Source: Gemmatimonadales bacterium (lineage in GTDB: Bacteria; Gemmatimonadota; Gemmatimonadetes; Gemmatimonadales; GWC2-71-9). From it: a DNA stretch of 64,000 nucleotides. Position numbers and translations under genes: made by a program. Positions 1 through 64,000 of the stretch are shown here, in pieces. Every line of letters starts with the position of its first letter. Position 1 is the first letter of the stretch. Below the pieces are notes generated by a model. The model worked only from the letters and a program-made list of their open reading frames with translations, was not told the origin of the DNA and did no database searches. Location of the stretch: assembly GCA_037189525.1 (NCBI GenBank), contig JBBCJC010000002.1, positions 64,001 through 128,000 of the forward strand. The letters are read 5' to 3'.

Positions 1-453
1 GCGGGTGGCGAGTTCCGGCAGGAAACTCGCGCAGAAAGCCTCGCTCAACATGAATCCGGTATTGCCGATGACGATGAGCCCGATGGCCAGCCAAACATTG
101 CCCGGCTGCGCCAGGTACAACGCCGCGGTGCCCACCGCACAGATGAGACAGCTGGCCACGAGCCAGGCCTTCTTGCGGCCGCTCTTGTCGATGATCGCCC
201 CGGTCAGCGGCGACAGCAGGATGGCCGAGACCATCGACAACAGGATGGCAATGGACCAGTACGAGTCGCGAGCGGTCGAATCGGGCGGAACGATATAGGA
301 CACGAAGAAAGCGCTGTACACCGCCGTGATGACGACCGTCGTGTACGACGAGTTGGCAAAGTCGAACATCGCCCAGCCGAAGATTTCGCGCCTGGCAACC
401 GGCGGAGCGTCGGCAAGCACGTCGGACGGAGCCTCGTGCAGCGGGGCAGTCAT
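1..453 (-). CDS. MFS transporter, UMF1/ATG22-like (5' part; runs off window start)
   Basis: Translated by hand from ATG at 453: MTAPLHEAPSDVLADAPPVARREIFGWAMFDFANSSYTTVVITAVYSAFF...SPLTGAIIDKSGRKK. WxxFDFANS and GxxxDxxGRK are typical MFS/UMF1 motifs. Not in ORF track because truncated. Confidence 0.85.
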   Translation of the reverse strand, partial: MTAPLHEAPSDVLADAPPVARREIFGWAMFDFANSSYTTVVITAVYSAFFVSYIVPPDSTARDSYWSIAILLSMVSAILLSPLTGAIIDKSGRKKAWLVASCLICAVGTAALYLAQPGNVWLAIGLIVIGNTGFMLSEAFCASFLPELATR

Positions 454-558
454 GGAGTGGTCCGCGGAATGGATTCGGAAATCTCGGCGGAGGCGGGCGC
501 ACTGGCAATGCGGTGACGGCCTTGACCGCCGCCGATTCGCCCGTCAGCTTCGGGCACC

Positions 559-1503
559 ATGCCAACCACACCCCTCCGTATTCTGCTCGCCGGCGACCAC
601 GTCTCCGGCCTTCGGGACGCTATCGTCGCGCACCGCCCCGACCTGCCACTCACCATGAAGCCCCTCGCCGAGATCGGGGTCGACGACCTGGCGCAGGCGG
701 ATGTCTATGTCGGGTTCCGGCGTCCGGCGGCGGGATGGGGACAGATCCGCTGGATCCACAGTATCGGCGCCGGCGTCGACGGCCTGCTGCGCGGCGAACC
801 GCTGCCCGAGGGTGTACTGCTCACGAAGAGCAGCGAGGATTTCGGCCCGGCCATCGGGGAGTGGTGTCTGACGCGCGCCCTGTCGGTCAACCAGCACCTG
901 GGTCTCCTGGCGCAGGACCAGGCGGAGCGGCGCTGGTGCCATGATGCCGATCGCAAGCCGGTCCTGCTGCGCGGCCAGCGTGTCGTCGTGTTCGGCACGG
1001 GCCAGGTCGGGCGCGGCATTGCCCGCTGCTTCCGTGCATTGGGGTGCCAGGTGACGGGCTTGTCGCGAAGCGGTACCGCGGCCGACGGGTTCGACGCGGT
1101 GCACCCGGCCGACGCATTCGAACGCATCATTCCGGAAACCCACTGGCTCATCCTCGCGGCGCCGCTCACCGCATTGACGCGCGACTTTCTCGATCGTGAT
1201 CGGATGCAGGCGTGCGCCGGAGCGTATCTGATGAATGTCGGACGCGGGGCATTGCTCGACGAAGAGGCATTGCCCGAAGCGCTCGATCAGGGCTGGCTCA
1301 GCGGTGCGGCGCTCGACGTCTTTGCGCAGGAACCGCTTCCGGCCGACTCTCCGCTCTGGCGGCACTCCCGTGTCGTCATTTCACCCCATGTCAGCGGACC
1401 AAGCACGGTCGAGGGAACGGTGGCCGGCTTCCTCGAGGCGCTCGCGGCCGTCGAAGCGGGGAGCACGCCTCGCCTGGCGATCGACCCGAGTCGGGGGTAC
1501 TGA
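559..1503 (+). CDS. D-2-hydroxyacid dehydrogenase family (GhrA-like)
   Basis: GAGVD, GTGQVG Rossmann motif, NVGRG, LDVFAQEPLP and catalytic SPHVSG. Confidence 0.9.
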   Translation: MPTTPLRILLAGDHVSGLRDAIVAHRPDLPLTMKPLAEIGVDDLAQADVYVGFRRPAAGWGQIRWIHSIGAGVDGLLRGEPLPEGVLLTKSSEDFGPAIGEWCLTRALSVNQHLGLLAQDQAERRWCHDADRKPVLLRGQRVVVFGTGQVGRGIARCFRALGCQVTGLSRSGTAADGFDAVHPADAFERIIPETHWLILAAPLTALTRDFLDRDRMQACAGAYLMNVGRGALLDEEALPEALDQGWLSGAALDVFAQEPLPADSPLWRHSRVVISPHVSGPSTVEGTVAGFLEALAAVEAGSTPRLAIDPSRGY

Positions 1504-1516
1504 CGCGGATAAAACG

Positions 1517-1555
1517 ATCGCCGCCGAGCGGAGTTGTCTTCCGCTCGGCGGCGAT
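1517..1555 (-). terminator. Intrinsic terminator hairpin between convergent genes
   Basis: 16-bp perfect stem atcgccgccgagcgga / tccgctcggcggcgat with 7-nt loop. aaaa at 1511-1514 gives a U-tract on the minus strand. Confidence 0.8.
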
Positions 1556-1584
1556 GCGCGATGGAACAGGTCGCGCGTTTGCTG

Positions 1585-4113
1585 CTAGAACGTTCCAGCC
1601 CGCGAGGTGAAGAGAACCTGGCCGGAGCTCGGGCAGGCACCGGTGACGTTCGCGCCGCCGCCCGATACGGTCCACGTCCCGGTCGATCCCGTCGCCGGGG
1701 CCCAGGCATTGTTCCACCCGGCCACGCCGGAGAAGTCGGGCGTGGTCAGGTCGACGGCCGTGCCCCCCAGGTACGCAGCGGATGCCATCAGCGATACCGC
1801 CTGGCTGCTACCGCCGACGGTGAGATACAGCGCCGTCGCTGAGGCCGTTGCTCCCGTCGGCAGCGTATACTGGAACCGGAAGCGCCGGTACGGGCCGCTT
1901 TCCGAACCCGGCGTGAGCGCCGCGATCGCGCCCGGCAGCGTCACGCTGGTAGCGGACAGCCCGCCCATGAAGACCGAGGCGCCCCGGGCCGTCCCGGCCT
2001 GTCCGCCACCCGGGAAGTTGCTGGCGGTCAGGAACAGAGAATGCCGGTCGGTCGGCCGCTGCTGCGCAGCAGGCACGCCGTAGATCGGGAACGACGCCGA
2101 CGAGGCCTGGCCCAGACCGTACAGCATGTGGACGTTGCACCCGGTGCCGGTGTAGTACGCCATGGTGTGGATGACGGACTCGCCGCCCAGCAAGCCACCG
2201 TTGATCGTGGCCGTCGCAGACGCCGGCGCCACCGCTTCGGCAGCCCCGAAGTCCAGCGTCGGGCCGACCGACCCGCCGTTGGCAATTGCACCGGTATTGA
2301 TGTCGCGCCGGATGATGATTCGGTCGTTCGAGCCCGGGCCTGCCACGAGATCACCCCGATAGGCGACCAGGTCGAAGGTGCCGTTTGCCACACCCTCGAT
2401 CGACGCCAACGTCTGGGCGAAGTTTGCCGTACCAGTGCCGCCACCGATCGTGACCGTCGCCGAACTCGTGAACCCACCGAGACCGGCCGTCTGCGCCGTG
2501 AGCGTCTTCCCGCCCGTCTGGGTGTCGCCGCAGAGCTCGAGGGTGTGGATACCAAGCCATTCGGCCTGGCTGTAGTATTGGACTGCCACGGCGCTCGACC
2601 CCCCGGATCCCGTCACGAAAGCAACGGCGCCGCGGGATTCAGTGATGTTGAAGCTGTAGACCGTACCAGTCGGCACCACCTGAGTCCAAGGACCGTTGCC
2701 GTTCTGCGCCGCGACCCAAAGCGGCCGATCCGAGAGCGGGCAGGCTGCGACGTCAACGCTGACGTTGCCACCGCCGCCCGAGGCCGGCGCGACCTGAACG
2801 CCGACATTGAGCGTCTTGTTCGCCAATCCGGTCGCGGTACCGGTAACGGTGATCTGCTGCGCACCCGTCGCGGCGCCGGACGCGGCCTGAATCGTCAGCG
2901 TCGACGTGTTCCCCGCGGTGCTGGCGGGATTGAAGGTGGCCGTGAGGCCCGCCGGCAAGGTGCCGACCGAGAGCGCCACCGGCGCCGTCAGACCGCCGAC
3001 GCGATCGATATTGACAGTAACGTTGACTGCGGCAGCACCAGCCTGGACGTTGACAGTGCCCGCCGGCGTGAGCGACAGCGAGTAGTCGGGTGCGGGACCC
3101 GTTACGGTCAAGGTGAGGGTCGCGGTCTTGGGATCGAAGCCCTCGGCCTCGCTCCGTACGACCAAGTCGTAGTTGCCGGGATTGACCGCGCCACCGACCT
3201 GCACCGAGAGGGTCGAGGTCGCGCCGGTCGTGGCCGGCGGTGCGAACGACGCCGTGATGCCCGCCGGAGGAGTACCCTGCAACGAGAGACTGACATTCCC
3301 GGTGAAATTGGTCCGGGTCAGGTTGACCGTCACTTGGCCGCTGGCCCCCTGAGCAAGCGACAACGTCGAGGCCGAGAGTCCCAGTGTATAGGATGACTGC
3401 GGCTGCGTGGCGGTGACCGTCAGCTGCACAACCGTAGTTGCCGCTGCAACGCCGGTGCCGGTCGCCCGGATCGTCAGCGGGTACGTACCGGCCGCCGCGG
3501 TCCCGCCACCGATCGTCAGGGTCGACGAGTTGGTCGTGACCGAGGCCGGGGCAAAGTTGGCCGTGAGACCGGCCGGCGCGCCTTCGACCGTCAGCGCCAC
3601 TGCCTGGGTGTAGTTGGTTCGGGTCAGCTCGATCGCCACGGTGTTGGTGGCACCCTGCGCCACGGTCAGCGTGGTCGGGGTAGCCGCGACGGCGATGCTC
3701 GACGGAATGGCCGTGACCGTCAGCGTCACCGGGACCGTCACCGCCGTGACCCCGGAGCCGGAGGCCCGGACCGTCAGGTTGTAAGTGCCTGCAGCGACAT
3801 TATTTGCGACAGTGACAGTGACCGTGCCGGTGGTCGTGCCGCCACTGGTCGTCACGTTGGACGCGGCAGCCGTCACGCCGGCCGGAGCCCCGGTGGTCTC
3901 GATCGTGACCGTTCCGGTAAAGCCCCCGCTGCGGGTGATCGTCGCGGTCAGGTTGTCCGAGCCGCCCTGGACCGCCGTGAGCGCCGTCTTACTGAGCGAA
4001 AGCGCGATCGCCGGGTTCCCCGGGCCCGATCCGCCATCACCACCATCAGAGCCGCACGCTCCAAGGCCGAGTGCGACCAGAGCCGCGCCAAACCAACGTG
4101 TCCACCTGCGCAT
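1585..4113 (-). CDS. Surface lipoprotein with four tandem Ig-like beta-sandwich repeats and an uncharacterised C-terminal domain
   Basis: Start moved to ATG 4113 (GAGG RBS). Lipobox LGAC, Gly linker, four ~100-aa Thr/Val/Ala-rich repeats. Confidence 0.8.
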   Translation of the reverse strand: MRRWTRWFGAALVALGLGACGSDGGDGGSGPGNPAIALSLSKTALTAVQGGSDNLTATITRSGGFTGTVTIETTGAPAGVTAAASNVTTSGGTTTGTVTVTVANNVAAGTYNLTVRASGSGVTAVTVPVTLTVTAIPSSIAVAATPTTLTVAQGATNTVAIELTRTNYTQAVALTVEGAPAGLTANFAPASVTTNSSTLTIGGGTAAAGTYPLTIRATGTGVAAATTVVQLTVTATQPQSSYTLGLSASTLSLAQGASGQVTVNLTRTNFTGNVSLSLQGTPPAGITASFAPPATTGATSTLSVQVGGAVNPGNYDLVVRSEAEGFDPKTATLTLTVTGPAPDYSLSLTPAGTVNVQAGAAAVNVTVNIDRVGGLTAPVALSVGTLPAGLTATFNPASTAGNTSTLTIQAASGAATGAQQITVTGTATGLANKTLNVGVQVAPASGGGGNVSVDVAACPLSDRPLWVAAQNGNGPWTQVVPTGTVYSFNITESRGAVAFVTGSGGSSAVAVQYYSQAEWLGIHTLELCGDTQTGGKTLTAQTAGLGGFTSSATVTIGGGTGTANFAQTLASIEGVANGTFDLVAYRGDLVAGPGSNDRIIIRRDINTGAIANGGSVGPTLDFGAAEAVAPASATATINGGLLGGESVIHTMAYYTGTGCNVHMLYGLGQASSASFPIYGVPAAQQRPTDRHSLFLTASNFPGGGQAGTARGASVFMGGLSATSVTLPGAIAALTPGSESGPYRRFRFQYTLPTGATASATALYLTVGGSSQAVSLMASAAYLGGTAVDLTTPDFSGVAGWNNAWAPATGSTGTWTVSGGGANVTGACPSSGQVLFTSRAGTF

Positions 4114-4349
4114 GAGTTGTCCTCGTAATTGTTTTGACGGTTGTTCCGTATCAGTGCCAAAGTTTGCAGCAAAAATGATTCCAGGCCGTACAGGTACCGG
4201 AACGGCCGGCACTTATTCCGCGGCTACCGGTCGGGTTTCCGGTTGGCCGAGGGCTCTGTACCCGCCTATCGTTCCGAGCGGATCAGGAGCTACGCGGCTT
4301 CCGTCGACCAACGGGCCCTATCCCACGTCCGGGGGACTCTGATATATCG

Positions 4350-5246
4350 ATGCACGATGATGCCGCCCTGATCGCCCACTGTCGCGCCGTGTTGTCGCGA
4401 GGTTCCGCCAGTTTTTCCCGGGCCGCCGGGCTGCTCGACCCCGCCACCCGCGAAGGGTGCTACCTGCTGTACACCTGGGGTCGTCATTGTGATGACGTGA
4501 TCGACGGCCAGACGCTCGGCCATGGGCAGCAGCCGCTCGACCGCCCGACCTTGAGCGTCCGGCTGGCGGGGTTGCGGGATGAGACGGAGCGCGCCCTCAA
4601 CGGCCAGGCGGCGGACCTTCCCTTTCAGGCGTTGGCGCTGCTGGCCCGACGTCATGACATCCCTTCGGAGCTGCCGCGCGCACTATTGGACGGGATGGCG
4701 ATGGATGTGGAGGGCACCCGCTATCGAACTCTGGATGAGCTCGCCATCTACTGCTACCGTGTGGCGGGTGTGGTCGCCATCATGACCGGGCGAATCATGG
4801 GCCTGGTAGACTCCGCCCTACTCGAACGAATGGGACGGCTCGGCGAGGCGGTACAGCTTACCAATATCGCGCGCGACGTGATCGATGATGCGGGCGCCGG
4901 GAGGATCTACCTCCCGCTGGCGTGGCTCGAGGCCGCCGGCATTCCCGACGAAGAGATTGCCTCGCCCGACCATCGGATCGCCCTGGCCGGCGTTGTGGTA
5001 CATCTGCTCGATGCAGCCGACGAGCGCTATGCGGAAGCCGACCCCGTCCTCGCGCACCTGCCGATGCGATCGGCTGCCGCGGTTGCGGTGGGACGGAGCC
5101 TATACGCAGCAATCGGCAACGTGATTCGACGACGAGGGCCGAGAGCTTGGGACCAGCGCGCAACCGTGACGGGGTTTCGTCGCGGCACCCTCACGGTATC
5201 CAGCCTGATCCAGACGATTGCCGGGCGGATTCGTCCGCACTCCTGA
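4350..5246 (+). CDS. crtB: Phytoene/squalene synthase family, phytoene synthase-like
   Basis: GSASF, RHCDDVID, YCYRVAGVV, QLTNIARDVIDDAGAGRIYLP motifs. Confidence 0.85.
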   Translation: MHDDAALIAHCRAVLSRGSASFSRAAGLLDPATREGCYLLYTWGRHCDDVIDGQTLGHGQQPLDRPTLSVRLAGLRDETERALNGQAADLPFQALALLARRHDIPSELPRALLDGMAMDVEGTRYRTLDELAIYCYRVAGVVAIMTGRIMGLVDSALLERMGRLGEAVQLTNIARDVIDDAGAGRIYLPLAWLEAAGIPDEEIASPDHRIALAGVVVHLLDAADERYAEADPVLAHLPMRSAAAVAVGRSLYAAIGNVIRRRGPRAWDQRATVTGFRRGTLTVSSLIQTIAGRIRPHS

Positions 5247-5302
5247 GCACACGCCGTTCATTCGGATACGATGAACAGCCTGACGTTTCCTGGACCAGAA
5301 AT

Positions 5303-6292
5303 CTACCGAACGATCTCGACCCTCTGTAAAGCGATAGGTCGTCGCAGGGAGAGCAAGGTACTATCCGTCCCGACTTCGGTGAGATAAGGGAGCCACATGG
5401 GACTCGGCTGAACAGAGTGCGGAACATACAGGCCAAACCGATCGTTAGAACCGAATCCGGCTTGGGTATAGAGCACCTGAGTGGAAAACCGCTCACCTCC
5501 ACTAGTCAGCTGAACGCTGACCGGACGCTCCAAGTGGAAGCGCCAATGGCGCCCTTGAGCTCCGCCACACATCGATAGCACCAAAAGACACCCCTCGACT
5601 TCAGGAACGCTATCGATTCTGGTTTGCGTGGTTTCGAATACCAACCGAGCCCCGAACTCGGCAGACAAGTCTACGTCACTGTCGAGCGGGAGGGGACGCT
5701 GGAAATGTTCTGTCCCGAACGGGTGTGGATACTCGATCGTTCCATCTCCGTGAAGGACTATCTCGGAACGAACATACATTTCGACCTCGACCTGACCCAC
5801 CCCATCCTTGCTGCAGAACGTCACCAGATACGAGTCGCCCAGGCTGGTTGCGATGTATCGGGGCGGGTACGGAGCTGCCTCGAGAACACTATGGTTCGGA
5901 AGCACCGCACCACAGACCCGTATCTGCTCAAAATCGATTGGCGCTCCATGGCCCTCTTCGAGAAACTGCCGAGTCCCGCCGACGACGTGTGCGTTGGCGC
6001 GAACAACGGCAGTTGCCAGACGAATCGCATCGTCTCGACCAAGCTCATACTCATGTACGCGGTGCGGCTGCAAAAAACGGAAGCGACCGTCCGGACCAAG
6101 GTCAGACAATGCAGCCGCTGCTACCCACGCCCTCTCGACTCGGACCCGTGCGGGCTCACCAGGCTCGTAAGAACGGCAACCCGAGAGCCACGATCCAATG
6201 AAAGGTGTCGACACAAGGACCATCGCAGCTCGCAAGCGAACGATCCGGCGACGTCGAAGGCATAAGATGCTCGCCCGAGTTTGATGTACCAT
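5303..6292 (-). CDS. Hypothetical protein, possible lipoprotein, in a lower-GC segment (start 6292 or 6223)
   Basis: Only long ORF filling the gap between crtB and the hydrolase. Hydrophobic stretch then LSGC. Visibly AT-richer codons. Confidence 0.5.
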   Translation of the reverse strand: MVHQTRASILCLRRRRIVRLRAAMVLVSTPFIGSWLSGCRSYEPGEPARVRVERAWVAAAALSDLGPDGRFRFLQPHRVHEYELGRDDAIRLATAVVRANAHVVGGTRQFLEEGHGAPIDFEQIRVCGAVLPNHSVLEAAPYPPRYIATSLGDSYLVTFCSKDGVGQVEVEMYVRSEIVLHGDGTIEYPHPFGTEHFQRPLPLDSDVDLSAEFGARLVFETTQTRIDSVPEVEGCLLVLSMCGGAQGRHWRFHLERPVSVQLTSGGERFSTQVLYTQAGFGSNDRFGLYVPHSVQPSPMWLPYLTEVGTDSTLLSLRRPIALQRVEIVR

Positions 6293-6398
6293 CGCGACCC
6301 GTTGGCAGAACCGACTACAACACGAGATGGTCTTCCCAGCAACCGAATGAGCGTCTTTCAATAAGTACGTATAGTATGGGGGTCCGATACCACGAAAA

Positions 6399-7937
6399 TC
6401 ACGGCACGATCCAATCCACCGGCGGGAGATCCACCCGAGCCGAGAAGCCGGTCGTGTCGCCGCGCTGAATGAAGCTGGCCAGCGCCACGGTGAACTCGGG
6501 CGAATGGCGCATCGCTTCACGCAACGCGCCGTGCGAGCCGCGTCCGACGGTCACGAAGGTATGCCGCTTGAAGCGTGGCGCGAGTTCGATGGCGTTCTCG
6601 ATCGGGGTCGAGGTATCCCAGTCGCCCTGCACGATGACGGTCGGGATCTCGGTATCGAAACCGCGCCGAAACTCCTCGCCCAAATCGCTCGGCCAGAACG
6701 GACATCCCAGGCGATAGAAGCGGTTGATTTCGCCAAGCAGCGCGGCGGCGGTATCGGCCTCGATCAGCGCGCGACGCTCGGGACTGATCCCCGAACCACA
6801 ATCCAGCATCATGAAGCTCGCCGTCGTCTGACCTTCGCCCCGCTGCACCACCGACGCCGCCGCACGATCGAATCGCCCGGCCGAGAGCGCCGCGATGTCC
6901 GCGGGCCACGAGGCCAGGCCGGTTCGGGCGCTGGCAGGACCGCTGAAGCCGTAGGACAGCGAACGCAGCCGGCGCGCATCGAATCGCACGGTCTCCTGCT
7001 GACCGGTCTTCGGGTTCCGGACCGCCACCAGGGTCGGGGCAGCCTCCGCGCGCGCAATGGCCGACCGGAAGGCCGTGAGCAGTCCTTCGCGCGGAAGCGT
7101 CCGCGCCAACGCGGGCGCTCGGGCCGCCTCATCCGCTACCCGCGCAAAGGCGTTGAGCACGCCGCTCGGCATGTCGTAGGTGTGATCGGAACCCTCCATG
7201 CCGCTCAGCACCGCGCGCTCGACGATGCCGGGATGATAGCGCATCACCGCCATGGCCCAATGCGACCCGAAACTGGTACCCTGCAGGACGATCTTCTCGT
7301 ATCCCAGCGCCCGACGCACGTCATCGACATCCGCCGCCGCCTCGATGACGTTGAAGCCGGCCAGCGCGAATCCCTTCCCCTCCCAATACGCCTTACACGC
7401 TTCCATCACGGTGCGCAGCCTGGCCACCTCATCCGCCTCCACGATTTCCGCATCGAGCGGCATGGACGCGGGGCGTTCGCAGATGGTGTTGGGCGGCGAC
7501 GATCCGATGCCGCGCTGGCCGATCATCAGGTAGTCAGCCATGTCGGTCCAGACCCGGATTTCGTTGTCGGCATAGCCGGGATTGGCGAGCAGGGATGCAA
7601 ATCCCAGGTACCCGGGGCCACCCGGCAAGCGGAAGATCGGCGGTCCCGACGTGGGGGTAGTCGCCCGAAATCGGTAGAACTCGATTCCGACGGTCGGACC
7701 CGCGGGCCGCGAACGCTCGACCGGTACGAACAGCATGCCGCGCTCGGCCTCGAGCATGGTCCCGTCCTGCAGCGACACCCGTTCGGGGTACAGTACCAGC
7801 GTTCCCGCCTTGGGAAGCTGCAGCGCACCATCCCGAGCCGCCTGATTGGACGGCGTGGCGCCGCAGCCGACTCCGACGGCCACCGGAACGATCAATAATA
7901 CGGCACGAGACAACCAGCGCTTACGATCGGTACGCAT
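6399..7937 (-). CDS. Alpha/beta hydrolase, TAP-like peptidase, lipoprotein
   Basis: Lipobox GVGC, PGGPG, QRGIGSS, nucleophile GTSFG, GDWDTSTP and GSHG. Confidence 0.85.
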   Translation of the reverse strand: MRTDRKRWLSRAVLLIVPVAVGVGCGATPSNQAARDGALQLPKAGTLVLYPERVSLQDGTMLEAERGMLFVPVERSRPAGPTVGIEFYRFRATTPTSGPPIFRLPGGPGYLGFASLLANPGYADNEIRVWTDMADYLMIGQRGIGSSPPNTICERPASMPLDAEIVEADEVARLRTVMEACKAYWEGKGFALAGFNVIEAAADVDDVRRALGYEKIVLQGTSFGSHWAMAVMRYHPGIVERAVLSGMEGSDHTYDMPSGVLNAFARVADEAARAPALARTLPREGLLTAFRSAIARAEAAPTLVAVRNPKTGQQETVRFDARRLRSLSYGFSGPASARTGLASWPADIAALSAGRFDRAAASVVQRGEGQTTASFMMLDCGSGISPERRALIEADTAAALLGEINRFYRLGCPFWPSDLGEEFRRGFDTEIPTVIVQGDWDTSTPIENAIELAPRFKRHTFVTVGRGSHGALREAMRHSPEFTVALASFIQRGDTTGFSARVDLPPVDWIVP

Positions 7938-8024
7938 GACAGGCTCCTGATGAAAAACCTCGGCCGACCATTCTGGACCGGCCGTTTCTGCGACGAATCG
8001 AGGTTCTAAACTTCTGGTCCGCAG

Positions 8025-8990
8025 CTACCGCATGGCAATCGACGGCCTGGTGCGCGGCGGCGCGTCGGTCCGACCGCCAGGAGCGGGGGCGATGACACGC
8101 AGCGCGTCACGCCGCGGCAGCAGCCGCTCCAGACTGCGGCGATCCAGTTCGAAAATGAAGGGACTGCCGCGCATCGTCACCAGCGGTTCGCCGCGCTGAC
8201 CCAGCCGCATGGCCAGCGCCACGAGGGTGTCGCCCCGCGCATCGAGCGCGACGAGTCCACGCCGGTCCGGCCCGTAGCCGGTACTGTCTCGCGAAAATCC
8301 GACGGCATACTGCCGACCAAGCGCGACCAGGAGATCGGTCACGACCTCGGGATTGGCCGGCTGCCCGTCCACGGTCCACTGGGGCTGACCGCGCCGCAGG
8401 CTGTAGGTGTCGTTCCCATGCCGAAGCACCACGGTTTCGACCGCCGCCGTATCGACCGCCAGGAGTGTCAGGTCCCGCCAGTACACCAGCGGCTGCCGCA
8501 TCGCATCGAAGAACGTCCCTCTGACCAGGTAGACCTCGTCTGCCCCTGGAATCCGAACGTACCCGCTCGGTTGCTGCGGACCGGGGCGCCCGACGAACAG
8601 GCGGCTGCGGCTGCCGTCGGCGTGGACGACGGTGAGCGCATAGGTGCTGTCGTCCGCCACGCCGAGCCGGCGGTGATTGGCCGGATTCCGCACCGCGACC
8701 TCGAGAGGAACCGCACCGGTCAAATCGATCCAGAGCCGGCTGATCACCATCGTATCGGCGCGCAGGCCATTGACCTGCCATCCCTCGCTCGTCTTTTCCA
8801 GATCGTACGTCTCGCTCGGACCGGCGACCTGAAATCCCGTCACATCGCGGCCGTCGAGACCCGCCAGCAGCTGAGCAAGCGTGCTCGCCTCACCGCGCCC
8901 GGATGTCCGGCCGAGCCACTGCCGCACGCCGAACACGACCAGCGCAGCAACTAAAATGATCAGGACGACGCGAAGGGTACGTTCACTCAT
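8025..8990 (-). CDS. DUF4340-like membrane-anchored protein
   Basis: Single N-terminal TM, 'LFVGRPGP..GYVR....VYLV' and 'WRD' pattern. Sits downstream of a GldG-type gene. Confidence 0.7.
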   Translation of the reverse strand: MSERTLRVVLIILVAALVVFGVRQWLGRTSGRGEASTLAQLLAGLDGRDVTGFQVAGPSETYDLEKTSEGWQVNGLRADTMVISRLWIDLTGAVPLEVAVRNPANHRRLGVADDSTYALTVVHADGSRSRLFVGRPGPQQPSGYVRIPGADEVYLVRGTFFDAMRQPLVYWRDLTLLAVDTAAVETVVLRHGNDTYSLRRGQPQWTVDGQPANPEVVTDLLVALGRQYAVGFSRDSTGYGPDRRGLVALDARGDTLVALAMRLGQRGEPLVTMRGSPFIFELDRRSLERLLPRRDALRVIAPAPGGRTDAPPRTRPSIAMR

Positions 8991-9005
8991 GCCGAGGGCA
9001 CTTTC

Positions 9006-11207
9006 TCACCGCCACGGACGGGCCGCCACACGGCGGCGCCAGAGTACGCGAACCAAGCCAAAGAGGCCGACCAGGACCGGCACGCCGATCAGGTTGCCCC
9101 ATTTGAAGAGGTCGCGCTTGAGCGGCGTGTCGAACACCAGGGGCGGCGGCGTCCGATCCTTGGACCTGATCCGGATCAGCCGTTCATCCTGGAGCAACCA
9201 GTCGATCGCATTGGTGGCGAAGATCAGGTTCTGCACGTTAGCCCGCACGAACCGATCCTCCAGGAAGTCCGCGTCTCCAACCACGACCAGCCGTCCGGCC
9301 GCTCCCGATTCGGGAACCGCAACCGCCATATTCTGCCGAGCAAGCGATGACGTGTCCGGATAGAACGGATAGTCCGGCGACACCGGCGAGGATGTCGCAG
9401 TATGGCGGCCGGCAGCCTCGGTCGTCGTCCAGAGCACTGGCGTCGCTACCGTGTCGGCCACCGCGAGCGCCGTCGGCCAGCCAAGCGTCAGCGACGAAAG
9501 CCCGGCGGTGGCGGGATGCGGCGCGGCCCGCAGCACATGCGGCCAGGGCGGAAACGGCGCCGAATAGGGCCGGCCGTCGCGCTCACCGCGCGATACGACT
9601 TCGTTCGACTTGAGATCGAACACGATTCCCGCCGCGAGGCCGATGCCGCGCGCCGAGAGGAGCGACTCGAAACCGGTGGTGAGCGGCTGTGCCAGCTGCG
9701 CAATATTGACGTTGGTTCGATCCAGCAGGAACAGCACCGGCCCGCCCGCATCGATGTACTCACCGACGCGGTCGACGACCACGGGCGGGATGGTCTGACG
9801 AGGTCCGGCCACGACGAGGACATCGATGGAATCGCGCCCGAGTGCCGGCATTGCCAGACTGTCGGCAAAGGCAGTGCCGACCCGGTACCGATTTTCGAGG
9901 ACGTCGCGCCAGATATTGTAGCTGTACGGCGTCCGCGCCTCGAACCCGGCCAGGAAGGTGACCGACGGCCGTTTACCCGACGTCAGCGACGCGATACTGG
10001 CAATCAGACGGTATTCCAGGTCATCGGTCTGCTGCAGCACCGGAAAGGTCTGCTTCTCTTCCGCATACTGGATCACGATACCGAGCCAGCCGCGCCGTAC
10101 CTGATACTCGTCGCCGCGGAGGCTGCTGAACTGGAGCGGTCGAAGGCCGTACGACACGGCTTCCTTTTCCGCCTCCGGATCGGTATCCGGCTTGAGCTCT
10201 TCGGTCCTGATCCGGCCTCCGCTGGCCGCGCGGAAATCGCCGAGCAGATCACGGATGTCCCGAACGGTGCGCTGCACATCCGGAGGCAATGCACGAGAGG
10301 CAAACAGCTTGATGGTAACCTGATCGTCGAGCGATCGGAGCACGTCACGCGTCGCGTCCGAAAGCGAATAGAGCCCCTGGGAGGTCAAATCGAATCGCTG
10401 CCGCACCCCGCTGCCGGCCGCATTGACGGCGATCACCGCCGCCACGATGGCCACCGTCCCCACCTGCAGCCGACGGTGTCCGCTACGCACTCGGCTCAGG
10501 CGGCGCCGGACCAGGATGCCATAGGCAAACGTCCCGAACAAGACCGCCGTCGAGACGAAATACAGGAGGTCGCGGACGTCGAGCGCGCCGCGCGCCACGG
10601 GCTCGAAGTGGGCCAGGATCGACAGATTGCCGGCCCACGCCGCCGCTCGATCCGGAAGAGCGCTCAGCAGCAGCGGCTCGCCCAGAAAGACGAGGCTCCA
10701 GCTCACCGCGAGACCCAGAATGAAGGCGGTAACCTGATTCCGGGTCGCGCTCGAGGCCCAGACGCCGATGGCCGTCATCTGCGCAGCGAGCAAGATTGCG
10801 CCGAGGTACTGCGCCAGCATGATGCCTGGATCGGCCTCCGACACCAGGAGCACCCCGATCGCCGTGGGCAGCGTACCGACCAGAGTGGTCAGCACGAAGA
10901 GCAGGTTGCCCAGCATCTTGCCGAGCAACAGTTCGAGTTCCGACAGCGGCTGCGAGGTCAGCCAATCTAAGGTTCCACTGCGGCGTTCTTCCGCAAACGA
11001 CCGCATCGTCATCGCGGGGATGAAGATCGCGAACAGCCAGGGCAGCAGCAGGAAGACGGTCCGAAGCGATGCCGCCCCGGTGCCGTACAGGGTCCGGAAC
11101 GCTACGAACAGCGCCAGCAACAGGAACGCAATCAGCAGGATGTACGCCGTGGGGTGGTCGAAATACCCCTTGACCTCCCGCCGGGCCACGCGCCAGATCT
11201 GTTTCAT
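9006..11207 (-). CDS. ABC permease (GldF-like) fused to GldG-like auxiliary domain
   Basis: RRE..YF..P.AY, TMRSFAEERRSGT, RFDLTSQGLYSLS, EYRL, GRLVVVGDADF, NAIDWL. Confidence 0.85.
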   Translation of the reverse strand: MKQIWRVARREVKGYFDHPTAYILLIAFLLLALFVAFRTLYGTGAASLRTVFLLLPWLFAIFIPAMTMRSFAEERRSGTLDWLTSQPLSELELLLGKMLGNLLFVLTTLVGTLPTAIGVLLVSEADPGIMLAQYLGAILLAAQMTAIGVWASSATRNQVTAFILGLAVSWSLVFLGEPLLLSALPDRAAAWAGNLSILAHFEPVARGALDVRDLLYFVSTAVLFGTFAYGILVRRRLSRVRSGHRRLQVGTVAIVAAVIAVNAAGSGVRQRFDLTSQGLYSLSDATRDVLRSLDDQVTIKLFASRALPPDVQRTVRDIRDLLGDFRAASGGRIRTEELKPDTDPEAEKEAVSYGLRPLQFSSLRGDEYQVRRGWLGIVIQYAEEKQTFPVLQQTDDLEYRLIASIASLTSGKRPSVTFLAGFEARTPYSYNIWRDVLENRYRVGTAFADSLAMPALGRDSIDVLVVAGPRQTIPPVVVDRVGEYIDAGGPVLFLLDRTNVNIAQLAQPLTTGFESLLSARGIGLAAGIVFDLKSNEVVSRGERDGRPYSAPFPPWPHVLRAAPHPATAGLSSLTLGWPTALAVADTVATPVLWTTTEAAGRHTATSSPVSPDYPFYPDTSSLARQNMAVAVPESGAAGRLVVVGDADFLEDRFVRANVQNLIFATNAIDWLLQDERLIRIRSKDRTPPPLVFDTPLKRDLFKWGNLIGVPVLVGLFGLVRVLWRRRVAARPWR

Positions 11208-12163
11208 GGATGCTCACCTTCCGGGGCGTGGAGCACGCTCTCCCCATCGGACGTGAGCGTCTGAAAGAGTTGCTCGACGGTCGCCCGCTCGCGATAGAGC
11301 TCCCAGATGATCCAGCCGCGTTCGATAGCCGCGCGCGACAGCATCGGGCGCAGGTCGTCGGTCTGATCGGTGACCAGACGAATCCGGACGCGGTCCTCGA
11401 CGGTTTCGATCGAGTGACCGACGAGTCCCGGAAGGCTTTCAACCAGCTGCGCAGGATCGGCGCCCGCCAGCTCCATCACGTAGCTGGCGCGCCCTCGCCC
11501 GGCCGCGAGCAGCTCGGCTACGCCACCATCGGCCACCAGGCGGCCGCGATGGATGACCAGGAGACGGCTGCAGGTCGCCTCGACCTCCTGCAGGACATGC
11601 GTACTGAGCAGCACGGTACGGTCGCGCCCCACGTCGCCGATCAGCTTGCGGATTTCGAGCCGCTGGTTGGGATCGAGCCCTTCGGTCGGTTCGTCGAGCA
11701 CCAGGACATCCGGTCGGTGCAGCACCGCCGCCGCCAGCCCGACCCGCTGCCGATATCCCTTGGACAACTCGCTGATCGGACGATGATAGACGTCCTGGAT
11801 TCCGGTCTGTTCGACCGCGTCACCCACCGCCGAGCGCGCCGCGGCGCCCTGCAGGTCACGGAGGGACGCGGCGTAACTCAAGAACTCGTGGACCATCATG
11901 TCGACATAGAGCGGATTCGATTCGGGCAGGAATCCGATCCGCCGTTTGGCGTCGATCAGGTCCTCACCGATCGAACGCCCGTCGAAACTGACGGAGCCCG
12001 CATCGGGCTGCAGCATGCCGGTCAGCATGCGCATCATGGTCGTCTTGCCAGCGCCGTTGGCGCCCAGAAAACCGACGACTTCGCCGCGGTCGATCCGAAA
12101 GCTGACGTCGTCGACGGCGTGAATGGCGCCGAAATACTTATGAACCGACTGGACGGCAATCAT
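11204..12163 (-). CDS. ABC transporter ATP-binding protein (GldA-like)
   Basis: Walker A GANGAGKT, signature LSKGYRQR, Walker B LVLDEPT, STH. 4-bp ATGA overlap with the permease. Confidence 0.95.
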   Translation of the reverse strand: MIAVQSVHKYFGAIHAVDDVSFRIDRGEVVGFLGANGAGKTTMMRMLTGMLQPDAGSVSFDGRSIGEDLIDAKRRIGFLPESNPLYVDMMVHEFLSYAASLRDLQGAAARSAVGDAVEQTGIQDVYHRPISELSKGYRQRVGLAAAVLHRPDVLVLDEPTEGLDPNQRLEIRKLIGDVGRDRTVLLSTHVLQEVEATCSRLLVIHRGRLVADGGVAELLAAGRGRASYVMELAGADPAQLVESLPGLVGHSIETVEDRVRIRLVTDQTDDLRPMLSRAAIERGWIIWELYRERATVEQLFQTLTSDGESVLHAPEGEHP

Positions 12164-12355
12164 GATGGGCGGAGCCGTACCGGAACGGCGAGGTCGAATC
12201 CAGGCAAAGTCGTTCTCGCGGGACGGAGTTCTGGGATATCGCGAAACGTGATACGGGGCGCGATCGCAGGTCCGGGGAATTTAGTCCGTCCGGACCCAAT
12301 CAGCGACCGTATCCCGGCCGTCGCAACCGCGCTCCCGGTCCATTAAGTTGAATTC

Positions 12356-13042
12356 GTGACCAGTGACTTGGCGATCCAGGGTTATTCGGTCGTCCCGAGT
12401 GGGGTGACGGCCGAGGTCGTAGCTGAGTTGCGTGCCCAGGTCGATCCGATCCTGGCCCGCCATGCCGAACGTGGCGGCGTCCGCGATCTGTTTCAACACC
12501 TTCCGTCGCTCGTCCCCCTCGCCGTCGGCCCCCTTCGAGACCTCGTTGCCCCCACCCTCGGCGCCGGCGCTGTGGCCGTTCGCGCCCTGCTGTTCGACAA
12601 GACGCCGGTGGCCAACTGGAAAGTCACCTGGCACCAGGATGTCACCATTTCGGTGTCCGAGTATGCCGATTGCCTCGGCTGGGGACCCTGGTCGCGGAAA
12701 GCGGGCGCGTGGCATGTCCATCCCCCGGCCGCGGTGCTGGACCGGATGCTGACTCTCAGGCTCCACCTGGATCCCTGCGGCCCCGACAATGGGCCGGTGC
12801 GGGTCATTCCGGGTTCGCATCTGGGCGGCCGATTCTCCGACTCCGAGGTGGAGCGGGTGGCCCGGAGCGCGGCACCGGTCGATTGCCTCGTCGCCGAAGG
12901 AGGCGTCCTCCTGATGCGCCCCCTGATCCTGCACGCCTCGGCGCCGGCTGCAGCGCCGAGCCACCGGCGGGTCATCCACATCGAGTACGCCTCCGCCGAT
13001 CCGCTGCCGGACGGCTTCAACTGGGCCGAAGCCGTCAGCTGA
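12356..13042 (+). CDS. Phytanoyl-CoA dioxygenase (PhyH) family Fe(II)/2OG oxygenase
   Basis: WHQD, NGPVRVIPGSH, LHAS, RRVIH. Confidence 0.9.
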   Translation: MTSDLAIQGYSVVPSGVTAEVVAELRAQVDPILARHAERGGVRDLFQHLPSLVPLAVGPLRDLVAPTLGAGAVAVRALLFDKTPVANWKVTWHQDVTISVSEYADCLGWGPWSRKAGAWHVHPPAAVLDRMLTLRLHLDPCGPDNGPVRVIPGSHLGGRFSDSEVERVARSAAPVDCLVAEGGVLLMRPLILHASAPAAAPSHRRVIHIEYASADPLPDGFNWAEAVS

Positions 13043-13166
13043 CCGACCGGCGCGACGATCCTCGCGCGACAAGCATCTCCTCTCCCTTCGGCCCTGACCG
13101 CCGGAGCGGATGGTATCTTGCAGCATCGTCCGCCTGGATCAACCTGGACACGGGAGTTCGGTCCTC

Positions 13167-13352
13167 ATGGCCAATTTCAAACGCCGCCGCCCCAAGAATC
13201 GACGGGCCGGATGCCTGCTGTGCAAGCCCTGGAAGATGAACGGGTTTGCGCGGACCAAACGCACCGACGGCGAACGATTCGGCAGTCATCGGGCGCGATT
13301 CGGCGCCGAGGCTGCGCTCCACGAATTCCGGAGCGGCGCCACACCCGGCTGA
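13167..13352 (+). CDS. Small basic CxxC protein (61 aa), function unknown
   Basis: GGGAG RBS then ATG at 13167; MANFKRRRPKNRRAGCLLCKPWK...; fills the intergenic gap without overlap. Confidence 0.6.
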   Translation: MANFKRRRPKNRRAGCLLCKPWKMNGFARTKRTDGERFGSHRARFGAEAALHEFRSGATPG

Positions 13353-13396
13353 GCCGGGACACCCTACCCTTCAAGACCTCAATTCCGAGGCACCCG

Positions 13397-15490
13397 ATGG
13401 CTCACGCCCTGACGTCTCTGGGCCTCCTGGTCGCGACCGTCTTTCTGCCGGTCGCGTCGCTCGCTCAGACTCCCGCCCAACCCGGCCGCCGACCGCTCCA
13501 ACTCGAAGACTTCTACCGCCTCCGGAGCATCGGATCGCCCGCGATCTCTCCCGACGGCCGGTGGGTCCTCTATACCATTTCGACCCCGGTCGAGGAGACG
13601 AACGGCAGCAGCGTCGAGACCTGGCTCGTCGCCACGGACGGCTCGACCCCGCCGACCCCGATCCGCCATCAGGGACAGAGCGTCACCGCACCTCGCTGGA
13701 CCGATGACGGCCGGGTCCGCTATGCCGATCGGGATGCTCACTGGACCGTCGACCCCGCCCGGCTCAGCGTGGCGCCGGTCGCCAGCCAGGCAGACGAGCG
13801 GCTTGGGCTCCGGAGCCCGGATGGCCGATGGCTGGCCCGAACCCGTGCCGTCCCCGCGGCGTCGCGTCCGGCCCCGGCCATGACCGCGTTCGAGCAGCGC
13901 CACGAGACCCGTTTCAAGGGCACGGCGCTCGACTGGTATCCGTTCCTGCAGGACGGTCGCCCGTTTCCGGTTCCCAATCGGGCTACTGAGCCGAGCCTCG
14001 AAGTCGTCGTCACGCCTACCGACGGTTCCGGCTCCGAACGACAACTGACTCGGCTGGGCCTCGAGGCCGCCAATCTTCGCTGGACCGCCGACAGCCGCGC
14101 ACTGCTGTTCACCGCCAACGCGAGCCGCGGTGATGAGCTCGCTTACGGGTCAGCGGACATCTTCCGCGTCGATCTCGACGAACGCGCGACCCGTCTGACC
14201 GAAGGCGGGTACAACCATTCGGGCGTCGAGGTATCGCCCGACGGCCGCTGGTACGCATATGTCCGCTCGCTGGGCACCGATCTGATCATCCGCCAGAAAC
14301 TCGATCACGGCGGGGCGCAGGATCTCTTCGTCCAACCCGTGGCGGGAGGAACAGCCGTCAATCTGACCGAGCAGTGGGACCTGGATGCGGGCGCTCCCCG
14401 GTGGTCGCCGGACAGCCGGTATCTGTACTTCACGGCCGGCATCGGCGGCGCGGTCCATCTCTTCCGGGTGGCCGCAGCCGGCGGCGCAGTCGAACAGATC
14501 ACCACCGGCCCTCGACGGATCGGCAATCTGAGCTTCGACCGTGCCTTCCGGCGGATCGCCTACACGGCAAGCGAGCTCGACCGGCCAGCCGACCTCTACG
14601 TCGCCGACATCGACGGGCGAAACGAACGCCGCCTGACCGACGCCAACCGCGATCTCTTCGCGACCGCCACGGTGGCCGAGCGCCCGTCGGAGCGGGTCAC
14701 CTGGAAGAGCTACGACGGCACCGAGATCGAAGGCTTCCTGATTTTCCCCAGAGGATACGACCCCGGCCGCGGCCCCTATCCCCTGATCATCGTGAACCAC
14801 GGCGGGCCGCACGCCGCCTCGGGATACGCCTTCGACTTCAAGCAGGCCTACTTCGCCGCCAACGGGTACCTGGTCTTCCTGCCCAATTTCCGCAGCTCGA
14901 CCGGCTACGGCGATGCATTCAAGTGGGCGACCTGGGGCGGCTGGGGCAACAAAGACGGCGAAGACGTGCTATCGGGCGTCGACCACCTGGTCGCCAGGTA
15001 CGCAGCCGACGGGAACCGGGTCGGGACCACCGGCCATTCCTATGGCGGCATCCTGACCAACTGGCTGATCACCAAATACCCCGACCGATTCCGGGCCGCC
15101 GTGTCCGGAGCCGGCGAATCCAACTGGACCAGCAACTTTGCTCTGTCGGATGTGGCCCGAACCAAGGAGACCGAGTTCTTCGGACCACCCTGGGATCCGC
15201 GCGCCCGCGCCATCATGATTGCCCAGTCGCCGCTGCTCAACGCGGCCGGCGTCAAAGCGGCCACGCTCTTCATCCACGGCGGCGTTGACTATCGGGTGCC
15301 GCTCCAAGGGGCAATCCAGCTCTATACGGCGCTCAAGAAGCAGCAGGTGCCGACCAAGCTGATCATCTACGAAGGGCAGGCGCACGGCATCACCGGTCAT
15401 TGGAACAACATCCACCGGATCATGCACGAACTGCGATGGTGGGATACCTACCTGGCGCCGCCCTTGTCCGGAGCTGGCGGAGGCCGCTGA
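13397..15490 (+). CDS. S9 family peptidase (secreted; beta-propeller plus catalytic domain)
   Basis: Start moved to 13397. Signal peptide, SPDG repeats, HGGP, GHSYGG, DYRVP, QAHG. Confidence 0.92.
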   Translation: MAHALTSLGLLVATVFLPVASLAQTPAQPGRRPLQLEDFYRLRSIGSPAISPDGRWVLYTISTPVEETNGSSVETWLVATDGSTPPTPIRHQGQSVTAPRWTDDGRVRYADRDAHWTVDPARLSVAPVASQADERLGLRSPDGRWLARTRAVPAASRPAPAMTAFEQRHETRFKGTALDWYPFLQDGRPFPVPNRATEPSLEVVVTPTDGSGSERQLTRLGLEAANLRWTADSRALLFTANASRGDELAYGSADIFRVDLDERATRLTEGGYNHSGVEVSPDGRWYAYVRSLGTDLIIRQKLDHGGAQDLFVQPVAGGTAVNLTEQWDLDAGAPRWSPDSRYLYFTAGIGGAVHLFRVAAAGGAVEQITTGPRRIGNLSFDRAFRRIAYTASELDRPADLYVADIDGRNERRLTDANRDLFATATVAERPSERVTWKSYDGTEIEGFLIFPRGYDPGRGPYPLIIVNHGGPHAASGYAFDFKQAYFAANGYLVFLPNFRSSTGYGDAFKWATWGGWGNKDGEDVLSGVDHLVARYAADGNRVGTTGHSYGGILTNWLITKYPDRFRAAVSGAGESNWTSNFALSDVARTKETEFFGPPWDPRARAIMIAQSPLLNAAGVKAATLFIHGGVDYRVPLQGAIQLYTALKKQQVPTKLIIYEGQAHGITGHWNNIHRIMHELRWWDTYLAPPLSGAGGGR

Positions 15491-15501
15491 CGAGGGGAGA
15501 T

Positions 15502-15526
15502 CGGGGCGGCGCGTTGCGCCGCCCCG
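15502..15526. terminator. Hairpin between convergent genes
   Basis: cggggcggcgc-gtt-gcgccgccccg, 11-bp stem; no clear U-tract. Confidence 0.6.
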
Positions 15527-15532
15527 CTGCGT

Positions 15533-16876
15533 TCAGTCCCTGACTGCCGCCCGGTTCCAGCCGAACCCGTAGTAGAAAACCAGACCGACCGCGAGCAGGC
15601 CGATACCGATCAGCGTATCGAGGGGTTGCTCGATCGTGGTATTGATGATCAGGAACGCCGCAAATCCGGTAAAGACCAGCGGCGTGAAGGGATATCCCCA
15701 ACTCCGATAGGGCCGCGGCAGATTCGGTTCGCGGCGGCGGAGGACCATCACCCCCACGGCCGACAACCCGTAGAACAGGAACGACGCAAAGACGACGTAG
15801 GTGGCGAGCTGATCGTACGTTCCCGACAGCGCCAGCAGCGACGACCAAACGCCCTGTACCAGGATCGAGGTGGTCGGCACCGCGTATCGCGGACTGACTC
15901 GGCCCGCCCAGGCGAAGAACTGTCCGTCGCGCGCCATGGCAAACGGAATCCGCGCCGCGGTAAAGACGATCCCGTTGTTCGAACCGAGCGTCGACACCAG
16001 CACCGTGAACGTCACGACCACGGCCCCTGCCGTGCCCAGTACGGCGGTCGCCGCATCGGCCGCGACCCGCGGCGACTGGCCCACGCCCTGATGACCGAGC
16101 ACATAGGTAAACGCCACGGCCACGGTCACGTAGAGCAGCGCCACCAGTGCGGTCGACAGGATGATCGAGCGCGGCATGTCACGCGCCGGATTCCGCATCT
16201 CGCTCCCGACGTAGGTGATCTCGATCCATCCGTCATAGGCAAAGAGCGCAGCAACCAGCGCCAGGCCAAACGGCCCGATCAGACTGGTCCAGGACTCCGT
16301 CGGCCAGAAGGGCTGCAGATTTTCTGCCGAGCCACCGGGAAGCAGAAAACAGAGAGCTGCCAGACCGACGATGGCAACGATCTTGAGCACGGTGAGCACG
16401 TTCTGCAGAACGACGCCCAGGCGGAGGCCGAAGCAGTTCATGACCGACAGCCCCATGATCGACACCACGGCCGCCACTTTCACTCCGACCGACCCCATGG
16501 GAATCAGATGCGAGAGGTAGGTCGCGAAGCCGACCGCGATCGCCGCGATGGAACCGGGATTGATGATGACCGAACTGGCCCATCCGTACAGGTAGCCCCA
16601 GACCGGGCCATAGATCCGCTTCAGATAGACGAACTGACCGCCTGCCTTAGGCATGGCGGCTCCCAGCTCACCCAGGCAGAGCGCCCCAAACACCGAAATG
16701 ATCCCGCCCACGATCCAGACCAGCAGACTCGGCGCAACGGATCTGAAGCTGAGGGCCACCACGGCCGGCATCAGGAAGATGGCCGACGCCACCATGGTGC
16801 CGACGTTGATGGTGATGGAATCGAAAAGCGTGAGCTCGGGCTTGAGCCCGTCGTCCGTCTGCGGAGCGGCGGTCAT
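15533..16876 (-). CDS. APC family amino acid permease
   Basis: GTMVASAIF, ELGAAMPKAGG, FAYDGW, RPYRSWGYP; many TM segments. Confidence 0.92.
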   Translation of the reverse strand: MTAAPQTDDGLKPELTLFDSITINVGTMVASAIFLMPAVVALSFRSVAPSLLVWIVGGIISVFGALCLGELGAAMPKAGGQFVYLKRIYGPVWGYLYGWASSVIINPGSIAAIAVGFATYLSHLIPMGSVGVKVAAVVSIMGLSVMNCFGLRLGVVLQNVLTVLKIVAIVGLAALCFLLPGGSAENLQPFWPTESWTSLIGPFGLALVAALFAYDGWIEITYVGSEMRNPARDMPRSIILSTALVALLYVTVAVAFTYVLGHQGVGQSPRVAADAATAVLGTAGAVVVTFTVLVSTLGSNNGIVFTAARIPFAMARDGQFFAWAGRVSPRYAVPTTSILVQGVWSSLLALSGTYDQLATYVVFASFLFYGLSAVGVMVLRRREPNLPRPYRSWGYPFTPLVFTGFAAFLIINTTIEQPLDTLIGIGLLAVGLVFYYGFGWNRAAVRD

Positions 16877-16918
16877 GGCATCCCTGGCAGAAGCTGGAAA
16901 ATGGATGGCGCGGAAACG

Positions 16919-18049
16919 TCAGCCCGCAGGCTCCGCATCGCGCCAGCGACGGTACGACTCCTTGAGCAACTGCTGGAAATGATAGACGCCCGACTCCATC
17001 TCGACCGAGAAGCGCCCCCGGTCGTAGGCGCGTGATCGCAGGCCCATTTGCACCCGCTCGCAGATCTCGCGATCCTCGAGCTGCACCATGTCACTGTAGG
17101 CGACATCAGCGGCGATCTGGGCCTCCCGCCCCGCGGCGTCGGGGTCGTCGTAGTAATACCAGAAACGTACGACGCAGCGATCCGGCCCGTCCGGCAGCAC
17201 CAGGTTGGCCTGCAGCCGGTCGCCGACCAGATTGAGCATGAAGTTGGGGTAGACCCAATAGTAAAACGCCTCCCCGCCCTGATCGCCAGTGTAGACGTTG
17301 TCCTCGATCAGCGGACTGTGCTGCAGCGAATACCAGGGCGCCAGCTCCGTAGTGTACTCGAGGTAGTCGAGCACTTTGTTCAGTTCGGGATGGACGTGGG
17401 GAACGTGATACCCCTCGAGATAGTTGTCGACGTACACCTTCCAGTTGGCGTCGACGTGATAATCGACCTGGTGCACCAGGCGCTTGGTCGCCAGCAGATT
17501 CGGATGGATCCGCTCGGCGATGCCGGCAACGACGGTCGAGAGCGTCGGGGTGTGCTCCGGTTCGAGGCAGACGAAGACGAGGCCTTCCCAGGTCTCGACC
17601 CGAACCGGTACCAGACCGTAGTCGCGCTTGTCGAACAGCTCCGTCCGATCGAACTGGGGCACGCCCCGCAGCGTCCCATCGAGACGATAGGTCCAGCCGT
17701 GGTACTTACAGGTCAGCGCCTTGACGCAGCCGCGTTCGTCCAGAGCAAGCGGACCGCCGCGATGGCGGCAGACGTTGTAGAAGGCCCGGAGCGTCCCGTC
17801 GCGATCCCGCACCACGATGATCGGATCGTCGGCCACCGTAGCGGTGAGATAGTCGCCCGGGTTGGCGAGCGTCCCGACGTGACCGACGAACTGCCAGGTG
17901 CGCGCGAAGATGGCATCCCGGTCGACCGCGTGAAATCCCGGATCGACATACCAGGCGGAGGGAACCGTCTGAGACCGCTCCACCGGCACGATTTCCAGGT
18001 CCGTATCGGACAACAAGGCCCGGACGTCCGACACATGGCGTGGTAACAT
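16919..18049 (-). CDS. Rieske non-heme iron oxygenase alpha subunit (choline monooxygenase-like); start uncertain
   Basis: CRHRG..CKYHGW Rieske motif; NWK..VDNYLEGYHVPHVH mononuclear Fe site; ED..ICE.VQ.G. Confidence 0.9.
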   Translation of the reverse strand: MLPRHVSDVRALLSDTDLEIVPVERSQTVPSAWYVDPGFHAVDRDAIFARTWQFVGHVGTLANPGDYLTATVADDPIIVVRDRDGTLRAFYNVCRHRGGPLALDERGCVKALTCKYHGWTYRLDGTLRGVPQFDRTELFDKRDYGLVPVRVETWEGLVFVCLEPEHTPTLSTVVAGIAERIHPNLLATKRLVHQVDYHVDANWKVYVDNYLEGYHVPHVHPELNKVLDYLEYTTELAPWYSLQHSPLIEDNVYTGDQGGEAFYYWVYPNFMLNLVGDRLQANLVLPDGPDRCVVRFWYYYDDPDAAGREAQIAADVAYSDMVQLEDREICERVQMGLRSRAYDRGRFSVEMESGVYHFQQLLKESYRRWRDAEPAG

Positions 18050-18175
18050 CCTGGAAAGATGCGACCCGTTCCCGAGCAGGGGAAGCGCCCGCCGCAATCA
18101 TAAGGAGACCTGACTGGCGGGCCGACGTGGAGATCGGTTAATTCCCGCGGTCTCTCCAACGCAATCGAGTATTCC

Positions 18176-19252
18176 ATGGGCGTCCCGACTCGCTCTCCGC
18201 TGCGCCGCTGGGTGCGGCGTATCCTCAAGACCGTCGCCATTGTCCTCGTCCTGGCCGTGGTCGCGGGCGCCTTGTACGAGGTGTGGGCGCGGCGGCGCGC
18301 GGCCCAACAGTATCCGGCGCCGGGCGTGCTGGTCGACATCGGAACCCGGCGGATTCATCTCGATTGCCGAGGCCAGGGGGCGCCGGTCGTCGTGTTCGAA
18401 GCGGGCCTCGATACCTACGGATCGCTGAGCTGGCGACCGATCCACGACTCCGTGGCGGCAACGACTCGCGCCTGTGCCTACGATCGCGCCGGCGTCATGT
18501 GGAGCGACCCGTCGCCCGACCCGCGCAACGGCGTCACAGTCGCTCAGGACCTCCATGCGGCACTGGCAGCCGCGAATGAGACCGGACCGTTCGTCCTGGT
18601 CGGCCATTCTCTCGGCGGGCCGTATGCGATGACGTACACCAAGTACTTCCCCGACCAGGTGGCCGGCCTGGTGTTCGTCGACGCATCGCACCCCGATCAA
18701 TTTCACCGCTTTGCCGAAATCACCGGCAAGGCGGTCGAGCCGCCGCTCGGCGCGCTACGCGTCTTGCGCGCCTTGACCCCGACGGGGCTGCCGCGTCTGC
18801 TCTCCGGCCTGACCCGGAACAAGAGCATCCCGGACGACGTCAACCGGGTTCTGGCGGCGTACTTCGCCACCTCGCTCGGTCCGATGATCGACGAGGCGGG
18901 GTCACTCTCGGCGTCACTCGTCGAAGCCGGCACCATTCGCACCCTGGGCAACCGGCCGCTGGTCGTTCTGACGGCGATGCAACCACTCGACAGCGCCGGG
19001 CTGGCATCGATGCAGATGACCGCCGAACAGGGCGTTCGGTTTCGCCAGGTCTGGCAGACCCTCCAGATCGATCAGGCGAGCTGGTCCACCACCAGCCGGC
19101 ACGAGCAGTTCCCCGAGGCCGGGCACTACGTCCAGATCGATCGGCCGGACGCCGTGATCCGCGCCGTTCGCGACGTGGTCCAGTCCATACGAACGGGGGC
19201 ACCACTGGCCCCTCCCTCAGCCGACAGCGGGACCACTGGCCACGCTCACTGA
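18176..19252 (+). CDS. Alpha/beta hydrolase with N-terminal TM
   Basis: YDRAG, GHSLGG, AGHYVQ. Confidence 0.9.
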   Translation: MGVPTRSPLRRWVRRILKTVAIVLVLAVVAGALYEVWARRRAAQQYPAPGVLVDIGTRRIHLDCRGQGAPVVVFEAGLDTYGSLSWRPIHDSVAATTRACAYDRAGVMWSDPSPDPRNGVTVAQDLHAALAAANETGPFVLVGHSLGGPYAMTYTKYFPDQVAGLVFVDASHPDQFHRFAEITGKAVEPPLGALRVLRALTPTGLPRLLSGLTRNKSIPDDVNRVLAAYFATSLGPMIDEAGSLSASLVEAGTIRTLGNRPLVVLTAMQPLDSAGLASMQMTAEQGVRFRQVWQTLQIDQASWSTTSRHEQFPEAGHYVQIDRPDAVIRAVRDVVQSIRTGAPLAPPSADSGTTGHAH

Positions 19253-19671
19253 TACAGGGCGATAGACCCATCTGAGATACGTGGACTTAAAACACTACAT
19301 ATCAACACAATACGATATTGACCGACCGGACGGTTAAGAATCGTTTCAAGGCATTCTTTTCGGAAACCAAGTCGACTGGAAGCAAGGAACCAGGAATGTG
19401 GGGTCGAGTAGCCTTCGCAATACGGCACTCTCCATGACAGGAAGCATGGGGTCTGCACCCTCCCTTACCTTGGCCCGAGGGGAGGACCGTAGCCGTCATA
19501 CCACAGCATTCCATACAATGACAGGCGATCGAGGATCGACTATCCTTTTGCACCTCTTTGCCACCGTGGGCGTTCCGATGGCGGTGCCGCGGGTACCGTA
19601 GGGCGTCTCTCGATCGACGGGTTTGCGTCCCCGTTCCTCGAGCGAATCTCGACGCGACGGGTGTCTCCCCC

Positions 19672-20673
19672 ATGACCAATGTGACCCCCCGAGCCAATCC
19701 GGAAGGGCCGGTTTCGGCCTTTGCCCGGCGACACTTTCGTCATTTCAACGCGGCGGTGCTGGTCGATGCCGCCGACGCCTACCGCCAGCACATCGACGCG
19801 GGCGGCAAGATGATGATCACCCTGGCCGGCGCCATGAGCACGGCCGAACTGGGTAAGTCGCTGGCCAATATGATCCGGGCCGGACTCGTGGACGCGATCT
19901 CCTGCACCGGTGCCAACCTGGAAGAGGATCTCTTCAACCTGGTGGCGCACGACTTCTACGAGCGCCTCCCCAACTGGCGCGACCTGACCCCGGCCGACGA
20001 GCAGGGCCTGCTCGATCGGCATCTCAACCGCGTCACCGACACCTGCATTCCCGAAATGGAGGCGATGCGCCGCCTCGAGACGGCCGTACTGGAGGAGTGG
20101 GTCGCGGCGGATCGCGCGGGGGAACGGTACTTCCCGCACGAGTTCATGTACCGGGTGATTCGGAGCGGACGCCTCCAGCAGTACCACCAGATCGATCCCA
20201 AGGATTCGTGGCTGATTGCCGCGGCCGAGCGGAATCTCCCGATGGTGGTGCCCGGTTGGGAGGACTCGACCCTGGGCAACATGTACGCGGGTCACTGCAT
20301 CAGCGGCGACGTGAAGAACGTCCACACGGTGCGGACCGGCATCGAGTACATGACGTCGCTGGCGGAGTGGTACACCAACACGTCGGTCGACTCGTCCATC
20401 GGCTTCTTCCAGATCGGCGGCGGCATCGCGGGCGACTTCCCGATCTGTGTGGTCCCCATGCTCCATCAGGACCTGCAGCGCGACAACGTGCCGGTCTGGG
20501 GCTACTTCTGCCAGATCTCCGAGGCCACGACCAGTTACGGCGGATACTCGGGCGCCCCACCGAACGAGAAGATCACCTGGGGCAAACTTGCGGTCGACAC
20601 CCCCAAGTTCATCGTCGAGAGCGACGCCACCATCGTGGCCCCTCTCATGTTCGCCCTGATTCTCGGCGAATAA
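19672..20673 (+). CDS. Deoxyhypusine synthase family protein (possible homospermidine synthase)
   Basis: Start at ATG 19672. LAGAMST, TGANLEED, IGGG, YGGYSGA..NEKITWGK, ESDAT. Confidence 0.9.
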   Translation: MTNVTPRANPEGPVSAFARRHFRHFNAAVLVDAADAYRQHIDAGGKMMITLAGAMSTAELGKSLANMIRAGLVDAISCTGANLEEDLFNLVAHDFYERLPNWRDLTPADEQGLLDRHLNRVTDTCIPEMEAMRRLETAVLEEWVAADRAGERYFPHEFMYRVIRSGRLQQYHQIDPKDSWLIAAAERNLPMVVPGWEDSTLGNMYAGHCISGDVKNVHTVRTGIEYMTSLAEWYTNTSVDSSIGFFQIGGGIAGDFPICVVPMLHQDLQRDNVPVWGYFCQISEATTSYGGYSGAPPNEKITWGKLAVDTPKFIVESDATIVAPLMFALILGE

Positions 20674-20681
20674 TGACACGG

Positions 20682-20711
20682 GCGGCAGCCGGACACTCGA
20701 CCGGCTGCCGC
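20682..20711 (+). terminator. Hairpin after DHS-like gene
   Basis: gcggcagccgg / ccggctgccgc 11-bp stem; weak U-tract. Confidence 0.6.
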
Positions 20712-20842
20712 GCCGCATTTCCGTACCCGGGAGATTCCGGCACGGGGAGTGCATTGTGATGTCACGGTGAACGCATTTCCGTCCCGATGGGGCGGGCGCG
20801 CGTTATTATCTGATTTCCTTACTCACGCGCTCGATCGGACCC

Positions 20843-21421
20843 GTGCCCGCACCACCTGACGAGGTTACCCGGCTACTCCGCCGATTTTCGGCCGGCGACG
20901 AGCTGGCCGCCGAGGCGCTGATTCCGCTGATCTATGCGGAACTGCATGACATTGCCGAACGGCAGATGCGGCACGAGCGCGGAGATCATACCCTGCAGCC
21001 CACCGCGCTCGTCAACGAGGCTTTTCTCCGATTGGCCGGCAACCACGACGCCGACTGGAAAAACCGACAGCACTTCCTGAGCCTTGCCGCTCAGGCCATG
21101 CGCCGCATCCTGGTCGACCACGCCCGCCGGCGCAACGCCCAGAAGCGCGGTGGGCGCCAGGACAAGCTCGAGCTCAACGACGCCCTCCAGCTGAGCAGCG
21201 ACGACGAGCACGACACCATGGATCTCGAGTCGCTCGACGAGAGTCTCGAACAGCTGGCCGCGCTGGACCCGCGCCAGGCCAAGGTCGTCGAACTCCGCTT
21301 CTTCGGCGGGCTCTCGGTCGAAGAAACCGCCGAAGTGCTCGAGATCTCCACCGCCACGGTCAAACGCGACTGGGCCTTTGCCCGCGCCTGGCTCAAGCGC
21401 GCACTGAGCCGCGGCTCCTGA
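20843..21421 (+). CDS. ECF sigma factor, kinase-associated type (TIGR02999-like)
   Basis: HTLQPTALVNEA, AMRRILVDHAR..A.KRGG, VVELRFFGGLS.EE.A, TVKRDW.FARAWL. Confidence 0.92.
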   Translation: MPAPPDEVTRLLRRFSAGDELAAEALIPLIYAELHDIAERQMRHERGDHTLQPTALVNEAFLRLAGNHDADWKNRQHFLSLAAQAMRRILVDHARRRNAQKRGGRQDKLELNDALQLSSDDEHDTMDLESLDESLEQLAALDPRQAKVVELRFFGGLSVEETAEVLEISTATVKRDWAFARAWLKRALSRGS

Positions 21422-21479
21422 TCCCCAGCCCGGTCGTTCGACGCGTCTCGAAGACCTCAACCGCCGGCCACTCGGTTCC

Positions 21480-23957
21480 ATGGTAAGTAAAGATCGGTTC
21501 CAACAGCTTCGCGATCTTTTCGAGCAGGCGCTCGATCGGCCCGTGGCCGAACGGCGGGATTTCCTCACGGCTGCCGCAGGCGGTGATCTCACACTGGTCC
21601 ACGAGGTCGAGGCGCTGCTGACCGAAGCGGCCGACCCCGATGATTCGTTCCTCGAGCCACCGACGAGCGCCCGGATTGCCCGGGTGTTCGAAGATGCGTC
21701 AGGTACGCTGATCGGCGACCGGATCGGACCCTACCAGCTCACCCGGCTCATCGGGTTCGGCGGCATGGGCGCGGTCTACGAAGCGCACCGAGCCGACGAT
21801 CACTTCCGGAAACGGGTCGCGATCAAACTGGTCCGGCGCGGGCTCGAAACCGAGCTGGCGATGCGCAGGTTCCGACAGGAACGCCAGATCCTCGCCACGC
21901 TGGACCATCGCAACATTGCCGCCCTGCTCGACGGGGGCGTCACCGACGACGGCCGACCCTACTTCGTGATGGAGTACGTCGAAGGCCAGCCGATTACCCG
22001 CTACTGCGACGAACGCCACCTCACTCCGGAAGCCCGCCTCAAGCTGTTCCGCCAGGTGTGCACAGCGGTCGATCATGCCCACCGCAACCTGGTGGTACAT
22101 CGCGACCTCAAGCCGGGCAACATCCTGGTGGCGAGCGACGGCACCGTCAAACTGCTCGACTTCGGGATTGCCAAGATCCTGGGCGATGAAGACGATCCGG
22201 ACCAGGCGCCGATGACCCGCGGCGGCATGCGGGCATTGACGCCGGAATACGCCAGCCCGGAAATGATCGCGGGCCGCCCGCTCTCCGTCGCCACCGACAT
22301 CTACTCTCTAGGTGTAGTGCTGTTCGAACTCCTGACCGGGCAGCGACCGTTCCGATTCGACGACCTGTCGCTGGCTGGGGTCGAACGAGTTATCATGGAA
22401 TCCCCGGCGCCGGCGCCCAGCGCCACGGCCGGAGAAGCACACGCTGCGCATTCAGATCAGCGCAGCGTCGCCGCACTCCGCCGAAGCCTGCGCGGCGAAA
22501 TCGACGCCATCGTACTGACCGCCCTCCGCAAGGAGCCGGAACGCCGCTATCGATCGGTCGACGCCCTCTCGGAAGACATCACGCGATTCCTGGATGGCCT
22601 CCCGGTCGCCGCGGAGCGTGACTGGATCGGTTACCGGGTCCGCAAGTTCGTAACACGGCACCGCGCTCCCGTAGCCATCGCCACGCTGCTGATCCTCTCG
22701 CTGATCGGGGGGATCGTCATCAGTACGATGCAGGCTCGACGGGCCGATCGGGAACGCCGGCGCGCCGAGTTGGTCTCCGGCTACCTGGGCTCGATGCTGG
22801 CCGCCCCCAACCCCGCCGTGCACGGCCGAGATATCACGGTCGCCGAGGTGCTCGATACGGCGGCTGCGCAGGCGCGACGCGAACTATCCGATGAGCCCGA
22901 AGTCGAGGCCCTGGTGCAAGCCACCCTGGGCCACACCTACCACAGTCTCGGCCGCTACGAAGCAAGCGAAGCAGCTTTTCAGGCGGCGCTGGATGCCCGG
23001 AAACGCGCGCGGAGCACCGACGAGCAGATCGCGTCGGCGCTGATGAACGTCGGCGCCGCGGCACTCCGCAATGCCCGGCTGGACCGGGCCGATTCGCTGC
23101 TCCGGCTGGCGCTGACGATCCACAACCGGAACCCTCGTGGCACCGACAGCACCCGCGCGGCAATCCTGGACAATCTGGGCGCCGTTGCCGAGGAAGCGGG
23201 ACAGATCGACTCATCGGAACAGTATCACCGGGACGCCTTGGCAATCCGGCGCCGGATTTTTCCGGGCGATCACGACCTGGTCGCCCGCACCATCAACAAC
23301 ATCGCGGTGGCCGTCGGAATGCAGGGCCGGTTCGCGCCTGCGGAATCACTGCACCGTGAAGCGGCGGAAATGCTGGTCCGGGTTCATGGTGAGTATCACC
23401 CGTCGTCCGCGACCGGTCTCAACACGCTGGCGACCATTCTCGACTTCCAGGGCAAGGACGAGGCCGAGGCCCTGTACCGCAGGGTGATTGCGATCCGCGC
23501 GAAGGTGCTGGGCACCGACCATCCGGACTACGCCTGGACCCTGTCGAACTACTCCGCCTGGCTGCTCAACCATGACCGCCCGGGCGATGCGCTGCCACTG
23601 GCGCGTGAGATCGTCGCGCTGCGTGGCAGGAGCCTGGACGATACCCATCCCGTGCTGGCCAGCGCCTACATCTCGCTGGGACGATCTCTCTCGGGAATGG
23701 GCCAGCTCCGCGAAGCCGAAGAGGCCATCAAGGAGAGCATCGCGCTGCGACGCGCGAGCCTGCCGCCCGATCACTGGACCATCGCATCGAGCCAGGTGGC
23801 CCTCGCCGAAGTGTACCTCGCCGGACGGCGTACCAGGCTGGCGGAACCGCTGCTCAGCGGCGCCGTGACCCGCCTGCGTGAAACGGTCGGCCCCGACCAT
23901 CCCCGCACCCGCACGGCGGAGCAACTGCTCAGCACGATCCGTTCGCCCGGGCAGTGA
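21480..23957 (+). CDS. Hanks-type Ser/Thr kinase with TM segment and C-terminal TPR repeats
   Basis: GFGGMG.VY, VAIK, HRDLKPGN, DFG, TPEYASPE; TM; repeated 'G.DHP' TPR units. Confidence 0.95.
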   Translation: MVSKDRFQQLRDLFEQALDRPVAERRDFLTAAAGGDLTLVHEVEALLTEAADPDDSFLEPPTSARIARVFEDASGTLIGDRIGPYQLTRLIGFGGMGAVYEAHRADDHFRKRVAIKLVRRGLETELAMRRFRQERQILATLDHRNIAALLDGGVTDDGRPYFVMEYVEGQPITRYCDERHLTPEARLKLFRQVCTAVDHAHRNLVVHRDLKPGNILVASDGTVKLLDFGIAKILGDEDDPDQAPMTRGGMRALTPEYASPEMIAGRPLSVATDIYSLGVVLFELLTGQRPFRFDDLSLAGVERVIMESPAPAPSATAGEAHAAHSDQRSVAALRRSLRGEIDAIVLTALRKEPERRYRSVDALSEDITRFLDGLPVAAERDWIGYRVRKFVTRHRAPVAIATLLILSLIGGIVISTMQARRADRERRRAELVSGYLGSMLAAPNPAVHGRDITVAEVLDTAAAQARRELSDEPEVEALVQATLGHTYHSLGRYEASEAAFQAALDARKRARSTDEQIASALMNVGAAALRNARLDRADSLLRLALTIHNRNPRGTDSTRAAILDNLGAVAEEAGQIDSSEQYHRDALAIRRRIFPGDHDLVARTINNIAVAVGMQGRFAPAESLHREAAEMLVRVHGEYHPSSATGLNTLATILDFQGKDEAEALYRRVIAIRAKVLGTDHPDYAWTLSNYSAWLLNHDRPGDALPLAREIVALRGRSLDDTHPVLASAYISLGRSLSGMGQLREAEEAIKESIALRRASLPPDHWTIASSQVALAEVYLAGRRTRLAEPLLSGAVTRLRETVGPDHPRTRTAEQLLSTIRSPGQ

Positions 23958-24038
23958 GCCGCTTCCGACCGATCCTGCGCGTTCCTGGAGTGACGAGGTC
24001 GCCGCATCCGAGCGACCGCCCCTCGCTTCGGAGACGCC

Positions 24039-24368
24039 ATGGAGCGGATCGTACTGCGACATCTGACCGGATCACGAGCCGGTCGCGCGGAGGAGTATTG
24101 CCTCGACGGCGATCGCGACCTCGTCCTGGGTCGCGCGCCAACCGCCGCGGTGCGATTCGATCCGACGCGTGACGATGTCGTAGGCCGCCGTCATGCCCGG
24201 ATTGCGCGACGGCTGGATCGATACGCCCTGATCGACTTGGACAGCAGGAACGGCACCTTTCTCAACCGGCAGCGGGTCCTCGGATCGGTTGCCATGACGC
24301 CGGGCGACACCATCCAGCTCGGCGCCGGGGGACCTTCCCTGCGTTTCGAAATTGCGCCACAAGATTGA
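24039..24368 (+). CDS. Stand-alone FHA domain protein
   Basis: GGAG RBS; LGR, RRHARI, DLDSRNGTFLN, GDTIQLG. Confidence 0.88.
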   Translation: MERIVLRHLTGSRAGRAEEYCLDGDRDLVLGRAPTAAVRFDPTRDDVVGRRHARIARRLDRYALIDLDSRNGTFLNRQRVLGSVAMTPGDTIQLGAGGPSLRFEIAPQD

Positions 24369-24393
24369 TTCCGCCGGCTCCGCAACCCCGGCC

Positions 24394-25149
24394 GTGAGAC
24401 CCACCTCGCTGATCGGCGCCGTCGCGACCGATCGCGGCCTCATCCGGCCCACCAACCAGGACGTCATCGCCTTGGTCTGCCCGTCGGACCCGGCCGACCG
24501 GGAGCGCAACGGCGTCCTCCTCGTCGTCACCGACGGGATGGGCGGGCCCGCGGGAGGAGAGATCGCCAGTCGGATCGCGGTCGAGACAGTGACCGGCAGC
24601 TATGCATCCGACAACCACGACCCCGGCGCGGCCCTGGTCCGGGCGGTACACGCCGCCAACGCCGCGATCTACCGCGAGGGCATCCGGAACCCCCACTACC
24701 TCGGCATGGGAACGACCTGCACCGCGGTTCTGATCCGGCAGGGCTACGCGCACTGCGCCCATATTGGGGACAGCCGGCTCTATCTGATCCGGGACGGTAT
24801 CGCCCTGCAGATGACCGACGACCACAACGCCGTGTTCGATCAGGTCAAACGGGGAACCCTCGATCGCGAGACCGCCCGGCACCACCCCGACCGGCACCTC
24901 CTGGTGCGGGCCCTGGGCACCCGAGCCACCACCCGAATCGATGCCTGGCCCCAACCCCTTTTCGTCCGATTCGACGACCGCTTCGTCGTGTCGTCGGACG
25001 GGCTCCACGACCTCGTCTCGGACGACGACCTGACCGCGACCGTTCTGAACGCCCAGCCCGATGCGGCCTGCCAGCGCCTGGTCGAGCTGGCTCTGGCTCG
25101 CGGCGGCCCCGACAACATCTCGGTCGGCGTGATCCACATCAATCGCTAG
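24394..25149 (+). CDS. PP2C/PPM Ser/Thr phosphatase (start uncertain, 24352 or 24394)
   Basis: R..NQD, DGMGG, MGTT, GDSRLY, SDGL, DNIS. Confidence 0.9.
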   Translation: MRPTSLIGAVATDRGLIRPTNQDVIALVCPSDPADRERNGVLLVVTDGMGGPAGGEIASRIAVETVTGSYASDNHDPGAALVRAVHAANAAIYREGIRNPHYLGMGTTCTAVLIRQGYAHCAHIGDSRLYLIRDGIALQMTDDHNAVFDQVKRGTLDRETARHHPDRHLLVRALGTRATTRIDAWPQPLFVRFDDRFVVSSDGLHDLVSDDDLTATVLNAQPDAACQRLVELALARGGPDNISVGVIHINR

Positions 25150-25162
25150 CTTGAACGACAAA

Positions 25163-25192
25163 AGGCGGACTGACCGTCCGGTCAGTCCGCCT
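25163..25192 (-). terminator. Intrinsic (possibly bidirectional) terminator
   Basis: aggcggactgacc-gtcc-ggtcagtccgcct 13-bp stem; preceding A-run gives a minus-strand U-tract. Confidence 0.8.
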
Positions 25193-25237
25193 CTCATACG
25201 CTTACCAATAAATAACTTACAGGATAACCATCAGTGT

Positions 25238-26911
25238 CTACTTCGATATTTCATACACGATCTCACCTGCGATGATCGTCATGAGATTGCGAGTGCCAAG
25301 AATCTCCTGTTCGGGAACGACCATGATGTCGCGATCGAGAATCGTCAGGTCGGCCCATTTCCCCGGAGTGATCGACCCGCGCTTGTCCTCCTCGAAGGCG
25401 GCATAGGCCGCATAGGTCGTGAACATTTTGAGCGCCTCTTCCCGGCTGACCTTCTGCTCCGGATGCCAGACCGAATCGGGACCCGCGTTGCCACGCACAT
25501 CCCGCCGGACGACCGCCGCATAGAACTCGATCATCGGCTCGCCCCGTTCGACCGGAGCGTCCGACCCGCCGGCCACCGGAAGGCCGAGTTCGAGGAACGT
25601 CTTCCAGGCGTAAGCGCCGGTCAGGCGCCCACTGCCCAGCCGCGCCGGAACGAAGTAGAGGTCCCCGATGGCATGCGAAGGCTGCATCGAGGGAATCACA
25701 CCCAACTCTTTGAAACGCGGGATATCGGCCGGGTCGACGATCTGCGCATGCTCGATCCGGAACCGGGGGTCCGCCACCTTGCGGTCGGCCGCGGGCACCG
25801 CAGCGAGGGCGTTGGCGTAGGCGTTCAGAACGAGGCGGTTGCCGCCGTCGCCGATTGCGTGGGTCTCGACCTGAACCCCCTGTCGCAAGGCCCGATCCAG
25901 CATGGTGCGGAAGGCGGCCGTGTCGGTGGTCAACAGCCCGCGTGTGGCGCGATCGTCGGTGTAGGGATCGAGCAGCAGCGCGCCCCTGGAGCCGAGCGCG
26001 CCGTCGACCGCCACTTTGATGGTGCGGACCGTGAGACGCCCCCCGAACTCGTCGATGCTCGCTCCCTTCTCCAGCAACGAATCCGCGTCCCGCCCGGGGC
26101 CTCGAATGGCGACATAGTTGCGCAGCTTGACCTGTCCGGCACCGTAGAGCGCCCGCATCCGCCCCAGCTCGGCCCACGAGACGCCGGCATCCTGCACCTG
26201 GGTCCAACCCAGTTCGACACTCCGCCGGGCGCCGATCGTGATGGCGGAGTCGAGGGCGGACGGATCCTCCGCGGGAACGACCCGGTAGACGAGCCGCTGC
26301 GCAGCGTCGATCAGCATGCCGGTCGGCTCACCGCGCGCATCCTTGTTGATGGCCCCTCCCGTCGGCGCAGCGGTGCTGCGCGTCACGCCCGCCAGCTCGA
26401 GCGCTTTGCTGTTGGCGACGGCTGCATGCCCATCGGCCCGGCTCAGAATCACGGGGTGATTGGGGGCGACGGCGTCGAGATCCTGCCGGCTGGGGAATAC
26501 GGCCGGCTTCCAGAACGTCTCGATCCAACCGCGCCCGGTCACCCATTCTCCCGCGGGCGTCCGGTTGACCCGCTCTTTGACCTTGGCCAGGAACGCTTCC
26601 TTGGTATCGGTCCCCTCGAGGTTGAGGGTCATCTCGCGCTCGCCGACACCGCTCAGGTGATAGTGCGCGTCGGCCCACCCCGGAAATACCGCGGCGCCTC
26701 CGAGATCGACGACCCGCGTCGCCGAACCCTGATGCGCCCGGATTTCATCGGCCGTGCCTACCGCCAGGATCCGGTCACCCTTGATGGCTACCGCCTCGGC
26801 TCGAGGCGTCGTGGCGTCCAGCGTGTAGATCACGCCGTTGGTGAGCACGAGATCGGCCGGCTCAGCGGTCCGACAACCGGCCAGAACGGCCAGGAGCAGC
26901 AAGCGACGCAT
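25238..26911 (-). CDS. Amidohydrolase 3 (YtcJ-like) lipoprotein
   Basis: Start at ATG 26911 (MRRLLLLAVLAGC). DAHYH, K..VDGALGSRGA, HAIGD, RIEHAQ, GSDAPVE. Confidence 0.92.
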   Translation of the reverse strand: MRRLLLLAVLAGCRTAEPADLVLTNGVIYTLDATTPRAEAVAIKGDRILAVGTADEIRAHQGSATRVVDLGGAAVFPGWADAHYHLSGVGEREMTLNLEGTDTKEAFLAKVKERVNRTPAGEWVTGRGWIETFWKPAVFPSRQDLDAVAPNHPVILSRADGHAAVANSKALELAGVTRSTAAPTGGAINKDARGEPTGMLIDAAQRLVYRVVPAEDPSALDSAITIGARRSVELGWTQVQDAGVSWAELGRMRALYGAGQVKLRNYVAIRGPGRDADSLLEKGASIDEFGGRLTVRTIKVAVDGALGSRGALLLDPYTDDRATRGLLTTDTAAFRTMLDRALRQGVQVETHAIGDGGNRLVLNAYANALAAVPAADRKVADPRFRIEHAQIVDPADIPRFKELGVIPSMQPSHAIGDLYFVPARLGSGRLTGAYAWKTFLELGLPVAGGSDAPVERGEPMIEFYAAVVRRDVRGNAGPDSVWHPEQKVSREEALKMFTTYAAYAAFEEDKRGSITPGKWADLTILDRDIMVVPEQEILGTRNLMTIIAGEIVYEISK

Positions 26912-27026
26912 GTGCGAAATCCGGGCAGAAGGAGGAGTACGGCGAAGTATGTGACGAAAATCTGACCGGCAGGGGTGGACCGCAAGGTCTCTGTTCTTAC
27001 GGCGGCCGAGGCGATACGATTGAAGG

Positions 27027-28565
27027 ATGCGGCAAGGTTCAACCGTCCGGCAAGCGTGGTGGCTCGGCGTCTTTGTCTTGGTGGGCTGTGGCGGCGATCG
27101 CGTCATGGCGCCGCCGCCGGACGAGTTGTTCAGCGAGACCACCGTCGAAGCGCCGCCGCCGTTGCCGGCCACCATCGTCAACGTGCCCCTGCTGGTCGAC
27201 CTCGAAACGGCAATCGACCTGCTCGAAGAGGCGCTGCCCACCCGGTTCGGCAACATCGACCGCAAGCAGCGGATCCCCGGCAACCGACGGGCCCACTTTG
27301 CCTTCGCGGTGCGGCGAGATCCGTTCCGGGTCAGCGTCAGCGGCGACACCTTCCATATCGCCACCACGATTCACTACCAGGGCCGAGGCTGGTACAAGCC
27401 GCCGATTGCTCCGGAGGTCAGCGGATCGTGCGGGATCGAGGGACAGCGCCCCCGCGCCCGTCTCACCATTTCGCTCCGGCCGGAAATCGATCGCGAGTGG
27501 AAGCTCAATGCGCGGCCCCGCCTCAGCTATCTCGGCCCCGCCACGCGCACCGAGCGGGATCAGTGCGAGGTCACCTTCCTCAAACTCGACGTGACGGGAC
27601 GCGTCCTCGATGCCGCCCGAAGCGCGGTTCGTGCCCAGCTGCCCAAGGTCTCGGCCAAGCTGGCCACGCTCGACGTGCGCAGCGAGATCGAAAAAGTCTG
27701 GAACGAGATCCAGGAGCCGATCCGACTGACCGACAGCGTCTGGCTGCTGCTGCAACCCGATGCCGTCCGGCTGGGCCAGCTCACGGGCACCCAGCGCATT
27801 CTGGGCGGCACCATCGGGATCAGCGCGCATCCCAAAATCGAAACGGGCCCCAAACCGCCGGTCGCGCTCAAGCCGCTCCCCACACTGGGCGAGGCCGACT
27901 CGAGTACCGGGCTCAACCTGCTGGTGCAGGCCCGCTTCGACTACTCCCTGATCGGCAAGTCACTGACCGAGGAACTGGCGGGCACCAAAATCGACACTCC
28001 GGGCGGCACGGTTCAGCTCCAGGAACTTGCGGCGTTCGGCATCGGGAGCGGACGCCTGGCCCTCGGGGTCCGATTCGGTGGCACTACCTCAGGGCTGATC
28101 TATTTCGTGGGGACTCCGAAGTATGACCCTGGCACTGGACGCGTCTCGGTCCCGGACCTGGACTACGATGCTTCGACCACGCCGCTCCTGGTCAAGGGAC
28201 TCGCCTGGCTCAAAGCCGACCAGATCCGCGACTACCTCCGGAGCAAAGCCACCTTCCCATCGGCCGACGCCATGCAGCGACTGTCCGATCTGGCCGAGCA
28301 GGGGATGAACCGGGAGCTGACGCAGGGCATTTTCCTCAACGCCACGCTCGCGTCGACCGAGGTGATCCGGATCCTGCCTCGGCGCGACGCATTGTATCTT
28401 CAGGGCCACGCAACCGGCCAGGCGGCGCTCCATATCACGGACCAGTTCTTCGCCAAGTTCGATGAGCGGGCCGACTCCGCAGCAAGCCAGGACTCGAGCG
28501 CCAAACCGTCACCGCCGGCCACGACCGGCGCCATGCCTTCAACCGTCGCACCCAGAACCCCATGA
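27027..28565 (+). CDS. DUF4403-like lipoprotein
   Basis: Lipobox LVGC; 'W...QEPI......WL...P' and 'G.IY..G.P.YD' patterns. Confidence 0.65.
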   Translation: MRQGSTVRQAWWLGVFVLVGCGGDRVMAPPPDELFSETTVEAPPPLPATIVNVPLLVDLETAIDLLEEALPTRFGNIDRKQRIPGNRRAHFAFAVRRDPFRVSVSGDTFHIATTIHYQGRGWYKPPIAPEVSGSCGIEGQRPRARLTISLRPEIDREWKLNARPRLSYLGPATRTERDQCEVTFLKLDVTGRVLDAARSAVRAQLPKVSAKLATLDVRSEIEKVWNEIQEPIRLTDSVWLLLQPDAVRLGQLTGTQRILGGTIGISAHPKIETGPKPPVALKPLPTLGEADSSTGLNLLVQARFDYSLIGKSLTEELAGTKIDTPGGTVQLQELAAFGIGSGRLALGVRFGGTTSGLIYFVGTPKYDPGTGRVSVPDLDYDASTTPLLVKGLAWLKADQIRDYLRSKATFPSADAMQRLSDLAEQGMNRELTQGIFLNATLASTEVIRILPRRDALYLQGHATGQAALHITDQFFAKFDERADSAASQDSSAKPSPPATTGAMPSTVAPRTP

Positions 28566-29029
28566 CCGAGATCGTCCGCCGTTTCATGCTCCCGAGCGTG
28601 CTGGCCCTGGCGGCCGCGCCGCTCTCCGCCCAAACCGACGATGCGCGGGCCGCGGTCGTCGTCGTGGAAAAGATGTTCGACGCCCTGGCTCGCGGGGACA
28701 CTGCGGGGATGCGCGCGACCTTCGTTCCGGAAGGGCGGATCGTCCAAACCGGCACGCGCGAAGGCAAGCCCTTCTATCGGGTCAACAGCATCGACGACTT
28801 CCTCCGGTCGATCGGATCGGCCGCCGGACGGAAGCTCGAGGAAAAGATCTTCGAAGTGGAATCGCGGGTCGAGGACAATCTCGCCGTGGTCTGGTCACGC
28901 TACGACTTTTTCGTCGACGGCACCAAATCCCACTGCGGCGTCGACAGCTATCAGTTGGTCCGGGTCGGCGCCGAGTGGAAGCTGCTCCACATCGTGGACA
29001 CACAGCAGCGTCCCTGTCCCACGCCCTGA
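28562..29029 (+). CDS. Secreted NTF2/SnoaL-like protein
   Basis: Signal peptide; LAVVWSRYDF..DG..SHCGVDSYQL....EWK; ATGA overlap with upstream gene. Confidence 0.8.
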   Translation: MTEIVRRFMLPSVLALAAAPLSAQTDDARAAVVVVEKMFDALARGDTAGMRATFVPEGRIVQTGTREGKPFYRVNSIDDFLRSIGSAAGRKLEEKIFEVESRVEDNLAVVWSRYDFFVDGTKSHCGVDSYQLVRVGAEWKLLHIVDTQQRPCPTP

Positions 29030-29033
29030 CCGG

Positions 29034-29609
29034 TCAGAAGGTTCGACTGACGATCGTGACCGGTGAGGGATAGCTCATCGGTCCGATCGGGGTATCGATC
29101 GTCGGAACGGCGCGCAGGCTGACCTTGGCGGGGTCGGCCTGCTGCCCGGCAACCGATAGCGCGATATTGGCCAGCGACTGGGCCGAGCCGTCGAAGAATT
29201 TGAGCAGATCGAGCCGCATCGTCATCGGGATCACCCCCGGGCTGCCGGGGGCCAGGACGATAGTGGTGTCGAGCACGCCGGAGATCGTCTCGCGATCATC
29301 GAGGTGCAGGGACCACGCCAGCCGGATCATCCGGGCGGACACCGTGTTCTCGGCCGGGTTCAAGGCGCGCACGTTGACGAGGAACTCGAACGGCAACTCC
29401 CGCCGACCAAGCGCCAGCGCAATCCGGCCGGCATCGACCGCCGTCAGACTCGAGTAGTCTCGAATCCGCCCCAGGTCGACCCCCGCGAGGCGGCCGTTCT
29501 GGACGTTCGCAATGGAGAAATCCACGTTGCGAAGCGCTGCCAGCTGCTGCAGTGCCGCACACCCGGCCACGCCGATGAGCAGGCCGACGACGACGATGAT
29601 CCGCTTCAT
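29034..29609 (-). CDS. LEA type 2-like lipoprotein
   Basis: Start ATG 29609; lipobox VAGC; V.A.NP, beta-rich, 'TPIGP..YP'. Confidence 0.7.
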   Translation of the reverse strand: MKRIIVVVGLLIGVAGCAALQQLAALRNVDFSIANVQNGRLAGVDLGRIRDYSSLTAVDAGRIALALGRRELPFEFLVNVRALNPAENTVSARMIRLAWSLHLDDRETISGVLDTTIVLAPGSPGVIPMTMRLDLLKFFDGSAQSLANIALSVAGQQADPAKVSLRAVPTIDTPIGPMSYPSPVTIVSRTF

Positions 29610-29738
29610 GCCTGCGCTCCGAGTCAGGGCTACCCACAAGATACACTCGCCCGGCATCGGTTCGGCCTGGCGCTGCGAGACCGGCCGGACTTCGTTAGGA
29701 TTCACCCTCTCCGACCTCCCAACACCGATGCGACTCAC

Positions 29739-30851
29739 GTGATTCAAGGCATTCTCGATCTCGCCGGCCGCAATGGCGGCTTTCTCCGTCGCAAGGAGGA
29801 CGGCTACCAGCCGACCAACCGCGACGTTTCCGTTTCCCATCAGATGATCCGCCGATTCGACCTTCGCCCGGGCGACGAGATCGCGGGCGAAGCGAGCAGC
29901 GGCGGGCGCCCGACACTGACCTCGGTCAGCACGGTCAATGGCCGGCCGGCCGAGGAAGCGGCGCAGCGTCCGCAATGGGATCGACTCACGGCCGTTCATC
30001 CCAATCAACTGTTGCGACTCGAGTGTCCGCTCCTGCGGCGCGGGCAACCCGACATGACCACCCGGGTCATCGACCTGCTGTCGCCGCTGGGGCTCGGCCA
30101 GCGCGCCCTGATCGTGGCGCCGGCCAAAGCCGGCAAGACGATGGTCCTGCAGGCCATCGCCCAGGGCGTCTCCGTCAATCATCCCTCCGCGACGCTGTTC
30201 ATCCTCCTGGTGGACGAACGCCCCGAAGAGGTGTTCGAGATGGAGAGCACGGGTTACGGCGAAGTCATCGCCTCGACCTTCGACCATCCGCCGGCCCGGC
30301 ATGTCGCCTGCGCCGAATTGATTCTGGAGCGGGCCCGCCGCCGGGTGGAGTTCGGCGAGGACGTGGTGCTGATCGTCGACTCCCTGACCCGCTTGGCGCG
30401 CGCCTACAACTCGGTCGTCAAAGGCAGCGGCCGCACCCTTTCAGGCGGCATGGGCGCCGAGTCGCTCGAGCGGCCGAAGCGCTTCCTGGGCAGCGCGCGT
30501 AACGTCGATCCGCGTCGTGGCGGCGGATCACTGACCATCATTGCGACGGCGTTGATCGATACGGGCAGCCGGATGGACCAGCTGATTTTCGAGGAGTTCA
30601 AGGGCACCGGCAACAGCGAACTGGTCCTGAACCGCGACCTGGCCGACCGTCGCGTCTATCCAGCCATCGATGTCATCGCGAGCGGGACCCGGCGGGAAGA
30701 ACTGCTGCTGAGCGAAGACGGCCTGGCCGCCTCCAAAGCGTTGCGGCGGCAACTGGACGGGATGAGTCCGATTGCCGCCGCTGAAACGACGTTAAGCCTG
30801 ATGCGTCGCTATCCCGATAACGCGTCGCTCATCGCGAGTTTGGTGCGCTGA
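29739..30851 (+). CDS. rho: Transcription termination factor Rho, short form
   Basis: GFLR, Walker A APAKAGKT, DERPEEV, DSLTRLARAYN, SGRTLSGG, EEFKGTGNSE, SGTRREE. Probable GTG start at 29739. Confidence 0.9.
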   Translation: MIQGILDLAGRNGGFLRRKEDGYQPTNRDVSVSHQMIRRFDLRPGDEIAGEASSGGRPTLTSVSTVNGRPAEEAAQRPQWDRLTAVHPNQLLRLECPLLRRGQPDMTTRVIDLLSPLGLGQRALIVAPAKAGKTMVLQAIAQGVSVNHPSATLFILLVDERPEEVFEMESTGYGEVIASTFDHPPARHVACAELILERARRRVEFGEDVVLIVDSLTRLARAYNSVVKGSGRTLSGGMGAESLERPKRFLGSARNVDPRRGGGSLTIIATALIDTGSRMDQLIFEEFKGTGNSELVLNRDLADRRVYPAIDVIASGTRREELLLSEDGLAASKALRRQLDGMSPIAAAETTLSLMRRYPDNASLIASLVR

Positions 30852-33099
30852 CCACCCCGCCCGCCGCCGGCTCCTCGAGCGTTTCGAGGAGCTGGCGCCA
30901 GGTGAACCAGTCCTTGCCGCGAATCCACTTCTCGAACCACTGAAACTCCGACACCGCCTTGACCAGCTGATTGCGCGGCGCGGTAATGCCGTGGGTGTCG
31001 CCCGGGTAGACGAAATACTCGACCGGCACGCCCAGCTGGCGGAGCGCCATGTGCAGCTCGTCCGACTGGGCCCGCGGTACCCGCGGATCGCCGTCGACGA
31101 CGTGAATCATCGTCGGCGTCTTGGCATTCTTGATGTACCGGAGCGGTGAGACGACCCAATACGCGTCGAAGTTGTCATAGGGCAGATCGCCACCCATGTA
31201 CCACTGGCGGTTACGCTGGACATCGCTCTGAGCATACATCGAGATCCAGTTCATGGTACCGGCGCCGCTGGAGATGGCCTTGAACCGGTTGGTCTGCGTC
31301 ATGATCCAGTTGGAGTAGTGCCCGCCGGCGCTCCACCCCATCGCGCCCAGGCTGTCCGGATGCGCCACGCCCTGGGCAATCAGATAGTCGACCCCGGCCA
31401 TAATGTCTTCATAGCCCCGACGGAAATAGCGACCGACGCCGGCCGTTTCCATACGATGCCGTTCGCCGTAATTGGTCGAGCCCCGGTAGTTGGGCAGCAG
31501 CACGGCATACCCGGCGCCGGCATAGACCTGCGAGCCGTACCCCGTGTTGAACCGGAGCAGGTCGGCTCCCGCCGGACCGCCGTGAATCTGCACCACGAGC
31601 GGGTAGCGGCGCCCTTCCTGGTAGCCCACCGGCTTGACGAGAACGCCACCGACCATCTTCCCGTCGCGTGACTTCCAGGTAATCTCTTCGGAGCTGCCGA
31701 GCGCCAGCGCTTCGAGATGGGGGTTCACGTCGGTGAGACGAACCCAGGCGTTGCGATTCCCCAGGTCCGCAATGGTCCGCGCCAGGTAAATGGAGGGTGC
31801 GGTCACCGGATCGGAGTAGTTGACGAGGAGCAGGCCGGAGGCGTCGTCGCGGGTGGCCATCGCCGTCGCCTGCCCCGTGGTGACCTGGGAGACGCGGCCC
31901 GACTCCACATCGACGGCAAAGGTGTGCATCGTGGCCTTGGCGCCGGTCGTGAAGTAGATCGACCGCCCGTCCGGTGCCCACCACCCCGCCGACACCGGGC
32001 CGTCGAACTCGGCGCCCAGCTTGCGCAGCGAGCCGCCGCGATCGGCGGTTCCGCGGAGGTACAGCTTGGCATCGCGGGAATAGACGAAGTCGTTAGGCGC
32101 CGAGAAGGCCATCCACCGGCTGTCCGGCGAGAAGAGAATGTTCGACTCGCCCGCCTCGGCGTTCTCGGTGATTCGTTCGACCCCGCCGCTGGCGACCTCA
32201 ATCAGGTACAGGTCGTCGTACGTTCCGGTTTCAGTAACGGTCCGGCGATAGCGATCATCCGGCGACCCGCGAACGCCGGCCCACTTGCCGTCGGGCGAAA
32301 CCGAGACGCTGGCTACGCTGAAGCTGCGCCCGCCCGTCAGCCGCCGTTCCTGGCCGCCTGCGAGATCGAAGACCCAGAGATGGCGAATGGCCGGGTTTTC
32401 GTTGCGGATCCGAACATCGAAGCGCTTTTCCATCCGCGCCTTGTTGTCCGCATCGACGGTGTCCGGCGCGACGAAGAAGATCTGGCGGCTGTCGTCGGCC
32501 ACCTGCCACCACCCGATCGGGGTACTGTGCTTGGTCAGCTGAACCGGCTTGACCTCGCCGGCGGAGCCTACCGCGGCGACATCGAGCGACCAGAGCTGCC
32601 GTTCATCGGCCTTACCCGCCGCATAGACCAGCCGCTTGCCGTCCTTGGTGAAGGCAAACTGGCTGACACCGTCCTTGGCATCGGTAATCCGGCGCGCTTC
32701 ACCGCCGTCGGCCCGCATCACATAGAGCTGCGCGGGAGCGGCGGCGCCGACCCCGTCACGATTGGAACTGAACACGAAGAACGAGCCATCCCGCGCCCAC
32801 TGCGGATCGGTCTCGTTCTTGTCGCGCGTAAAGGTCAGCTGCCGGGCCGACGACGCTCCCGTCGCCGTCGACACGACCCAGATGTCGGTGAACCGCCGGG
32901 CCTCTTTCCAATCCGGCGTCGACAGGGTGTAGAGCATCCAGCGCCCATCGGGAGACAGGGCGGCATCGCCGACCTGATTCATCCGCTGGACGTCCATGAA
33001 CGTCATCGGCCGCTTGGCCTGACCCGACAGGGCGCCGGCGGTCAGAACCGCGCCGACTACTCCGAGCGCCCATGAGGCGCGAGACCCGAACTCAGACAC
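30829..33099 (-). CDS. S9 family peptidase (secreted)
   Basis: Signal peptide, propeller repeats, HGGP, GWSAGG, DPRVP, THG. Confidence 0.92.
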   Translation of the reverse strand: MSEFGSRASWALGVVGAVLTAGALSGQAKRPMTFMDVQRMNQVGDAALSPDGRWMLYTLSTPDWKEARRFTDIWVVSTATGASSARQLTFTRDKNETDPQWARDGSFFVFSSNRDGVGAAAPAQLYVMRADGGEARRITDAKDGVSQFAFTKDGKRLVYAAGKADERQLWSLDVAAVGSAGEVKPVQLTKHSTPIGWWQVADDSRQIFFVAPDTVDADNKARMEKRFDVRIRNENPAIRHLWVFDLAGGQERRLTGGRSFSVASVSVSPDGKWAGVRGSPDDRYRRTVTETGTYDDLYLIEVASGGVERITENAEAGESNILFSPDSRWMAFSAPNDFVYSRDAKLYLRGTADRGGSLRKLGAEFDGPVSAGWWAPDGRSIYFTTGAKATMHTFAVDVESGRVSQVTTGQATAMATRDDASGLLLVNYSDPVTAPSIYLARTIADLGNRNAWVRLTDVNPHLEALALGSSEEITWKSRDGKMVGGVLVKPVGYQEGRRYPLVVQIHGGPAGADLLRFNTGYGSQVYAGAGYAVLLPNYRGSTNYGERHRMETAGVGRYFRRGYEDIMAGVDYLIAQGVAHPDSLGAMGWSAGGHYSNWIMTQTNRFKAISSGAGTMNWISMYAQSDVQRNRQWYMGGDLPYDNFDAYWVVSPLRYIKNAKTPTMIHVVDGDPRVPRAQSDELHMALRQLGVPVEYFVYPGDTHGITAPRNQLVKAVSEFQWFEKWIRGKDWFTWRQLLETLEEPAAGGVVSAPNSR

Positions 33100-33164
33100 G
33101 ACATCGACTCCAGACTATAGAGGGAGAAAGCTGAAACGACCGGCAGGGCCGGGTCACACGACAA

Positions 33165-34082
33165 TCAGCGCACGGCACCGAATCGCCTGGTACGCATGTT
33201 GAAGTACAGCAATCGAAACGGCTCGAATGCCTGGTTCCCGACGACGCCGACGACCTCCGGCGCAATCACACCCGCTGGACCGCGTACCACATGGTACACC
33301 ATTATCGGGCCTAACGAAACGGCACCGAACCGGACCGGGGCCGACGCCTGGGCGCCCACCAGCACCAGGCTGTCTCCGGTCGCCGGAAACGCGAGGCGAC
33401 GATTGGTCGGTTCGTTCCCGGTGCGCCCGGTCAGCTGCCGCCAGACCTCCGGCGTGACGATGAGCGGCGCCAGACTGGACCCCGGATCGTACCAGAGCAT
33501 ACCCAGGCGATCGCCCTGCCAGACCAGAGGCAGGGCAATGCGACCCTGCTGATCTTCGATGGCGCCCCATTCCATCCGGTCCGTCAGAGCGGCCGGCAGG
33601 GTCTGACCGGTCCTGGGTGCCCCAATCCGCTGGCCCACCTGGTCGATCACCAGCCCGCGACTGCCGAAGTACAACAGGCCGACCGTGCCGAGCTGGTAGG
33701 TTCCGTCCGCCCCGGTCGAGTCGTCCCGATTGCCCAGCCGCCCCACCCGGGCGCGAAAGATCCGATCGGCGGCGGAGGGGTCGGTCGGCAGCGGCTCCAT
33801 GGTGCGCAGCGGAATCCCGAACCGGCCCGTGGCCGAGAAGCCGGCATCGAGTTCCATCTGGACCGGGCCCAGGCTGTCGGCTGGGCCGGTGCGATTGACG
33901 AGGAGCGCCCGGTCGCTGGTTTCCACCAGCACGGCGGCGCGGGTCGCCACCTGCCGGCCGATGGTCAGTTCGGCCCACCGGAAGCGATGCCACTCCATGT
34001 CGATCGTCGGGGGCACCGTCACCGCCTGCCGCCCTCCGCAGGCAGCCGACAGCACGATGACGAGCCCCAGGATCAGGCGCAT
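33165..34082 (-). CDS. Hypothetical lipoprotein, possibly degenerate aspartyl-protease-like fold
   Basis: Lipobox SAAC; LDAG and YDPGSS resemble twin DTG motifs; GVVGN near the C-terminus. Confidence 0.6.
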   Translation of the reverse strand: MRLILGLVIVLSAACGGRQAVTVPPTIDMEWHRFRWAELTIGRQVATRAAVLVETSDRALLVNRTGPADSLGPVQMELDAGFSATGRFGIPLRTMEPLPTDPSAADRIFRARVGRLGNRDDSTGADGTYQLGTVGLLYFGSRGLVIDQVGQRIGAPRTGQTLPAALTDRMEWGAIEDQQGRIALPLVWQGDRLGMLWYDPGSSLAPLIVTPEVWRQLTGRTGNEPTNRRLAFPATGDSLVLVGAQASAPVRFGAVSLGPIMVYHVVRGPAGVIAPEVVGVVGNQAFEPFRLLYFNMRTRRFGAVR

Positions 34083-34098
34083 GCCGCTTCCTCCGTCG

Positions 34099-35526
34099 CT
34101 AGATGACGCGCTGCTTCCACCCTCCTCGTTTGAATATCATGGCACTGGCCAGGGCCAATGTCGAGAAGGCCACCGGAATGGCGATGAAGACGCCGGTCGG
34201 GCCCAAACCCGCCACCTTGGCCAGGGTGAACGCCAGAGGAATTTCCCAGAGCCAGAAGCACAGGAAGTTGAGCAGTGTCGGGGTCCGGGTGTCACCAGCG
34301 CCGTTGAAGGCGTTGGACACCACCATGCCGTAGGCATAGAACGGGAACCCGACGCTCACGATCCTGAGTCCGAGCACGGCGTACCGCGACACCTCGGGAT
34401 CGCTGGTAAAGATCGCGACGATCGACGGCGCGGCAAAGACGAAGAGCGCGCCGACCGTGCCCAGGAACCACAGGTTGAGTCGCCCTGCGCGCCAAACGGC
34501 CTCCTCGGCGCGATCGGCCTTGCCCGCACCCAGAGACTGACCCACCATGGTGGCGGCCGCGTTGCTCAAGCCCCACGACGGCAGCAGCGCAAAGAGCACC
34601 ACGCGAATCGCAATGGTGTACCCGGCAACCGCCTCCGCCCCGAACGTCGCCACGATGCGCACCAGGCCGATCCAGCTGGCCGTGCCGATCAGGATCTGAC
34701 CGATACCCGTACTCGACAACCGGAACAGCCTGGCCATCAGCGCCGGGTCGATCCGCAGGTGACGCCGCTCGATCGTGAACCGGCGATCCGCTCCTCGTAA
34801 CCGATGCAGCTGATAGAGCACCCCGATCCCGCGCCCGACCGTCGTGGCCACTGCAGCGCCCTCGACTCCCATTTCGGGAAACGGACCGATGCCGAAGATC
34901 AGCAGTGGATCGAGAATCAGATTGCACAGGTTGGCAATCCAGAGACAGCGCATCGCGACGGCCGCATCGCCGGCGCCGCGAAAAATGGCATTGATCAGGA
35001 AGAGCAGCAGGATGGCCGCGTTCCCGACGAACATGATCCGGGCAAAGCCGGTACCCTGCGCAGCGACTTCGGGGCTCGCGCCCATCAGCCGCAGCAGGTC
35101 GGTGGCAAAGATGCCGCCCACCACCGCGATCGGCACCGACACCAGCACGCCGATCAGAATCGCCTGGATGGCCGTGCGGGAGGCAGCCTCGGGGTCCTTC
35201 TCGCCGATCCGGCGCGCAACCATGGCCGTCGCGCCGATACCGAGTCCCATGCCCAGCGCGTAGATCACGCTCAGCATCGCCTCGGTCAGGCCGACGACGG
35301 CCACGGCCTCCGCACCAAGGCGGTTGACCCAGAACATGTTGACGACGGCAAAGATGGACTCGAGCGCTACTTCGAGTACCATCGGAATCGCCAGCAACAA
35401 CAACGCGGGGCGAATCGGCCCCGAGGTGAAGTCTTTTCCTTCCGCCCCCGACAGAGCTTCGCGGACGGTGTGCCACCAGCCGGGTTTCTGATTCTCCGGC
35501 ACGGGCGAAAGCGGGGTAGATGTCAT
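34099..35526 (-). CDS. MATE family efflux transporter
   Basis: LAIPM, FRGAGD, N.ILDP.LIFG....P.MGVEGAA.AT, GQSLGA, GAGDT.TP. Confidence 0.95.
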   Translation of the reverse strand: MTSTPLSPVPENQKPGWWHTVREALSGAEGKDFTSGPIRPALLLLAIPMVLEVALESIFAVVNMFWVNRLGAEAVAVVGLTEAMLSVIYALGMGLGIGATAMVARRIGEKDPEAASRTAIQAILIGVLVSVPIAVVGGIFATDLLRLMGASPEVAAQGTGFARIMFVGNAAILLLFLINAIFRGAGDAAVAMRCLWIANLCNLILDPLLIFGIGPFPEMGVEGAAVATTVGRGIGVLYQLHRLRGADRRFTIERRHLRIDPALMARLFRLSSTGIGQILIGTASWIGLVRIVATFGAEAVAGYTIAIRVVLFALLPSWGLSNAAATMVGQSLGAGKADRAEEAVWRAGRLNLWFLGTVGALFVFAAPSIVAIFTSDPEVSRYAVLGLRIVSVGFPFYAYGMVVSNAFNGAGDTRTPTLLNFLCFWLWEIPLAFTLAKVAGLGPTGVFIAIPVAFSTLALASAMIFKRGGWKQRVI

Positions 35527-35740
35527 ACCAGATCCGATCGACGGTTGATGCCGTTCGGAGGGCCCGATCAGATCAGGAGGCGCTGACTTGGACGAATGAA
35601 GGGTCGCAAGGAATGCGGTCTCGAGCGCGGATCAGTCCCTCGATTGGGATTCGAGCGCTTCGAGACCATCCCCGGCAACGGGGACAGGACTGGAAGGCGC
35701 TCAGGGTACGAGAATTGGCGTCCGCATCGATCGACTCCTT
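35527..35740 (-). promoter_or_regulatory. Structured 5' leader of the MATE gene with leader ORF
   Basis: AAGGAG (35740-35735), 7 nt, ATG 35727. uORF MRTPILVP-UGA; three hairpins; frame is continuous with the MATE ATG. Confidence 0.7.
35701..35727 (-). CDS. Leader peptide MRTPILVP (8 aa; longer if UGA is read through)
   Basis: ATG CGG ACG CCA ATT CTC GTA CCC TGA with an optimally spaced strong SD. Confidence 0.65.
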   Translation of the reverse strand: MRTPILVP

Positions 35741-35828
35741 GCTTTAAGACAGGGCCGGCATGAACCGGCCCCAGCCTTTCAACGTAACATCGGCCTCCGT
35801 CCGGCTCAAGCGACGGCTGGACTGGCCA

Positions 35829-36596
35829 TCACGCCGTAGCTCCTCCGTCGACCACCATGATGTGACCGGTCACGAAAGACGCCTGATCGCTGGCCAGGTA
35901 GAGCGCGGCCGAACCGATCTCGTGGGGCTGACCCAGATGGGAGAGCGGCTGGTCGCCCGCCAACTCCTTGGCGCGATCGGCATCCCTCCAGTAGTACTCG
36001 CTGAAATCGGTCTGGATCAGCCCGGGACAGATGGCGTTGACACGAATCCCTTTGGGACCGAGTTCGCGTGCCCAACTGCGGGTCATCATGATGAGCCCTG
36101 CCTTGGTGAAGCTGTAGAGCATCCCGCCGGGCTGCGGCTTGAGTCCCGAGATCGAGGCGATGTTGATGATCGATCCCTGCGCACCGCGCGCAATCATCCG
36201 GGGCGCGACCAGATTGACGAGGCGGAACGCCGCCAGCACGTTGACCTCGACCATCTTGACCAGCATCTCATCGGTCAGCGCCAGAATGTCGTCGTTCTGG
36301 CCGATGTTGGTGGCGCTGTTGTTGACGAGGATATCGATCGGTCCGACCTGCGCTTCGGCGCCGGCCACCACGCGTTCGAGATCGTCCTTTTTGCCGACGT
36401 GGCAGACCATCGGGACGATCCGTCCCGGCAGGTGAGCCAGCGCAGCTGCCGTGGTCTCCAGGTTGTCCCGTTTGCGCGAAGCGATCACCACCGACGCTCC
36501 CGCGGCGGCCAACGCCTCGGTAATGGCGCGACCGATCCCGCGACCGCCACCGGTAACCAGGGCAGTGCGTCCAGCCAGAGAAATCGAAACGCTCAT
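35829..36596 (-). CDS. Short-chain dehydrogenase/reductase
   Basis: [28 protein letters not shown]. Confidence 0.95.
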
Positions 36597-37276
36597 GAAG
36601 GTGCAGGCTCCGTTATTGATCGAGAGTGACCGTCGGTGATCCGCTGCAGCTCGGTCAGCAACAAGGCGGCGACATCATCCGGAGTGACCTGGCGTTCGCC
36701 TCGATGCCCGGCAAGCGGATCGCGTGCGACGGGTTCGGCGGGAGCCAGCGCCAGCGTCGTCAGGCCGCGGTCGCCGTAGCGCGTGCCCAGCCATCGGATC
36801 AGCGCAGCAACCGCATCACCCGAAACGGCCAGACTCGCGGGCATCCCGGCGGGCGCTCGCCAGGCATCCCATGCGGCAATGCTGATCAGGCATCCCTGCC
36901 CCCGCCGGATCATATCGGGCACCACGAGACGGGCCAGGCCGAGATAGGCCAGCACGCTGCCGTTCAGTCCGTCCTGCCAGGCCTCGTCGGGCAGTTCGAG
37001 TCCGCCGGGTTCGACGGCAGGGGCATTCCAGCAGACCAGGTCGATCGGTCCAACCCGCTGCTCGACATGGGCAATCAGCGCGGTGGCGTCGCGCGGCTCC
37101 CGCAGGTCGGACCGGAAGGCCATGCCACCGATTTCCGCGACCAGCGTGTCGATCCGCTCGCCGTCGAGGTCGGTGGCAACCAGGTGCGCGCCCTCGCGGG
37201 CAAGGCGCCGGCATACGGCCCGCCCCACCAGGGAGGCAGCACCCGTCACGAGGCAGACTCGATGAGCCAGATGCAT
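36593..37276 (-). CDS. Degenerate SDR-fold protein
   Basis: [13 protein letters not shown]; lacks YxxxK. ATGA-coupled to the intact SDR. Confidence 0.75.
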
Positions 37277-37405
37277 GGGGAACGCTCAGAGTGAACAGGG
37301 ACGCCGCCGCCGTCCGCAGCAATGTCGGGTCGATCGCAACCGACGCCGGCGTTAGTTTAGGCAAGTTTCGCGGTTCCTGCCATCTCCTTCGATACGAGTC
37401 GGCCC

Positions 37406-38341
37406 GTGGCCTTTTCGACCTATACCAGCTTTTCACGCGACGACTGGGCTGCGCTCAGGTTCAACACACCGATGACCCTCGCGGAGCCCGACCTGGCCGA
37501 GTTGCGGGGTACCAACGAGCACCTGTCGATGGTCGAGGTCGAAGAGGTATACCTCCCCCTCTCACGGTTCCTCAACCTGCACGTGGCCGCATCCCGCGAC
37601 CTGGCGCGAGTCACCGATGTGTTTCTGGGGCGTACCGCCGGCAGGCCGCCCTACGTCATCGGCATCGCGGGCAGTGTTGCCGTGGGCAAGAGCACGACCG
37701 CCCGGGTGATGCGTGCGCTGCTGGCGCGGTGGCCTGACCATCCCAAAGTCGACCTCGTCACCACGGACGGGTTTCTCTACCCGAACGCGGTGCTCGAGGA
37801 ACGGGGCCTGATGCACCGCAAGGGATTTCCCGAGAGCTACGATGTCCGGCGCCTGGTGCAGTTCGTGGCCGACGTCAAAGCCAGGGTCCGCAACGTCCCG
37901 GCGCCGGTCTACTCACATCTGGTCTACGACGTGGTCGATGGCGGAGTCCAGATCGTCGATCAGCCGGACGTGCTGATCCTCGAAGGGCTCAACGTCCTGC
38001 AAGGCGGCGACGGCCGCGGAACCGATCGGGATCGGCCGTTCGTCTCCGACTTCTTCGACTTCTCGATCTACGTCGATGCCGACGAGGACGCCATCCGCCA
38101 ATGGTTTCTGGGCCGGTTCCGCCGCCTCCGGGAAACGGCGTTCCGCGACCCTAAGTCGTTCTTTCGACGCTATGCGGAGATGGCGGAGCCGGACGCGATT
38201 GCCTACGCCAACCGGGTCTGGGACGAGATCAACGGGCAAAACCTCCGGGACAACATCGAACCCACCAAGGAGCGCGCGCACCTGATCCTGGAGAAAGGGC
38301 CGTCCCACGAAGTGCGCGGGGTCAAGCTGCGCCAGCTGTAG
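37406..38341 (+). CDS. coaA: Type I pantothenate kinase
   Basis: [48 protein letters not shown]. Confidence 0.97.
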
Positions 38342-38425
38342 TCCGGCGTCCCCTATGGCCGAAACCGGGGTGGGCAGCGTATCGTACGAGAAGAAATTCG
38401 AGACCCAATCCCCGGAAGGTAGCCC

Positions 38426-38839
38426 ATGCGAAGCATTCTCTTCACAGCCGCCGTCATCGCGGCAAGCAGTATCGCGGTCCCGTCCCTCGGCGCGCAGTCG
38501 GCCACCGCGGCGACCACGGCCAGCAACCCGAAACTGGTCGGCACCTGGACCGGGAACTACACCACCGACGGACCTTCGGGCCCGATGTCGCTCACCATCA
38601 GCAAGCCGGCCGACTGGGCCGTCAAGGTCGAGCTGAGCGGTGACGTTCCCACCCCGGGCGAACCGTCGGACGTCTCGGTCGACGGCGACAAGCTGACCTG
38701 GCGGCAGACCTACGGTGAGTACGATGTCACCTTCGTGGCCACGATCAGCCAGGACGGCACCCAGCTGCTCGGCACGCTGGAAGCCAAGCAGGGCGGGGCA
38801 TACGCAGCTGGCGGAAACTTTGCCCTGACGCGAAAGTAG
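38426..38839 (+). CDS. Secreted hypothetical beta-rich protein
   Basis: Signal peptide ending LGA-Q; GTWTG; GC-biased codons. Confidence 0.75.
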   Translation: MRSILFTAAVIAASSIAVPSLGAQSATAATTASNPKLVGTWTGNYTTDGPSGPMSLTISKPADWAVKVELSGDVPTPGEPSDVSVDGDKLTWRQTYGEYDVTFVATISQDGTQLLGTLEAKQGGAYAAGGNFALTRK

Positions 38840-38851
38840 ACGACCAATCGG

Positions 38852-40915
38852 TCAGCGGGTCGAGAGCACCTCGACCCGCCGCATCACGTCGCCTTCCGCA
38901 ATCCGGTCGACGACGTCCATCCCGTCCGCGACACGCCCCCAGACCGTATAGTTGAAATCGAGCCGAAGATTGTCGACCAGATTGACGAAGATCTGGGCGT
39001 CGCCGGTGTCGCGGCCGCGAGTCGAGATACCCAGGGTGCCGCGTTCGTGGGACACGGGGCCGACCTCGTCGCGCATGTAGGGGCCGTCACCGACATACTC
39101 GTTGGCTCCCGGACTGCCGCCCTGGATCACGAAGTTCGGCACGATCCGGTGGAACGTGAGACCGTCGTAGTACCCTTCGCGGGCGCGCGTCACGATGCGC
39201 AGCACCGTGGCCGGCGCGAGATCGGGATCGAGCGCAATCTCGAATTGGTCGGTGCGACCGGTGGATCCTTCCATGGTGATCCGCAGCCGGGCTCCACGCA
39301 GCGCATCGGCCGCCGCGACCGACACCGGCGCCGGCGGTACCCGGACCGGCTTCGCAGCAACCGCGTGCCCCGACCACCGCGTCAGGATGGCCGCCGCCCG
39401 CTCGGCGATGACCGAATCGAAGTCGGACAGGTAGGGTCGCACGCTCACGCTGTCCGACGGTTGTCCCAGTTCGTCCACCCGTTCGATCAGAGCCACCCGC
39501 GGATCCCGCGAGGTGTCCTTCCGTTCGGCCGAGATCCGGCCCAGCGCGGCAAGCGAGGCATCGACGGCCGCGCGCGGCGCCGGACTGGCAGCCAGGGCCC
39601 GGGCCGCCGTTTGCACCAGTTGGTAGTCGCGACGGCTCAGCTGAGCCCGGTAGATCGAATCGGCGGCGCGCCCTGACACGGTCACCAGGCCAGCCACCGC
39701 CGCTTCGCGAACGTTGTCGTGCTCATCGGCGGCGAGCGTTCGCAATAGCGCATCGTTGCCGAGGAGGGCCGCCGTCCGGGCGGCGTACATCCGCAGGTGC
39801 CAGCGGGATGAGCGCGCCACGGCAAGGGCGGCCCGACTCGCTCGGACCGTATCGAGCGTAGCGAGCGACAACAGGGCCCGCGCCCCGCGATGCCAGGCCA
39901 GCGGGCCTGCTCCGCGATCGGCGGTAACCAGCGAGTCGACCAGGATTCCGAGCACCTGCACCGCCGCCGCGCGATCGGGGCAGCTCGAATCGATGGCCCC
40001 GATGGCTTCGAGCGCAACCGGGAGTTCGGGATCGGCGGCGGCCGCGCGGAGCGGCGCGCAGTCGAGCGCGCGGCGCTGACGGCTCCAGCCGCGCACGGCC
40101 TCGATCCGAACCATGGCAGCCGGATCCGCCAGCAAACGCTGGAGTACACCACGCTGATCGTCGACGGCCGCACTGTCCGCGGCCCAGATGGCCGCGAGCC
40201 GCCGCACCCCGGGGTCGGCGTCGACGATGAGCAGGGAAAGCACGGTCGGGTTGCGCGCCCCGACATGGAGCAACGTCTGCGCAGCGGTGCGCCGGATCGC
40301 GGGCGCGGCAGGCGGACCGTGATAAGCCGTCAACGCTTCCAGCCGGGCAATCGTCTCCGGACGGCGCCCCGCCCCCCGCCCCGCCAGCCGGGCAAACGAC
40401 TCGGCTGCCCGGGTCACCTCGAGTACGTAGTCGGCGGGGCCATCCTGGCGCAGCAGGCCGTCGAGGGCATCGGCCACTCGGCTCCGCAGCGCCGGATCAC
40501 GCACCGGCAGGCGCGCCAGCGATCGGCCGAGTGCTGCCTGGATGGCCGGATCGGAACTCAGCGCCAGGCGATCGAGGAGGATGGTAGCCACGGTCGGTGC
40601 CGCGGCGCTGTCCTGGCCCAGTTGTCCCAAAGCCCAGATGGCTTCGACGCGGACCCGAGGGCGCCGATCGTCGAGCGCCGGAACCACGCGCGCCACCAGC
40701 GTGCCGCGTTCGAAGCGTCCCAGTCCGCGCAGGGCCGCGACCGCCACACCTTCCACCGGGCTCCGGATCCCGCTGAGCAGAGGCTCCAGATCGGCATCGG
40801 CCATGCTCCGGCGGTCTTCGGCCGTCAGCATCGCCTGCCGGGACGGCTCCTGCGCAGCGAGAGCAACCGGTTGCGCCAGCGCTGCGACCAGCAGGATGGC
40901 CCGGACGCCTGTCAT
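38852..40915 (-). CDS. HEAT-repeat protein fused to cyclophilin-type PPIase
   Basis: Signal peptide; repeated 'D..P.VR'; YYDGLTFHRIVPNFVIQGG, DTGDAQIF. Confidence 0.9.
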   Translation of the reverse strand: MTGVRAILLVAALAQPVALAAQEPSRQAMLTAEDRRSMADADLEPLLSGIRSPVEGVAVAALRGLGRFERGTLVARVVPALDDRRPRVRVEAIWALGQLGQDSAAAPTVATILLDRLALSSDPAIQAALGRSLARLPVRDPALRSRVADALDGLLRQDGPADYVLEVTRAAESFARLAGRGAGRRPETIARLEALTAYHGPPAAPAIRRTAAQTLLHVGARNPTVLSLLIVDADPGVRRLAAIWAADSAAVDDQRGVLQRLLADPAAMVRIEAVRGWSRQRRALDCAPLRAAAADPELPVALEAIGAIDSSCPDRAAAVQVLGILVDSLVTADRGAGPLAWHRGARALLSLATLDTVRASRAALAVARSSRWHLRMYAARTAALLGNDALLRTLAADEHDNVREAAVAGLVTVSGRAADSIYRAQLSRRDYQLVQTAARALAASPAPRAAVDASLAALGRISAERKDTSRDPRVALIERVDELGQPSDSVSVRPYLSDFDSVIAERAAAILTRWSGHAVAAKPVRVPPAPVSVAAADALRGARLRITMEGSTGRTDQFEIALDPDLAPATVLRIVTRAREGYYDGLTFHRIVPNFVIQGGSPGANEYVGDGPYMRDEVGPVSHERGTLGISTRGRDTGDAQIFVNLVDNLRLDFNYTVWGRVADGMDVVDRIAEGDVMRRVEVLSTR

Positions 40916-42327
40916 CGCAGGCCGACCTGTCCGGCAACGGATGCGACCAGCTTGGCGCTGTCGTAGCCGACGCCGTCCCGAAAAACCCAGCGCACGCTGC
41001 CGAGGGCCGTCGGGTCGGTGACCGGGTTCCGATCCAGTACCACCAGGTCCGCACGTTTGCCGGCCTCGATCGTCCCGTACTGATCCGCTTCGCGGAGTAC
41101 GGTGGCGCCGTTGGCGGACACGATGCGAATCGCCGTTTCGGGGGTGAACCCCGCTTCCACCAACAGTTCGAAGTTGCGATGGCTGCCATAGCCGGGAAGC
41201 ATGCCGTTGCCCCAGGGGTCGACGCCGGCTGCCAGAAGTCCACCGGCCGCGACCCAGCGCCGCTCGAACTGCATCATCTTCTGGAACAGGAGCGGTGGTA
41301 CGAAACCCTGCCCCGCGTTGACCTGCCGGATCGCCGCCTCTACTGAGTCGCGCACCCGGAGCGACAAGGCCGCCCGGGCCGGCGCGTGCATCCGGGCTCG
41401 GCCCGTGACAAACAACTCGTACACGGCAAGCGTCGAGGTGAGCGCCACTTTGTGGGCCAGGAGATCCCGGATGGTCGAATCGACGGCGGCGCCTTCGACG
41501 TCGACGTTGACCTGATATACCATGTTCTGCGCTGCGCAGCGATCCGGCTGCCGGCCCGGGACGTAGTCGCTGTTGGTGATGAAGCCGTGCTCCAGGTTGT
41601 CGATGCCGAGTGCGGCCGCTTCGCGGAAGCTCACGGAGCAGAGGTGGCCCGTCACACCCATGCCGTTGCGATGTGCCTCCTGGATGGCGGCGCCCAGGAC
41701 CTCGCGCGACACATTCCCCGAGAACTTGAGCCAGGTGGCGCCTTCGGACGCCCAGTAGCTGATGACTCGTCGCGCTTCCTCCGCCGTTTCGAGCCGCCGG
41801 CTGCGCGCCGGCCCGTTCCCGGGCCCGTCGAGGTACGGCCCGCTGATGTGCATCCGCGGGCCGGGTGCCGCGCCGCGATCGATATCGCGTTTGGTATTGA
41901 TCTCGTCGTAAGGCATCTGCCCGCCGGCGGTGCGGATCGTCGTAACGCCCAGGCCGAGATAGAGGCGCGGCGCCGAGACGGGCATCTGGGCGAGACCGGC
42001 GGAGGAATTGAAGTACTGGTGACCGTGCAGATCGACCAGACCCGGGATGACGGTCGCGCCGGCCAGGTCATGAACTTTCGCGCCGGACGGAATCGAGACT
42101 TCGCCATTCCGGCCGACCGCGACGATCCGCCCGTCCCGGATCAGGATGGTCTGATTGTCACGCGCGGGCGAACCGGTCCCGTCGATGACCCGCACACCCT
42201 GCAGGGCAATGACCGGAGCATCTTCGACGATGAACTCGCGCACCGCCGGCGAGAACGCGGGACGGGGTTGGGCGTGCGCCACGCCCGCAAGCACGGTGAG
42301 GCTGGCAATGAGACGGACAGCGAACAT
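40912..42327 (-). CDS. Secreted amidohydrolase family protein
   Basis: PGLVDLHGH, GVTTIR, GHL, EHG, GTIEAGKRADLVVL. Confidence 0.9.
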   Translation of the reverse strand: MFAVRLIASLTVLAGVAHAQPRPAFSPAVREFIVEDAPVIALQGVRVIDGTGSPARDNQTILIRDGRIVAVGRNGEVSIPSGAKVHDLAGATVIPGLVDLHGHQYFNSSAGLAQMPVSAPRLYLGLGVTTIRTAGGQMPYDEINTKRDIDRGAAPGPRMHISGPYLDGPGNGPARSRRLETAEEARRVISYWASEGATWLKFSGNVSREVLGAAIQEAHRNGMGVTGHLCSVSFREAAALGIDNLEHGFITNSDYVPGRQPDRCAAQNMVYQVNVDVEGAAVDSTIRDLLAHKVALTSTLAVYELFVTGRARMHAPARAALSLRVRDSVEAAIRQVNAGQGFVPPLLFQKMMQFERRWVAAGGLLAAGVDPWGNGMLPGYGSHRNFELLVEAGFTPETAIRIVSANGATVLREADQYGTIEAGKRADLVVLDRNPVTDPTALGSVRWVFRDGVGYDSAKLVASVAGQVGLR

Positions 42328-42358
42328 CGGAACCTTGGCTTTCGTGGAAGGCTGCTGA

Positions 42359-44017
42359 CTACGCCGTCGCTACGCCGGCGGCTCGTTCGAGCGCGAGCTC
42401 GCGGATCGAGATCTCGCGCATCTCCACCTTACGGACTTTCCCGGTCACCGTCATGGGGAATCCGTCGGAGAATCGGATATACCGGGGAATCTTGAACGTC
42501 GCGATCTGCCCTTGGCAGAAGGCACGAATGTCATCGACGGTGACGTCCGCACCTGGCTTGAGAACGACCCAGGCGCAAAGCTCCTCACCGTACTTCTCAT
42601 CCGGCACACCGATGACCTGGACGTCCTGGATCTTCGGGTGACGATAGAGAAACTCCTCGACTTCTCTCGGGAAGATATTCTCGCCCCCGCGAATCACCAT
42701 GTCCTTGATGCGTCCGATGATATTGACGTAGCCGTCCTCACGCATCACGGCCAGGTCGCCGGTGTGCATCCACCCTGCGGCATCGATCGCCGCGCTGGTG
42801 GCGCCCTCATCGTCCCAGTACCCCAGCATGACGAGATAGCCACGGCTCAGCAGTTCACCGGCGTGTCCGCGCGGCACCGAGCGTCCGGTGTCGGGGTCGA
42901 CCACCTTGCACTCGACGTGCGGATGCACCGCTCCGACCGTCCCAGTACGGCGGTCGAGATCGTCGCTCGCGAGGGTCTGGAACGAGACAGGCGAGGTTTC
43001 GGTCATACCGTAGCAGATGGTCACGTCGCGCATGTGCATCCGGCTGATGACCTGCTTCATCACCTCGACGGGACAGGGGGAGCCGGCCATGATCCCGGTA
43101 CGCAAACTGGCGAGGTCGTAGCGCGCGAACTCCGGATGCTCGAGGGCGGCGATGAACATGGTCGGTACGCCATAGAGCGAGGTGCAGCGCTCGGCCTCGA
43201 TCGCTTCGAGGGTGGCTACCGGATCGAAAGCGGCGGCGGGGTAGACGACCGAGGCGCCGTGCGTCAGCGCGGCCAGGTTCCCCATCACCATGCCGAAGCA
43301 ATGGTAGAGCGGCACCGGCACGCAGATGCGGTCGCGCGCGGTGTACCCGCAGCCCTGACCGACGAAGTAGCCGTTGTTGAGGATGTTGTGATGCGACAGG
43401 GTCGCCCCTTTGGGAAACCCCGTCGTCCCCGAGGTGTACTGGATGTTGACCGGATCGTCGAAGTCGAGCTCGGCTTCCCGCCGGCGCAGGGAGTCGGTAA
43501 ACCGGTCAGCGCCGAGCGCGAGGAACTCGTTCCATCCCTGCATACCCGAGGCGCCTTCGCCGATCAGGACGACTGAATCCATCCCCGGCAGTTCGGGCAC
43601 GACGGAGCGCAGCAGTTCCAGGTAGTCGGTTTGGCGGAACGCCCGAGCGGCAACCAGGACCGACACCCCCGATTTCCCCAGGGCGTAGTGCAGTTCATGG
43701 CGACGATAGGCGGGATTCACATTGACGAGAATCGCGCCAACCCTTGCCGCCGCATACTGCACGACCAGCCACTCGATGCAGTTCCCCGACCAGATTCCGA
43801 TGCGATCACCCTTGGCTACGCCCAGGGCCATGAATGCCCGGGCGGCCCGATCGGCGGCGTCTCGAAGCTCGGCATAGGAGAGACGGACCCCCTGATGTCG
43901 GCTCGCCACGGCCAGGGCATCGGGCATCTCGGTCGCCACGCGGTCGAGTTCCTCACCGATGGTTCGGCCCAGCAGCGGGACGGTCGAGGGACCGCTGACA
44001 TACGAACGAAGCGACAT
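42359..44017 (-). CDS. AMP-binding acyl-CoA synthetase
   Basis: [35 protein letters not shown]. Confidence 0.95.
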
Positions 44018-44178
44018 CCTGAACCTCGTGATCGAGGGTTTCCCGGGGAGAATCTAGGTCTTTCCCTGGGAAAATCACCCCTGTCCCTATTGTTCTCCCG
44101 AGAGGGATTTCTTAGATTTTCCCTCGACAGACAGTCCCGCTGGACCTGTAGTAGACCAATTCTCCAAGGAGAAACTCG

Positions 44179-44538
44179 ATGGCTGTAAAGAAGAAGGCTG
44201 CAAAGAAGGCGACGAAGAAGGTCGCCAAGAAGCCGGCCGCCAAAAAGGCAGCCAAGAAGCCGGCACCGAAGAAAGCCGCCAAGAAGCGGACCCCGTCTGC
44301 GGCCTTCATGAAAGCGTTGACCCCGTCGGCGGCGCTCGCTGCGGTGGTGGGCGACAAGGCGCTTCCGCGTACCGAAGTCACCAAGAAGCTCTGGGCGTAC
44401 ATCAAGAAGCACAAGCTCCAGGACGCCAAGAACAAGCGCAACATCAATGCGGATGCGAACCTGAAGGCCGTCTTCGGTGGCAAGGGCACGGTCAACATGT
44501 TCGAGATGACCAAGCTGGTCAACAAGCACCTGAAGTAA
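44179..44538 (+). CDS. SWIB/MDM2 domain protein with Lys/Ala-rich histone-H1-like N-terminal tail
   Basis: AAGGAG RBS; KKAAKK repeats; PS..LA.VVG....RTEVTKKLW.YIKK..LQD..NKR.INAD; MFEMTK. Confidence 0.92.
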   Translation: MAVKKKAAKKATKKVAKKPAAKKAAKKPAPKKAAKKRTPSAAFMKALTPSAALAAVVGDKALPRTEVTKKLWAYIKKHKLQDAKNKRNINADANLKAVFGGKGTVNMFEMTKLVNKHLK

Positions 44539-44563
44539 GCTCAGCAGTCCTGTACTGCACGAG

Positions 44564-44589
44564 AAGAGGCCGGACGTCTCCGGCCTCTT
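44564..44589 (+). terminator. Intrinsic terminator
   Basis: aagaggccgga-cgtc-tccggcctctt followed by tgcttt. Confidence 0.85.
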
Positions 44590-44615
44590 TGCTTTCCCCC
44601 CGGTCGACCATCACA

Positions 44616-45941
44616 CTATCGCAAATCGACGACCCGTTTGGCTTTGCCCGCCGAGCGCGGAATGCCGCCGGGCGGTTCGTGCCGAATCGTGACCGATACG
44701 CCGACGAGCGTCTTGATCCGATGCACCAGCCGATGCGCAGCCTGCGCCATCGATTCCGTCGAGAGACTCGCCTCTCGCGGTTCGACGACGATAGCGAGCG
44801 TATCGAGACGACCGTCGCGCCGCAGCTCCAGCAGGTAGTGAGGCGCATAGACGCCCGCCTCGAGGATCAGCCCCTCGAGCTGCGAGGGAAACACGTTGAC
44901 GCCGCGCACGATCAGCATGTCGTCCGAGCGGCCGCCGATGCGTCCCAGGCGGCGCATGCTGCGTGCGGTTCCGGGTAAGAGGACCGAGAGATCCCGGGTC
45001 CGGTAGCGCACCATCGGCATCGCTTCCTTGGTGAGCGAGGTAAAGACCAGCTCACCCGGCGTTCCGTCGGGAAGCACCGCGCCCGTGTCGGGATCGATGA
45101 TCTCCGGATAAAAATGATCTTCCCAGATGACGAGACCGTCTTTGGTCTCGACACATTCCGACGCAACACCCGGACCCATCACCTCCGACAGACCGTAGAT
45201 ATCCAGCGCATCCATCCCGAAGTTCGCCTCGATCTCGCTGCGCATCGCCTCGGTCCACGGTTCGGCGCCATGGATGCCGACCGCGAGCGACGACGACGCG
45301 GGGTCGATGCCCAGCTTACGGAACTCGTCGGCGATCACCAGCGCGTACGACGGCGTACACATCAGGATGTCGGGCCGAATATCCCGGATGAACTGGACCT
45401 GCTTTTCGGTCTGTCCACCCGACATCGGCACCACGGTGCAGCCGAGCCGTTCGGCGCCGTAGTGCGCACCGAGCCCGCCCGTGAAGAGGCCGTATCCGTA
45501 CGCCACGTGGACCAGATCGCCGGCACGACCGCCGGCCGCCCGAATCGAGCGGGCCACCAGGTCGGCCCAGTGCTCGAGGTCCCGCTGAGTGTATCCGACC
45601 ACGGTGGGCTGGCCGGTGGTGCCGGACGAGGCGTGGAGCCGGGCGACCTGCTCCCGCGGTACGGCAAAGAGGCCGTAGGGAAAGGTTTCCCGCAGATCGG
45701 CCTTGGCGGTGAAGGGGAACCGGGCCAGGTCGTCCAGCGTGCGGCAGTCGGTCGGGTGAACGCCGGCCGCTTCACACTTGGCCCGGAAATGGGGGACCCG
45801 ATCGTAGCTCCGCGTCAGCGTCCACTGCAGCCGTTCGAGCTGCAGCGCGGCGATCTCGTCGCGGCTGGCCAGTTCGATCCGGTCGAGCGCGTCGCGGGGA
45901 GGCGCGCCGCGGCGTGGCTTCGGAGCGCCGGGCGCCGTCAC
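44616..45941 (-). CDS. paaK: Phenylacetate-CoA ligase
   Basis: HASSGTTG, YGYGLFTGGLG, DIYGLSE, WEDHFYPE, RGVNVFPSQ, GKAKRV.D.R. Confidence 0.95.
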   Translation of the reverse strand: MTAPGAPKPRRGAPPRDALDRIELASRDEIAALQLERLQWTLTRSYDRVPHFRAKCEAAGVHPTDCRTLDDLARFPFTAKADLRETFPYGLFAVPREQVARLHASSGTTGQPTVVGYTQRDLEHWADLVARSIRAAGGRAGDLVHVAYGYGLFTGGLGAHYGAERLGCTVVPMSGGQTEKQVQFIRDIRPDILMCTPSYALVIADEFRKLGIDPASSSLAVGIHGAEPWTEAMRSEIEANFGMDALDIYGLSEVMGPGVASECVETKDGLVIWEDHFYPEIIDPDTGAVLPDGTPGELVFTSLTKEAMPMVRYRTRDLSVLLPGTARSMRRLGRIGGRSDDMLIVRGVNVFPSQLEGLILEAGVYAPHYLLELRRDGRLDTLAIVVEPREASLSTESMAQAAHRLVHRIKTLVGVSVTIRHEPPGGIPRSAGKAKRVVDLR

Positions 45942-47440
45942 GCTTCCCCCCGCGCCAACGGTGGCAGGCGATCGAACCAGGGTCGAGCCTGTTCCAACTG
46001 GCCTGCCAGTCGAAACAGCACCTGCTCTTCACCGAGCCGAGCGACACACTGAATTCCGATCGGCAGCCCTTCATCGTTCCACGCGAGTGGTACGCTCATC
46101 CCGGGCTGTCCGGTCGCGTTGAATACGGGCGTGAACGGGATGGCGTCGAACACCTGCCCCGCCATCTGCTCCAGCAGGCCTGCCGCCCGAATCAGCCGGC
46201 CGGACCCCAACCTGCCGAGCAACTCCACCAGCGTCCGCTCCCAGGGCTTGGGCTGCAGCGCTCCAATCGGGAACGGAGGTACCGCCAGGGTCGGGGTCAC
46301 CAGCACGTCGTACCGCTCGAAAAACCGCCCCACGGTTCTGGCCGTCGTGCCCAGGTATCGCAAAGCGCGGGACAACTGTTCGGCCGTCATCGCACCGCCG
46401 AGCAGTGTGATCGCCCAGGTTTCGGGCTCGAGATCGCCGGCCTTGGCCCGCCGTCCCAATTCGACTTCGGCCTCCCGCAACTCCGCCGCCGTCTCCGCCG
46501 CCACCATCGAAAGGAATGCCAACGAGAAGGCTCGGCCATCGATCTCCGGCGCATCCTCCGTCACATCGTGACCGAGATCGGCGAGCAGCGCCGCGGCATC
46601 CTCGAGCGCGGCCCGGCAATCGGGGTGAACCGACCCGCCGAGGAATGGGTGGGTCGTTACCGCAATGCGGAGCCGGCCGGGAGCGCGTGACACCTCATCC
46701 AGGAACGGCCGCTCGGGATCGGTGATGAGATACGGCGCGCCGGGATCGGCGCCGTGAATCGCGTCGAGAACGGCGGCGCTGTCACGCACCGAACGGGTCA
46801 GCACGTGTTCGACCACCGCGCCATGCCAGTATTCTCCCGCATCGGGACCGGTCGGGACGCGGCCCCGGGAGGGCTTGAGTCCGAACAGGCCGCAACACGA
46901 CGCGGGAATCCGGATCGAGCCACCGCCATCACCACCACTCGCAATCGGGACGATCCCCGCCGCGACCGCAGCCGCAGAACCGCCACTCGAACCGCCGCTG
47001 GTGCGGGAGAGATCCCATGGATTCCGGGTCGGGCCGAACAGCGCCGGCTCGGTGTACGGCGTCAAACCGAATTCCGGCGTGTTGGTCTTACCGAAGGTGA
47101 CGAAGCCGGCCCGACGGTAACGATGCATCAGTTCCGTGTCGTGATCGGACACATAATCAGCGAGAAACTTGCTCCCGGCACACATCGGTTCGCCGCGGAC
47201 GGTTTGCCCCAGATCTTTGACCAGAAAGGGCACCCCGCCAAAGGGACCGTCGTGGTTCGGATCCGCCGCTTCCGCCCGCGCCGAACGCTCCATCCGATGG
47301 ACTACCGCGTTGAGCATCGGATCGAGCGCATCGAGGCGCGACAACGCGAGTTCCAGCAATTCCCCGGAGGTCACCTGCCCCGAGCGTACCAACTGCGCCA
47401 GGCCAAGCCCATCGTGGGACAGGTATTCCGTCAGATTCAT
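45938..47440 (-). CDS. Amidase signature family protein
   Basis: [33 protein letters not shown]. Confidence 0.95.
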
Positions 47441-47499
47441 CCGTCCCGCCAGATCCTTCCGGTAGTCGTGCACGCGAGCCGCTCTGCCGACCCCATCGT

Positions 47500-49179
47500 T
47501 CAGTGTCCCGCGGCCATGCCGTCTTTGCGCGGATCCGATGCCGCGGCGTACCCCTTCTCGAGGCGAATGATGGCCTGCGCACCTCCCGCCGAACCCCGGA
47601 CCAGGTCGATGACGTCGTGACCTCGCCGTTTGAGTTCGGCCCGGACCGACTCAGGGATAGGACCTTCCAGACCGACCCGCACGCCGGCGAAGTGCCGGAA
47701 CCGGGCCTGATCGATCGCTTCCTGCAGATCCATCCCGAAGGTGAGCAGGTTGAGGAGGACCTGGACATGCCCCTGCGCCTGGATCGCGCCACCCATCACG
47801 CCGTAGCTCATCCACGGAGTCTCGGTTCCGTTCGCGCCAACCTTCGTCACGAAGGCGGGAATGATGGTATGGAACGGACGGACGTTCGGCGCCAGCGTGT
47901 TGGGGAATCCCTCCTCGAGCGTGAACCCGCCCCCGCGGTTGTGCAGGATGATGCCCGTCCCGGGGACGACCACACCGGAACCAAACTCGGAGTAGATGCT
48001 GTTGATGAACGACACCATGTTGCCGTCGCGATCGGCGGCGGTGAGATAAATCGTCTCACTCGAGGTCATCGCGGGGCCGGGATCGACCTGCGATGATGCG
48101 CGGGCCGGATCGAGCCGCGCCCGGCGTTGCGCAATGAATCCGTCCGACAGGAGATACTCGGCCGGCACCTTCATGGTCTTGGGATCGCCCACGAACTTCG
48201 CCAGGTCGGCATATGCCAGCTTCTTGGCTTCGATCAGGTGGTGGAGATAGTCGGCGGAGTTGTGCCCCATGGCCGCCAGATCGTACGGCTCGAGGATCCG
48301 CAGCATCTCGAGCGCGGCAATGCCTTGTCCGTTGGGAGGCAGCTCGTAGAGCCGATGCCCCTTGAACGGCACCGACATCGGCGTGACCCAGTCATTGGTA
48401 TGGCGCTTCAGATCCTCGACCGTGATGAACCCGCCCAGTTCCTGCACCCGCCGAGCGATTTGCGCACCGAGCGAACCACCGTAGAAAACACCGATCCCTT
48501 CCTTGGCAATCTGACGGTAGCTGCGCGCCAAGTCAGGAAGGGTGACCCATTCGCCGGCTTTGGGAGCAACCCCGCGAGGCAGAAAGGCCGCGCGGCCCGC
48601 TTCATCGAGCGTGCTTGCCGACTCGGCCCAATCGTCGGCAATCACGGGCGTGACCGGAAAGCCCTGCTCGGCAATCCGAATCGCGGGCTCGAGCGCCTGC
48701 GCCAGCGTCAGCGTCCCATGCTTCGCGAGGAGGTCGTGCCAACCGGCCAGCGCGCCGGGAACGGTCACGAGTTCGGCACCGGTCGTCGGCATGGAGGTAC
48801 GACCGCGGTCCAGCATCGTCTTTCGCGAGGCGAGCGACCCGGAACGGCCGCTGGCGTTGAGTCCGACGAGCCGACCTTCTTTGGCCGACCAGTACAGCGC
48901 AAACAGGTCGCCGCCTGCGCCAGTCATCATCGGCTCCACCACCGTGAGGACGGCGGCGGCCGTGACCGCGGCATCGATGGCGTTGCCACCACGTTCCAGG
49001 ACGGCGAGCCCGGCCGTCGTAGCCAACGGATGACTGGTGGCCACGGCGCCGTTGGGAACGTAGACGGTTGATCGGCCAGCCATCGACGGCTTGCGGGCCT
49101 GGGCCGCGACATCGGTCGAGTCACCGAACAGCATGAGACCTCCCACCACGAGGCTGCAGAGAAATCGGACCTGACGCAT
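47500..49179 (-). CDS. ggt: Gamma-glutamyltransferase
   Basis: GGNAIDAA, VPG, nucleophile ET, GSG....TGI.L.NRG, RPFHTIIP, GVMGG, DPRKDG. Confidence 0.93.
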   Translation of the reverse strand: MRQVRFLCSLVVGGLMLFGDSTDVAAQARKPSMAGRSTVYVPNGAVATSHPLATTAGLAVLERGGNAIDAAVTAAAVLTVVEPMMTGAGGDLFALYWSAKEGRLVGLNASGRSGSLASRKTMLDRGRTSMPTTGAELVTVPGALAGWHDLLAKHGTLTLAQALEPAIRIAEQGFPVTPVIADDWAESASTLDEAGRAAFLPRGVAPKAGEWVTLPDLARSYRQIAKEGIGVFYGGSLGAQIARRVQELGGFITVEDLKRHTNDWVTPMSVPFKGHRLYELPPNGQGIAALEMLRILEPYDLAAMGHNSADYLHHLIEAKKLAYADLAKFVGDPKTMKVPAEYLLSDGFIAQRRARLDPARASSQVDPGPAMTSSETIYLTAADRDGNMVSFINSIYSEFGSGVVVPGTGIILHNRGGGFTLEEGFPNTLAPNVRPFHTIIPAFVTKVGANGTETPWMSYGVMGGAIQAQGHVQVLLNLLTFGMDLQEAIDQARFRHFAGVRVGLEGPIPESVRAELKRRGHDVIDLVRGSAGGAQAIIRLEKGYAAASDPRKDGMAAGH

Positions 49180-49241
49180 GCAGTTCTCCTTGAAGTCCGT
49201 CCAATCTACATCGCGCCACGAGGGGCGACTATCGTTCCCGG

Positions 49242-50255
49242 ATGACCGACGAGACCGCGCTCGAACGTGAGCTGTCAGACCCGACCCCGGAAGTGATCGA
49301 CGCGATGCGTGGCATCCAGGGCGACATCCTCATCCTTGGCGCCGGCGGGAAGATGGGCCCGACCCTAGCGCAGCTGGCGGTGCGCGCCGGTGCCGCCGCG
49401 CAGAGTCCGCGGCAGGTCATCGCCGTGGCCCGGTTTGGCAATCCGCGCGCGCGTGCAGCGATCGAAGCCGCCGGTGCCCGATGCATCTCGGCCGACTTGC
49501 TCGATCTCGATCGGCTGGCCGACCTGCCCGATGCACCGAACGTGATCTTCATGGCGGGCCAGAAATTCGGGACGACCGGCGACTCGGCGGGCACCTGGGC
49601 CACCAACGCCCTGCTCCCCGGCCTGGTGACCCACCGGTACCGCACCGCCAGGTTCGTCGTCTTCTCGACCGGCAATGTCTATCCCTTCTGGCCCTCGACG
49701 AGCGAAGGCCCCACGGAACAGGACCCGGTCGGCCCCATCGGCGAGTATGCCCAGTCGGCGCTCGCGCGAGAGCGGATTTTCGAGTATGCTGGCGAGAGGT
49801 ACGGCACCCGGAGCGCGATCCTCCGGGTGAACTATGCCATCGAACCCCGCTACGGCGTGCTGCGAGACATCGCCGACCGGGTCCGGCAGCGCGAACCGAT
49901 CGACCTCGCCATGGGTCGGGTCAACCTGATCTGGCAGCGCGACGCCAACGCGATTGCCCTTCGCGCGCTCGAACACGCGGCGGCGCCGCCGTTCGTGCTC
50001 AACGTGACGGGGCCGGCAGTCTCGGTCCGCTCGCTGGCGGAACACTTCGGGGCCCGATGGAATATTGCCCCGCTATTTCGGGGCACTGAAGAGCCATCGG
50101 CACTGTTGTCGAATGCGACACTGATGGAACGTGTGTTCGGGCCGGCCCCGGTGAACGTCGAGACGATGATCGACCGGATCGTGGACTGGGTCGACGGAGG
50201 CGGGCGCTCGCTTGGCAAGCCGACCCGCTACGAAGAACGAAGGGGAGCATTTTGA
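49242..50255 (+). CDS. NAD-dependent epimerase/dehydratase family
   Basis: LGAGGKMG, FSTGNVY, GEYAQS. Confidence 0.85.
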   Translation: MTDETALERELSDPTPEVIDAMRGIQGDILILGAGGKMGPTLAQLAVRAGAAAQSPRQVIAVARFGNPRARAAIEAAGARCISADLLDLDRLADLPDAPNVIFMAGQKFGTTGDSAGTWATNALLPGLVTHRYRTARFVVFSTGNVYPFWPSTSEGPTEQDPVGPIGEYAQSALARERIFEYAGERYGTRSAILRVNYAIEPRYGVLRDIADRVRQREPIDLAMGRVNLIWQRDANAIALRALEHAAAPPFVLNVTGPAVSVRSLAEHFGARWNIAPLFRGTEEPSALLSNATLMERVFGPAPVNVETMIDRIVDWVDGGGRSLGKPTRYEERRGAF

Positions 50256-50259
50256 TGCG

Positions 50260-51324
50260 ATGGGAATGTCAAACCAGGTGACCGCGCTTCGCACTGCCCT
50301 GCTCGAAGGTGGTGTGATTCCGGCCCATCCCCTGGCACTGACCAGGACCGGCAAGCTCGACGAGCGACACCAGCTGGCCTTGACCCGCTACTACGCTGAC
50401 GCCGGTGTTGCAGGAGTCGCAGTCGGTGTCCACACTACACAATTCGCGATTCGCCGGCGCGGTATCGACCTCTACGGCCCCGTCCTCTCTCTGGCCGCCG
50501 ATGTGATCCGTCGCCGGAAACAAACCGGCCGATTCATCGGCATTGCGGGCATCGTGGGCGATACCCGCCAAGCCGTCCACGAAGCGACCGTGGCCCGCAC
50601 ACTTGGCTATGACGCCGGCCTGCTCAGCTTGGGCGGGCTGGACGACTGGACCGACACCGCCCTCATCCGACATGCCCGCATCGTAGGGGAAGTGCTTCCG
50701 ATCGTCGGCTTCTACCTGCAGCCGGCCGTCGGCGGACGCCAGCTGGGCTACGGGTTCTGGCGCCGGTTCGTGGAGCTCGAGGCGGTGGTTGCCATCAAAG
50801 TCGCCCCATTCGACCGGTACGCCACGATCGATGTGGTGCGTGCCGTGGCCGAATCGGGCCGAGCCGGCGAGATCGCGCTGTACACGGGCAACGACGACGC
50901 CATCATCTCCGATTTGACGACGCCGTTCTGGCTCCGGGACAACCGCGGCGAGTGGCAGACCATCCGCATGCGGGGAGGGCTGCTGGGGCATTGGGCCTAC
51001 TGGACCCGCCGGGCGGTTGAGCTCGTCGATCGATGCCGCGAAGCGGTCGACCAGATCCCCGCCGACATTCTGGCGCTCAGCGCAGCCACGACCGATGCCA
51101 ATGCAGCCATCTTCGATGCCGCCAACGGATATCGGGGGTGCATTCCGGGGATCCATGAGGTCCTGCGGCGGCAGGGACTCCTGGCGACCACGCGATGTCT
51201 CGATGCAGAGGAGCGTCTCTCACCCGGTCAGCGCCGCGAGATCGATCGCGTGCTGACCACATATCCGTTCCTGACCGACGATGCGTTCGTCGCGGAGCAC
51301 CTCGATCGCTGGCTCGATCACTGA
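50260..51324 (+). CDS. Dihydrodipicolinate synthase/NAL-like class I aldolase family
   Basis: VIPA.P, GVHTTQF, FYLQP, Schiff-base Lys in VAIKVA, YTGNDD. Confidence 0.85.
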   Translation: MGMSNQVTALRTALLEGGVIPAHPLALTRTGKLDERHQLALTRYYADAGVAGVAVGVHTTQFAIRRRGIDLYGPVLSLAADVIRRRKQTGRFIGIAGIVGDTRQAVHEATVARTLGYDAGLLSLGGLDDWTDTALIRHARIVGEVLPIVGFYLQPAVGGRQLGYGFWRRFVELEAVVAIKVAPFDRYATIDVVRAVAESGRAGEIALYTGNDDAIISDLTTPFWLRDNRGEWQTIRMRGGLLGHWAYWTRRAVELVDRCREAVDQIPADILALSAATTDANAAIFDAANGYRGCIPGIHEVLRRQGLLATTRCLDAEERLSPGQRREIDRVLTTYPFLTDDAFVAEHLDRWLDH

Positions 51325-52091
51325 CGCTGAAAGCGCCGAGCATTGCCTGCTTCGATGGCCTGGCGGACCTCGCGGGACGTCTCCAGCAGTTCGAGCTTGG
51401 CCACGCTCGACTCGGGAATCCTGAGCGGCATCCCGGTCCCGAAGCAGAATCGCTCCGCACCAACCGTGCGTACCAGGTGCTCGAGATCATCCTGGGGCGG
51501 CCCCCAGAGCCAGCAGATATCCCACAGCACCCGCGCCGCCTCGTCGGGGGTCGAACCGTAGTGGATCTGCTCGACACAGTCCCGGTCGGCGTGGGTCACG
51601 ATGAAACGCGCGCGATCGTTTGACCGAACGAGTCCCCTGATCATGGCCGCCGTCAGGTCGGCACTCCCGTCGTTCGGATGGCGCTGTCGCCCATCCTCCA
51701 GCTTGACCGCCAGGATGATCGGCAGGCCGAGACGGCCGGCCTCCGCCGTAACGGCCGCAACCTCCCCACCAAGCGGCGACACACCATAGAATAGCGGATC
51801 GACTCGCACAGCGGGGGCTCCGCGATCGCAGGCCTCCGCCAGAATATCACGCCAGCCGTCGAGGCCGGGATGCACTGCCGGAACCGGCTTGAGACGATCG
51901 TGCGCCGCTGCGATCCGGTACAGCGTCTCGTTGCCTTCGGTAGGATCGCGCCAGAATACGGCGGGCAGGTTGCCCACCCAGGCCTCGTCGATTCCCGTGC
52001 GGTCCATGGCGCCGAGCAACTGCTCCGGCGCGCCACCTTCGATGCGCCGGAAGGGGTAGTGCCCGACGAAGGCATTGACGTCGATGCGCAT
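51318..52091 (-). CDS. Amidohydrolase 2 fold protein, metal ligands degenerate
   Basis: IDVNAF in place of HxH; GAER..FGTGMP. Confidence 0.75.
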   Translation of the reverse strand: MRIDVNAFVGHYPFRRIEGGAPEQLLGAMDRTGIDEAWVGNLPAVFWRDPTEGNETLYRIAAAHDRLKPVPAVHPGLDGWRDILAEACDRGAPAVRVDPLFYGVSPLGGEVAAVTAEAGRLGLPIILAVKLEDGRQRHPNDGSADLTAAMIRGLVRSNDRARFIVTHADRDCVEQIHYGSTPDEAARVLWDICWLWGPPQDDLEHLVRTVGAERFCFGTGMPLRIPESSVAKLELLETSREVRQAIEAGNARRFQRQ

Positions 52092-52094
52092 GCG

Positions 52095-52892
52095 TCAGAC
52101 TCCGAAGCTGCCGGGTGGAAAGATGCCGACCGCGTTCCGCCAGGCGACCTGCTCGAACTGATCGCCGGGCAGCAGGTGTTCGAGGTATCGCAGCTTGGCC
52201 CAGCCGGTACACAGGGTGAGATCCGCCCCCCAGAGCAGCCGGCCCGTGCCGACCGCCCGCACGCAAGCTTCGAGCATTCCGCCATCGACACCGCTACCGG
52301 ACAGATCGACCATGATGTTGGGCACCGCCCGCACAGCGTGCAAGCTGTGCAGCCAGTCGCCGCCGCCACCGATGTGTGCCAGGATGAAGATGGCGCCGGG
52401 ATGACGCCGAGCCAGGCGCGCGAGTTCGCTCGCGTCCGACGCCTCCTGGCCGGGCCAGTCACGCCGGCGATTCTGCCAGATGTGGTGGAGCACCGGCAAG
52501 CCACGGCGCGAGGCATCGGCCGCGATCGGATCGAGCAACGGGTCGTCGGCCCGCCGACTGGCCGCGAGTTTGACCCCGATCATGCCGGCAGCCGCGCATC
52601 GCTCGATGGCCGCCAGGGCGTGATCGGTATAGTTGGGATTGAGGCAGACGTACCCTTTGATCCTGGTCGGATGGGCTCGGGTCAGGTCGACCAGGAACTC
52701 GTTGGCGATATCGAGGTCACTCTTCGAGGGAAAATAGGTGGGCGATGTGTGCCCCCAGCTGCCCAACACGGACGCGACGTGCCAGCTCACTCCGATGCGG
52801 TCGCCGGCGGCCAGGCGACTCGCGTTACGCGCCGGACCGTCGAGGCGGCCCGACTCCCGGTGATAAAAGTGTGCGTGGACGTCAATCAACAT
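52095..52892 (-). CDS. Amidohydrolase 2 family metal-dependent hydrolase
   Basis: IDVHAH, GVKL, LHH, LAHIG, WGAD. Confidence 0.88.
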   Translation of the reverse strand: MLIDVHAHFYHRESGRLDGPARNASRLAAGDRIGVSWHVASVLGSWGHTSPTYFPSKSDLDIANEFLVDLTRAHPTRIKGYVCLNPNYTDHALAAIERCAAAGMIGVKLAASRRADDPLLDPIAADASRRGLPVLHHIWQNRRRDWPGQEASDASELARLARRHPGAIFILAHIGGGGDWLHSLHAVRAVPNIMVDLSGSGVDGGMLEACVRAVGTGRLLWGADLTLCTGWAKLRYLEHLLPGDQFEQVAWRNAVGIFPPGSFGV

Positions 52893-52925
52893 GCTCGCCC
52901 TTTGGCTGCGTCGAGCGGTTCGCGG

Positions 52926-54086
52926 TCAGTTCGAACGTTCGTCCAGAATAGCCGATACGACCGCCAGACATCGGTCGATATCGGCCTCGGTATGCGCCAG
53001 CGTCACGAAATTGTAGGCGGTCCGTTTGAACAGTACGCCCCGTCGCGCGGCCTCGATGGCCACCTCCGCACCGACGGCGGGATCGTGCCAGGCGAGGTAA
53101 CACATTTCCGGAATGCCGCGCACCTCAGCTACCAGACCGGGATACCGCGTCGCGATGGTCGCAAGCCCGTCATGGAGGCGCCGACCCAGCCGGCCGAGGA
53201 TCGACGGTAGCCCGACGCGGACAGACTCGTCGAGGGCGGCTCCGCCGGCTGCGAGCGCAACGAACTCCGTAGCCAGCGTCGATGAGATCCAGGTGCGCCC
53301 GACCTGATCCATGACGCTTCGGACCCCTGCGACCGCAGCGAGGGGGAATCCGTTGCCGAGGGCTTTGCCATAGACTGCCAGGTCCGGGACGACTCCCCAG
53401 CGCTCGGCTGCCCCACCCAGCGCGACCCGAAATCCCGTTTTGATTTCGTCGAAGACGAGGACAGCTCCGACCCGAGCCGTTTCGTCTCGAAGGACCCGAA
53501 GCCATTCGACCGACGGAGCCCGATCCACGACCGGCTCGATGACCACCGCTGCCAGGACATCAGCACTCTCCCGGATGAAATGTCGCGCCGCCTCGGCGTC
53601 ATCGAACGGCAAGCGCCGAAAATCACGCTGCACAGCAATCGGAACACCCGCCGCCTCGCTGGTCAGGTCGAGCCATCCGTGATAGCCGACCCCAAGCACC
53701 AGATCGCGCCCGGTGGCAGTGCGCGCCAGCCGCACGGCAGCGGCCACCGCCTCGGCCCCGGTCTTGAGGAAACGGACTCTTTCGAGCCAGGGAATCACCT
53801 CGACCAGCCGCGCGGCCAGCGCTTCCTCATCGTGCGGCGCCAGCGAGCCGACGGCGCCGCGCGAAATAGCTTCCTGCGCAGCTGCTACGACCGTGGGATG
53901 AGCATAGCCGAGCGTAACCGCGCCGAGTGCCGCAATGAAATCGAGATAGGCGCGGCCGTCCTCCGCAAACACCTGGGCCCCCTGACTGCGGACCATCCGG
54001 ACCGGCACATCACCGGGAACCTCTGCTCCATAGAGCACGTCGGGCCGCTTGCTTCCCGTCGAGGTCCCGCCGGCAAGACGCGTCAC
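52926..54086 (-). CDS. Class III PLP aminotransferase (GSA-aminomutase-like)
   Basis: GTG 54086 overlaps upstream stop; KTGAEA, YHGW, FDEIKTGFR, GKALGNG. Confidence 0.88.
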   Translation of the reverse strand: MTRLAGGTSTGSKRPDVLYGAEVPGDVPVRMVRSQGAQVFAEDGRAYLDFIAALGAVTLGYAHPTVVAAAQEAISRGAVGSLAPHDEEALAARLVEVIPWLERVRFLKTGAEAVAAAVRLARTATGRDLVLGVGYHGWLDLTSEAAGVPIAVQRDFRRLPFDDAEAARHFIRESADVLAAVVIEPVVDRAPSVEWLRVLRDETARVGAVLVFDEIKTGFRVALGGAAERWGVVPDLAVYGKALGNGFPLAAVAGVRSVMDQVGRTWISSTLATEFVALAAGGAALDESVRVGLPSILGRLGRRLHDGLATIATRYPGLVAEVRGIPEMCYLAWHDPAVGAEVAIEAARRGVLFKRTAYNFVTLAHTEADIDRCLAVVSAILDERSN

Positions 54087-56788
54087 GCCAGACTCAACAG
54101 ACCCCACGAGGTGTCCGCGCGGCGGTCTCCACGCAGGTAAATCCATCCCCCCCCGCCGCCCCAGGCCAGCTGCCCTGCGCGCCTGACGCGGTCCTCGCGC
54201 ATCTCGTTGATGCAGACGTCGAACGCAAGGGTGGAACGATCGGGAGCCGGGCTCAGTCCGTCGCAGGGCAGCGCGACGGTCACCACATAGCCGTCGTCGG
54301 TCCGCTCGGATGCGCCCGTCAGTTCAACCAGCTTCGTTGCGGAGCCGGGGATGGAACGCGCGATGACCCCGCCGGTCTCGGTCGGCCGGATCAGATAGGC
54401 CCGCGCCTCTCCGGTCGACGTCCGGTAGTACACCTGGATCCCGTCGGAGTGGATATCGTCCTGCTCATTGTCGAGATCGAGCGGCGGAGCGTCAGCACCT
54501 CGGACTAGAAAGTCCGGCTTAGTGACCACGACTGCGAGATACAAGTGCTGCAGATCCGAGTTCACGTATGCGGTCGCGCTGAACTGCCCGGGGTCCTGAT
54601 AGGGCTCCTCGCTCCGCAGATAGTGCCCCTCATCGCCCATCTCGAGCGGGGCGCTGGTGTCGAAACCGTCCAGCGTGCCGTCGAGCGCCGGTGCGGCATC
54701 GATCTGGATCACATGCCCTTCCGCCCGAAGCGGCCGTTCGGCCATCAATCGCTTTGCCGGCGGCGTGGTAGATACGCTCCCGCCCAACGTGGTACCGCCC
54801 CCTGGAGATTCGATCGTGATCGCACCGGAAGCGAGTCGGATCGTGGTGGCCCCAGCGGGCTCGACCACGACCACACGGTCAGTTCCGACCCGGACTTCCT
54901 GCACCGTACCCTTCAGATCCAGCACTACCGCAAGCCGAGCATTGGCGCCACGAGCCCGAACCAGATAAAACAGCCGCTCCGCCTCACCTGGACGGCCGGG
55001 AGCCTTCGCCCTGACCACTTCGCCCCCGACCAGATGGAGCCGCAAGGTACGATTGCCCTGCGTAGCAGTGATCACGACATCGGTTCCCTTGGCCACGACC
55101 AGCCGCTCCGGGCTCCGCACGAACTCGTGCTGCCATTCGATCGGCTCCCACTGGCCGGGTGTCTCGATCGTGGTATCGCCACTCAGATGCCAGGGCAGCC
55201 AGAGATTCCGCTCCGCCGTTCCCTCCAGGTCGACCAGATCGAGCACCCAGGTCGGACCCGATACCACGGTCCGACGCAGGGAGCCGTACTCGGCCGCAAT
55301 CCAGCCCCAGTCGCCCTTGTCTTCGAATGATGCGCAGCGAGCATCGCCCGGCGGCTGTGACACGCCATCCAGAAACGGCGCGTTATGCGCCAGCGTCGAC
55401 CGATACCAGAACAGGTCTCGCGTCACATACGACCCGGTACCCGGATCGGCCAGCCAGTGCACCCCGTCGGCATGGAGGGTGAGATGAAGCCGGTCCGGAT
55501 GATCATGACCTCCCGCGAACCGGCCGCACTCGAGCCCCAGATAGCGCGAACCGCGCCTGAGCACGGCGACGCCCTGCTGCTGGAGCAATGCGCTGCCGGA
55601 CTCGAGCGCGTCCGGAGCTTCCGGCAGCGCGGGCGCCATACCCCACAACATCCACCACGACAGGTCGGCACGCCCCGTCCCGGCGCGCGCCGGCTCGCCG
55701 GCATCGTGCAGATACGCGTCGTAGGTGAGCGCCGGGCTGTGCGGCAAGCGGTAGAGCGTGGCAATCCAGGCCGGTAGCTCCTCCGGCGCGTCCTCACCAA
55801 GCAGGGCCAGTCCCATCTCCCAGCATTCGAGATATGCCGGATGCGCCAGCGATACCCCGAACCGCGAATCTTTGCGCGCGGGAAAGGTGAAATCGGGCAG
55901 TGCCGTGGCCACCGGCGCCATCAAGGCTCGGCCCAGCTGCCCCCGAAGCCTGGGATCCTCCAGGAGGTCAGCGCCGAGCACCTGCGCCCAGAAGAGTCCG
56001 GTCAGCAAGCCGCGCACGGCAAAGAGATGGTAGTTCTCTCCCTCGGCCCACATCCCGTCGTCACCGAATCCGTCGGTGAGATGGCCCAGAATGCCGGTAC
56101 GACCGGCAATGGCCGACTGGGCCAGGTCTTCGTCTCCGAACCAGGCCGCAATGGCCACGAGAGCGGCGCTGTTCCAGACCTGCCGATTGCTCGTCCCTTC
56201 ATCGAACTCGCCGATCAGCTGCGCGGCTTCATCGGCAATACTCCCGACCGCTTCGATCTCTTCCTCGCTGAGCCAGCCCTTTTCTCTGAGGATGAAGGCC
56301 GCGGCCAGATAGTTGAGGATCCAGATCGACTCGAGATAGGTCGAAAAGAAGAGATGACTCGGCCCCAGGACATTGTCGCGATTGGGAAACGCGTGGTACC
56401 GGTCGAAATAGAACGCGAGTAACTCTCGGGCCCGATCAGCGGCGCGCTCATCGTCCGTAAAGGCGGCGACCGTCGCGAGATGTGCCGCGCGCTCCGCCAC
56501 CCAGAGGTGCTGCGCCCGAGCCCAGTGCGCGTAGTGCCGTTCTCCGGTAGCGACACGACCGGACCCGAAGGCCCGATGCTCGTTCGGACGATAGGGATCG
56601 AACTCGAGTTGCTCGCCGGTTTCCGGATGCACGCCACCCGAGACCGACATCGTCGCCTTGAGGTCCGGCAACGGCGGCAGGCGCTCGATCAGCGGTTCCG
56701 CCCGTTCGGCCAGCCGGGCCAACAGGGCGGCGAGGTCACCGGTCTCGGCCAGGGCGCGGCGCGCCTCGAGGGATTCGATCGTTACCAC
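54083..56788 (-). CDS. Heparinase II/III (oligo-alginate lyase-like) protein with C-terminal CBM9-like domain
   Basis: AGGAG plus GTG 56788; SNRQVWN, DG.W.EG..YH, GHDHPD, DPG..SY, STLAHN; C-terminal P.LDG.LD...LYLAV.V. Confidence 0.82.
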   Translation of the reverse strand: MVTIESLEARRALAETGDLAALLARLAERAEPLIERLPPLPDLKATMSVSGGVHPETGEQLEFDPYRPNEHRAFGSGRVATGERHYAHWARAQHLWVAERAAHLATVAAFTDDERAADRARELLAFYFDRYHAFPNRDNVLGPSHLFFSTYLESIWILNYLAAAFILREKGWLSEEEIEAVGSIADEAAQLIGEFDEGTSNRQVWNSAALVAIAAWFGDEDLAQSAIAGRTGILGHLTDGFGDDGMWAEGENYHLFAVRGLLTGLFWAQVLGADLLEDPRLRGQLGRALMAPVATALPDFTFPARKDSRFGVSLAHPAYLECWEMGLALLGEDAPEELPAWIATLYRLPHSPALTYDAYLHDAGEPARAGTGRADLSWWMLWGMAPALPEAPDALESGSALLQQQGVAVLRRGSRYLGLECGRFAGGHDHPDRLHLTLHADGVHWLADPGTGSYVTRDLFWYRSTLAHNAPFLDGVSQPPGDARCASFEDKGDWGWIAAEYGSLRRTVVSGPTWVLDLVDLEGTAERNLWLPWHLSGDTTIETPGQWEPIEWQHEFVRSPERLVVAKGTDVVITATQGNRTLRLHLVGGEVVRAKAPGRPGEAERLFYLVRARGANARLAVVLDLKGTVQEVRVGTDRVVVVEPAGATTIRLASGAITIESPGGGTTLGGSVSTTPPAKRLMAERPLRAEGHVIQIDAAPALDGTLDGFDTSAPLEMGDEGHYLRSEEPYQDPGQFSATAYVNSDLQHLYLAVVVTKPDFLVRGADAPPLDLDNEQDDIHSDGIQVYYRTSTGEARAYLIRPTETGGVIARSIPGSATKLVELTGASERTDDGYVVTVALPCDGLSPAPDRSTLAFDVCINEMREDRVRRAGQLAWGGGGGWIYLRGDRRADTSWGLLSLA

Positions 56789-57771
56789 ACGCGGACTCCT
56801 TCTGATGCCCAGCTGACGGGCAGATAGGCAACATCCCGAACCGAGGCGCGCGCGGATGCGGCTCGCGCCGGGTCGTCGAACACAAAGAACATCGTTCCTC
56901 CCGCACCCGACCCGGCGGCCTTGCCACCCAAAGCTCCCGCCTCTTTCATCGCCTGTTCCAGCGCAGCCATCGACGTGGTGCACATACCGTCATCCAGTTC
57001 CTGCTGCATGGCCCAATTGCGTTCTACCAATCGGGCAATCTCACCCACATCGCCGCGCTCCAGGGCCGGCACGAGGCGGTCGGCCAGATCGACCATCTCA
57101 CGCAGCGCGCCGACGACCCGGGTGTCACCCGCTGCATAACGGGACATCACGCGCGCGATGGTCCGGCCGGATAGCCGGGATTCGTCGGTATGGCACAGCA
57201 GGATCGACTTTGCCAGGTGATCGGCAAATCCGGCCGGCAGCGCGATCGGCGCAGCTGTCACCTCGTCACCGCTGAAAGTCAGGTGATGAAAGCCGCCTAG
57301 GGCCGCCGCAAACTGATCCTGCTTCCCCCCCGGGATGCCCAGCTGCCGTACCTCCAGATCCCAGGCACGATGGGCCAACTCGGTCGCGGAGGGAAAACGG
57401 CCCAGCGCGCGTTCCAGCGCAGCCACCAGCGCCACATCCATGCCGCCGGAGCTGCCCAGGCCCAATCCCGACGGGGCATCGGAGCGGGTCAGCAAGCGGC
57501 AGGGGCCTGGCCGGTACATCCGCACGGCGGCTTTGAGCAGATCGAGATCGCCGTTGGGCGTCAGGGTTGCCATGTTGGGGATCTCGACCGACCGGCCCAT
57601 CTCTTCCGATTCGAGCCGGAAACTCTCGCCGCCGAGTTGCAGCGTGACCTGGGCGCGAAGCTCGATGGCGGCGTTGACCACCGCGCCGCGCTCGTGATCG
57701 GTAAACGGCGCCACATCGGTCCAGCCGCCGGCAAAGTCGAGCCGTACCGGGGCCGAGCTTCGGATCATCAT
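56782..57771 (-). CDS. GHMP family sugar kinase (HddA/fucokinase-like)
   Basis: APVRLDFAGGWTD, PSGLGLGSSG, GGKQDQ, GK..GSGAGG. Confidence 0.9.
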   Translation of the reverse strand: MMIRSSAPVRLDFAGGWTDVAPFTDHERGAVVNAAIELRAQVTLQLGGESFRLESEEMGRSVEIPNMATLTPNGDLDLLKAAVRMYRPGPCRLLTRSDAPSGLGLGSSGGMDVALVAALERALGRFPSATELAHRAWDLEVRQLGIPGGKQDQFAAALGGFHHLTFSGDEVTAAPIALPAGFADHLAKSILLCHTDESRLSGRTIARVMSRYAAGDTRVVGALREMVDLADRLVPALERGDVGEIARLVERNWAMQQELDDGMCTTSMAALEQAMKEAGALGGKAAGSGAGGTMFFVFDDPARAASARASVRDVAYLPVSWASEGVRVW

Positions 57772-59195
57772 CGAATCCGCCATTGCATCAGGGTGGCGAG
57801 TTCACCTCGCAGGTCCATCCGCACTCCGGTAATCCGACGATTCATCCCCTGGACTCCGCGTGCATGATAGAGGAACGTGGCGGGCACCGAATCGCCGTAT
57901 ACGGGCAGCAGCGCGGCGCCGTCTCCCGTCGCGGTCACGCCGGACAGGTCGAGCAGCGATCGAAGGTAGCCCAGTTGCAGATCGCCGGAAATACCCATCA
58001 TGGCGACATCGAAGTCACGCGCGCCCTGGACCCGTTCCAGAAAAGTCGCGAGTTCGAGTTGCCGAATGGTCACCTGGATATGGATGCGACCGAGTTGCTG
58101 CTGAATCAGCTGCTCCAGTGCCGCTTCGCCGCTGCCCACCGTCAACAGTTCGAAACGGAGCGAATCACCGAGCAGCACCCGAGACCGGCCTGGCGCATAC
58201 AGCGCCGGAACCTGGTCCGGCTCGAGTTCCGGAGGCAGCGGCCCGGCCGCCGGACTCGCAAACCCGAAGGTATAGCCCGCCACGATGGCCATCCGATCGA
58301 CGGCCATCGCGATCGCGCGCCGGACTTCGACCCGATCGAAGGGCGCTCGGCGCGCATTGAAGACCAGCGCCTGGCTGAACAGCAGCGGATAGTCCAGCAC
58401 CTCGAGTTGCGGATCCCGCCGGACGAAGTCGGCATGCGCCGGCTGGATGCCGGCAAAATCCAACTCGGTCGAAGCGAGCGCCGCCAGCTTGGTCATCGGT
58501 TCGTCGACCACGGCCACCACCAGCCGGTCGATGCCCGGCCGGCCGCCGAGCGCTGGAGGAAATGCGGGATTGGCCTCGAAGACCCAGCGGCGGTTGGGCT
58601 CATGGCGTACGAAACGGAACGGCCCGTTCCCGACGGGCCACTGATTCCAGTCGGCTCGGCGCATCTCGGCGGGCAGGGTGCCGGACAGCAGATGTTCGGG
58701 TAGGATGGCCAGATCGGTCAGGACATCCGGGATCCGGCGCTGGGGCCGATGGAACTGCAGCGACAGGGTGGTATCATCGAGCGCCACGGCATCGATCAGG
58801 TCGCGGAGATCATTCCGCCGCGGATACCCCGTCGTCGAGTCCTGCGCCACCATGAGCGTAAATGCGGCATCGTTGGCCGTGGTCGGGCGCCCGTCGTGCC
58901 ACTTGAGGTGGGGATAGAGGTACAGCGTCAGGATGGTCCCGCCGGCCGACCACTGCCAGCGCCGGGCCAGGTAGGGTTCGACCGCCATGGCGCTGTCATA
59001 CCGGACCAGGGTGGTCAGCAGCGCGTATCGCTGCACCTGCTTGGCAAAGGGGTGGCTCGTCACCACCGCATTCATGCTCTGGAGGTCGGCGCCGGACGCC
59101 ATGATGACGGTCCCCGGGCGGCGCGACTCCGACGATCCGCACCCCGCGAGGAGCAAGCCCCAAAGGGCAGCCGACAGCAGCAAGCGACTTGGCAC
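57768..59195 (-). CDS. ABC substrate-binding lipoprotein, family 5 (peptide/nickel type)
   Basis: Lipobox LAGC; KWHDG.P.TA.D; PVGNGPF; VRRAIA.A.DR. Confidence 0.9.
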   Translation of the reverse strand: MPSRLLLSAALWGLLLAGCGSSESRRPGTVIMASGADLQSMNAVVTSHPFAKQVQRYALLTTLVRYDSAMAVEPYLARRWQWSAGGTILTLYLYPHLKWHDGRPTTANDAAFTLMVAQDSTTGYPRRNDLRDLIDAVALDDTTLSLQFHRPQRRIPDVLTDLAILPEHLLSGTLPAEMRRADWNQWPVGNGPFRFVRHEPNRRWVFEANPAFPPALGGRPGIDRLVVAVVDEPMTKLAALASTELDFAGIQPAHADFVRRDPQLEVLDYPLLFSQALVFNARRAPFDRVEVRRAIAMAVDRMAIVAGYTFGFASPAAGPLPPELEPDQVPALYAPGRSRVLLGDSLRFELLTVGSGEAALEQLIQQQLGRIHIQVTIRQLELATFLERVQGARDFDVAMMGISGDLQLGYLRSLLDLSGVTATGDGAALLPVYGDSVPATFLYHARGVQGMNRRITGVRMDLRGELATLMQWRIR

Positions 59196-59216
59196 GCCTT
59201 GAATTTAGATTCCTTC

Positions 59217-60179
59217 ATGCCGCGAGGCTTCCAGTTCGGCATGATCCGCGCCCCGCTCGTCGTCCTGGGCGTCGTGACGCTGACGTTCGCCCTGCTCAGG
59301 GCCGCGCCGGGAGATCCGGTCGCCTACCTGCTCGGCCCCAACGCGACCCCGGCCGAGTTGGCGGCCGTGCGCAGTGCGATGGGGCTGGATCAACCGATCG
59401 GCGAGCAATACATCCGCTGGATCGGGCGGGCCGTTCGCGCCGATTTCGGGACCAGCCTCGCTACCGGCCGCCCGGTCGGCCGGATGATCTGGGAGGCCTG
59501 GCCGGCCACCGCCATCCTGGTCGGCCTTTCCATCCTGCTCAGCTACCTGATCGGCATTGCCGTCGCGGCCGTCCAGGCCACGACGACACGCCGCGCCGTC
59601 GACGGATTCTGGTCCGGCGTGTCGATCGTGCTGGCCGCGCTGCCCGGCTACTGGCTCGCGTTCGTGCTGATCATGGTCTTTACCTATGCGCTGGGCTGGC
59701 TCCCTGCCTTCGGGGCCGCGGGCCTCGATGCCGATTTTCTGTCGTCCGGTGCGCGCCTGGCCGATCGGCTGAATCATCTGGCCCTGCCGCTTGCCACGCT
59801 GACGCTGATCGGGATCGGCACCACGGCCCGCTATACCCGCGGCACCCTTCGGACCGTCGCGACCGAACCGTATCTCATGCTGGCCCGCGCCAAAGGCGCC
59901 GGATTCTGGCGCGTCTTGTTGCGACACCACCTGCGCAACGGACTGATCCCGGTCGTCACCCTGCTCGGCCTGTCCCTGCCGGCGCTGTTTTCGGGCGCCG
60001 TGTTCGTCGAAGGGGTCTTTGCCTGGCCCGGCATCGGATCGGTCCTGATCCAGGCCGTCCAGGCGCGCGACTATCCGGTCGTCATGGCGGCCACCACGAT
60101 CAGCGCCATCATGGTGGTGCTGGGAAGTGTGGCCGCCGAGGTGCTGCTCCACCGGGTCGACCCGCGAGCCCGATCGTGA
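59217..60179 (+). CDS. ABC permease DppB/OppB-like
   Basis: PGDP, GLDQP...QY, DFGTS, ARAKG, RDYP, DPR. Confidence 0.92.
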   Translation: MPRGFQFGMIRAPLVVLGVVTLTFALLRAAPGDPVAYLLGPNATPAELAAVRSAMGLDQPIGEQYIRWIGRAVRADFGTSLATGRPVGRMIWEAWPATAILVGLSILLSYLIGIAVAAVQATTTRRAVDGFWSGVSIVLAALPGYWLAFVLIMVFTYALGWLPAFGAAGLDADFLSSGARLADRLNHLALPLATLTLIGIGTTARYTRGTLRTVATEPYLMLARAKGAGFWRVLLRHHLRNGLIPVVTLLGLSLPALFSGAVFVEGVFAWPGIGSVLIQAVQARDYPVVMAATTISAIMVVLGSVAAEVLLHRVDPRARS

Positions 60180-61000
60180 CGACGGGCGCCCGGATCGGCA
60201 CGGTCATCCTGGCCGTCTTCGCGGTCGGTGCGCTGCTAGCGCCCTGGCTGGCTCCGGTCGGTCCGTCCGACGTCACCGACGTGGTCGCCACCCGGTTCCT
60301 GGCACCATTGACCATCGACCAGTTCGGCGTCTTTCACTTGCTGGGCACCGACCGGCTCGGCCGCGACGTCTGGAGCCGCCTGGTCTACGGCGCCCGGATT
60401 TCCCTGCTGGTGGCGGCGCTGGCTACGGCAGTGTCGCTGGTGATTGGGATCATCATGGGCGGGCTTGCTGCGTTGTTGCGGGGTTGGCCGGCCAAGCTGG
60501 TCCTGGGCGTGACCGACTTTGCGCTGGCGCTGCCTCGCGTCGTCATTCTCCTGCTCCTCGCGGCTCTCTGGCAGCCCAGTGCCACGTTGGTCGTCGTCAC
60601 CCTCGGCCTGACCGGCTGGATGCCGATTGCCCGGCTGACCTACAGCGAAGCGCTGGTCCAGCTCCAGCGCCCCTATACGGAAGGCGCCCGGGCACTCGGC
60701 GCCAGCCGCGCACGCGTCTTTGCCCGTCACGTCCTTCCGAACGCCGCCTCACCGCTACTGGCCGCCGCCACACTCGGCATCGGCAACGCCATCACGCTCG
60801 AAGCCGGGCTCTCGTTCCTGGGGCTCGGCGTGCAGCCACCGGTCAGTTCGTGGGGGACCCTGATTGCCTCGGGACGGGATACCATCGTCAACGCCCCGTG
60901 GGTTGGGCTGGTGCCCGGAATCGCCCTGGTGACCGTGGTAGTTGCGGCAACCATGGTGGCCAATTGGCTCGAACTGGATCGCACTCGAGCCGCGTCCTAA
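60176..61000 (+). CDS. ABC permease DppC/OppC-like
   Basis: GTGA overlap; LGTDRLGRD, GARISL, GARALGA, HVLPN, LSFLGLG, SWG. Confidence 0.92.
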   Translation: MTTGARIGTVILAVFAVGALLAPWLAPVGPSDVTDVVATRFLAPLTIDQFGVFHLLGTDRLGRDVWSRLVYGARISLLVAALATAVSLVIGIIMGGLAALLRGWPAKLVLGVTDFALALPRVVILLLLAALWQPSATLVVVTLGLTGWMPIARLTYSEALVQLQRPYTEGARALGASRARVFARHVLPNAASPLLAAATLGIGNAITLEAGLSFLGLGVQPPVSSWGTLIASGRDTIVNAPWVGLVPGIALVTVVVAATMVANWLELDRTRAAS

Positions 61001-61107
61001 TTAGGCAGCCTCCGTTGTGTTAGGCTGAAACCCCGAGGCGCCGCAAGCTGCGATCGGCATGCGGTCGGTGTCGAACCCAAGCGAGACATCGCGATCAGTG
61101 TCCGACA

Positions 61108-61461
61108 TCAGGGCGATACGGGCCGCTCGCGAATCCGAACGAGGTCGACGATCGGCCCCACCATCCCGATCGAGACCATGTCATCCCGCTGGCGCCCCTC
61201 CGCTTCAACGGCCTTTCCGTCGACACGAAAGATGGCCGGGAGGTTGGTCGGGTTGTAGTTGGTCCCCTCGGCGCTGCTGATCACGTACAGGCCACCCTCC
61301 AAGTCCAGATGCCGGACCGTTCCGACGATCGTCACGGCCTGTCCGGTACCGTCCGGTGGCGGATCGATCACCACCCACTCCGCCAAGGGTGGCTTGGCAC
61401 TGCAGCCAGCTATCAGAGCCGCCATCGCGAGGGCGGCGATGCCCATCCGGATCTGCTGCAT
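61108..61461 (-). CDS. Small OB-fold-like lipoprotein
   Basis: Lipobox IAGC; GTVRHLDLEGG, NLP..F..DG..V, MVGP.V. Confidence 0.75.
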   Translation of the reverse strand: MQQIRMGIAALAMAALIAGCSAKPPLAEWVVIDPPPDGTGQAVTIVGTVRHLDLEGGLYVISSAEGTNYNPTNLPAIFRVDGKAVEAEGRQRDDMVSIGMVGPIVDLVRIRERPVSP

Positions 61462-61478
61462 CGTAGGTTCGATCCTTT

Positions 61479-61931
61479 CTATCGATTCGGCGGATGCGCA
61501 CCGGCGCCGGCCCACGGCGGTTGGTCCGCAGGCACCAGGCGCATTTCGACCGGCTCCCCGGGATTGTGCATCCTGATCCGGAATTCGTCGTGCGAGAGGC
61601 CCAGCACGTCCGTCGGATAGTCGATCCCCTCTTCGACGATGATCAGACGATGCCCGTCCAACCGCCACTGCCCGAACGCCGGCGTGGCATTCGCCGAGGT
61701 CATGACCAAGGTGCCGTCACCGAGAAATACCCGTACCGAGCCAAGTGCCACCTGCTTCGACTCGGCCACCTGCCAGACCCGATTGATGAAGGAGGGCGAC
61801 CCGGCGGGCTGAGTGGTCGGCGCAGCCGCAGCAACCGACCGGTCGATTTCCTGATCGGGCGTCCCGGCTGCGGAGCAACCGAAAGCGCCGGATAGAACGA
61901 TCAGCATGCAACCCGTCGGGACAATACGCAT
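61479..61931 (-). CDS. Hypothetical lipoprotein
   Basis: Lipobox AFGC; beta-rich mature region. Confidence 0.7.
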   Translation of the reverse strand: MRIVPTGCMLIVLSGAFGCSAAGTPDQEIDRSVAAAAPTTQPAGSPSFINRVWQVAESKQVALGSVRVFLGDGTLVMTSANATPAFGQWRLDGHRLIIVEEGIDYPTDVLGLSHDEFRIRMHNPGEPVEMRLVPADQPPWAGAGAHPPNR

Positions 61932-61964
61932 CAGATCACTCCAGTGCCGGTCTGCCTGCAGGCC

Positions 61965-62552
61965 TCATCGCCTGCGGGCGCCAGCCTTCCCTTGGGATAT
62001 CTCGCCATCACGGGTATTGCGCAAGGCACCGACGAGTTCCGGAGCCCGCTGTGCCGCATTCCGCGTCGCGACGGTGCATCCGGCTCGCACCATCGGCACA
62101 CTGAATCCGCGGGTACCCCCGCCGGGCCTCGGACCTTCGACCCGCGCCACGACCGAATCGGCGCCAACCCTCCGATAGGCAATCCGCTGCGGAAAATCAT
62201 GCTCGGGATTTTCGAAGACGAGCAACGTGTCCGACAGGTGTGCCGACGGAAAGGTCGTTTCACGCTGGCCTGACGGCGTGGCCACGTACAGCAACCGGGT
62301 GCCGTCAGCTCGAATCCGCAGATGTTCGAACGAGCGGGCAACACCGTCCACCACGGTCCGCCCGCCCCCGATCATGAGGCCGCCCGACGGCACCATCCAG
62401 GTTTCGGTGGTGACCCGGTTACCTGCCCGCGCTTCCCAACACCCGGCAAGCCATCCAAGCCGATCCAGCGGATCGGCTTGCGCATCCAGACGTCCGGCCG
62501 TCGAACCGACCACAACCACCATCGCCACTGCCCAACCAAGACGGTCAGTCAT
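61965..62552 (-). CDS. DUF6265-like secreted protein
   Basis: L.WLAGCW, E.W..P.GG.M.G, FENPEHDFPQRI.Y. Confidence 0.8.
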   Translation of the reverse strand: MTDRLGWAVAMVVVVGSTAGRLDAQADPLDRLGWLAGCWEARAGNRVTTETWMVPSGGLMIGGGRTVVDGVARSFEHLRIRADGTRLLYVATPSGQRETTFPSAHLSDTLLVFENPEHDFPQRIAYRRVGADSVVARVEGPRPGGGTRGFSVPMVRAGCTVATRNAAQRAPELVGALRNTRDGEISQGKAGARRR

Positions 62553-62635
62553 TGTCCACTCACATCGAAAGGTCGGGCATCATGGTATGACTCGAAACGG
62601 TCGCCGTCTTGCACAAACACGACATCACGATCGGT

Positions 62636-63445
62636 CTATCGGTCGTGCTCACCGATGAAAGAACGAGCCAGGTCCGATGCACCGCCGAAGAACTGCCGGG
62701 GAGACAGTCCGGCAAACCGGTGGAACTCGCGAATCAGGTGCGCCTGATCGTAGTAGCCACTCGCCGCAGCGATCCGACCGAAGCTGCCGTTCGCACCCTG
62801 CTGCAGCATCGCAAAGGCTCGCCGGAACCGAAGGACTCGCCGCAAGGGCGCCGGCGCCAGGCCCGTAGCACGCGCGAGCCGCCGTTCCAGGGTCCGCGGG
62901 CTGACACCCAGATTTCTGGCAAGCTGGGCAACGGTGGGCGCCCGGCTCTGATCGAGTGCCTGGATCGCCCCGGACGTCAACAGATCGGGCGTTACCCGCC
63001 AGGCGCGCACCAGGACCGCCGACAACGACGCGACCCGCGCATCCACATCCGAGGCGCCCTCCGCAGCAGCGGTCAATGCGGCGGCAAGGCGACGATCGCA
63101 ATCGGTCAATGCCTCGACCCGATCGGTGAGTTCAGCCAGTGGAATCCGAAGGAACGTGGCCGCCGCGGCCGTCCGGAACCGGATGCCGACGACATCGACG
63201 ACACCCGTCGATTGGAGATACAGCGGTGCCGTCATCTGCCCGGCAAGCAACGCGGACGCCTGACGCTCGACCGATCCGTCCGCCAGGCGTCGAAGAAAGG
63301 GGTCTGCGAGATGAAGGACGATTTCGAACCGCCCATCCGCCACCACGGGCTCAGGCAACCCATGACCGACCTCTCCGCGCAGGAACCAGAAGCAGCGGAT
63401 CAAGCCGTCGAGCGGAGGCGGAGCGGGGCGTTCAGTATAGTCCAT
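62636..63445 (-). CDS. AraC family regulator (DUF6597-like N-terminus)
   Basis: Y.E..P...L...I.CFW; SPRTLER; GYYDQAHLIREF.RFAGLSP. Confidence 0.92.
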   Translation of the reverse strand: MDYTERPAPPPLDGLIRCFWFLRGEVGHGLPEPVVADGRFEIVLHLADPFLRRLADGSVERQASALLAGQMTAPLYLQSTGVVDVVGIRFRTAAAATFLRIPLAELTDRVEALTDCDRRLAAALTAAAEGASDVDARVASLSAVLVRAWRVTPDLLTSGAIQALDQSRAPTVAQLARNLGVSPRTLERRLARATGLAPAPLRRVLRFRRAFAMLQQGANGSFGRIAAASGYYDQAHLIREFHRFAGLSPRQFFGGASDLARSFIGEHDR

Positions 63446-63483
63446 CGGCAGTGTACGCAGCAGGCGTTCGCATCGACTCGGCG

Positions 63484-64000
63484 CTATGATCCCGCACCTC
63501 GGGCCGTCCGATCCATCTTGTGCCTCCATTCGGCCGCCAGCGCGGGCTTACCCCAGGCCTGATACAGGTCGACGATGCGCTGCCGGACGTCGGCCACGAC
63601 TGGAGCAGCCTCACCGCGCAGTTCGATCATTCGGCGTTCGCTTGCCAGCAAGAGTTGTTCGGCCTCGGCATACCTCCCCGCACGTCCGAGGTGCTCGCCC
63701 ATGCTGCTTTCGCTCGACACGATCAGCCAGTGGCCCTCGGGAAGATGCGTTCTCCGGAGCGCCAGGCTCTCACGCAGCCAGCGCTCACCCGCCGCGAGCG
63801 AGTCGAGCCGGTCGAGCGCGCGCCCCAGAACGCCCATCGATGCCGCCACCATCGGGTGCGCATCGCCGAGCGACCGGTCGCGCAGGGCAATCACCTCGCG
63901 AGCGTGGGTGGCGGCTTCGGAATACCGCTCGGCGCGGAAGAGGAAATCGGCGTAGTTGTACAGCGTCCAGGCATACTCGGGGTGCTCGGTGCCAAGCAAC
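63484..64000 (-). CDS. TPR-repeat C-terminus, probably of a second Ser/Thr kinase (partial)
   Basis: LGTEHPEYAWTL.NY, HPMVA, LPEGHW.I.SS closely parallel the C-terminus of the 21480-23957 kinase. Confidence 0.8.
   Translation of the reverse strand, partial: LLGTEHPEYAWTLYNYADFLFRAERYSEAATHAREVIALRDRSLGDAHPMVAASMGVLGRALDRLDSLAAGERWLRESLALRRTHLPEGHWLIVSSESSMGEHLGRAGRYAEAEQLLLASERRMIELRGEAAPVVADVRQRIVDLYQAWGKPALAAEWRHKMDRTARGAGS

What the first reader, a model, noticed from the sequence alone, without database searches (positions are those of the whole stretch)
35527..35740. Candidate stop-codon-readthrough sensor: leader frame with two in-frame UGA codons that continues in frame into a MATE efflux gene
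Seen: on the minus strand, AAGGAG sits 7 nt before ATG 35727, which is exactly 67 codons upstream of the MATE ATG (35526). The frame reads MRTPILVP*APSSPVPVAGDGLEALESQSRD*SALETAFLATLHSSKSAPPDLIGPSERHQPSIGSG-MTSTP. Both stops are UGA (35703-35701 and 35634-35632), and the segment after the second (ETAFLATLHSSKSAPP) looks peptide-like. The MATE ATG itself has only a weak SD. Known: efflux and resistance genes are often controlled by leader peptides; UGA is the leakiest stop, is decoded only by RF2, and is read through more under miscoding antibiotics. Inference: ribosomes normally stop after 8 codons. Only under reduced termination fidelity would they pass both UGAs, reach the downstream element and switch on the pump, making a double-gated fidelity sensor. 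I do not know of a description of this architecture for MATE genes. Caveat: frame agreement alone has a 1-in-3 chance, and UGA is the commonest stop in high-GC DNA.
Basis: partly seen in the sequence, partly recalled or inferred. Interest (0 to 1): 0.9.

Follow-up and report, generated by a model that had tools for sequence, protein, structure and literature searches.

The report
Leader mini-gene switch before MATE pump
The two in-frame UGA stops running into the MATE efflux-pump gene are a coincidence, but the 8-codon mini-gene in front of them is real and conserved, and together with a folded leader RNA it most likely forms a ribosome-sensing switch for the pump, a known kind of control.

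Summary
The letters are as described: AAGGAG, ATG 35727, UGA at 35703-35701 and 35634-35632, in frame with the MATE ATG at 35526.

The double-UGA readthrough reading fails.
- In the two closest relatives the leader ATG is out of frame with MATE (-202 and -203, against -201 here).
- Single-base indels shift the frame.
- The stretch after the second UGA shows no third-position bias: variable sites [9,6,8], against [10,4,26] in MATE.

What is conserved is a short upstream ORF (uORF) with a Shine-Dalgarno (SD) site. It has 8-15 codons, a variable peptide and a fixed length. It occurs in 19 of 24 Gemmatimonas-type orthologue leaders. A strict scan finds 13 of 24, against 0.29 in shuffles.

Its stop codon lies in an RNA segment that pairs with a downstream segment. 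That segment can instead pair with a third one, next to a further helix found in 14 of 14 long-type leaders.

I read this as a ribosome-dependent attenuator of the pump. Its output step and its signal remain unknown. No Rfam family matches.

This scan had already noted such an attenuator in another Gemmatimonas-type genome. It is a new member of a known kind, of moderate interest.

The parts
35781..35809 (-). Possible promoter: TTGAGC (35809-35804), 17 nt, TACGTT (35786-35781)
   Evidence: Read. The same layout is kept in L002 and L003 (L003 has TACAAT). The tool's sigma-70 scan did not call it. Inference only.
35752..35771 (-). GC-rich hairpin GGGCCGG-UUCAUG-CCGGCCC followed by UGUCUUAAAG, between the SDR gene and the uORF SD
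   Evidence: Sequence. Comparable hairpins sit at the same place in L002, L003, L006, L007, L009, L016 and L111. Its role is not tested: it could terminate the upstream gene or form a 5' stem of the leader.
35735..35740 (-). Shine-Dalgarno AAGGAG of the uORF
   Evidence: An SD-like word lies 5-11 nt before the aligned uORF start in 19 of 24 related leaders.
35701..35727 (-). uORF MRTPILVP-stop (8 codons plus UGA)
   Evidence: Among the three closest genomes codons 1-2 are 100% invariant, codons 3-8 are only 33% invariant, and there are 0 gap columns. The length is kept but the peptide is not.
35692..35704 (-). Segment 1 (CUGAGCGCCUUCC), overlapping the uORF stop codon; pairs with segment 2
   Evidence: 100% invariant in the trio. 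Helix 1:2 appears in the MFE folds and in RNAalifold on 11 sequences.
35669..35684 (-). Small hairpin Pa (UCCCCG-UUGC-CGGGGA)
   Evidence: The stem is kept with different loops in the relatives. The strain variant at 35675 falls in the loop.
35651..35667 (-). Segment 2 (GGUCUCGAAGCGCUCGA): pairs either with segment 1 or with segment 3b (helix P1)
   Evidence: The region from segment 2 to 3b is 87% invariant in the trio, more than MATE codons 1-50 at 73%.
35630..35641 (-).
   Evidence: Anchored helix 3a:4 with 11 of 12 positions paired in the window, and 7-12 contiguous pairs in all 14 long-type leaders, with different sequences.
35617..35628 (-). Segment 3b (GCGCUCGAGACC): 3' strand of helix P1 with segment 2
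   Evidence: P1 forms when segment 1 is held unpaired. Duplex -31.7 kcal/mol against -22.0 +/- 3.7 in shuffles.
35606..35614 (-). AUUCCUUGC, complementary to the uORF SD region GCAAGGAGU (35742-35734)
   Evidence: Paired in the MFE fold. Found only in the L001-L003 subgroup. Its function is inferred.
35558..35569 (-). Segment 4 (GAUCGGGCCCUC): partner of 3a
35527..35557 (-). C-rich, G-poor spacer and weak MATE ribosome-binding site (GGA at 35535-35533)
   Evidence: C-minus-G skew peaks at -75 to -45 in all 23 leaders examined (mean +0.21 at -60). This is only a hint of a Rho loading site.
34099..35526 (-). MATE family efflux transporter gene (475 aa)

Best explanation
The 300-nt gap between the SDR gene and the MATE gene encodes a ribosome-dependent (leader-peptide) attenuator.

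Shown:
- A strongly initiated 8-codon uORF (35727-35701) ends inside RNA segment 1.
- Segment 1 pairs with segment 2 (35667-35651).
- Segment 2 can instead pair with segment 3b (35628-35617) to form helix P1.
- Segment 3a (35641-35630) pairs with segment 4 (35569-35558).

Inferred:
- A ribosome on the last codons or the stop codon of the uORF covers segment 1. This favours P1 over helix 1:2 and rearranges the 3a:4 region.
- The timing or dwell of the ribosome on the uORF would therefore set the fold of the leader while it is being transcribed, and so set pump expression.
- The likely signal is translation stress (ribosome-targeting compounds) or a pump substrate that slows the ribosome.
- The output is probably premature, Rho-type transcription termination, or changed access to the weak MATE ribosome-binding site.

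Which fold means ON could not be settled.
For: uORF:
- The SD and ATG align in the leaders.
- It is present in 19 of 24 distinct clade leaders. By a strict scan it is in 13 of 24, against 0.29 +/- 0.53 in 200 dinucleotide shuffles (max 3) and 1 on the reverse strand.
- In the closest trio its interior is the most variable part of the leader (33% invariant) yet has no indel, while stop plus segment 1 is 100% invariant.

RNA:
- The leader folds better than shuffles (z = -3.55, 0 of 200 shuffles as good).
- RNAalifold on 11 sequences gives 1:2, Pa and 3a:4. 89.7% of cells are paired, against 29-55% with slid partners.
- Masking the ribosome footprint at the uORF stop switches the MFE to P1 in L001, L002, L003, L005 and L023.
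- 3a:4 is present in 14 of 14 long-type leaders with different sequences.
- Subtypes with quite different sequence (L017/L112, L113, L153, L011/13, L006 type) keep the complementarity of segment 1 with segment 2.

Specificity:
- The covariance model finds exactly one copy in each of 10 of 22 genus genomes, always directly upstream of the MATE orthologue.
- The leader is kept although the upstream neighbour differs: SDR, glmS or a divergent permease.
Against: - No expression data: no RNA run was listed, so neither transcription of the leader nor translation of the uORF is shown.
- Covariation is weak because the helices are mostly invariant: 3 pairs with changes on both sides, reached by 45 of 500 shuffles. 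The sequences are close kin, so the counts overstate independence.
- There is no canonical terminator in the leader.
- Modelled access to the MATE ribosome-binding site does not change consistently when the uORF end is masked.
- In L004, L008, L014 and L015 the masked fold keeps 3a:4 and does not form P1.
- Duplex energies exceed GC-rich shuffles by only about 1-4 sd, and in a few cases not at all.
- 5 of 24 leaders lack a scan-detectable uORF, and one orthologue (L122) has no leader at all.
Confidence: 0.6

Rival explanations
1. Stop-codon readthrough sensor: ribosomes that read through both UGA codons continue in frame into MATE and switch it on.
For: In this window alone the frame is continuous and both stops are UGA.
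Against: - The uORF is out of frame with MATE in L002 (-202) and L003 (-203), and in 14 of 19 leaders overall.
- There are 1-nt indels between the uORF and MATE in relatives and in a strain variant.
- There is no third-position bias after the second UGA ([9,6,8]).
- The uORF stop is UAG or UAA in 12 of 19 leaders.
- The second UGA lies in helix arm 3a.
Confidence: 0.02
2. A ligand- or protein-binding structured leader (riboswitch-like). P1, P2 and a 3a:4 pseudoknot would form a binding fold, and the uORF would be incidental or secondary.
For: P1 with 3a:4 is topologically a possible H-type pseudoknot (my reading). The core from segment 2 to 3b is more conserved than the coding sequence. The leader is well folded.
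Against: - No Rfam family matches at E up to 10 in the window or at gathering score in 20 related loci.
- The invariant columns lie in helix arms with alternative partners, not in junctions.
- This model does not explain the conserved SD-led uORF with fixed length and its stop in segment 1.
Confidence: 0.15
3. The conserved leader serves only mRNA stability, promoter or transcription-factor binding, or basal translation. The uORF is translated without any sensing role.
For: A conserved upstream word (TCACAGCG, then about 20 nt, then TAnnnT) and a GC hairpin precede the uORF in most relatives. The direction of regulation could not be derived.
Against: The overlap of the uORF stop with a segment that has two mutually exclusive partners recurs in subtypes of different sequence. 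This layout is hard to explain without ribosome-RNA interplay.
Confidence: 0.15
4. A protein-coding gene or small RNA on the opposite (+) strand explains the conservation.
For: Long + strand ORFs exist (35520-35747 of 75 aa, and 35596-35763 of 55 aa). One relative gives a protein-like reverse translation.
Against: - There is no Pfam hit.
- The reverse frames are not conserved between close relatives such as L004 and L023, and the indels are not multiples of three.
- The G-U pair in P1 of L002 fits only the MATE-sense strand.
Confidence: 0.03

Closest known systems
toiL uORF upstream of topAI-yjhQ in E. coli (PMC12121999; abstract and outline read)
   Same: A very short uORF in a long structured 5' region. 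Ribosome position on the uORF alters downstream RNA structure, and the output involves the ribosome-binding site and premature Rho-dependent termination. The response is to translation stress, not to one peptide-specific signal.
   Different: No sequence or structure homology. The target there is a toxin-antitoxin operon, not an exporter. Here neither Rho dependence nor RBS occlusion is shown.
mdtU uORF upstream of the mdtJI spermidine exporter in E. coli (PMC7815308; passages read)
   Same: A uORF in a leader of about 280 nt before an efflux gene. uORF translation and Rho termination together set exporter expression, and the exporter's own substrate is the signal.
   Different: mdtU has 34 codons and a conserved C-terminal peptide. 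Here the uORF has 8-15 codons and a non-conserved peptide. The transporter family differs (SMR there, MATE here).
Leader-peptide attenuators of resistance and efflux genes in Firmicutes: bmrB-bmrCD (PMC4191407), mef/mel (PMC4335068), vmlR (PMC9226507). Only search listings and abstracts were seen, plus one passage on BmrB in PMC5417439. ermC is recalled from memory.
   Same: A leader ORF plus competing stem-loops. A ribosome held on the leader re-folds the RNA and induces a drug-resistance or efflux gene.
   Different: Those systems use canonical hairpin-plus-U terminators or direct SD sequestration. The tools found neither here. The transporter classes also differ (ABC, MFS and ABC-F, against MATE).
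tnaC-tnaA leader of E. coli
   Same: Ribosome occupancy at the leader's stop codon is the regulated event, and C-rich RNA next to the stop is the Rho entry site. Here the stop lies in the switch segment and C-rich tracts follow it.
   Different: TnaC has a conserved sensing peptide. Here the peptide varies.

Membership tests
Programmed stop-codon readthrough / recoding element | Reading frame continuous across the stop(s) and conserved in relatives | tested here: not met
   The uORF is in frame with MATE in 5 of 19 leaders, and L002 and L003 are out of frame. Frame-shifting indels are present.
Programmed stop-codon readthrough / recoding element | Coding signature (third-position bias, conserved peptide) downstream of the stop | tested here: not met
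   Variable sites fall [9,6,8] by codon position, against [10,4,26] in MATE. In L003 the peptide is frameshifted.
Ribosome-dependent (leader-peptide) attenuator | Short ORF with its own ribosome-binding site in the 5' leader, conserved in position | tested here: met
   19 of 24 leaders. The strict scan gives 13 of 24 against 0.29 expected. The ORF is indel-free although its sequence is variable.
Ribosome-dependent (leader-peptide) attenuator | The leader ORF overlaps one arm of mutually exclusive RNA helices | tested here: met
   The stop codon lies in segment 1, and 1:2 competes with 2:3b (P1). Support comes from conserved complementarity; statistical covariation is weak.
Ribosome-dependent (leader-peptide) attenuator | An output element (intrinsic terminator, Rho site, or SD-sequestering helix) controlled by the switch | tested here: inconclusive
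   There is no canonical terminator in the leader. RBS access is unchanged in models. The C-rich tracts give only a hint of a Rho site.
Ribosome-dependent (leader-peptide) attenuator | Translation of the leader ORF and signal-dependent regulation | not testable with these tools
   No RNA run was listed. Reporter assays or ribosome profiling are needed.
Known riboswitch or cis-regulatory RNA family (Rfam 15) | Match to a curated covariance model | tested here: not met
   Window 35300-36000 at E up to 10 gave only chance-level hits (mir-598, PrrB/RsmZ, HOTTIP). Twenty related loci at gathering score gave 0 hits.
Amino-acid-sensing attenuator (trp/his/leu type) | Run of codons for one regulatory amino acid in the leader peptide | tested here: not met
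   The peptides (MRTPILVP, MRMSAVVY, MLKTAVFTSPSA and others) share no repeated codon type.

The most novel reading that the evidence does not exclude
This MATE orthogroup may carry a family of uORF-gated leaders that spans phyla (Gemmatimonadota, several Terriglobia, a Thermoanaerobaculia and some Gammaproteobacteria MAGs). In the Gemmatimonas-type leaders the uORF stop codon is built into the switch helix. The sensed quantity would then be the dwell time of the terminating or last-codon ribosome during transcription. That would make it a termination- or translation-stress sensor acting without a canonical terminator, probably through Rho. It would be the first leader-peptide control described for a MATE exporter and for Gemmatimonadota.
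Probability: 0.3. Interest if true: 0.6.

Novelty: new member of a known kind. Interest (0 to 1): 0.4.

Why it matters
MATE exporters are a major multidrug-efflux family, and their known regulation is mostly through protein repressors (recalled from memory). My searches of the held library listed leader-peptide attenuators for ABC, MFS and ABC-F genes but none for a MATE gene or for Gemmatimonadota. If confirmed, this leader would extend ribosome-sensing control of efflux to a new transporter family and to poorly studied soil and sludge phyla. It would also offer a compact 8-codon model for attenuators that lack a canonical terminator. For the scan, it is a worked example of how an in-frame string of stops in high-GC DNA can mislead while the small ORF in front of it is real.

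Tried and rejected
- RNA evidence: no listed holder is an RNA run. The four DNA contig sets that were laid show only strain variants, which fall in loops and linkers, plus one deletion/insertion pair.
- RBS-access modelling, with and without a ribosome footprint at the uORF stop, gave no consistent change.
- Opposite-strand ORFs: rejected because the frames are not conserved.
- A second uORF behind the GAGGUG word (a GUG start in L004, L023, L005, L010 and L015) is absent from the window and from L014, L008 and L017, so it was rejected.
- The terminator-like hairpin inside MATE (35423-35406) is not conserved in 21 other orthologues.
- In Terriglobia orthologues (L076, L135) a hairpin starting at the uORF stop looked like a terminator to me, but the tool's scan called none.
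- An nhmmer profile of the leader found no convincing match outside the clade.
- A column-wise count of P1 was not attempted, because the bulges sit at different places in different sequences. P1 rests on per-sequence duplexes only.
- The wider scan of the window for terminators (20 found against 10 expected) did not help.

Full report
**1. The observation**

On the minus strand, AAGGAG lies at 35740-35735 and ATG at 35727. The frame reads MRTPILVP*, then 22 codons, *, then 35 codons, and then the MATE start at 35526. The downstream gene (34099-35526) is a MATE transporter (Pfam MatE E 8.6e-62; TIGR00797). The upstream gene (35829-36596) is a short-chain dehydrogenase. About 300 nt lie between them.

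**2. Testing the readthrough idea**

I collected orthologous loci from three sources:
- 41 related genomes;
- one genome per species across GTDB, whose record titles place the closest relatives in Gemmatimonas and Gemmatimonadales;
- metagenome contigs.

In the two closest genomes (93% and 91% MATE identity) the leader DNA aligns well, but single-base indels shift the frame. The uORF starts at -202 and -203, against -201 here, so it is not in frame with MATE. Translating the MATE frame upstream gives unrelated peptides in L003 and in all more distant relatives.

Across the 19 leaders that carry the uORF, 5 are in frame with MATE, which is what chance gives. The uORF stop is UGA in 7, UAG in 10 and UAA in 2.

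Variable sites in the stretch after the second UGA fall [9,6,8] by codon position, against [10,4,26] in the first 50 MATE codons. A near-identical strain in another metagenome carries a 1-nt deletion and a 1-nt insertion 19 nt apart in that stretch. The stretch is therefore not coding, and the in-frame arrangement is a coincidence of this genome.

**3. What is conserved: the uORF**

An alignment of 11 leaders lines up an SD-like word and an ATG about 165-200 nt upstream of MATE. Each starts a short ORF:

| Locus | uORF peptide |
|---|---|
| window | MRTPILVP |
| L002 | MRMSAVVY |
| L003 | MRMRIVSH |
| L004 | MLKTAVFTSPSA |
| L023 | MPKSVDFTSLSA |
| L005 | MRMSVPTLS |
| L008 | MPKSGMFIAAIA |
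| L010 | (GTG start) NPIFTTIVELF |
| L014/L015 | MWTMPVCFSQSA |
| L017/L112 | MFATPVTILGAHLA |
| L006/L007/L111 | MRM.. 12-mers |
| L011/L013 | MRM.. 15-mers |
| L012 | MSTIPFIPRRGATLG |
| L153 | MRLTMVTTA |
| L113 | MNPMISFPTIGA |

A relaxed scan finds the uORF in 19 of 24 distinct clade leaders. The other five are:
- L015, which keeps the ORF of L014 but has a changed SD;
- L009, which has an ORF without a listed SD;
- L016 and L018, which have none;
- L122, which has no leader at all.

A strict scan (ATG start, strong SD at -14 to -4, 8-15 codons) finds 13 of 24. Dinucleotide shuffles give 0.29 +/- 0.53 (max 3 in 200), and the reverse strand gives 1. The sequences are kin, so this overstates independence.

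The pattern within the closest trio is telling:
- uORF codons 3-8 are the least conserved part of the leader (33% invariant) yet have no gap column.
- Their variable sites show no synonymous bias ([5,5,2]).
- The stop codon plus the next 9 nt are 100% invariant.

So the ORF and its end point are selected, but the peptide is not.

**4. The RNA**

The window's leader folds at -108.6 kcal/mol, z = -3.55 against shuffles. MFE folds of the orthologues repeat one architecture:
- Segment 1 (the uORF's 3' end and the following bases, core GAGCGC) pairs with segment 2 (GGUC..CGAA.GCGCUC) and encloses a small hairpin.
- Further on, 3a (GAGGUGCC; here GAGGGACUGAUC) pairs with segment 4 (GGCACCUC; here GAUCGGGCCCUC).

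RNAalifold on 11 sequences returns exactly these helices. On a model-fitted alignment of 12 sequences, 89.7% of cells pair, against 29-55% when partners are slid. Only 3 pairs change on both sides, a count reached by 45 of 500 shuffles, so the statistical covariation is weak.

Segment 2 is also complementary to 3b, just after 3a, forming helix P1. When the footprint of a ribosome at the uORF stop is held unpaired, the predicted fold switches to P1 in L001, L002, L003, L005 and L023. It does not switch in L004, L008, L014 or L015.

Helix 3a:4 has 7-12 contiguous pairs in 14 of 14 long-type leaders, with different bases beyond the GAGG:CCUC anchor. Leaders of different sequence keep the logic:
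- L017/L112 use GGCGCGC:GCGCGCC for 1:2.
- L011/L013 use three copies of the palindrome GGCGCGCC.
- The L006 type keeps GUGAGCG:CGCUCGC.

Duplex energies beat shuffles by only 1-4 sd, and not in every case.

**5. Distribution**

A covariance model of the long-type leader hits 10 of 22 genomes of the genus. Each has exactly one hit, always next to the MATE orthologue. The remaining genomes carry the divergent leader types or lack the orthologue.

The leader persists although the upstream neighbour differs: SDR here, glmS in L009/L016, and a divergent permease in the L004 type.

Among 119 distinct, more distant orthologue loci, 17 have an SD-led ATG uORF of 6-20 codons. Shuffles give 3.9 +/- 1.8 (max 8 in 100), and the reverse strand gives 6. 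Related peptides recur in Terriglobia MAGs:
- MIILAVILA and MKILAAVLL;
- MFIPRIARWS and MFVARNPRIL;
- MFQLPTAAIR and MFQPVTVPSRLIR.

These leaders do not align with the Gemmatimonas type.

**6. The output is unresolved**

- The leader has no canonical hairpin-plus-U terminator.
- Modelled access to the weak MATE ribosome-binding site does not respond consistently.
- All 23 leaders examined share a C-rich, G-poor patch 45-75 nt before the MATE start, and many have another just after the uORF stop. This fits a Rho loading site but does not prove one.
- In the window's subgroup, the bases right after P1 (35614-35606) are complementary to the uORF's own SD. That would limit uORF translation to the period of transcription. 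This is inference.

**7. Comparison with what is known**

No Rfam family matches the window or 20 related loci.

The held literature lists leader-peptide attenuators for mef/mel, bmrCD and vmlR, and the uORFs toiL and mdtU, which act with Rho. My searches listed none for a MATE gene or for Gemmatimonadota. The search term 'mate' also matches 'material', so those listings are noisy.

This scan had already noted a 'leader-peptide attenuator before MATE pump' in another Gemmatimonas-type genome (finding e1-7738394). I saw that note only after reaching the same reading. A look-up by sequence found no look-alike stretch.

**8. Verdict**

The readthrough sensor is not supported. The region holds a conserved uORF-plus-RNA-switch leader of a MATE pump. 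It is a new member of the known class of ribosome-dependent attenuators, and its signal, its direction and its output step are still open.

Noticed in passing
L004, L005, L006-L010, L014-L016, L023, L153: about 250-290 nt upstream of the MATE start. Window equivalent 35809-35781.: A conserved word TCACAGCG, followed about 20 nt later by a TAnnnT box, precedes the leader in most orthologues whatever the upstream gene. The window's subgroup has TTGAGC, 17 nt, then TACGTT or TACAAT instead. This may be the leader's promoter or a regulator site.
   Followed up: partly
window 35752-35771 (minus strand); also L006, L007, L009, L016, L111: A GC-rich hairpin with a U-rich tail lies between the -10-like box and the uORF SD. 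In some relatives it looks like a terminator of the upstream gene placed immediately before the leader.
   Followed up: no
L059, L067/L149, L159/L162, L076, L135, L077/L170, L148, L130, L078/L171, L092/L187/L190: More distant orthologues of this MATE gene (Terriglobia, Thermoanaerobaculia and Gammaproteobacteria MAGs) also carry SD-led uORFs of 9-14 codons, 105-211 nt upstream. 17 of 119 loci have one, against 3.9 expected. In L076 and L135 a hairpin begins at the uORF stop codon.
   Followed up: partly
window 35728-35734 and 35536-35543 (minus strand): The word GUCGAUCG stands just before both the uORF start and the MATE ribosome-binding site. L078 has GAGGUCGAUCGAUG at its MATE start. This is unexplained.
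   Followed up: no
window 35406-35423 (minus strand): A terminator-like hairpin plus T-run lies about 100 nt inside the MATE coding sequence. It is not conserved in 21 other orthologues, so it is probably chance.
   Followed up: yes
L006, L007, L111: upstream of the leader: Tandem 7-base repeats (GGCACTC and variants) lie upstream of the leader in three related genomes.
   Followed up: no
window 33165-34082 (minus strand): A 305-aa ORF starts 17 nt after the MATE stop and has no Pfam or NCBIfam match. It may be co-transcribed with the pump.
   Followed up: no
G014 (L023) and G013 (L024): The MATE orthologue of G014 matches in two overlapping pieces (residues 1-223 and 214-475). G013 has only a C-terminal remnant with an internal TGA. 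These are possible frameshifts, decay or assembly errors.
   Followed up: no
L122: One metagenome orthologue (76% identity over the N-terminal half) has another coding region running up to its start and no leader at all.
   Followed up: no
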